Assembly (NCBI RefSeq): GCF_001194135.2
Contig: NC_068989.1
Coordinates: 4,556,470 to 4,598,797, forward strand
Direction: 5' to 3'
DNA: 42,328 nucleotides
Source of the DNA: Octopus bimaculoides
Taxonomy: Eukaryota
Position numbers and translations under genes: made by a program. Below the pieces are notes generated by a model. It saw only the letters and a list, made by a program, of their open reading frames with translations, searched no databases and was not told the origin of the DNA. Below are positions 1 to 42,328 of this stretch, one piece after another. Numbering within the stretch: position 1 is the first letter of the stretch; each line of letters starts with the position of its first letter.

Positions 1-85
<85 letters not shown>
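1..85. repeat. (TA)n(GA)n microsatellite
   Basis: Seen directly. Confidence 0.98.
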
Positions 86-87
<2 letters not shown>

Positions 88-303
88 CGCATATGTGTGT
101 TTCTTTTTCTGTATGTTCGTGTACCCAACGCTAGAAAACATGTGTTGGTTTGTTTTCGACCCTCATAACATAGTAGTTCGGTTATGGAGACGAGAGAATA
201 AGTACAAGACTTTAAAAAATAAGTACCGGTTCAACTAAAACCAGGCGGTGCCCCAACATGGCCGCAGCCCAAAATCTGAAGCAATGAGAGAAGATATATT
301 TAC

Positions 304-564
304 CTGGAGAAACGATAACTATAAGGAACAACTGAACAAGACAAATTATGTACATGGCCGTAAAGCAGGCATTGTGCCGCACCAGTCTTGGAAGATGTCT
401 GAAAACTAAGAATGTATTGGCCACATCAGATAAAATCCAGCGTCGTCGTTGTTTTAAGAACTCGTCCATTGTAGAAGGACAGAAAGTGGTGTTGAAGGCG
501 TACGTACAATATTTTAATTTCCAGCCTCTCATCATCATAAGAGTACACAACCAACGATCCTCGC
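304..564 (-). CDS. CHS: Chitin synthase exon (GT2 catalytic core: GEDRW and QRRRW motifs, start of following TM helix)
   Basis: Translates (G)EDRWLCTLMMMRGWKLKYCTYAFNTTFCPSTMDEFLKQRRRWILSDVANTFLV...LIVIVSPG. Acceptor ttttaag| precedes 564 and donor |gtaaat follows 304. Length is 261 nt, phase 1 to phase 1. Confidence 0.95.
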
Positions 565-859
565 CTTAAAAAGTAAAGAAGAAACAATGGAAAAAATATG
601 AAAATGAAATAAAAGAAATAAAGAGATTTGGAGAAAATGATTAGCCTTTGTCTGTCAGGATGTATTTCCCTGACGTCCATTCATCATATATAATACTCAT
701 TTCCCATTTTTTTAACCACCAGAGTAACCTGACACTTAGAGGAGAAATTCGGAACATATGAAATAATGGCTGACTGAAAGCCTAAAAACAAGCAAGGACG
801 TTTAGGACAATGCAAAATGTCCAGGGGCAATTTGTTGGAATTCACAGACTAATGTAAAT

Positions 860-872
860 AGCTAGCTAGCTA

Positions 873-913
<41 letters not shown>

Positions 914-1079
914 ATAGATGGCTGGCTGGCTGGCTGGCTGGCTGGATGGATGGATGGATGGATGGATGGATAGGTGGGTAGGTAGATAGAAGAATAGATA
1001 GATGGGTAGAAAGAGAGAAAAGGAAGAAGAGGCAGAAAGAGAGAAACAGACTGACAAGGACAAGCAGATAGACAGAGAC

Positions 1080-1114
<35 letters not shown>

Positions 1115-1200
1115 GGCAGGCAGACAGACAGGCAGATAGAAAAAATAGACAGGCAGACATACATAGAGATACAGAGAGAGAAAGAGAGAGAGAAGCAGAG
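860..1200. repeat. Compound (GCTG)n/(GATG)n/(GACA)n/(GA)n tetranucleotide tract
   Basis: Seen directly; it explains the low-complexity ORFs at 862-1278. Confidence 0.95.
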
Positions 1201-1651
1201 AAAAAGAACACGAGTGTGGATTGATATGAGACCGATCCTTGCTCGGTTTCCGTAAAAGAATTGGTGGTGCAGCCCCATCAGTTCAATCTACCAAACTGCT
1301 ACAAATATATATTAGTGTCCTACTGACAATATCAACTTTGTCTGAACTCATAACATGTTTTAGACCAGACCTTTCTTCCAATACCAGTTCATAATCCAAG
1401 AGATTATACCAAGAGACGGATGGCGCATGAAGTCTTAACATCAGGAGGAGGAGGATGAGGAGGATGAGGAGGAGGTTTTCTTTCTTAGGCACAAAGCCCG
1501 GAAGCGAAGGTGACCTTGACGTTATTTGAACTCAGAAACATGCAAGCCGGAATTTACGCAATCCCACTGAGAGCGGAAATATATCAAATGATAAACGAGC
1601 GGACCAAATAATATACACAGAATGAAATAACGAAATAATTGGGCGCCGTAC

Positions 1652-1807
1652 CTGTGTCTTTGACAAATACATCCATCGATTCCGTACTTGGTTCTGAATA
1701 TTCATCCAATAAATGATAGAGCGCAGTGATTCTATACAGACTGAAACATCCTGGGCAACACATCACCGACCCAATAATATTCTGAGAAGTCTTTGTCATC
1801 CAGAAAT
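1652..1807 (-). CDS. CHS: Chitin synthase exon (CCPGCFSLYR motif)
   Basis: Translates (D)FWMTKTSQNIIGSVMCCPGCFSLYRITALYHLLDEYSEPSTESMDVFVKDT(G). Acceptor ttttaaag|, donor |gtacgg. Length is 156 nt; it joins in frame to GEDRW of the next exon. Confidence 0.95.
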
Positions 1808-2508
1808 CTTTAAAAAAGGAACAATTTTTTAAAAATAAAAATTACAAAAGAAAGTAAATATACTGTGTATATCAAAATTATAAGTTAAATTTTCAAGATG
1901 TGAATGCGCATAGCCTGTCAGTCAAATCGTTGCACTCACAGTCGCAAGATCATAGTTTCGATTTCAAGTGATGCGTTGTGCTCTGGGGCAAAACGCTTCA
2001 TTTCGCGTTGCTCCAATTCACTCAGAAATAAATGGAGAACCCTGCAACGGACTAGTGTCCTGTTCGCGGGAAGTGCGATATCGGTCACTTGTAAGTCATA
2101 GAAACCGAGTAACTGACGCCATTAGCTTTTGGTGTGAACAAAGGCAGGTCGATAGTTCTTGTAAAGTCCGAAGCTCAACCACACAGCTCGAGGTCTATAT
2201 CAGCCTTTATAGTTTTCGGTTAAAGACAAATCTAGCACGTTGCAAAAAGGTACAACACAGTATGTGATGTTCACGGTAGTAAGTAACAATAGTGTTGTAA
2301 CTAAGAAATATTTTCTTAGCTTGCGGGGACCGAATACAAATTATGTCATGGTAGATCACTTCTTGATGTGATACGTCTAGACATATCCGAAACGTAAAAG
2401 ACACTTTCATTCTTTTTAAAGCGTTAAGCTAATTACATCTTTATTAAGAGTTGTCCCTCTCGTTTTCTCTTCTTTTTTTCCGCATTCCCTAACACACACG
2501 AACACACG

Positions 2509-2589
<81 letters not shown>

Positions 2590-2942
2590 TTGTGTGTGTG
2601 TGCGTGTGTCTGGGGTATGTTCAAGCTATGAACCGTGTAGAATGGTTATAAGCTCGTTTTCGGCCGATTTCCAGACTACATATACATTTCATTCCTATTT
2701 ATACTTGTATCTGCGACATTCTAAACAGTAAATCTGAATATAGATAAGCCGGGTGTAATTCACTTGCATTTTACATAGAGGACGTCTTCAGAGATGTACT
2801 AACGATTCAGTAGGGTAAGAGAGATTGGTTACACTTTGATATATCATCTATCTGATTTTTAATATTGGCAGTCATTGACTCAAGTACTTACATACATGAT
2901 TGTCATTCAGGATTTAGCAAAACTAGAAAAACGAGAACCAAC

Positions 2943-3702
2943 CTTTGGCATATTCAAACATTTGCAACCATACAATTGGGCGATTCTTCTCGCCGACAGG
3001 ATGTGTCCGGCCACAAGCACCACCGACTCGGAGATCACCATTACAAGTGTCCAATAAATCAAGCACAGCGTTATCATCGAACTTCATGTCAGCATCTGTT
3101 GCAAGAATATAGGTCCGGCTGTCGAATTCTTCAGGGCTCGGAAGGAACGGTGACTTGATGTTCACTTTGGTATCTTTAATTAAATTTCCACTGACGGTGT
3201 TAATAGATTTCTTTTCTATTTTCGGATTAATGTGAATACTGATGTCATTGCAAACCATCTCAGTTATTGTACTCGGGGCCCATGGAGTACCAGAATCTTC
3301 AAGCCCATACACGTATGCAGGGTTCACCACTGAATGTTTGCTGGCCGATAATTTACCGTTCATCTTGGAGTCGTCCATGCCATTTGAATAGAGATATACG
3401 CTAGAGATTGAATATAGGTTTTTAACCAGTTCTGAATCATCCGACCAGTATGGCTTCACATCTCCCTTGGTATATGCAGCAGAATCGCTATATTGATTCA
3501 GCATCGAATTTTCGTAGTCATATCTTATTGTAGGACTTTTCGTTTGGTTGTCCAATGAATCTACACCGTAGAATTTCTTTTCATCGACACAATACCGGGC
3601 GTTGAATGGCTTCGATTCCATTTCGCAACGTTTCAGTCTTTTTTCAATCCAATTGTAAGCTTTTCTCACCCGGAAACTCATTATGTAGTTCATATATAAT
3701 AC
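2943..3702 (-). CDS. CHS: Chitin synthase exon (VLYMNYIM ... long insert ... TYILATDADMKF ... GGACGRTHP ... QMFEYAK)
   Basis: Lies within ORF 2923-3723. Acceptor ctttaaag|GTA, donor AAAG|gttggt. Length is 760 nt, phase 0 to phase 1, consistent with both neighbouring exons. Contains the DxD-type motif and the Q-x-FEY motif. Confidence 0.93.
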
Positions 3703-3837
3703 CTTTAAAGATCGAGAAGACATTATACATTATATACATTATACATTATATATACATATACACACACACACACATACACATACACACACATACACACACA
3801 CATACACACACATGCACGCACGCACACACACGCGCAT

Positions 3838-3870
<33 letters not shown>

Positions 3871-4161
3871 NNNNNNNNNNNNNNNNNNNNNNNNNNNNNN
3901 NNNNNNNNNNNNNNNNNNNNNNNNNNNNNNNNNNNNNNNNNNNNNNNNNNNNNNNNNNNNNNNNNNNNNNNNNNNNNNNNNNNNNNNNNNNNNNNNNNNN
4001 NNNNNNNNNNNNNNNNNNNNNNNNNNNNATATATACACGAACACACATATTCACACACATACAAACACATATGTCTATGCATGTGTGTCCGTATGTGACA
4101 GTGTATGTGCGTGTGTGCGTGTGTGTGTGTGTGTGTATGTGTGTGTGTGCGTGTGTGTATA

Positions 4162-4202
<41 letters not shown>

Positions 4203-4557
4203 TTGAATGTGTCCTTTAGTTGCAAGAGTTGCAAGACAGATTCTTGAAACCGAGCCAACCGGCAGAAGACCTAGGAGTAGACCAAGAACAACGTGATTGG
4301 TTAATAGCCATAGTCTCTGTTGGTCATGCTTCTGATAGGGATCATATAGTGGAGGCGCCAGAGAATTCTAACCACACAACTCAACACCGAATAGCAGGCA
4401 GAGAAAATGGTTGATGGATTAATTGGCCTCAGCGATACAACATATTTAAAATACGAGATACATACATTAGTTTTATGATGTAAAAACAGGTCACAAGCAC
4501 ACACACACACACACATACATGAACACACATACACACATATTTATGTATTAGACTTAC

Positions 4558-4822
4558 CTGACTCCATCGTTTTTTCGGTTTCACTTTTTGAGAGTCTTTC
4601 AGGTGCAGAAAAAACGGAATGCCACCATTTAAGATCCATTGCAGCTGCAATCCGTAAGGCATTCGATTTGCATAAACTTCTGTACGAGCAATATTCAGTT
4701 CGTTTTGAAGTAACGACAGAAGCTGCAGAGCAAACTCTCCAAAATCGTTTCCTTTACAACCATTATCAAGAATCACGTGGGACTCTATGTAGACATGAGA
4801 CAGTTTTTTCGACAAGGATAAT
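4558..4822 (-). CDS. CHS: Chitin synthase exon (ESHVILDNG ... PYG ... HLKDSQKVKPKKRWSQ)
   Basis: Matches the family pattern E-x-H-x-x-x-D / PYG / HLKD...KRWSQ. Donor CAG|gtaagt at 4558. Acceptor gaattccag| at 4822; an in-frame stop further upstream limits the exon. Confidence 0.9.
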
Positions 4823-5319
4823 CTGGAATTCACAGAAGAGATTTAATGAAATCAAAAGATGCAACTGACAATCTATATACTTATAATTTCTGTTTTAGTT
4901 TTTATCCAAGCTGCCGACAATTACAAATTTGATTATTCCGATTTTCTGTTATGAATAGCTGAGTCTTTTTGCATTAAACAAATTGTATAGCAGCATGAAT
5001 AATAAAAACTATACTCCATTTTAACATCTAATCTCCTCCATTACATACATATACTTAACTACTTAACGTATGTGCTTCGTGTATTTGGTGATCGGCTGCT
5101 ACTGACCCGGTGGAGAAGAAAATATCTCAAAGCGCCGGTCATTAAAACACCTAAGAGACATATATGCACATATACGTGTGTGTGTGTGTGTGCGTGTGTG
5201 TGNNNNNNNNNNNNNNNNNNNNNNNNNNNNNNNNNNNNNNNNNNNNNNNNNNNNNNNNNNNNNNNNNNNNNNNNNNNNNNNNNNNNNNNNNNNNNNNNNN
5301 NNNNNNNNNNNNNNNNNNN

Positions 5320-6214
5320 GCTCCACTTCGAATTCTGATTCTCTATACATGGTTGTACATATGAAAACTTTGCTCACTTTGGGTACCCCGGTCAACATTT
5401 CACTCGTCTTATCATGTCTGGTATGAATTCCTTCCGGTTTGTAATTCAAATGCAAATGATGTTCGAAGAAGATATTGTTGTAAGTAAAACTTAAGAAGTT
5501 CGATTCCGAAGATTTCAGTATGGAATTTGGTACAGGTGTATGGTTCATGCCCAGCATTAGAAATGGTAACAACCAAAGTAAAACTGCAATTCCTAAACAA
5601 AACCACGAAGCGAGAGTTAATCCTGACAGGGCAGACAACTTTACGACATGAAAAAAACCATAGAAATTGTCGAAAATTATGATCAAGATTGTGATCGGAG
5701 TGACGAATATTGTTGGTAGGTAAATACCACTACGTGTAAGGCATATTCGTGTTGATAAGTAAGTGAACGCATGCGATAATAAACCCGCAAAGAGGTGAAT
5801 CAAGAGTCCATTGCTGATGGTTTTTGTTGAATTTATATTAAGGAAACCTTGCAATAAGCTGTAAAATGATTCTTCGAAGCTGCCTTGCCGATTTAAGCGA
5901 GTTACAACAATGGCTAAGTCAAAAAGTACTACCAATTTCAAAATTGTATAAATTATACTGGCATTTTTACGACCATCAATGAGGTCAGATCGAGATCGTA
6001 ATGTAAATGTTGCTATTCCAGGGCACCACGTGAAAGATAAAGCCAATAAGGATGCGGACAAAATTAGAGATTCTGAAATAGTCAAGATTTGACTAAAACC
6101 AGTCACAAATGACGTGGCCACAACTAATATTACAGAAATTAGTCCGAACGCAACACAGAGCAGATTGTTCAGAGTTTTAGTGCTTGAATCGATGTTATCA
6201 TGGCCCAATATGCG
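5320..6214 (-). CDS. CHS: Chitin synthase exon (multi-TM N-terminal domain into CTTMYRE motif); its 3' end lies in the assembly gap 5203-5319
   Basis: Hydrophobic TM-like segments are followed by KVFICTTMYRESEFEVE, a variant of the CATMWHE motif. Acceptor tttttttccag|CGC at 6214, phase 0. Confidence 0.9.
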
Positions 6215-6591
6215 CTGGAAAAAAAAGAAAAGAGAGAAGTAAGTACAAAAGTATTAAGAATTTGGTACTTTCTAACAGTAGGCCATATTACATGGCAGCA
6301 TTTCATACAATTTAGTAATGAAAATGTCAGTATAAGACACATGTGTGTGTGTTTGAGTGTGTCATTTATTCTTTAGTCATGTCAGTCGTTATACCGTAGC
6401 CATGCTGGGGCACCGCCTTTCAGAAGTTTTAGAATGATGAATCGACCCCAGTGTTTTGTTTTAAATTGGGTACTTATTCTATCGGAGTCTCTTGTCAAAC
6501 CGCTAAGTTACGGAAACGTAAATAATCAGCACCGGTTGTCAAGCGGTGAGTGTGGTAAACAGACATAAAACTACACACACACACACACACA

Positions 6592-6647
<56 letters not shown>

Positions 6648-6682
6648 ATATATATACACAAACATATCTACATATATATATA

Positions 6683-6812
6683 TATAAACATAATTAAGGG
6701 ATCAGTAAATATTTGCTTCACCATATACCGAAGTTCAGAAATAGCAGCTGCTATTTCTGAACTTCGGTATATGGTGAAGCAAATATTTGCTGATCCCTTA
6801 ATTATGTTTATA
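6683..6812. repeat. Near-perfect loopless palindrome, 65-bp arms, in a CHS intron
   Basis: Centre ...gaaatagcag|ctgctatttc... lies between 6747 and 6748. The arms are reverse complements with one mismatch (gatcagtaaat vs gatcagcaaat). Confidence 0.9.
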
Positions 6813-6996
6813 AATATATATGAGCTTTTAAATAAGTTCTCCACCAATAATGGTGCTTTCATACCGATGGGCTTGGTAAAAATTATTAATTGTTAATTGA
6901 TTTATTAATTAATAAATTGATAATCNNNNNNNNNNNNNNNNNNNNNNNNNNNNNNNNNNNNNNNNNNNNNNNNNNNNNNNNNNNNNNNNNNNNNNN

Positions 6997-7035
<39 letters not shown>

Positions 7036-7909
7036 ATATATATACACAAACATATCTACATATATATATATATAAACATACAGTGGGTAATTGTCAGTTC
7101 ATTACAGCTCTTTCTTATGCAACATTTTAATAGAAGAATGAGAAAATTACATCGTTATAAAAGACCGTAATCCTCAGATAAGAATAAATTTTGCAAAACA
7201 AAAGAATACCCAAGAATACAGCAGGGATTTGTGTGTCTGTCGAGGCCAACGATGAAATGGGAGAACGAGCAATTATATTGGCAGTTTAGGTTAAGAGTGT
7301 AGTTCTTGAAAGTGTGTAATTTGATATCGAGACTCGGCTGACACTAAAGATATGTGCATTTGTACGGGTGTGGCTCACAAACATTCACACACTGCATACA
7401 TATTTCTGAGTGCTAGCCTATACGCGTGAGTGGGCAGTTATTGTATAATTATTTCCTCTATCTGTTTATCTGTATGTATGTATGTATGTATGTATGTACG
7501 TACTTATGTATGTACGTACGTATGTATGTACGTACGTAATTACGTACGTATGTATGTATGTATGCAATGTATAATGATTTCACAAATCGGAAAAAGAATA
7601 CTCAATACAGATGTAGAATAAAGTTTGATAGTCTGTGTATATAAGTTATAAAACCTAGTCATTGAACTTCATGGCACGGTTATATAATCGTGCGTCCATG
7701 GACTGTATAATATCACTCTTCACATATTTCCACGAGAAACATGGATACACATTCATGAAAAGGATATATAGAATAGATATGTTAATGTGTGTACTTTGGT
7801 AATGTATATTAATGTATGCAGTGTGTAAGTTGGTTTATTTTCCAAGCGTTATCCAGTCTAAGCTAACGCATTAAATAACTTAGATATCTCCGAATAGATA
7901 AATACTTAC

Positions 7910-8056
7910 CATTCCCTGTTTAAAAGATAGTGAAACTATCTGCAAGCAGAGCACACTGCTTAGTAACGGGATAAGGATAATCGGATGAAGTTTGGGACCG
8001 ACTATCATAAGAAAAAATATTAATGCGGTGCTTTCCATTATAGAGCAGACGATACC
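7910..8056 (-). CDS. CHS: Chitin synthase exon (N-terminal TM region)
   Basis: Translates GIVCSIMESTALIFFLMIVGPKLHPIILIPLLSSVLCLQIVSLSFKQGM, resembling the CHS 'E..G..LL.F.VLP.L' region. Acceptor ttttcag|, donor ATG|gtaagt. Length is 147 nt, phase 0/0. Confidence 0.8.
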
Positions 8057-8514
8057 CTGAAAATAGATAAAGTGGAAATAACATGAATCAGACTGTTGGA
8101 AGAAAAGGTCAAAAGTCAGAGAGACAAATAGACAGACGGGGAGAAAGCGAGACAGAGAGAGAGAGACAGGAAGAGAGAGAGAAGGAGAGCGAGAAAAAGA
8201 GAGAGAGAGATTTCTAGTTTTATAGGTTTTCAATTGATTGATCTGTTACGTTAACGTTTTCAATAATGTCTTCGCAATAATAATAATAATACAGAAGAAG
8301 AAGAAGGGAGAATGATGATAGAGATGTAGTATGGCCCCTGTCCAATGACTTTAAAAAATAAAAGGTAAAAGATGATAGTTATCGGTAAAATGACATGCAG
8401 CGTGGCACTCGAATATCGGCCAATCCCTACACACATACACACACACATACAATGAGGAAAACGCTATTAAGAATTTATAAATGAAAAAAACAAAATATTA
8501 AATTTGTGACATAC

Positions 8515-8641
8515 CGATACCAAAGATGGCAGCGGCGGCCATTCGCTTAATTTGCCATGGAGGAGAAAAGACATGCTCCAGAAAAGTTTGACTATAGTAA
8601 TAATTTCGGGCACAGCAAGCACTAATGTCATTGTAGCTATC
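8515..8641 (-). CDS. CHS: Chitin synthase exon (N-terminal TM region, AVPE motif)
   Basis: Translates IATMTLVLAVPEIITIVKLFWSMSFLLHGKLSEWPPLPSLVS, resembling CHS 'W...L.IA.AVPE..T' helices. Strong acceptor ttttttttctttacag|. Donor |gtatgt at 8515; an alternative donor at 8521 has the same phase. Confidence 0.72.
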
Positions 8642-9305
8642 CTGTAAAGAAAAAAAGGAAAATTGTTAAAAACCTTCCATCAAGGCAACGTTTTTTCTTT
8701 TTTTTTTTTAAGATAAGAGAAATACGATCGTGATTCCACGATATTGATTATTCTAATACTGTTTTCAGATAAATTCGTTCNNNNNNNNNNNNNNNNNNNN
8801 NNNNNNNNNNNNNNNNNNNNNNNNNNNNNNNNNNNNNNNNNNNNNNNNNNNNNNNNNNNNNNNNNNNNNNNNNNNNNNNNNNNNNNNNNNNNNNNNNNNN
8901 NNNNNNNNNNNNNNNNNNNNNNNNNNNNNNNNNNNNNNNNNNNNNNNNNNNNNNNNNNNNNNNNNNNNNNNNNNNNNNNNNNNNNNNNNNNNNNNNNNNN
9001 NNNNNNNNNNNNNNNNNNNNNNNNNNNNNNNNNNNNNNNNNNNNNNNNNNNNNNNNNNNNNNNNNNNNNNNNNNNNNNNNNNNNNNNNNNNNNNNNNNNN
9101 NNNNNNNNNNNNNNNNNNNNNNNNNNNNNNNNNNNNNNNNNNNNNNNNNNNNNNNNNNNNNNNNNNNNNNNNNNNNNNNNNNNNNNNNNNNNNNNNNNNN
9201 NNNNNNNNNNNNNNNNNNNNNNNNNNNNNNNNNNNNNNNNNNNNNNNNNNNNNNNNNNNNNNNNNNNNNNNNNNNNNNNNNNNNNNNNNNNNNNNNNNNN
9301 NNNNN

Positions 9306-9352
<47 letters not shown>

Positions 9353-9371
9353 CTGAGATGTAGACCAGTTA

Positions 9372-9915
9372 ATATTATAATGGGGTAAACATGGTTTATG
9401 GGATTGTCCTGGGTTTCCCGTCCATTAGGGGTTTGGCCTTATGGCGTATCGTCAGATTCCAAACCTGTCGGCCTAAGAGCTCTTCAAAATGTGGAGGGGA
9501 GGGCGAAATGCTTCGCTGGGAAGTTAAACAATAGGTGATTATCTCCCTTTGTCATTCGCTTTCGAGTTCCGGCCTCGCCACCATCCTGTGGTCACCAAAA
9601 ACCTCGAACGTAAACGATTGTCACCCTTCGATCTTGGTATCGGCTTCCGGCTGTGCCATGCAAGCATGGTCCGAAAATCTCGCGCATAACTTGTAACGTT
9701 TCGTCCTGTTGATGTAGGGGCCGGAACTCGATAGCCAATAGCAAAGAAAGATAATTACCTATCGTTTACCTTCCTAGCGAGGCATATCCCCCTCCATATT
9801 TTGAATAGGTAATAGGCCAACAAGTTTGTGGTCTGAAGATACGCCCTAAAGCCAAACCCCTTATGGACAGGAAACCCAGGGTAATCCCATATAATGGCCT
9901 CCTCCATTATAATAT
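9372..9915. mobile_element. Foldback/MITE-like non-autonomous element with ~200-bp imperfect terminal inverted repeats
   Basis: Ends are atattataatgg ... ccattataatat. Segment 9372-9574 aligns by eye to the reverse complement of 9719-9915 (atgggatt..ctgggtttcc.gtcca..aggggtttggc..., ggaag.taaac.atagg..attatct..., tcgagttccgg). No ORF. Confidence 0.75.
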
Positions 9916-10108
9916 ATATATGTATATATATATAAGTGTGTATGTATGTATGTATGTATGTATGTATGTATGTATGTATGCATATATGTGTATATATATG
10001 TGTGTGTGTGTAGTAAAAAAAGGGAGGTGGAGAATTTCGATTAACTCCACGTAGTAGGTTGCAATGCAAAATATATATATATANNNNNNNNNNNNNNNNN
10101 NNNNNNNN

Positions 10109-10167
<59 letters not shown>

Positions 10168-10559
10168 ATATATAGATATATATTCATAGATATATATGTA
10201 TAGATTATCTCTTTTGTCATTGGCTATCGTGTTCCGGCCGCGCCGCCATCTTGCGGTTACCAAAAATACCGAAGCTAAATAATTATCTCCCTTTGACCTT
10301 GGCCATCGGCTTCCGGCAGTGCTGTCAGCTTGTAGATTCCAAAACGATAGCAGGAATCTTCTAAAATGCAAGCATGGTTCGAAAATCTCCGTTCTGGATC
10401 TAATGACGGTAGCACACAGTTGAGTGCACCGCGAGAGTTAGCAGTGATCTTCATGCGGTAGTGTTCCGAGTGACATCGCTGTTTACTTCGCAAAGTTGTG
10501 AAATTTGTGCTTTTATGATCACGTGTATGTTGTAGTCTGCGATTTTTCTCATGAGCAGG

Positions 10560-10680
10560 AAGGCGCCATGGATAGGGAGTTGGATCAAGGAGCCAACGTG
10601 AATTTTTTTATTAAACTTGGGAAGTCTGCTACAGAGTCTTTGAGCATGCTTTGGAAAGTTTACAGCGATGGGCGCTGGAA
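10560..10680 (+). mobile_element. Mariner transposase 5' fragment (first HTH start)
   Basis: MDRELDQGANVNFFIKLGKSATESLSMLWKVYSD resembles the mariner N-terminus 'EQR..IKF..KLGKSATET..ML..VYG'. Truncated after about 35 codons. Confidence 0.7.
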
Positions 10681-10881
10681 AGTTTCTGATTTTGAGTAAA
10701 AGAAAATAGAGGAGAATCAGTTAATTACGATTTTATTCAGCAAATTTCCCTCTCAGATTCTCACACTTATTGCAGCAGTCCCTCAGTTTTTCTAAGCGCT
10801 GTAGGAGAATTCGAAAGTTTGGGCCTCCAACCAGGCCTTTTGCGATACCCTTAAAGCCAGGAAAAACTTTTCATCACTCCC

Positions 10882-10920
<39 letters not shown>

Positions 10921-12483
10921 GGTCGAATTAGATTCGTCCTTTAATTTGGAAGTTTCCAAAACAGATTTCTAATATTGATTCTTCATATTTTGCTGGGAGT
11001 TTCCAGGAGTAAATTTGTGAATATGAAAATAATACTTGTATGATGCGTTGTGAATTTATGGAAAGAAATCCCATAAAACTCTACAATTTTGTTTAAAATG
11101 GAGAAGGGAAGATGCTAAAATATATAAGAGAATTTTAATTCGTGCAAACGATCGTTTCGTACAGAGATATAAATATCATGCAAATTCATGGTTGAATTAA
11201 ATTATCACTGTACTCTTCAGTGCAAGAAGTACAAATAGTTAGGGATTACCCCCAAAACTATTACCAGTTTGCTCTCAGTTATGTATTCAAAATAGGTTAT
11301 TCAGCATTTAATATATAAATCCAATAACGTTATTATAAAATAAGAATTTAGAGATACGTTCCGTTGGATAATTCTGAATATATTTCCTCAACCATGTAGC
11401 TTTCTTGGAGTATAGAATAACAATAATATTAATAATAAGGATTATTACGAAGTTGCATAACATTATTATTAATTCTTTTAATATATGAACAGCTTTACAT
11501 AGATTAGTAACCGTTGAAATTGCAACCCTCCTATAATACTGGTGCAGTTTCTTCGGGGTCTTTACTTAATATCCTTCGATTTAACTGTGTAGAGTTTTTC
11601 GTTTACATACTCTGCGTTGTATGATGTAGGGTTGTCCGTTAAGTTAGACGCGAACAATCTCCATTGCGAGTTTTGAGTGGATCATCACTTATAGTCCATT
11701 ATTTCAAACCATTAAATGTACGTATGCATGTGTGTATTTGTGCGTGCGTGTGTGTGTGTGCGTGTGTGTGTGTGTGTGTGTGTGNNNNNNNNNNNNNNNN
11801 NNNNNNNNNNNNNNNNNNNNNNNNNNNNNNNNNNNNNNNNNNNNNNNNNNNNNNNNNNNNNNNNNNNNNNNNNNNNNNNNNNNNNNNNNNNNNNNNNNNN
11901 NNNNNNNNNNNNNNNNNNNNNNNNNNNNNNNNNNNNNNNNNNNNNNNNNNNNNNNNNNNNNNNNNNNNNNNNNNNNNNNNNNNNNNNNNNNNNNNNNNNN
12001 NNNNNNNNNNNNNNNNNNNNNNNNNNNNNNNNNNNNNNNNNNNNNNNNNNNNNNTGAACAGGATCTAGAAAAAATAAATAAAAATAATAATAATATTTTA
12101 TTATTGGCACAGGACCTGGAATTTGGCAGGAGGGGACTAGTCGGTTACATCGACCCCATTGCTCAACTGGTACTTATTTTATCGACCCTAAAAGGATGGA
12201 AGGCAAAGTCGACCTGGGCGGCATTTGAACTCTGCGCGAGGCCCACTGGTAAGAGTATAGCACTCTTGATCATAAGATTCTGGTTTCGATTCCCGGACTG
12301 GACAGCGTCATGTGTTCTTGAACAAAATGCTTCATTCCACGTTGTTCCAGTCGTTGAGTAACCCTGTAAGGGACTGGCTTCCTTTCTATGGGTTTACGTT
12401 ATGATCTCAGTCACTTGTACGCCATGGAAATTGGGCAAACGTTCCTATGAATCCCAGGACCCGAGACAGCAATGTGTACGGGT

Positions 12484-12580
12484 CGATGATGATGATGATG
12501 ATTATGATGACGACGACGACGACGACGACGATGATGATGAGAATGATGATGACGACAGTGATGATGAGGATGATGATAGT
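12484..12580. repeat. (GAT)n/(GAC)n trinucleotide tract
   Basis: Seen directly. Confidence 0.95.
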
Positions 12581-13439
12581 GAGGAAAATATAAATGTAGA
12601 AAGTATTTTAAAATCGAAATAACGTGCGGAAAAAGCAAATTTTCGGTTTTGTTTTCTAAATTTCTCAAAGAATTAATGACTGCTAAAGTGCACACTTCCT
12701 TAAACATTCAACTAAATATAGAATGAAACTATTTAAAAAATTTATGACTATAATCTTCTAACCCCCAAATGCTAAATAGAAAGTAGAAGTGTGAATAGTC
12801 CTTTAAAATGGAATCGAATATAAAAAGATAAAATTACATTCGGTCTTTTAGAATTAAACCTAACTCATTCTTTACTGTATTAACAGAACGAAATTCCTAG
12901 ATTACAAAGTGTATATTTGAAAGTAAATTCGAAGTTGACATTTTGTAAAAGTAAAAATAATAATCTAAAAACTAATTATATCCTAAACTAATAGGATCTA
13001 TATTCAGGTATTACAGCTACTAAATCTTCAACCCCAGGAAGAATAAGAATATTTAATCGACGTATAACCACATACGTGTGTGTGTCTTTTGTCCAGAGAG
13101 AGTTCAGTAGTAATCATAAGTTATTTATCTAAATTATTACTGACGATTTATTTCCTGTTGCAGCCATAACAGCTGCCTCCCCACCACAAACGCACACATT
13201 TTTTCACGTACATACAACCTGCCTGGGTCAAGCAAGTCAAGACGAAACCATTTTGTGGTTACTCGACCTGTTAAAAAGCAGATGTCAAATAAATGCCTGA
13301 AATTACACCAGTACTTTTAAGAGAAAGGTACATTAGATAAAGTTGTTCTAGATAAACTTTGCCAGAAAACAGACAGACAAGACAGTCACAAATCTTCAAA
13401 TGACTTCGTAGTAATTTTTATATTTTGGCAGTCATTTTT

Positions 13440-13790
13440 CTATTGTTAAAATTCCCACAGAATCTAATCCGCTTCTTGTCACGAACGGTCGTAAATATTC
13501 AATTATATTTTGTAGTTTAAATAATCTTATCAAATTTATAGTCATGGTAAGTATTATTCTTAGTACAAATCACAAATTTGGCTCCACATCTCGTAACTTA
13601 TGACTGTTAATAAATGTAATGGTTTCTATTGGAAGCTTCATATCTCTTGGAAATAATTATTTTGCTATATATACAAGCGATCAAATTAGTTAAGAACACT
13701 GTTGGTAACTTATAACAAAACTTCGATATGAAAATCTTATTTGATATATATATATATTGTATCTGGAAAATCTTTAATGTTATTTTTAAA
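13440..13790 (-). mobile_element. Highly decayed Penelope-like RT remnant
   Basis: The minus strand gives broken segments resembling NNYF.E..G.P.G ... P.LCDLY ... KII...NIIEY.RFVD, i.e. the RT core motifs with frameshifts. Confidence 0.35.
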
Positions 13791-15680
13791 AAAACAAATA
13801 AAACTTCGTTATTGAAATATCGTATCTAACTCTCTTTCAAAAGATGCTCATGATTTAACTACATTATTTTTCACTTCATGATTCACGTTCAAAAGAACTA
13901 CTAATTTTACTGACTTTATAACAATTTTACTGTTTATTAACCTTTTCTCTCTCAGACCACGAGTTCAACTCATTTACAAGAGTCGGGGATCCTACAAAAT
14001 AACGTATCATTGACACTATCTCAATTTACACGTTCTTTCTGAAAACCAGATGAGTTTTTTTTTTTTCATCGTTCGACCCGGGCGACATACAGCTTCCACT
14101 CCAACGCCCGCACACACACACACACAGGCCTCCGCAACAAGTTCCAAATAAGCTTAACTCGAGAAATTTACACGCTTTCTTACTTTTCATTTTACTTAAA
14201 GTTCATTCTCTCGTATTTGGACTGTCGAAAACGCATGACGTTCTCTCCACTACGGAAGGACGCAGGTGGTTGCTCGAAAAGTGATATCCTTAACTTGCCC
14301 TGGATGTTAGCGTTTCATACATAGGCAAAATTTAACTCAGCCCTATAAACCGACGAAATGCTCATCTATTTAATATTGCTGCCGCTATTTAAATCGGTGA
14401 AATTGTGCATCCTTCTGTACGTAGGGAGACTTGGCTGTTAAAAGTTAGGGACCTAAATAATGAAGAAAGTTTTCTGGTAAGATTACAAACAAACAGCCCC
14501 TTGGTAAATAATCGATTCATTCAGAGAGTTTTTTTCTTTATTATAAGCGTATGATCTTTATGCTGTTTATTTTTTCCAGCTGTCGATCAACTTCAGTTAG
14601 CTGTTGAGACCAACTAAGGTAGTTGACCACTGGAAATTTAAAATGGCAGAATAAAATTAAACGTTGCATACCTCAAAATTCATCTTAGTTCTTACGTTTC
14701 GATTTCAGAACCTTCAAAGAAAATCAAATAAAACTGTTGCAATGTGTGAACTTAGAATAAGCAGAAAGAATAATGCGATAACACAAACATCATAGCACTT
14801 CTGATATCGGCACTAGGAAACATTTAAGNNNNNNNNNNNNNNNNNNNNNNNNNNNNNNNNNNNNNNNNNNNNNNNNNNNNNNNNNNNNNNNNNNNNNNNN
14901 NNNNNNNNNNNNNNNNNNNNNNNNNNNNNNNNNNNNNNNNNNNNNNNNNNNNNNNNNNNNNNNNNNNNNNNNNNNNNNNNNNNNNNNNNNNNNNNNNNNN
15001 NNNNNNNNNNNNNNNNNNNNNNNNNNNNNNNNNNNNNNNNNNNNNNNNNNNNNNNNNNNNNNNNNNNNNNNNNNNNNNNNNNNNNNNNNNNNNNNNNNNN
15101 NNNNNNNNNNNNNNNNNNNNNNNNNNNNNNNNNNNNNNNNNNNNNNNNNNNNNNNNNNNNNNNNNNNNNNNNNNNNNNNNNNNNNNNNNNNNNNNNNNNN
15201 NNNNNNNNNNNNNNNNNNNNNNNNNNNNNNNNNNNNNNNNNNNNNNNNNNNNNNNNNNNNNNNNNNNNNNNNNNNNNNNNNNNNNNNNNNNNNNNNNNNN
15301 NNNNNNNNNNNNNNNNNNNNNNNNNNNNNNNNNNNNNNNNNNNNNNNNNNNNNNNNNNNNNNNNNNNNNNNNNNNNNNNNNNNNNNNNNNNNNNNNNNNN
15401 NNNNNNNNNNNNNNNNNNNNNNNNNNNNNNNNNNNNNNNNNNNNNNNNNNNNNNNNNNNNNNNNNNNNNNNNNNNNNNNNNNNNNNNNNNNNNNNNNNNN
15501 NNNNNNNNNNNNNNNNNNNNNNNNNNNNNNNNNNNNNNNNNNNNNNNNNNNNNNNNNNNNNNNNNNNNNNNNNNNNNNNNNNNNNNNNNNNNNNNNNNNN
15601 NNNNNNNNNNNNNNNNNNNNNNNNNNNNNNNNNNNNNNNNNNNNNNNNNNNNNNNNNNNNNNNNNNNNNNNNNNNNNNNN

Positions 15681-15789
15681 ATAGTCTCCAGAATATATAT
15701 TTCGAAAACCGTCATGGAAACTGCCGAACAGATAAGCATACGATGACGTAGCAACGGTGGGAATGATACTAAGGAAGGCACAACAAAGC
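15681..15789 (-). CDS. Candidate upstream chitin synthase exon running into a gap
   Basis: Acceptor-like ttgctttgtgtag| is followed by an open hydrophobic frame (LCCAFLSIIPTVATSSYAYLFGSFHDGFRNIYSGDY). This is what a first TM helix before the AVPE exon could look like. A second frame is also open and no donor is visible. Confidence 0.3.
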
Positions 15790-17547
15790 CTACACAAAGC
15801 AACAACTATACAAATCTATCCACGAAATAATATAATAGTTCAAATAAATGTACACTCCAAATTATATCCAAACCATTCAGCAACTTTAGATATTATGGGT
15901 GAAATCAATGCAATAAACATCGGAGATGCTTTTCCGCACGCAGAAACTGCAGGAGCTGCTCAGACGCTTTGAAATCTCGGCTAACTCTCTTGCAATGCTG
16001 GTAACACTTCTGCATCGTCAGCAGATATCTCAGGGCCACAAGCTTTTTCTCCCTTTAGCCAGTATGCTTCGCCTGAGTGGGGACAGCGAGGACTGAGCTT
16101 GTCTTCATCTACAGAATGGTTCCACTTGCGGTCTCTTACTAACCATAGCAACCTTGAGCTAGTTTCAGCTACCGTGCCTGTTTCTTTGGTGACTTTCTAT
16201 AATTTATAACGTAGAGAAAACAATACGTTAAAAAGAATGCGTTAAAAATATCATTGCTGACTCAGGGTTTGAAGTAATGAAAATTACAGCTTAAACAATC
16301 AGGAAATCAGAATTTAAATTATATAATGAATAATAGATGAGAACTACTGCACCAACCAGTGAATATAGGACGAATAAATTAACGGCTCAAATAAAACAAG
16401 AAACACGATGTAATTACACAATAGCGAAGAGGAGAAAGAAAGGCAAATAAATTAGCTAAAGAAATGCAATAAAGAGATAACCAATTTTAAGAAACTAACA
16501 ATGGGGTAAAAGGATCTATAAAACGATGTAAATATAATCAACTTTGAACCGACCAATGAAACGTAGAACAACTTTCGGTTTTATGAAGTAAACTATTACC
16601 TGTATAGGCAATGCTCGATCAAACAATATTAGAAACCAGCCAATGAAAATTTATTGCCAAACCAGTTTGAGAACAAGTATGTCATTGAAATTTCGTCGTT
16701 CTGCATGATCTTAAAATTGTTAGCAAAACGCCAAATAATCATGCATTACCAACGAACATTTAAATTATTGTTGTGTGGCCAATGTCGCACTCCAATAGTT
16801 TTGTGAAGAAGAGCTGTGAGGACTGTTTTCAATTGAAATGCTACTCTTTTAATTGTGAACCTATTTGGTTGCATGAAAAAATTAAGAAAGCATGGTTACG
16901 TGGTAAGAAGCTTGCTTCCCAAACCATATGGTTTTAGGTTCAGTCTCACTGCAGGGTACTTTTATTTGTATGTATGCATGTATGTGCAGATTTGTATGTT
17001 TTATTTATGTATTTTCATGCATATATCTAGACATGCTCATATATACTTAAACGATGATCTTCTGGAAAGCTTTACAGATTTTTACAGTTCCAGATCTGTT
17101 ACCTTCGAATTAGCTTTCTCCTTTCTGGTTTTGAGAAGCCTAATTTCTCAAGATTGGTATTTAGGCAGTGTGTTACGTATCCCAGGGCCCCAATAATTAC
17201 AAGTATAAACCTGATAGAGTGACTGCAGATTTCTCAATAGTTCATCGTAGGTGTTCTTTTTCCCCCTGATTTTCAGCTTTACGTTAACATCTGCTGGACA
17301 CAGTTTCTCTATGTACGTGTATATGTATGTATATATGTATGTGTGTGTGTGTGTATGCATGTATGTCTGTATGTATGTATGTATTTATTTGTGTATGAAA
17401 ATGTATTGTAAATGTGTGTATTTCTTTGCATGTTAATATCACGAGCTGGCTGTTCCGTTGATCGAGTCAGCCATAACCCTGGTCGTCGCAACCAACTGAA
17501 CGCTTGTTTGTGTGAGGGGGGAGGTGCAATGGCCTAGTGGTTAGGGC

Positions 17548-17787
17548 CATACAGACTCTTCCATTTGGGTACTCAAAGAACTGGTATAAATGCTCACGTG
17601 TTAATGATTCTTTCTATCTGCTGTAATATCTCACATACACATACATGTATCACTCACATACATACTTTTCTTTGTATGACGGCCTGTCTTTGATTATGTT
17701 ATTATATGTCGCATTCACACTCTCACACAGACATACATCTTTAACGCTACAATAAATATCTCTTGTTATTCATCTAATACGGTTGTT
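17548..17787 (+). repeat. 240-bp copy of the 3' part of the LTR-like unit (second copy 21368-21607)
   Basis: The two copies read identically except at one position (17561 c vs 21381 t). Confidence 0.9.
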
Positions 17788-20389
17788 CCGTTGATCGGAT
17801 CAACTGGAACCCTCGTCGTCGTAACCGACGGAGCGCTACCAATGTGTGGGTGCGTGCGTGTGCACACGTTTGTCTATAAATACACGCTTCCATGTTTTTA
17901 TTATTTCTTTCAGTCTTTATAAACTCTGATTCGACTGAGACATCATGAGACATCAATTTCCCACCTGTAACTTATCACACCCAACCACCCTATTCATTTC
18001 ACGTTGATATAGAACTTCCATCGTTTATATTCTCACGTTGTAACCTTGGGCTCATTCATCCCAACTCATTTGCTACTTTCGTTTGAAAAACTCACATAAA
18101 GCAGAACACACAACAAAGGTACGAAACAGTTCAAGTTGAACCGTAATACATTATAATACAAACGTAATGCATTATAATACACACATAGCAGTTATACTTG
18201 TTCGGCGAGTAACATGTCTGAAATGATGCAACATTGATTTCGTTTATCTTTATTACTTATAATCACACTAATCTCACCCCCACGATACTAGCAATATATA
18301 TGTATGTTATGTATATGTATATATATATATATATATNNNNNNNNNNNNNNNNNNNNNNNNNNNNNNNNNNNNNNNNNNNNNNNNNNNNNNNNNNNNNNNN
18401 NNNNNNNNNNNNNNNNNNNNNNNNNNNNNNNNNNNNNNNNNNNNNNNNNNNNNNNNNNNNNNNNNNNNNNNNNNNNNNNNNNNNNNNNNNNNNNNNNNNN
18501 NNNNNNNNNNNNNNNNNNNNNNNNNNNNNNNNNNNNNNNNNNNNNNNNNNNNNNNNNNNNNNNNNNNNNNNNNNNNNNNNNNNNNNNNNNNNNNNNNNNN
18601 NNNNNNNNNNNNNNNNNNNNNNNNNNNNNNNNNNNNNNNNNNNNNNNNNNNNNNNNNNNNNNNNNNNNNNNNNNNNNNNNNNNNNNNNNNNNNNNNNNNN
18701 NNNNNNNNNNNNNNNNNNNNNNNNNNNNNNNNNNNNNNNNNNNNNNNNNNNNNNNNNNNNNNNNNNNNNNNNNNNNNNNNNNNNNNNNNNNNNNNNNNNN
18801 NNNNNNNNNNNNNNNNNNNNNNNNNNNNNNNNNNNNNNNNNNNNNNNNNNNNNNNNNNNNNNNNNNNNNNNNNNNNNNNNNNNNNNNNNNNNNNNNNNNN
18901 NNNNNNNNNNNNNNNNNNNNNNNNNNNNNNNNNNNNNNNNNNNNNNNNNNNNNNNNNNNNNNNNNNNNNNNNNNNNNNNNNNNNNNNNNNNNNNNNNNNN
19001 NNNNNNNNNNNNNNNNNNNNNNNNNNNNNNNNNNNNNNNNNNNNNNNNNNNNNNNNNNNNNNNNNNNNNNNNNNNNNNNNNNNNNNNNNNNNNNNNNNNN
19101 NNNNNNNNNNNNNNNNNNNNNNNNNNNNNNNNNNNNNNNNNNNNNNNNNNNNNNNNNNNNNNNNNNNNNNNNNNNNNNNNNNNNNNNNNNNNNNNNNNNN
19201 NNNNNNNNNNNNNNNNNNNNNNNNNNNNNNNNNNNNNNNNNNNNNNNNNNNNNNNNNNNNNNNNNNNNNNNNNNNNNNNNNNNNNNNNNNNNNNNNNNNN
19301 NNNNNNNNNNNNNNNNNNNNNNNNNNNNGAAATTCTTGCCCAAATCATAATGTCCGTATTTTTCCGCATATTTAGAAAAAAAAATTCTGAAAAAAGTTTA
19401 AAAAATGAAGGAAATGGGGGTGGGAGTGGTAATATAGAAATATCGATTTTTGCCGTTTTTTTTTTGTTTTGTTTTTTGCAGATTCGTATTCCCCGTAGCC
19501 GAAAAGGTAGAGTCTGTTCTATAACACAAAATAGATAAGTATACGAAGTTTGAAAGTCTTTCCGTACCAAAAACACTACGTAAAACATTAATGAAAAATG
19601 TGGCCCCCGTTTTAAAAAAGATCCCAATAATTGAAGCCATTTTCAGACTAACACAAATTTTATGGAGACATACGCAGAAATGTAGTTGTGGGGATGGCGA
19701 ACTAACTGTAGTAGCTGCTAGGATAATCTAAACAAACTTACTGGGTGACAACAGGAGAGAAAGAAGTGAGAAGCAGTCAGACGGAGAAATATAGTGTGGA
19801 ACATGCCGAATCGCTTATGTTACGTGATAGCCTATTGCTCAGTACGGTGGGGAGGAAGGTCTTCTTGTTTATTGTTTTAACTTTTCCGTGTTCAGACTTA
19901 AATAGAACAAGTTAACATTGCCACCGCCATTTTACAACGGATGTTTTCGTTCTGAAGAATCAATTCACAAAATGTTACAGAAAGAATAAGAACTACCAGT
20001 CATAAATCGAAAAACCCAGTCATTTTCCCAGGTAAAAATATTTTAAGAAAATTGTACAATAAATTAATATAATATAATTGAATGTATAATATACTTAAAT
20101 GTAATATAAATATGTAATTTTTTTAAATACATAAATTTGAAATAATAATGAGTAAAAATGAATAAAAGTTTAACCTTGGCAAAATTCAAAGTCGAAGGCC
20201 TTCTTAAAAGTCGAATGTAAAATATGAAGGCAAAATACATATTTAAACTTTAAATTACAGTGTCAATTTTATATATTTTTTAATTTATACATTTATATTA
20301 CTTTTAATTATATTACATTAATTTATTATATAATTTTCAGCGTTACTATGTGTTTTTTTATACTGAACATCTCTAGTTCTCATCGTTTG

Positions 20390-20429
<40 letters not shown>

Positions 20430-20888
20430 TTTGCGTCTGTGTTTGTGACACACACACAACTCTATCGCTTGATATCTCCGTAACTTAACGGTTCTGCAAA
20501 ACAGACCGATAGAATAAGTACCAGATCTTTAAAAAATGCCCTGGGGCAATTGCTTCGACTGAGACTCTTCAAAGCGGTGAAATTTGAATTTTAATTTTCA
20601 CTTCAAAGTGTCTTTTATCTTGAACTGCTTCCATTCAATGGGCAGTGGCCATGCTGGGGGCACTGCCCTGAAGTGTTTAGTCGAACAAATCGCCTCCAGT
20701 ACTTATTTTTTAGATTCTGGTAGTTATTCTTTCAGTTTCTTTTGCTGAACCGGTAAGTTACAGACGTAAATAAAACAACACCCTTGTGACGATGTGGTGG
20801 AGACGAACACGAACACAACCACACTCACACTCACACACACACACTCACACACACACACATATACACACACAGATATAATGTATGTATA

Positions 20889-21615
20889 TGTAGTGAAACT
20901 ACCTATCGCCATTAGATACAAAACTACTATCGCCATTACATACAATCTTCTCATTTAAATATAAACACGCGCGGGCGTAGCGGAGAACCCATCTCCTTGT
21001 CATCATGTGACTGATTAATATTCGGAGCGGCAACTTCTTCGAACCGTTCCCGCCAGAACGCAAACTGACCAATGACAGCCCTTAATAAGGTCACGTGATA
21101 GAGTATGTTTCTGAAACCTTCGGGAGCCGATAGTTTGTTATAAATAGCTTTAACTCGGCGGCCAAATTGGTCTCGGTTCAGTTTCTCTCTGAGATCTGTT
21201 CCGTGTACCACACGACAGCAGCAGCAGTTCCAGCGACACATCAACTGCTTCGTCCAACGATGACAACCCAGCCGAACATCTGTATAACAAGAATCACGGC
21301 CCGGCATGGATGCCACAACATCACAACTAGTGATCAGCTCTGCCACACACAGCCTCAACTACTTTCACATACAGACTCTTTCATTTGGGTACTCAAAGAA
21401 CTGGTATAAATGCTCACGTGTTAATGATTCTTTCTATCTGCTGTAATATCTCACATACACATACATGTATCACTCACATACATACTTTTCTTTGTATGAC
21501 GGCCTGTCTTTGATTATGTTATTATATGTCGCATTCACACTCTCACACAGACATACATCTTTAACGCTACAATAAATATCTCTTGTTATTCATCTAATAC
21601 GGTTGTTTCATTACT
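20889..21615 (+). mobile_element. Solo-LTR-like element
   Basis: Imperfect inverted termini TGTAGTGAAAC ... GTTTCATTACT. Internal order is CCAAT (21069), CACGTG (21092), TATAAATA (21139), AATAAA (21571), and tggt follows the 3' end. No target-site duplication or internal ORF was found. Confidence 0.5.
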
Positions 21616-21901
21616 GGTCATCTATGTTATCGTAGTATAACATATCATGTATATCATCTTTGATATATTATTTTGTGTTCGACCGTGCGACGCGTTTAAA
21701 TAAAAGGAGTCCTCTGTTTTTTCCATTCGTCACCATTTCTCCTTTTGAGTTCGCACGGTCGTTCTTACATATATATGTATGTATATATGTATGTATTTAT
21801 GTATATATGCATGCATTTATCTATGTATAATCGATGGACTTTTACTCAGTGCCCGTCTACCAAATTCACGCACAAGGCATTGGGTATCCGGGGCTATAAC
21901 A

Positions 21902-22471
21902 TTAGGTTGTCCGGAAAGTTCTGAGCGTGTTTTTTTTTGTTTTGTTTTTGCTTTTTTTTTTAAATATGCAAAAAGCGATATACTTCATGAACCGTACTTT
22001 TAGAGACTTCCAATTCTTCTGCAAGTTCCCTAGTCTTGATATTTGAGTTTTCTTGGATTTTTGCCTTCAAAATATCTTCATCCAATTTTGAAGGTCTTCC
22101 ACTGCGATTGTCATCTTCCAAGCTAAACTCTCCAGCTTTGAATTTTGCAAACCACCTTCGAACACTTGATTCATCTCCAGCATCATCGCCATAAACTTCA
22201 CAAATGGTTTCGCAAGTCTTTGCAGCATTTCCTCCTTTTTTAAAAAAGAAAAGCATTACAACGCGAATATGAAATTTTTGGTTATCCATTTCAAATGTCA
22301 ATAAAAGGTAAGCGGAATGAAAGATAAATCTATTTTTCGTCTGGAACAAAGAAGAGATGCAATTCCACTTCAATCAACGCCAAAGTTTTAACTGTGTTAT
22401 GTTTCAGGTGTGTTCAATGCGGTATTACAAGATTTAGCTTTAAAATGCTCAGAACTTTCCGGACAACCTAA
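21902..22471 (-). mobile_element. Internally deleted mariner with perfect 25-bp TIRs, encoding only the DNA-binding domain
   Basis: TIR ttaggttgtccggaaagttctgagc (21902-21926) has an exact reverse complement at 22447-22471, flanked by CA and TA. ORF 22289->21960: MDNQKFHIRVVMLFFFKKGGNAAKTCETICEVYGDDA...VRRWFAKFKAGEFSLEDDNRSGRPSKLDEDILKAKIQENSNIKTRELAEELEVSKSTV (HTH1-RSGRP-HTH2). No DD34D domain. Confidence 0.93.
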
Positions 22472-22912
22472 TATAAGACACTTACTCCAAGTGCCGCACA
22501 GTGAGACTGAACCTGAAACTACGTAGGTGCAAATGAGCTTCTTGACCACATTGTCATACCTATATTTCTCTTCCTTCACAAATTCAGTGACTTTTCAGAA
22601 CAAGTATTCACTTGCAGTACAGCTGAACGTCCGATTATGTTCTCACATATAACTGCCTATGGTTGTATAAATTTATGTCTGTGTGAAAAGATGCTAGCAG
22701 ACTGTTGACAGTTAGATTAAACACAGAAACTAAAAAAATGTCCAACAAAATAGAACATTAAACAATCTGTGTCTGCTGTTTTAGTTATCTCATATCACTG
22801 CATAAATGCAACTTTTTTCTTCCTCCGAATTTCTTCATATCTCTTTCTGTATTTCTGTCTTTCTCCTATTCCATCGCTTCCTCTGGCACTCAAATACAGT
22901 CAGACTCACATG

Positions 22913-23775
22913 CACTGATCGGCTGAAAAGTTCATTGGCTGACTAGCATACCTTCATGGAATTTGACCAAATAAGCATAATAACTCTTGCAGTCCACTCA
23001 CTTTTTCTATCGGGGTTGCGCCAATGGATCACATTGGTGAAGAAACTTTCATCCTATTGGTCAAAAAAGTCATCAACAGCAGCCGTGACAACATCATCAC
23101 TGCGACGCTAGTTATCAGCCAAGTGTTTTTTACATATTGGCGAACAGATGATAGTCAGATGAGGCTAAATCAGGAGAACAAGAGCAGTGATCAGACAGCT
23201 CAAAGCCACAGTCAAGCATAGCAGCTATTGAAAGCAAGGACTTCTGTGCTGGAGCATTACCTGATGAAACAAGACCCCTTTCGTCAGTTTTCCTGGGCAT
23301 TTGGTCTTGATAACCTTTCGTAATTGTCTCAGCAAGTTGGTATGGGGCTCTTCATTAATACTGTAGCCATTTTGAATATAGTCAATAAACACAATGTCAT
23401 TTGCATCCCCTAAAATTGAGGCTATCACTTTGCTTGCAGATAAAACGACTTTGACCTTCTTTGGAGCAGGTTTCCATTGCGTGGAAAGTCTCTTTGTCTC
23501 TCGCTCAAAGTGATGAACCCGACACTCATCCTGGGTTAGGAAACGTTCAAGGGAACACGCTGGGGCTACCTCAAACAATGTCAGATTTTCCGTGGTGTGA
23601 TCAGCCTGGTGTACTTTTGATCAGGCGTCAGAAGACGCAGCGACTAACGAGCAGAAACCTCCGTCATGTCATGCCAAGTTCTTTGTACAGAATATCCTCA
23701 ACTCTCTCATGGGATATACTAACAGCATTGATTATTTGATCTATGGTCAATCGCCTGTCATCCATCGCCGTGTGG
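22913..23775 (-). mobile_element. Degenerate, 5'-truncated mariner transposon (DD34D catalytic region)
   Basis: Translates DDRRLTIDQIINAVSISHERVEDILYKELGM ... ERFLTQDECRVHHFERETKR ... KVIASILGDANDIVFIDY ... PGKLTKGVLFHQ ... SPDLASSDYHLF, with stops and frameshifts. TIR remnant ggctgaaaagttcattggctgac at 22921-22943. Confidence 0.9.
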
Positions 23776-24998
23776 TAATCGCGACCTTTTCGGTGACTTC
23801 CCTCACTCTTCAGTATCTACTCCGATCAATTCTGGAATTGGCCTTATTCCGGTGTGCATGCATGCCTGTATGTGTGAACGTAGATGTGCGTTCGCTTAGA
23901 GAAGTTAAGGGTCAGAGTAAACAAAGAGTTTGCGTGTGCACGCATGCGTACGTGCATGTGTGTGTGTGTGTGTGTGGCGTTATGTGTATACCTGCGTGAC
24001 TTCTACACGTGTTTGTGTTTGTGAGTGTGTATGCATTAGCTACCCGTGACCTCTTCAAGGTGACTTCGGTCTCAGATCTACTGAGATTCGCTTATCATCA
24101 CGTAATCGTTTATAGGTCTAGCTCTTTGTGTGGGAAAGCGGGAGGGGAGAACAAGATAAGTCTGTGCCTGAGCAACTGGGTGCGCGTTCGTGTTTGGGTG
24201 GGGAACGTGGGTGCGTGCATGTGTGGGGGGTCTATTAGAACGAGTATTTGCCAATGTGAGTGCATTCTAGTATATATATATATACAAATATTCTATAATT
24301 ATGTTTATAAGTATAGAATGTTTGTATAATTTTACCTATAAAGATTATTTTAAAGTACCGAGCTACTTGGTAAAATTATTAATTGATTGATTAAAACGGT
24401 CAAATGGGCACTAGACTATACTTCTAGTTAAGGAGAGGCAACTAGTACAAGCATCACAGAGAATCTATATAAAAAAAATCTCCTAAAAGATAATATTGGA
24501 ATACACATTATATATAACAAATTGTGGTAATAATTAGATGTAAATAATCAGATGTAAACAGGTACCAAAGAAAATTTTATCTTACAGGTACACTACAATG
24601 CACAATTATAAGACCACTAACATTTAAGCGGTTAATATTTAAGATCAAATTGCACGTTAATTATTATCATGAATATAATTCTCAAATTCAAACAGTACAC
24701 TAAATATGCTTAATAAGCATTATATTATCATTAAAGTCAGATAGTTCTTATCATTAAATATGATAATTTAAAAGATTATATTGACCCTTTGGGTGCAGTT
24801 ATAGTAGTTACACTAACAAATTAGTACTATGAACGAAGTTTTAATATTCAAACAATTTACTAAATATTTTTAATATGCATTACATTATCCTAAAATAAGA
24901 TTTCTCATATCATTAAATCTAATAATTTAAAAATTACAAATTACCGACAGTATATACGGATATTTTATCCCTTAGTCAGTTATTGTCACAGCTAATTC

Positions 24999-25002
<4 letters not shown>

Positions 25003-25068
<66 letters not shown>
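25003..25068. repeat. (TA)n microsatellite
   Basis: Seen directly. Confidence 0.97.
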
Positions 25069-25072
<4 letters not shown>

Positions 25073-25285
25073 AGGGTATCTAAGAGACACCACCATGCTA
25101 TAATTTTGAAACCTCGGTGCAAACTAGCTTCATCTAGAAAGAGTAGATAAAGTGACGATCCCAGCTAGCGGTGGTGTAATCATTCTCTGCACAAATATCC
25201 CCCAAGGATTAGGATTAAAACCAATAGAATCCTGGATATGCAAATTCCCACGAAGAATTCAGGAGATTTTCAAAAGAGTCATACT
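25073..25285 (+). mobile_element. Penelope-like element RT fragment
   Basis: YLRDTT ... ILCTNIPQGLGLKPIESWICKFPRRI resembles the PLE RT motif 'LYTNIPH..G.EAI..WL.K.P'. It abuts a (TA)n tract. Confidence 0.6.
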
Positions 25286-25625
25286 TGAAGTATTTTATCG
25301 CATGCTTCCGGGTTCAGTCCCACTGCGTGACACTTTGGGCAAGCGTCTTCTACTATAACCTTGTGAGTGGATTTGGTAGACATGAACTGAAAGAAACCCG
25401 TTGTGTATGTATACCTCTGTGTGTGTGTTGTCCCCTAACACCACTTGACAACCGGTGTTGGTGTATTTATTTCCCCATAACTTAACGGTTCGGTAAAAGC
25501 AACAGATAGAATAAGTACCAGGCTTTAAAAAATAAAATAAGTACTGGAATTGATTCATTCAACCAAAAATTCTTCAAGGCGATGCCCCAGCATGGCCGCG
25601 GTCTGATAACTAAAACAAGCAAAAG
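25285..25625 (+). mobile_element. Octopus-type SINE
   Basis: Shares body blocks (gggttcagtcccactgcg..., gatagaataagtaccagg..., ggtgccccagcatggcc) with copies near 138-272, 6370-6560, 20445-20720, 21845-22550 and 36835-37000. Confidence 0.75.
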
Positions 25626-25667
25626 GTAAGAGATAATGATTATTCTAGTGAATAGTAGTTTGAACAA

Positions 25668-25830
25668 GGCGGCGAGCTGGCAGAAGCATTAGCACGTTCT
25701 GAGTTCAGATTCCGTCGAGGTCGACTTTGCCTTTCATCCTTTCGGAGTCGATAATTTAAGTACCAGTTGCGTACTGGGGTCGATCTAATCGACTGGACCC
25801 TTCCCCAAAAATTTCGGGCCTTGTGTCTTG
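25668..25830 (+). mobile_element. Octopus-type SINE (ggcggcgagctggcagaa... family)
   Basis: The core gagttcaaattccg.cgaggtcgactttgcctttcatcctttcggggtcgataaa..aagtaccag recurs at 12110-12250, 33626-33828, 37413-37690, 40095-40292 and 40370-40550. Confidence 0.75.
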
Positions 25831-26717
25831 AGCAGAAAAGAATAGTGGTTTGAATGCAACTCTGACAAAAAACCGACTTCCTAATGTCTAATGCCTTTAG
25901 AGAAAAGCAAATATTTTTCATTGCTTATTATTATTTTTTTTTTTCTTTTGCTGTTTTATTGGAGGAGGTGGCTGTATATTATTTTCAAACAAAAGCCTAA
26001 AAATTTATTTTCACAGCACTAAATTTATTTTGTTTTATTTTAATTTCATTTTAGATTCAATATGAAATTGCCTGGAAGAAAACTGCCAGAAGTGGAAACG
26101 TTTTATTCGTTGATTTATGAGTAAAATTTCATATTTTATTCTATGTTGGTAACTTATGAAGTAAACCTAAGCTTCTTTCTAAAGCCAAAACAGGAAACCA
26201 AAAAAAAAAAGAACAACATTCATTGCATAAAGCATAGGATAGACATCTTTCACTTGGTTTACTGGAGTTGTTTAATGAAAATAACTTTTAGAGATGTCTA
26301 CCTTCATTTGAATGCTGACAACTAGATAATCAGCATCCAGGATGTTTTAGTTTCCATCAAAACGAAAATTCCTAACTTCGTTGTTTTAGTGATGTATATG
26401 AACAATAGATAATTTAATTTTTCACTTAAATTTGATAGAATCAAATATATGAGTTTTCCTGATTTAAAGAAAAAAACGCTATCAGTAATCGTTCAGCCCA
26501 ATTGACTTCTATCTAAGCAGCAATTTATTGTTTTGATATTAATGCCATTCTCAAATACAATTTGCATCATTATGTGAAGTGGAAATATATACAGGAAAGA
26601 GAAAAATTGCATCTCGACTTATACTCGACTTATACTCACTGAAATCATGCTGCATACTCTGTAGAAAACAATCGTTATACATATATATAGTACAGATAAT
26701 TATTAAATACTGAGAAA

Positions 26718-29700
26718 ATGCCAAAGTCTAAAGGAAAAAGCAAAATATTGGCGACCAAATTGACCGAAGGTCTTGGAGAAACGTGTAAGAAAATTAAAGC
26801 AAAAAAGCAAGTGGCTAGAAAACAGACTATTTCCATCAAAGACATATATTATCCAAGGATAAAAGAATATAAGGACAATATTGAGATGATGATAAACAAT
26901 ATAGATAGAAAATGTATTTACTTGGAAAGTATCGGATTAGATAAATATCGTTTTCTACGAGATGTCAAAAATAGATTAGATATTCTGGAGGGGGATATTA
27001 ACAATCATGAATTTATTGTTTTCCCAAAACTGAATTGGTTTCTCGAACGGCTTTTTGAAATCTATGTAAGCAACAATCATTCTACGTACAAGAACATAGC
27101 AATGCCAACGCCATGCAGTAAATTTCGTCATCTCTCTTCAGTTGTCTCAACAACACCAGTGTTTCATGCTTCTGGTGAAGATTCCCAGAACTTAATTACA
27201 AATATTGTCGCAATCTACAATGGAATAGTAACCTATTCACCGCATTTAATGACATTACGCTGTACTACAGCGGATCATGACGACCACGTGCTTCACTGTC
27301 CTTCCCAAGTCACTGATATTGTTAAAATTTGTAGAAACACAGTTATGGTGACAATTCCGTTTCGGAAAAAAATTCTATTCTTCAGTCCTTCTTCTTGCAC
27401 AATGAAAACTTTTCAATACGGTTTTAAGAAGATTTCCTATGTAAAAGATAATGAATTTGTGGGTGTGAAACTCTTTAGCAAAATAATATATCTCGTAGAC
27501 TGGTATAATGATACAATTGAAAGCAAATTTAGCCTAAAAGATGAACCTACAAGCATTGCAATAGCAGAATATCGCCTCTTAGTCACATTTACTAATTTCA
27601 ATCATATTTCTTGCTACAACCTCAATGGTCATCAATTATTTCAATTATACGGCCATTCTTTAGATTCTTCACCAGCCATCACCGTTTATCGTAACTATTT
27701 TTATGTCCTCCAAGGTAATATTATTCATAAAATTTCTCCTACTGGTGATGTATCACAAAGAGAAATTGGAATAAAAGCCCGACATCTTACTCTTGGTAAA
27801 AATATTATTATCTTGTCCGACTATTTAGGTTTTGTGCACATTGTTAGAACAAACAAAGACTTTTGGCCAAGGACAAGCTATTTGCAGAAGTTTCAAACTC
27901 CAGTTTTAAATAATCAAATTTATATAGACGATCCAGGCTATATTCAATGGATTTTGCCTATATCAAGAAACTCTACATTATTTATCTGTTCACGTCTAAA
28001 AGCTGTATTATTCACAGATAATGGAAAAGAAATCCTCGAAAAGACTTGTAATTTCCATTTCCAACCTGATGTCTTTTGTAGATTCAACTCGAACACTTTT
28101 CTTATTCTGTTTAGGGAACAGAAAAAGATTCAATTCATTTCGTACTCCGTTCACTACCCAATACTAAAAGAAGGTCACATCGTAGACGTCCACTTTGATT
28201 ACATTCGAATGTGTCATATGATATTAGATAAGGTTTTGGCTGTGACCACAAGTGAAACTAAAGAGTTACATATCATTTCCATTAAAAATGACAACGTTAT
28301 AATCGAAAACAAAATTTCATTGGAACATGTTGATGTCACCATTGCTGCGACTCCACTCAATTTCATAGTTGGAGATGTGAAGGAAAATAAGCTGCTTTTT
28401 TATTCAAGTTTTGGGGAGAGGCTCTTTGAAAAACAACTGGATTTCGACTTTCATCACATCTACTCCGATAATTTACACTTTTATATTGTGCACAGTAAAG
28501 GTTACTTTCTCAAGTGTTACAATATGTATGGGGAAGTCAAATGGCGATTACAATTTCCTTGCGCTGCTCACTCTCAAATCGGTGTTTTCCAAGGAACTTT
28601 TTCTGTGCTAGACGTTAAGCTCAATAGAGTTCTTTTTTACAAGTATAAAGAATGGTCCAGTTGTCATTCAGATTTAGTAGATCCTTACATTCAAAATATA
28701 GATTTACGAGATTCCTATGAGAATAAGAAAATTCTCATCGCAGATATATGTCTTCTACCAAATGGACAGCTGGTCGTATCAGACATGAACAAATCTTGCT
28801 TGTTATACATTTCCAATGATGGACGTGTTATGTCTACATTATTTCTGCCGTCCTTAGCTACAGATATATGCCGATGGGATAGTAGCCAAATAGGAGTAAC
28901 ATTACCATTGGAGAAAGAATTAAGGGTTATCGGAAATCTATCGAAACGAGTTCGAAGTATATCGTTAAGTAAACCTTATGTATGTGTGCGCAAATTCGGT
29001 AACGGTCGAATTCTTTGCTTTTGTGATAAGCCATGCAATTTAGATATTGTATCGATTCAAAAACACAACCAAGGGGAAATCATTTCTACAATTAGTGTCC
29101 CTTTCGTTATAAAGTCATTAGCCATAGATGACGAAGCATTTAATGTGCTGATTGTTACTAAGAAGAAAGTATTTGAGTGTAAAATCTCATCAAAAGCTGA
29201 CTCCACTCTTTTACCCACCAACTTCAAACCTCAGTGTCTTCTGCGTGGCGGATGCATTGATAAAACTTGTGTTTATCTGATAGACGAAAGTCGACTGTTT
29301 GCTTTAAGTAAGCATAATTTGGAGATGAAGGATCCTCTGACCAGGAATCAGCTTAACAAGTTCATTGATCACGTCGATGTACTTTCCAGAAACATTTGTG
29401 TAACTGAAATGCTGTCTTCGAAACTATATATGCAGGATCTGGCAGTTTCTGATCAATCCCGGGAATGCTTGGTCCCTCGGTGTTTAGGAGACGAAAAAAC
29501 AGTGAACATTCTTTGTTCAGTTATTACTGAAAACAACTTGATTGCAATATGCGATCAAAATAATATAAACGTAAAGGTATTAACTCTTGATGGGAAACTT
29601 CTTGACTCAATCAAACTGGACGTTTTACCCATTCGAATGTGTCGATGGATGCCAAACACATTGGCTATGACAACTACTGCAAATCAATTGTTGTCATTAA

Positions 29701-31760
29701 CAGTTGAATTTCCACTGTCCTTTACCACATACCAGGTGGAAAGAAAATATGGGTGTATCGCTTCTTTCTCAGACAATCAATTAGTTTGTAGTATTCGTCA
29801 AAATATGCAGACTAAGAAAGGTCCCGTAATAATAACAGTAGGAATGGGAACGAATTTTTGGGACGATAAAACAAAAGTGCCTGCCCTTCATATCGTTGAA
29901 CTACTTCCGACATTCCGTGTAATAAAAGAAATAGATTTAGAAGGGAACGAAGTGAATAATGGCTTATTTGATATCGCAGTTAATGTTGATGATGTCATTA
30001 TCGTCTACGCTGCAGGGTATCGTTTAATCAAGAAGTTTATCCTTTTTATGAACCGCAATGGCGAGCGTTTGCATAGTTTTTGTCCCTTGGTGTCTATGAG
30101 AAGTGCGTGTTTAACAATCAACGACGCTTATGTGTTCGCTGCTCTACAGAATTCAAACGATGAAAATATTCGCATTGTTTGTTTGACACACACTGGCAAA
30201 TACAAGAAAATATTTTTAAATTCAGAACATTGTACGCGTCCATTTAATTTCACCAGTATTAGCTGCAAAGGTCCAAAGTTTGTTGGATTTGACAAAGACT
30301 ATTTATATACTGAAGGTATGCTTAAATTAAATCGGGAAAGTTTCCACGTTTGTCAGCTAGTGACTGACCTATGTTCTGTTCAAATAAAAGATATCGATAT
30401 TTCTATGGATGGAAAGACAGTTGTGATTGAAAAGGGCAATACTGGAAATGTTAAACTGTATCAGAGAAATGGGAAGCTGCTATATCACACAGATCTTGAA
30501 ACTTTAGTTGGTGGTGTGTGCTTTTCAGACGAAAACTACATAATAGTCACAGTTCCTGATAGACAAGAAATATTTCAACTGAGCCAAGAAGATTTGGGAA
30601 GGTGTAAGGTCTGGCAAACTTCAGTATCTTATGGATTAATACGGAAAAAAATAAGAAATACTTACTATTGTGTACTTACTAATTTGGCTGAATATCATAC
30701 CATACAGATTGATGACGACCAATTGAAAGTTCTGAAATGTACGTCAATAAAGCTTGGTTCTGTCCTTCATTTCTCTTCCAGTTCGGATACTATAACTCAG
30801 ATAACTAATAAGAAAGTGACAGTTGATCAATTGAGAAGTAGATCAAGGGAAATTGTTGAAAGAGGCCTAAAAGTAAGACGTGGTAATTACATAGCAAGTT
30901 GTACATTGAAGAACGATCAAATAACAATTAGGAGGTTACCTCATAGAACCAAGATGTTTCCAATTTCAACTACAGTTTTTGGTGATCCAAATAGTGGCAG
31001 CGACTTCGGAATCTACAAAAACATACATCTAATTAAGTTACAAGAGGATATAGTTGTACTGCTATACCAGTTTACTCTTATTGTGGCCACAGTAGAAGGT
31101 GACATACTTCAGCAGAGAAAATTTGAAAGAATGCCACTTGACATATGCTACTGGTCGGAAAAGTGTTTCGTTGCCGTCTTCTGTGACGTTAAAGAGCTGA
31201 TGTTCTTCAAAAGTGATCTGACACTTTTAAAAACCATCAACACGGAAAAAATATACAGCATGATTCATAAAAAAAATACTGGTCGATTGGTCTGTGCATA
31301 TGAAGGTGATCCAAATCGGAAACAGCGTCCACATCTGCCATCCTCGTATGTAGATGTACTTCACATTGACGGTGCAACGTATGAATACAGTTGTGAAATG
31401 GATTTTGGAATGGATACAGTCACAGCAATTGGTGTCACATCGAGCGAAGACATCGTTATTCTAAAGCAAAGTGAATCAAGTGAAAGTCTTTGTTGGTATA
31501 GAGATGGATTGGTTAGGCTTCTCGACATACCGTTAAAGAGGTTTCCCAGACGAATAGCAATACACGGTGAAAAAGTGTACATAACGGAAAGAGAGAGTGA
31601 TATTTTACAAGTAACATTGGATACTCCACTGGAAACTTACGTCAGTCTTGCTGATATTGAAGTCTACCTTATATACGATATACATGTTACAGAGGGTTCT
31701 TTGATTCTTCTAGGAGGTTTAGACAACTATTCTTGTGCAGTATTTTGTTACGAAACATGA
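26718..31760 (+). CDS. Single-exon 1680-aa protein: basic N-terminus, short coiled-coil-like segment, six tandem NHL/TolB-like beta-propeller units (TRIM-NHL-like C-terminal type, uncharacterised)
   Basis: Stop-free for 5,043 bp in AT-rich DNA. ATG in aaaATG context with an in-frame TAA 21 nt upstream (26697). Recurrent blade motifs include IADICLLPNGQLVVSD...GRVMSTLFLPSLATDIC..D..QIGVTLP and IKDIDISMDGKTVVIE...GKLLYHTDL...GGVCFSDENYIIVTVP. The coding call is firm; the fold call comes from pattern recognition only. Confidence 0.88.
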   Translation: MPKSKGKSKILATKLTEGLGETCKKIKAKKQVARKQTISIKDIYYPRIKEYKDNIEMMINNIDRKCIYLESIGLDKYRFLRDVKNRLDILEGDINNHEFIVFPKLNWFLERLFEIYVSNNHSTYKNIAMPTPCSKFRHLSSVVSTTPVFHASGEDSQNLITNIVAIYNGIVTYSPHLMTLRCTTADHDDHVLHCPSQVTDIVKICRNTVMVTIPFRKKILFFSPSSCTMKTFQYGFKKISYVKDNEFVGVKLFSKIIYLVDWYNDTIESKFSLKDEPTSIAIAEYRLLVTFTNFNHISCYNLNGHQLFQLYGHSLDSSPAITVYRNYFYVLQGNIIHKISPTGDVSQREIGIKARHLTLGKNIIILSDYLGFVHIVRTNKDFWPRTSYLQKFQTPVLNNQIYIDDPGYIQWILPISRNSTLFICSRLKAVLFTDNGKEILEKTCNFHFQPDVFCRFNSNTFLILFREQKKIQFISYSVHYPILKEGHIVDVHFDYIRMCHMILDKVLAVTTSETKELHIISIKNDNVIIENKISLEHVDVTIAATPLNFIVGDVKENKLLFYSSFGERLFEKQLDFDFHHIYSDNLHFYIVHSKGYFLKCYNMYGEVKWRLQFPCAAHSQIGVFQGTFSVLDVKLNRVLFYKYKEWSSCHSDLVDPYIQNIDLRDSYENKKILIADICLLPNGQLVVSDMNKSCLLYISNDGRVMSTLFLPSLATDICRWDSSQIGVTLPLEKELRVIGNLSKRVRSISLSKPYVCVRKFGNGRILCFCDKPCNLDIVSIQKHNQGEIISTISVPFVIKSLAIDDEAFNVLIVTKKKVFECKISSKADSTLLPTNFKPQCLLRGGCIDKTCVYLIDESRLFALSKHNLEMKDPLTRNQLNKFIDHVDVLSRNICVTEMLSSKLYMQDLAVSDQSRECLVPRCLGDEKTVNILCSVITENNLIAICDQNNINVKVLTLDGKLLDSIKLDVLPIRMCRWMPNTLAMTTTANQLLSLTVEFPLSFTTYQVERKYGCIASFSDNQLVCSIRQNMQTKKGPVIITVGMGTNFWDDKTKVPALHIVELLPTFRVIKEIDLEGNEVNNGLFDIAVNVDDVIIVYAAGYRLIKKFILFMNRNGERLHSFCPLVSMRSACLTINDAYVFAALQNSNDENIRIVCLTHTGKYKKIFLNSEHCTRPFNFTSISCKGPKFVGFDKDYLYTEGMLKLNRESFHVCQLVTDLCSVQIKDIDISMDGKTVVIEKGNTGNVKLYQRNGKLLYHTDLETLVGGVCFSDENYIIVTVPDRQEIFQLSQEDLGRCKVWQTSVSYGLIRKKIRNTYYCVLTNLAEYHTIQIDDDQLKVLKCTSIKLGSVLHFSSSSDTITQITNKKVTVDQLRSRSREIVERGLKVRRGNYIASCTLKNDQITIRRLPHRTKMFPISTTVFGDPNSGSDFGIYKNIHLIKLQEDIVVLLYQFTLIVATVEGDILQQRKFERMPLDICYWSEKCFVAVFCDVKELMFFKSDLTLLKTINTEKIYSMIHKKNTGRLVCAYEGDPNRKQRPHLPSSYVDVLHIDGATYEYSCEMDFGMDTVTAIGVTSSEDIVILKQSESSESLCWYRDGLVRLLDIPLKRFPRRIAIHGEKVYITERESDILQVTLDTPLETYVSLADIEVYLIYDIHVTEGSLILLGGLDNYSCAVFCYET

Positions 31761-31910
31761 ATATTTTCACACTTTCTGGTGTTTTTTGTTTTTATATTAT
31801 CGATTATTTTTCTTTGCAAACGTTACTTATAGGGAGTAAGGAAAGTGGCTTAACTTTGAATCAGCAAAACATCATATGCAATACTTTCCTGCATGCTATT
31901 GCTCTCTGTC

Positions 31911-31947
<37 letters not shown>

Positions 31948-31966
31948 TCTGTCTGTCTGTCTGTGC

Positions 31967-32006
<40 letters not shown>

Positions 32007-32037
32007 TACAGACAGAGAGAGAGAAACGAGTAAAATT

Positions 32038-32755
32038 AAAGTAACTCTCCTATATATAATTGTCTCAAGTTCCGGGTCTCCTGGAGCCGGTTACTCGGTT
32101 TCCGTGGAGGATGAGTAACCGAGATCACAACATTCACACTGAATGGGACACCAGTACATCGCAAAGTTACTCATTCTGAAGCTGAATGAACTGGGGTAAC
32201 ATAAGATGAAGTGTTTTGCTCTCGAGAACACAGCGTACCACCCTGACCCGGGACTTGAAACAATAACCTTGAAATTGTGAGTGTAACATTTTAACCACTA
32301 GTCTGCAGTCTTTCAAATGAAGTGAACGATTGGATATGACCTGGTTTTTGAGCATTAAGCTAAGTTGATGCAGTTTATTTTGCGTTTTCATCGGCCGAAA
32401 CTTATCTAAGTAATCTAAGAACAATTGTGGAAAAAATAACCGTACCCAAGATTCGAATCATATTTAATTAATAGTGCCATATTCTCTCCATTTGTGTTAT
32501 AAACCCAAAAGGATTCTAGAGTTAACAAATGTGTAAGGTAAAAATACATATTCTTCTGTAGTATTAATTCATATTAGCTGGACCCGTGAATGTTTCACGT
32601 AGAAGGTTGCCTCGACAAAATTCTTGTATATATCAAAGATAGTGTCGCATTCAGTGTGAATGTTGTGATCTCGGTTACTCATCCTTCACGGTAACTGAAT
32701 AATCGGTTCTAGGAGTCCTGGGATTTGAAACAATTATATTTAAGGGAGTTACTTT
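32038..32755. repeat. Inverted pair of related SINE segments (32038-32151 / 32642-32755)
   Basis: The left arm aaagtaactctcc...ggatgagtaaccgagatcacaacattcacactgaatgggacac matches the reverse complement of the right arm, including an exact 36-nt core. Confidence 0.85.
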
Positions 32756-33625
32756 ACTTTTAGTCATTATTTTAATGCAGCGCAACGCGGGAAATGCAAA
32801 AATACTTTCTGGTGTGGACATAAGAGTACGATAAACTCATCGTTTTTTTTTTTGTTATTTTTTGTGAAATTTCATTTTGACTTGATCAATTCCTCTTCAA
32901 AGAACATATTTGTCATTAACGGCTGTTTATGATTGGAGTGGATCAAATGAAAGGCAACAATTGAGGTGATTTGATATGAATGCAATAATTTGATATTAAT
33001 ATATGTATATGATTTTCTTATATAAACAAATATATACATTCTCTGAAAGACGGTACTTATATATAATTTTTTCTTCTCAAAAGCTGTTCACGCTACGGCT
33101 TGTTCCAATAGTGTACCATTCGTATGTATTCTCCTAGCACGCGTGTGTAGTATGTACATAGATTGTTGATGTAATTTCATCTCGTTATGCGATTTTAGTC
33201 TTCTTCAGAAAAACTATTCGTTATTCAATTTATTCACTTAAGAACTATTTGTATATGGGTACCCATTACACATTACTCATTGGGCAGAGTATGCTTTGCT
33301 GTAAAAAATTATTACACCGTAACATTTTTATTGCTTTCACTAATTGACTTTGAAGATCATTTTCTGTATTATGTATTTTATCCAACAATTTCTGTCAACT
33401 GATCTTATTGTAGTTATCCCCCTTGCTAAGAGATTTAAGCACTCCTAGACGTAGTTTTGTCTACCAATTATTTGGACATGCTCAATTCATCAAAGTTTTA
33501 TTTTTTTCTTTGTTCATTTCTCCTTATTTCATGAGTAAGTTATAACTAAAACGTAATATATGTTAGTAAACTATTGAAATGTTCAATAATTATGCTGTTG
33601 GAATTGGTACAAATAATTACTTCTA

Positions 33626-33828
33626 AAGTTTTGGCACAAGGCTAACAGTTTTGAGAGGAGTGGAGAATCGATTATATTGACCTCGGCGATCAACTCGTAC
33701 TTATTTTATCGACCTCGAAAGAATGGAAGTCAAAGTTCTCCACGGCATTTGAGCTCAAAACGTAAAGAAGGAAGAAATCCTGCTAAGCGTTTTGTCTCGG
33801 GTGCTAATGATTCTACCAGCTCGCTACC
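33626..33828 (-). mobile_element. Octopus-type SINE (decayed)
   Basis: Reverse complement of the same SINE core (tacttattttatcgacctcgaaagaatggaagtcaaagtt...). Confidence 0.65.
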
Positions 33829-34164
33829 CCTAATTGGTACGAATAATGAAATATCAATACGAAACTTCTATGATCCCCCAAAATCTTTTTTGTTCTTTTG
33901 CATGGTCCCTAAAAGTGTGCCGTGTCAAAATTACAAATTTCTGTTTTCGAGAAGAAATTACTTATAGAAACTTCTTACTAGATCCTCATGAAGACAATTA
34001 TTAAATCAATGTTGCCATATTTAATATAGTGTGCAGACACATGGTCTAGTGTTTGCAATCAGAAGTCGACTGGTGTTGTGGCCTTGAGCAAAGTACCTCA
34101 TTTCAGTTTATCATTTCAGTTTATCAACTCAAAACGAGTACCAACCAGGTACTTGTGTAGCTAG

Positions 34165-34240
<76 letters not shown>

Positions 34241-37200
34241 NNNNNNNNNNNNNNNNNNNNNNNNNNNNNNNNNNNNNNNNNNNNNNNNNNNNNNNNNNNN
34301 NNNNNNNNNNNCCCTCTCTCTCCCTCTCTCTCTCTCCCTCTCTCTCTCTCTCTCTGGCTCTCATATCTTAAGTCAAGAATCAGGAAGGCGAGAAGGTGGC
34401 TATAACTGCTTGCAACTACTTTTACTAAAATGTCTTACAGCGCGGCTCAGCACATTGGACCGCGAGCTACCGCCACTGGTTTCAGTCCGCTGTTACTCTT
34501 GCACATCCATTCTACGTAACGTTGACTGTCTTCAGACCATCTTGAAATGTTCACTGCCAACTGGTTTTCATGCTGTTTCTTTTATGCCTGCCGTCAAGTG
34601 CTACTAATGTCATGCCTGTTTTCGAATGCCGTTGATCGACTTGACGGAAGATATGGCCAGCTAGGTGGAATCGGTTCTCTGCTACACATTCTTGCAGTAA
34701 TTGTGATCTTGCTCTTCTCAGAATTCCCTCATTTGAACCACCGGTCCCGTCAGTTGAGCCTCAGGATTTTTATGAGGTACTTTTGATGGAATACATTTAC
34801 TTTTGAATCTGTCTTTTGAGACACCTAAAACAATTTGTAAAAGTATGAGTTATGCTGCCATGCCAAGCTGTCATGCACAACCATACTCACAAACATACAC
34901 ATATACATACTCACACCACATGGTTCACCAGAATCTAAGTTCTGATAGTTTTGATTCATCGGAATAATTTCGTAAAGCGAACTTGAAAACATATGACTCT
35001 TTTCACATTGATTCTTTGTCAAGATGGAGTTTCACCTACTGGCATTTTAACTAATCGTGCGAAAGAAACGTTCCTGAATCATTTTATTCGTTTTAAATCA
35101 GAAGTCTCCAAAGTGGTCGATGGGACTATTCAAGGGGTCGATAAATGCACATCTACTTTATTATTATTATTTATTTAAAGATAAGGAAATAATTTTATTC
35201 TCAAACGCAGGATTACGTGTAATCACAGAGATGTGAGTTCGAGTCTCATGGCTGGCTGCCGACACATTTTTCTGCAAAATATGGATAGTTTATCCTGTTC
35301 ATGCTATATTATTAGCATTATCCTGCGTTTGGGAATAAAATTATTTCCTTATCTGTATCTTTCAATACATCTCAACGCTTCTTAAGCAAACTTTGTTTAC
35401 TTTCATCGTAATTTGAATTATTATTTATTTATTTTCTTGTACATGCCTAGGGGCCGATGAGGAGTCAAGGAGTCTATGAAGGGGTCGATGGTCTAAAAAG
35501 TTTGGGGACCCTTGTTTTAAATCAAATCAGTCATTTTTTTTTTAACACGGAGCGGTTTCATGCAAAACTGTTTCTCTATTACGCATATAACAAAACACAA
35601 TAAAGTGCGTAATATATAATTTATTTATTACATACATAATACACATATATATTACATTTATGATACATATACAAGGCAGGGTTAACAATTTTTAATATAA
35701 TTTCTGTTGAGTTTGCTTTTTCGCTTGGTTTAGACTAAAATTGGCTGATTTCAAAACAACACCCAGTTTCCGCCAATCACGTAATTTTTTTCTGCTGTTT
35801 ACTCTCTGAATAAGCACAGTTGCATTGTTTGTCCGAAAGTAATAGGGCTGGTCAGCTGCTTTTATAAGGTAAGTTTTCTTCGCAAACAAAAAACATTAGA
35901 GCTATTTTTGTATGTTCTTCTCTCACAACTGGCCCTATTTCTGAAATACAAAACATGTATTCGAGCCAGCTGTCACTTGGGAAAAGCATTTTCAGAATTG
36001 CCAACAGTTATAAAGTAAGCAAATGGAGATTTGTGATGGCAAAATTTCCACAAAAAGAGCATACATACCATGAAGTTCCTCCTACAGTCCTTTGACAAAA
36101 AGTGACCTTGACCCATGTGGCTTCAAAACATTAAGGGCGCATTCAAGATACCAATTTTCATAAGAAATAGTTAAAGGTACAACAAAATATGTTTCACCTA
36201 GTTTGCAATGATAGTTACACTAAGTCAAGCACAGCGTGGCATATCTGCAAACAAATTCCATAAATATGAGGCATGTATAACGTCAAGGACCACAGAAATA
36301 TGATATTTAATTGTATGGATGACATTTCTGTCATCATCATGACATTTAAAACTGGTTAGATTGAAAATAGGGAAAGTTGCTCAATGCTAATGCATTTTAT
36401 TTACGGAAAGATACTTAAATCATAACTTTTGTTTTCATTTTTGTGGTTGTATTCTCTTTAACTGATATCGAAAAACTATGTTTTCAAAGTTGTGTCGAGC
36501 TCCAGATATGGGTCTGCATTTGATGAAGCCAAATCTATCCTTAGAAATGGTGACAATGGATTTCAATTCTTGAAATCAGCAGAACCCAAAATTGCTAGGA
36601 AATTACTCCAACACCAAACAACTAAAGCCATGTTTCCCAGTGTAACACAAAAACACCGTATACACTGCGATAGAAAAGAAATAAAATTTTTTAATTTATT
36701 TTGCCTATGCAGCCTGAGACTGGCCCACGGTCAAGTGGTTAGGGATACCTCGTTTGGATAACATTTCCCTATTTTTCTTCTTTTTTTTTACTCAAGCTCC
36801 GTAAAGAAAATGCTTTTAAACGAAATTGATGTTATTTGCTTGGTTGTGTCGTTAAGAAGCTCATTTTCAACCACGTGATTTTGAGTTCGGTCCCACTTAG
36901 CGAACCTTGGGAAAATATCTTCTACGATAGCCTCAGGTTGACTAATACCTCATGAGTGACTTTGGAAGACGGAAACTACGTGGAAGCCCGTAGTGTATGT
37001 CTGTAAGTGCCTGTCTAGGTGTGTGTAAGTTTGTGAGTAAGTTTGTGTGGAGGCGTAGATGTGTTTGTGCGTGTATGTGAGCGAGTGTTTGTGTGTGTGC
37101 ATGCGTGCCTACGTGTGTGTGCGCGTGTGTATTTGGCAAGAGATTTTTGTGCCGCATCTGACGACCATAACTGCAGAAGTAACGCGAGCCGAACGAACAA

Positions 37201-37412
37201 AGCAGTTGGTTTGTGTGAAAAACGCATTGTTACGAAGGGCTCGTGTTAGTGAGCAATTAACACAATCAAATCTGATGAGTCATCCACCCTGGTACACATC
37301 TTCTATACTTTATAATCGTCAATTCTGCTGCTGTTCTACTGAAACTGAATTAAGAACCTTAAAAAGTAAAAAGAACAGTTAGTATTATTTAAGAATTTTT
37401 TAAGTCAGTGTA

Positions 37413-37690
37413 TTGGCAGAATCGTTAGCACGCCGGCCGAAATGTTTAGCGGTATTTCATATACCGCTACGTTTTGAGTTCAAATTCTTCCGAGGTCCAC
37501 TTTATCTTTCATCCTTTCGGGGTTGACAAATAAAGTACCAGTGAAACACAGGGGTTGATGGAATCGACTGGCCCCCTTCAACCAATTTTCAGACCTATAA
37601 GAGAAAATAAGTACCAGTTGCGTACTGGGGTTGAAGTGATCGACTTTCCCCTCCTTCAAAATTGTTGACCTTGTTCCAAAGATTGAAACA
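37413..37690 (+). mobile_element. Octopus-type SINE
   Basis: Same core as 25668-25830. Confidence 0.7.
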
Positions 37691-37815
37691 ATTTTATTTT
37701 GTACATCAATCAAATCAGATAGAACACATAATGGAAAAGTAACGTTTCAAATCAGTTCAAAAATGTTGAACTCGAAATTTCAGCACGCATATTACACAGC
37801 ATACTGACATTGTGT

Positions 37816-38082
37816 GGAGGCGCAATGGCCCAGTGGTTAGGGCAGCGGTCTCGCGGTCATAGGATCGCGGTTTCGATTCCCAGACCGGGCGTTGTGAGTG
37901 TTTATTGAGCGAAAACACCTAAAGCTACACGAGGCTCCGGCAGGGGATGGTGGCGAACCCTGCTGTACTCTTCCACCACAACTTTCTCTCACTCTTACTT
38001 CCTGTTTCTGTTGTGACCGTAATTCAAAGGGTCAGCCTTGTCACACTCCGTGTCACGCTGAATATCCCCGAGAACTACGTTA
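37816..38082 (+). mobile_element. tRNA-derived SINE with intact Pol III A and B boxes (truncated by gap)
   Basis: A box tggcccagtgg and B box ggtttcgattccc are followed by a non-tRNA body. The same head occurs at 17520-17547. Confidence 0.8.
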
Positions 38083-38898
38083 NNNNNNNNNNNNNNNNNN
38101 NNNNNNNNNNNNNNNNNNNNNNNNNNNNNNNNNNNNNNNNNNNNNNNNNNNNNNNNNNNNNNNNNNNNNNNNNNNNNNNNNNNNNNNNNNNNNNNNNNNN
38201 NNNNNNNNNNNNNNNNNNNNNNNNNNNNNNNNNNNNNNNNNNNNNNNNNNNNNNNNNNNNNNNNNNNNNNNNNNNNNNNNNNNNNNNNNNNNNNNNNNNN
38301 NNNNNNNNNNNNNNNNNNNNNNNNNNNNNNNNNNNNNNNNNNNNNNNNNNNNNNNNNNNNNNNNNNNNNNNNNNNNNNNNNNNNNNNNNNNNNNNNNNNN
38401 NNNNNNNNNNNNNNNNNNNNNNNNNNNNNNNNNNNNNNNNNNNNNNNNNNNNNNNNNNNNNNNNNNNNNNNNNNNNNNNNNNNNNNNNNNNNNNNNNNNN
38501 NNNNNNNNNNNNNNNNNNNNNNNNNNNNNNNNNNNNNNNNNNNNNNNNNNNNNNNNNNNNNNNNNNNNNNNNNNNNNNNNNNNNNNNNNNNNNNNNNNNN
38601 NNNNNNNNNNNNNNNNNNNNNNNNNNNNNNNNNNNNNNNNNNNNNNNNNNNNNNNNNNNNNNNNNNNNNNNNNNNNNNNNNNNNNNNNNNNNNNNNNNNN
38701 NNNNNNNNNNNNNNNNNNNNNNNNNNNNNNNNNNNNNNNNNNNNNNNNNNNNNNNNNNNNNNNNNNNNNNNNNNNNNNNNNNNNNNNNNNNNNNNNNNNN
38801 NNNNNNNNNNNNNNNNNNNNNNNNNNNNNNNNNNNNNNNNNNNNNNNNNNNNNNNNNNNNNNNNNNNNNNNNNNNNNNNNNNNNNNNNNNNNNNNNNN

Positions 38899-39320
<422 letters not shown>

Positions 39321-39484
39321 ATATGTGCTGAAAGAAGAACAATTGCAGCGTGGAAGATGTTTGTAGGCCATTCAAGAACACACAAAAACCGTTAGTTTCA
39401 CTTCAACATTTAAATTTCATTTGCATCAAAATATTTTCATCGATTTCAAACCGCGACCTGTTCACTGACAAAATCTCATGCTGC

Positions 39485-39520
<36 letters not shown>

Positions 39521-40094
39521 TAATGTGCGTGTGTGTGAGTGTGTGTGTGTATGTGTGTATGTGTAAGTTTGTATGTATGTATACAAATGACTTTTGCCCC
39601 CCCCCNNNNNNNNNNNNNNNNNNNCGCGCGCACACACACACACACACACACACGCACACACACGCACACACACGCACAGACACACACACACGCACAGACA
39701 CACACACACGCACGCACATATCAGCATCCTGCTTAATTTAATGAGTCCAAAACACAAAAAAACATAGCCTTCGTCATCAGGATTCGCTATGCGAAATATA
39801 ATTCAAGGGAGATAACTAAATAGCTTCCTACAGTGTTTAAGTTATCTCCCTTGCTTGCAAGTGTTTTCCCCACTAAATTTATACCGTAACTCCTATGAGT
39901 CATATCTGAACTAAACACTGCTTCAGACGAATTACATATTTAAACGAAACTTACCTGACATTGAAAAAATTTACAATTCTAGTTTCGATCGGTGAGTTGG
40001 TAATAAAATACACTGAGTTTCCAAATAACGGTGCAAGGTTTAACCTTCAAGTTTATTTTCAATAATGAAGGTTTGATGTAAAATAATATTAATC

Positions 40095-40298
40095 CTTTCC
40101 ATTATAGGCATAAGGCCTGACATTTGGGGGTAGGGGGCGAGTCAATTACATCTGGTACTTGTTTAATCGACATCGAAAGAATAAAAAGAAAAGTAGACAT
40201 CTGCGGAATTTGAACTCACAACGTAGCGGCAGACGAAATACCGCTAAGCATTTCGCCCGGCGTGCTAACGACTCTGCCAACTCGCTGCCTTCGACAGC

Positions 40299-40331
<33 letters not shown>

Positions 40332-40550
40332 AATAATGATAATAATAATAATAATGGATTCAAATTTTGCCACAAGGGCAGCAATTTGGGGAAAAGGGTT
40401 ATGTCGATTACATGGACCCCAATGTACATCTGGCACTTATTTTATCTTATCGACCCCGAAAGGATGAAAGTCGACTGCGGCGTAATTTGAACTAGGAACG
40501 TAGCTACAGGCGAAATACCACTAAGCACTTCGTCCAGCGTGCAAATGATT
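40095..40550 (-). mobile_element. Two tandem minus-strand SINE copies separated by (AAC)n(AAT)n
   Basis: Both copies are reverse complements of the 25668-25830 core. Confidence 0.7.
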
Positions 40551-40557
40551 CTGCCTA

Positions 40558-40589
<32 letters not shown>

Positions 40590-40600
40590 ATAATAATACT

Positions 40601-41110
40601 TGTATCCAACTTTAGACCAGTAACGTCCCTTCCGCTAATGTGGAAACTAATGTCAGGTACTTTGGCCGGTGAACTATATAGATACTTAGAGAAAGGTTGG
40701 CTGCTACCCATTGTACAGAAAGAGTGAAAGGGTGCCGAAAGAGGAGCCGGAAACGAAAGAATCAGCTCTTAATTAATAATCTAATTATCAGGAACTGCAA
40801 GACATACAAACCTGAGCATGGCATGGATTGACTATCGCAAAGCATGCGATGTGATACCACACTCCGGAGTAATAAGAACAATAGAAATGTATGGAGTAGC
40901 AGAAAATATGAGAAGCCTCAAATGGAATAGCATGAAATGCCGGAGAACGGAATTGACAGCAGGGAAGCAAGTATTAGGAGTGATGAAAATCAAGAGCGGG
41001 ATCTTCTAGGGGGACAGTATGTCAACTGGGAATGCATACAATGAGTTTCTCTGTCCTAGGTGTACGGAAAACACTCGGCAAGAAATGGAAGAAAATTTGA
41101 AGAAAAAAAA
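40601..41110 (+). mobile_element. R4/Dong-like non-LTR retrotransposon RT fragment (pseudogenised)
   Basis: Translates SNFRPVTSLPLMWKL ... EQ/KGC ... QLLIN ... NLSMAWIDYRKACDVIPHS ... IKSGIF*GDS, with frameshifts and a stop. Bounded by (TAG)n(TAA)n on the left and (AAT)n at 41112-41160 on the right. Confidence 0.8.
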
Positions 41111-41111
41111 C

Positions 41112-41161
<50 letters not shown>

Positions 41162-41598
41162 TACCAGTAATATTGAGAGAGTGTTGGCATCAGTTATACG
41201 CTGTCCTTCCTAAAAAGAAGTGTATCTTTCCGTCTTCGAAAAAACTCGTCATTGCCATAGAAACCATTATGAATTGCTGTGACGATGAAGTCCCTTGACG
41301 TAAAAGGTATTGTGGTATTGCTTGTGTCGATTTTACGGAGTTCAAATCCCGTCGGTTCCAACTTCTTTTATCCATCTGAAGACAAAGAAAAAAACACAAC
41401 AGTGATGTAAAGTAGCCATTTTTCGGTTTTGCTTTTGTTTGTTTTTTGTTATTTTTATTGCAGGAGAGCGGTTAATACTTTCCCCAACACAGAAAAATTT
41501 GCTCGTCTCAATAAATTAAGTGTGTGTGTGTGTGTGTGATGTTTTGCAAACAACTTGAAGATGCAAGTGCTACCAGTTGGAAGCTCCACCTTCTATTC

Positions 41599-41692
41599 TC
41601 GTTATATACCATTTGGAAGCTTTCGACTTTCGTTATATACCATTTGGAAGCTTTCGCCTTTCGTTATATACCAATTGGAAGCTCTCGCCTTT
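41599..41692 (+). repeat. 31-bp tandem repeat, three copies plus an upstream partial
   Basis: Unit tcgttatataccatttggaagctttcg(a/c)ctt starts at 41599, 41630 and 41661. Confidence 0.9.
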
Positions 41693-42279
41693 GAATGTTC
41701 GCAGTTTAAGTTTCGTCGGTGACAGTCTTTTCTCTTTTACAACCTTCCATAAAATACAACACCGTCTGATGAAATATCTTACAGTTTTGTATCACATCCA
41801 TTGAAGCTCTGGGTAATCTCGGGTGCTGGTCTCAAATATTGTCAAAGAACAAGCTTCAATTTTTAATCACAACGATCCGTCACCAAGTGATATTTTCTGT
41901 ACAATGAATAGCAGAATATAACGACAGTTCCTGTATAAAGTTGGTTCGAATCTGGAACACATTTGGTTTAGAGTCTATAAAACGGAGAATTTTGTGCTGA
42001 GAAGTTCATGTCTTATCCATACATCCATCACTAGTTCTGCGTTGAGTAGCTTGGAATGAAATGTTCCACACTTAACACCCGGCTTGCATCATAAGTAAGA
42101 GAGAGAAAGAGTGGAAGAGGGAGTGAGGCACACAGAGAGAGAGAGTAAAGAAGTAGCCATCGCTCGGAAGCGAAACATCAAACTGTCTGAGACTTAGCGA
42201 AGTGATTTGGCGGGGCTACGTGGAAGTTGATATCTGATACAAGAATGGATGATTGGCTTCGTGAATGAATGAAAGAATG

Positions 42280-42328
42280 AAAGGAAGGAAGGAAGGAAGG
42301 AAGGAAGGAAGGAAGGAAGGAAGGAAGG
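42280..42328. repeat. (GAAG)n microsatellite
   Basis: Seen directly. Confidence 0.95.

What the first reader, a model, noticed from the sequence alone, without database searches (positions are those of the whole stretch)
27195..31760. Six tandem ~250-aa NHL/TolB-like beta-propeller units in one polypeptide
Seen: a unit-start pattern (hydrophobic-x-[DN]-hydrophobic ... G/N-x-hydrophobic-V-x-x-D ... G[KR]-hydrophobic ... P/A-x-D-I-C ... V-T-[LIV]-P ... I) recurs at about aa 160 (27195), 408 (27939), 674 (28737), 931 (29508), 1223 (30384) and 1432 (31011). Spacings are 248, 266, 257, 292 and 209 aa, and the last unit is about 248 aa. Known: one ~250-280-aa six-bladed NHL propeller is the usual C-terminal module of TRIM-NHL proteins (Brat, LIN-41/TRIM71, TRIM2/3), where it binds RNA or partner proteins, and molluscs carry expanded TRIM/NHL-like families. 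Inference: this is a multivalent six-propeller array built by old internal duplication, since the units are highly diverged. I do not recognise this architecture from characterised proteins. It is a candidate cephalopod-specific RNA-binding or immune scaffold.
Basis: partly seen in the sequence, partly recalled or inferred. Interest (0 to 1): 0.78.

Follow-up and report, generated by a model that had tools for sequence, protein, structure and literature searches.

The report
Octopus protein with six NHL propellers
This intron-less Octopus bimaculoides gene encodes a 1680-residue protein made of six diverged tandem copies of the NHL-type beta-propeller domain that normally sits once at the end of TRIM ubiquitin ligases; the layout is found only in octopods, has never been studied, and its function is unknown.

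Summary

- **Repeat:** BLAST sees no internal repeat. Profiles built from 11 family members align the units to each other in register (up to 96.7% probability, E 4e-10).
- **Domain identity:** Each unit aligns from its first residue to the complete ~250-aa C-terminal domain of mollusc RING/B-box/NHL (TRIM-like) proteins (98.1-99.6%, E 1e-13 to 1e-24). That domain matches solved six-bladed NHL propellers (TRIM2/3, Thin, Brat, TRIM71, PknD, Pizza6) at E 1e-30 to 1e-49.
- **What is missing:** There is no RING, B-box, signal peptide or membrane segment. The ~160-aa N-terminus is specific to this family.
- **Weak points:** Unit 5 is recognisable only over its first ~120 residues. The AlphaFold models are low-confidence, all-beta, and resemble multi-propeller proteins.
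- **Is it a real gene:** Yes. The O. vulgaris orthologue is intact, with dN/dS 0.39.
- **Distribution:** Several collinear, intron-less paralogues exist in Octopus species and in Argonauta. All are annotated "uncharacterized".

My reading is that it is a cytosolic multivalent binding scaffold derived from a TRIM-NHL domain. This is a new architectural variant of a known domain. The ligand (RNA or protein), and whether the array arose by internal duplication or by fusion, are unresolved.

The parts
26718..27194 (+). N-terminal region (aa 1-159). It has a variable basic stretch followed by a conserved, probably helical segment. It is specific to this family and contains no RING or B-box.
   Evidence: Pfam finds nothing. 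The region's HMM hits only six-unit family members. hhalign against full-length TRIM-like proteins is not significant (0.8%). pI is 9.5 and there is no hydrophobic leader. dN/dS is about 1.1.
27195..27938 (+). Unit 1 (aa 160-407), NHL-type propeller domain
   Evidence: hhalign against the TRIM-like C-terminal domain profile gives 98.7%, E 3.8e-16, columns 1-209 against 1-238. The AlphaFold model has 22 strands. dN/dS is 0.42.
27939..28736 (+). Unit 2 (aa 408-673), NHL-type propeller domain
   Evidence: hhalign gives 98.7%, E 1.5e-16. This is the best-modelled unit, with pLDDT about 70-84 and 23-24 strands. Unit 2 against unit 4 gives 94%.
28737..29507 (+). Unit 3 (aa 674-930), NHL-type propeller domain and the most conserved unit among paralogues
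   Evidence: hhalign gives 99.4%, E 4.6e-22, columns 1-235 against 1-239. The only Pfam NHL trace in the protein lies at aa 675-694 (E 0.3). Identity to paralogues is 35-63%.
29508..30383 (+). Unit 4 (aa 931-1222), NHL-type propeller domain with insertions
   Evidence: hhalign gives 99.6%, E 1.1e-24. The unit HMM scores the cuttlefish TRIM-like domain at 73 bits. Only the first ~96 residues are modelled with moderate confidence.
30384..31010 (+). Unit 5 (aa 1223-1431), a short or degenerate unit. The first ~120 aa are NHL-type. The C-terminal ~85 aa consist of a Ser/Arg-rich linker and a conserved 'VRRGNYIA...RRLPHRTKMFP' motif with no detectable match.
   Evidence: hhalign gives 98.1%, E 1.2e-13, but only for columns 2-124. 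The C-terminal piece has no hit. The model has pLDDT below 50.
31011..31757 (+). Unit 6 (aa 1432-1680), an acidic NHL-type propeller domain (pI 5.0) that runs to the C-terminus
   Evidence: hhalign gives 99.2%, E 1.7e-19. Unit 4 against unit 6 gives 96.7% and unit 3 against unit 6 gives 96.5%. The model has pLDDT 60-88 and 22 strands.
31758..31760 (+). Stop codon

Best explanation
The ORF is a functional, single-coding-exon gene of Octopus bimaculoides.

**Shown**
- Its ~190-kDa product has a family-specific basic/helical N-terminus of ~160 aa.
- This is followed by six tandem, strongly diverged copies (15-19% identity to each other) of the ~250-aa six-bladed NHL-type beta-propeller domain. 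That domain forms the C-terminus of mollusc TRIM-like (RING-B-box-coiled-coil-NHL) proteins. Unit 5 is partly degenerate.
- The protein has no RING or B-box, so it lacks the ligase parts of its TRIM-like relatives. It also has no signal peptide or membrane segment, so it is probably a soluble intracellular protein.

**Inferred mechanism**
- It acts as a multivalent binding platform. Each propeller presents its own ligand-binding face.
- Each unit is kept between orthologues and paralogues but differs from its neighbours. The six faces therefore probably bind different partners or different sites, and hold several RNAs or proteins together.
- Whether the ligand is RNA (as for the Brat, LIN-41 and Mei-P26 NHL domains) or protein (as reported for other TRIM-NHL proteins) is not known.
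For: - **Intact ORF and gene call:**. The window is O. bimaculoides CM046609.1, and a gene with exactly this product is called there.
- **Selection:** the O. vulgaris orthologue is 91% identical and intact over 1674 aa. dN/dS is 0.39 overall and 0.27-0.48 in the units.
- **Conserved architecture:** collinear full-length paralogues at 30-51% identity exist in Octopus, and Argonauta hians has a member at 35%.
- **Repeat:** in-register unit-unit hhalign reaches 96.7%.
- **Domain identity by exhaustive search:** an HMM search of 1.84 billion proteins with the unit profile gives 218 hits at E<=1e-3. Apart from family members they are ~550-660-aa proteins matched once, with the match starting 230-320 aa from their C-terminus. 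These proteins carry RING, B-box and NHL.
- **Domain identity by profile comparison:** each unit against that domain profile gives 98.1-99.6%. A2 against A6 gives 99.5%. A6 against PDB hits Pizza6, Thin, TRIM3, TRIM2, PknD, Brat, TRIM71 and Mei-P26 NHL propellers at E 1e-20 to 1e-49. The unit profile itself hits TRIM3/TRIM2 NHL at 6e-4 to 1.6e-3.
- **Structure:** the AlphaFold models are all-beta, with 22-24 strands in units 1, 2 and 6. Foldseek's best matches are multi-propeller proteins.
- **Localisation and TE check:** no hydrophobic leader or membrane segment. No transposon domain and no flanking long repeats.
Against: - Pfam's NHL model does not reach threshold on the protein itself (E 0.3, 11.6 bits against a cutoff of 20). 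The NHL assignment therefore rests on profile-profile and transitive evidence.
- The AlphaFold models are low-confidence (mean pLDDT 54 and 47). Ring closure and blade number could not be inspected. Units 3 (C-terminal half), 4 (most of it) and 5 are essentially unmodelled.
- Unit 5 lacks a recognisable C-terminal half.
- Foldseek cannot tell NHL from WD40 propellers.
- There are no expression, localisation or binding data, so the scaffold function is inference only.
- dN/dS of 0.39, and about 1.1 in the N-terminus, shows fairly relaxed constraint.
Confidence: 0.6

Rival explanations
1. The units are generic WD40-type (or other non-NHL) propellers, as in DDB1, UTP21 or the IFT-A subunits, and the resemblance to NHL is only a shared blade motif.
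For: The Foldseek top hits are WD40 multi-propeller proteins. The unit profile also picks up highly repetitive cyanobacterial WD40 proteins through a ~30-aa blade motif. Unit 4 against a WD40 array reaches 85%.
Against: Matches to the TRIM-like NHL domain are 8-18 orders of magnitude stronger, cover the whole domain and are in register. Pfam WD40 is absent from the protein. The best single-stretch PDB hits of the unit profile are the TRIM3/TRIM2 NHL domains. The unit length of ~250 aa fits six blades rather than the seven usual for WD40.
Confidence: 0.05
2. The ORF is not a working cellular gene. It could be a decaying retrocopy, a transposon-borne ORF or an annotation artefact.
For: The CDS has no introns. 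Many truncated or chimeric family fragments exist in Octopus annotations (P0005, P0006, P0013, P0016-P0022). Mariner fragments lie 3-5 kb upstream. dN/dS is only moderately low.
Against: A 5-kb open frame in 35%-GC DNA is preserved in two species with dN/dS 0.39. The architecture is collinear across paralogues and in Argonauta. No transposase, RT or integrase domain is present in the protein. No terminal repeats bracket it.
Confidence: 0.05
3. The array is an innate-immune factor: a sensor, decoy or restriction factor derived from the expanded mollusc TRIM-like repertoire. Its propellers would recognise pathogen molecules rather than endogenous RNA or protein.
For: The family is lineage-restricted and multi-copy, evolves fairly fast (dN/dS 0.39), and has many fragments and unit-number variants. 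Its relatives are the large TRIM-like family. From general knowledge, vertebrate TRIM proteins are often antiviral.
Against: No test of positive selection at sites was done. No expression or induction data are available. No immune signalling domain (DEATH, TIR, CARD) is present.
Confidence: 0.2
4. On origin: the six units were assembled by successive fusion or insertion of separate TRIM-NHL-type domains, not by internal tandem duplication of one unit.
For: Each unit's HMM scores single-unit cuttlefish and other mollusc TRIM-like domains well above its sister units. For example, unit 4 scores 73 bits against at most 29 bits for sister units.
Against: The same pattern arises if an old internal duplication was followed by fast divergence of every unit, while single-unit genes stayed near the ancestral sequence. 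All units share the same register and orientation with no intervening RING or B-box remnants. At 15-19% identity a tree would be unreliable.
Confidence: 0.3

Closest known systems
Mollusc TRIM-like RING/B-box/NHL proteins (e.g. Acanthosepion pharaonis CAE1315789.1 = P0023; Mercenaria 'TRIM71-like' XP_045172484.2 = P0134)
   Same: Their complete C-terminal ~250-aa domain is homologous to every unit, in register from the first residue.
   Different: They have one propeller preceded by RING, B-box and a coiled coil. The octopus protein has six propellers, no RING or B-box, and an unrelated N-terminus.
Class VII TRIM-NHL proteins with solved NHL domains: TRIM2, TRIM3, TRIM71/LIN-41, Brat, Mei-P26, Thin
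   Same: The same six-bladed NHL propeller superfamily. This is shown transitively (A6 against PDB at E 1e-20 to 1e-36) and weakly by direct match (TRIM3 6e-4).
   Different: They have a single NHL domain and work as E3 ligases or translational repressors. Their RNA-binding residues could not be traced here. Sequence identity is very low.
LRP5/6, LRP4 and LRP2 (megalin): tandem arrays of six-bladed YWTD propellers
   Same: These are the closest precedent I found for several six-bladed propellers of the same broad superfamily in one chain. The A6 profile cross-hits them.
   Different: They are extracellular receptors with a signal peptide, EGF spacers between propellers and a membrane anchor. 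They carry the YWTD motif rather than NHL. None of these features is present here.
WD40 multi-propeller scaffolds (DDB1, UTP21, IFT-A subunits, EML)
   Same: They have the same overall shape class, with several beta-propellers in one soluble intracellular chain acting as an interaction platform. They are the top Foldseek matches.
   Different: They use a different repeat family, usually seven-bladed WD40. There is no sequence relationship beyond a generic blade motif.

Membership tests
NHL-repeat six-bladed beta-propeller domain (Pfam PF01436 repeats) | Pfam NHL repeat model reaches its gathering score on the protein | tested here: not met
   The only trace is at aa 675-694, E 0.3, 11.6 bits against a cutoff of 20.
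NHL-repeat six-bladed beta-propeller domain (Pfam PF01436 repeats) | Significant whole-domain homology to domains that do contain NHL repeats | tested here: met
   Each unit against a profile of 109 TRIM-like C-terminal domains gives 98.1-99.6%, E 1e-13 to 1e-24. 33 of 57 relatives have Pfam NHL. The domain profile hits solved NHL propellers at E down to 1e-49. A2 against A6 gives 99.5%.
NHL-repeat six-bladed beta-propeller domain (Pfam PF01436 repeats) | About 250-280 aa folding into six four-stranded blades closed into a ring | tested here: inconclusive
   Unit lengths are 248, 266, 257, 292, 209 and 249 aa. The AlphaFold models are all-beta with 22-24 strands in units 1, 2 and 6, but mean pLDDT is 54 and 47. 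Units 3-5 are poorly modelled, coordinates could not be inspected, and unit 5 is truncated.
TRIM / RBCC proteins (TRIM-NHL, class VII) | N-terminal RING finger | tested here: not met
   No RING family in the Pfam scan at E<=10. The N-terminus has only 3 Cys.
TRIM / RBCC proteins (TRIM-NHL, class VII) | B-box zinc finger(s) | tested here: not met
   No B-box hit.
TRIM / RBCC proteins (TRIM-NHL, class VII) | Coiled coil between the B-box and the C-terminal domain | tested here: inconclusive
   The N-terminal conserved segment aligns to the coiled-coil region of P0023 only at 0.8% probability (E 0.075; E 0.4-0.9). No coiled-coil predictor was available.
TRIM / RBCC proteins (TRIM-NHL, class VII) | A single C-terminal NHL domain | tested here: not met
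   Six tandem units.
Tandem YWTD-propeller receptors (LRP family) | Signal peptide, EGF modules between propellers, membrane anchor | tested here: not met
   No EGF or Ldl_recept_b hit in Pfam. The N-terminus is hydrophilic and the maximum 19-residue hydropathy is 1.7, in a beta-strand region.
WD40 multi-propeller proteins | WD40 repeats detectable by profile | tested here: not met
   No Pfam WD40 hit. The only weak hit is Beta-prop_WDR35_TULP_N, E 0.0066, 16 bits against a cutoff of 80. hhalign against a WD40 array gives at most 85%, against 98-99.6% for NHL.

The most novel reading that the evidence does not exclude
Octopods have evolved a new class of cytosolic scaffold: six differently specialised NHL propellers on one chain, freed from the TRIM ligase module. 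It would bind several RNA motifs or proteins at once to assemble RNP or protein complexes. Possible settings include neuronal mRNA localisation and control, or antiviral sensing. This would be the first multi-NHL array with a defined biology.
Probability: 0.15. Interest if true: 0.7.

Novelty: new variant of a known kind. Interest (0 to 1): 0.45.

Why it matters
NHL propellers are well studied as single RNA- or protein-binding modules at the end of TRIM ligases. A chain of six, without the ligase part, conserved across several paralogues and at least two octopod lineages, is an architecture with no characterised example. If each propeller has its own ligand, the protein would be a natural multivalent adaptor and a useful case of domain amplification in a lineage known for gene-family expansions. 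As it stands, this is a well-supported structural annotation of an 'uncharacterized' octopus family, not a functional discovery.

Tried and rejected
- **Self-BLASTP** at E<=10 gave no internal hits, so BLAST-level similarity is absent.
- **Pfam and PDB sequence searches** of the whole protein gave nothing significant.
- **hhalign of the whole alignment against itself** returned no rows. Unit-by-unit comparison was needed.
- **Word-indexed homologue search** with the unit profile found only Octopus proteins. The exhaustive HMM search was needed to reach TRIM-like relatives.
- **Two six-stretch hits outside octopods are spurious.** P0042 is a cyanobacterial NACHT/WD40-type protein and P0146 a bacterial Ig-like repeat protein.
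- **AlphaFold with 3-4-sequence alignments** gave low-confidence models. Foldseek returned only generic multi-propeller matches with low TM-scores.
- **Transposon or retro-element hypothesis:** no TE domains in the protein, no bracketing repeats, and no family fragments elsewhere in the window.
- **N-terminus as a vestigial TRIM coiled coil:** not significant.
- **Literature searches** for NHL with octopus or cephalopod, and for tandem NHL domains, found nothing relevant. PMC8382680 does not discuss TRIM.
- **Neighbouring minus-strand ORF as chitin synthase:** this was a recollection from memory and is not supported by Pfam or PDB searches.
Full report
**1. What is at the coordinates**

The window is eukaryotic. 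It is rich in microsatellites, at about 35% GC, and has N-run assembly gaps. An exact-product look-up places it in Octopus bimaculoides assembly GCA_001194135.2, chromosome record CM046609.1. A gene with exactly this 1680-aa product is called there.

The ORF 26718-31760 (+) starts with ATG and is by far the longest in the window.

**2. Is the ~250-aa periodicity real?**

At BLAST level it is not detectable. Self-BLASTP at E<=10 returns only the identity hit. Pfam and PDB sequence searches on the whole protein give nothing significant. The only NHL trace is E 0.3 at aa 675-694.

Profile methods show it clearly:
- With profiles from the five close homologues, unit-unit hhalign hits were weak but almost all in register.
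- After collecting eleven full-length family members (30-91% identity, collinear), the same comparison gave U4-U6 96.7% (E 4e-10), U3-U6 96.5% (1e-9), U2-U4 94.4% (9e-8), U2-U3 93.2% (3e-7), U1-U2 90.7% (1e-6) and U4-U5 80%. The aligned ranges begin at nearly the same offsets in both units.

**3. What are the units?**

An exhaustive HMM search of 1.84 billion representative proteins with the unit profile (A2) gave 218 hits at E<=1e-3. They fall into two groups.
- **Group (a): the family itself.** These are long proteins matched six times, plus fragments. All come from Octopus bimaculoides, O. vulgaris, O. sinensis and Argonauta hians, and all are named 'uncharacterized' or 'hypothetical'.
- **Group (b): single-unit relatives.** These are proteins of ~550-660 aa matched once.

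In 109 of the group (b) hits the match begins 230-320 residues from the C-terminus. One unit therefore equals their whole C-terminal domain.

Pfam shows the group (b) proteins are TRIM-like. Of 57 scanned, 35 have a B-box, 33 have NHL repeats and about 22 have a RING. Named examples are unnamed products of the cuttlefish Acanthosepion pharaonis, an Argonauta protein and a clam 'TRIM71-like' protein.

| Unit | Probability vs profile of the 109 C-terminal domains | E-value |
|---|---|---|
| U1 | 98.7% | 3.8e-16 |
| U2 | 98.7% | 1.5e-16 |
| U3 | 99.4% | 4.6e-22 |
| U4 | 99.6% | 1.1e-24 |
| U5 | 98.1% | 1.2e-13 |
| U6 | 99.2% | 1.7e-19 |

The alignments start at or near column 1 and cover ~210-220 of 260 columns. 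U5 is the exception and aligns over only ~120 columns.

Controls were clean. The reversed profile gives nothing, and a WD40 array gives at most 85%. The built-in hhalign of A2 against a 19-sequence domain alignment (A6) gives 99.5%, E 1.3e-22.

The link to solved structures is as follows:
- The A6 profile hits solved six-bladed NHL propellers: Pizza6 designs, Thin, TRIM3, TRIM2, PknD, Brat, TRIM71 and Mei-P26, at E from 1e-20 to 1e-49. It also hits the related YWTD propellers of LRP receptors.
- The best cuttlefish relative, P0023, hits the TRIM3/TRIM2 NHL domains at about 2e-11.
- The unit profile itself reaches TRIM3/TRIM2 NHL only at 6e-4 to 1.6e-3.

The NHL assignment is therefore strong but indirect. 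It rests on profile-profile comparison and one intermediate step.

**4. Structure prediction**

Two AlphaFold2 jobs (aa 125-930 and aa 931-1680, with only 4 and 3 sequences in the alignments) gave low-confidence models, with mean pLDDT 54 and 47.
- The models are essentially all-beta.
- Units 1, 2 and 6 are modelled throughout, with 22, 23-24 and 22 strands. That is what six four-stranded blades would give.
- Unit 2 (pLDDT ~70-84) and unit 6 (60-88) are the best. The C-terminal half of unit 3, most of unit 4 and all of unit 5 are not usefully modelled.

Foldseek against the PDB returns multi-propeller proteins (IFT-A subunits, UTP21, DDB1, axonemal WD proteins) at E 1e-13 to 1e-20, but with low TM-scores. 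This supports 'several beta-propellers in a row'. It cannot separate NHL from WD40, and I could not inspect coordinates to confirm ring closure.

Unit 5 is short (209 aa). Its last ~85 residues are a Ser/Arg-rich stretch plus a conserved VRRGNYIA...RRLPHRTKMFP motif, and they match nothing. It may be an incomplete propeller plus a linker.

**5. The rest of the protein**

- Residues 1-159 are basic (pI 9.5), with a variable start and a conserved segment that is probably helical.
- This region's HMM finds only family members.
- Comparison with full-length TRIM-like proteins is not significant.
- There is no RING, B-box, signal peptide or membrane segment.
- Units 1-5 are neutral to basic and unit 6 is acidic.

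**6. Is it a working gene?**

- The O. vulgaris orthologue (P0001, 91% identity) is intact over its whole length.
- Nei-Gojobori dN/dS is 0.39 overall, 0.27-0.48 within the units and about 1.1 in the N-terminal region.
- The six-unit order is kept in at least five Octopus paralogue groups and in Argonauta.
- The two O. bimaculoides paralogues examined are also single coding exons. Both lie on the small chromosome record CM046628.1, 2.8 Mb apart.
- Many O. vulgaris members and fragments share one 29.2-Mb record.
- The protein has no transposon domain, no long repeats bracket the ORF, and no other family fragment lies in the window.

**7. Origin**

I tested this, and each unit's HMM scores single-unit TRIM-like domains above its sister units. 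For example, U4 scores 73 bits against the cuttlefish domain and at most 29 bits against any other unit.

This is expected if every unit diverged fast from a conserved ancestral form. It is equally compatible with stepwise fusion of separate genes. At 15-19% identity I cannot decide, and the point is left open.

**8. How it probably works**

*Shown:* the domain composition and its conservation.

*Inferred:* with no RING or B-box it lacks the ligase parts of its relatives. With six propellers that are individually conserved yet mutually dissimilar, the most economical reading is a soluble multivalent adaptor whose propeller faces bind different partners.

From published work, the NHL domains of Brat and Mei-P26 bind single-stranded RNA motifs directly (PMC4015489 and PMC9070667, from the abstracts listed). 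From general knowledge, other TRIM-NHL domains bind proteins. Nothing here discriminates RNA from protein ligands. An immune role is possible but untested.

**9. Comparison and novelty**

The domain is known. The architecture is not described in any named homologue or in the literature searched.

The nearest precedents are the tandem YWTD propellers of LRP receptors, which are extracellular, EGF-spaced and carry a different motif, and the WD40 multi-propeller scaffolds, which belong to a different repeat family.

I rate this a new variant of a known kind. It is a solid structural annotation of an octopod-restricted, uncharacterised family. Interest is moderate because no function is yet attached.

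Noticed in passing
window 3871-4028, 5203-5319, 8781-9305, 11785-12054, 14829-15680, 18337-19328, 38083-38898 and smaller runs: Runs of N (assembly gaps, 3916 N in total) explain the 'ORFs' open in several frames and the apparent very low GC at about 8.7-9.4 kb, 14.8-15.8 kb, 18.2-19.6 kb and 37.9-39.4 kb. They are not genes.
   Followed up: yes
window 21960-22373 (-) and 23225-23578 (-): Two fragments of a mariner/Mos1-type transposase lie 3-5 kb upstream of the ORF: HTH_48 at E 8e-19 and Transposase_1 (partial DDE) at E 5e-11. They are out of order for a single intact element, so they are probably decayed copies.
   Followed up: partly
window 2923-3723 (-) and 5099-6208 (-): Two long minus-strand ORFs look like exons of a neighbouring gene. 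One is rich in hydrophobic, membrane-like segments. The other ends in a stretch that reminded me of a glycosyltransferase (chitin-synthase-like) catalytic region. Pfam and PDB searches gave no hit, so the identity is unverified.
   Followed up: partly
window 32025-32151 and 32642-32768: A 127-nt inverted repeat (85% complementary, 490 nt apart) lies about 270 nt downstream of the stop codon. It could be a MITE-like element or two inverted SINE copies.
   Followed up: no
window 20469-20535/25466-25532; 25694-25821/37469-37596/37601-37661: Dispersed short repeats sharing a core '...ATAAGTACCAG...', probably SINE-type elements, flank the gene region at a distance. They do not bracket the ORF as terminal repeats.
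   Followed up: no
paralogues: L003 and L004 (O. bimaculoides CM046628.1); O. vulgaris record of 29,193,250 bp: Family members cluster on one small chromosome-scale record in each species: P0002, P0007 and P0016 in O. bimaculoides, and P0006, P0010, P0015, P0020, P0021, P0209 and P0211 in O. vulgaris. The window copy lies on a different chromosome record.
   Followed up: partly
P0004 (O. sinensis, 1030 aa), P0003, P0005, P0006: Some annotated relatives have fewer units. P0004 appears to join unit 3 directly to the motif preceding unit 6. P0006 fuses C2H2 zinc fingers to a unit 2-3 fragment. These could be real unit-number variants, pseudogene fragments or gene-model artefacts.
   Followed up: no
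window 26718-27194 (aa 1-159): The N-terminal region has dN/dS about 1.1 between O. bimaculoides and O. vulgaris, against 0.27-0.48 in the propeller units. It is therefore either unconstrained or fast-evolving (only 155 codons, so the estimate is noisy).
   Followed up: no
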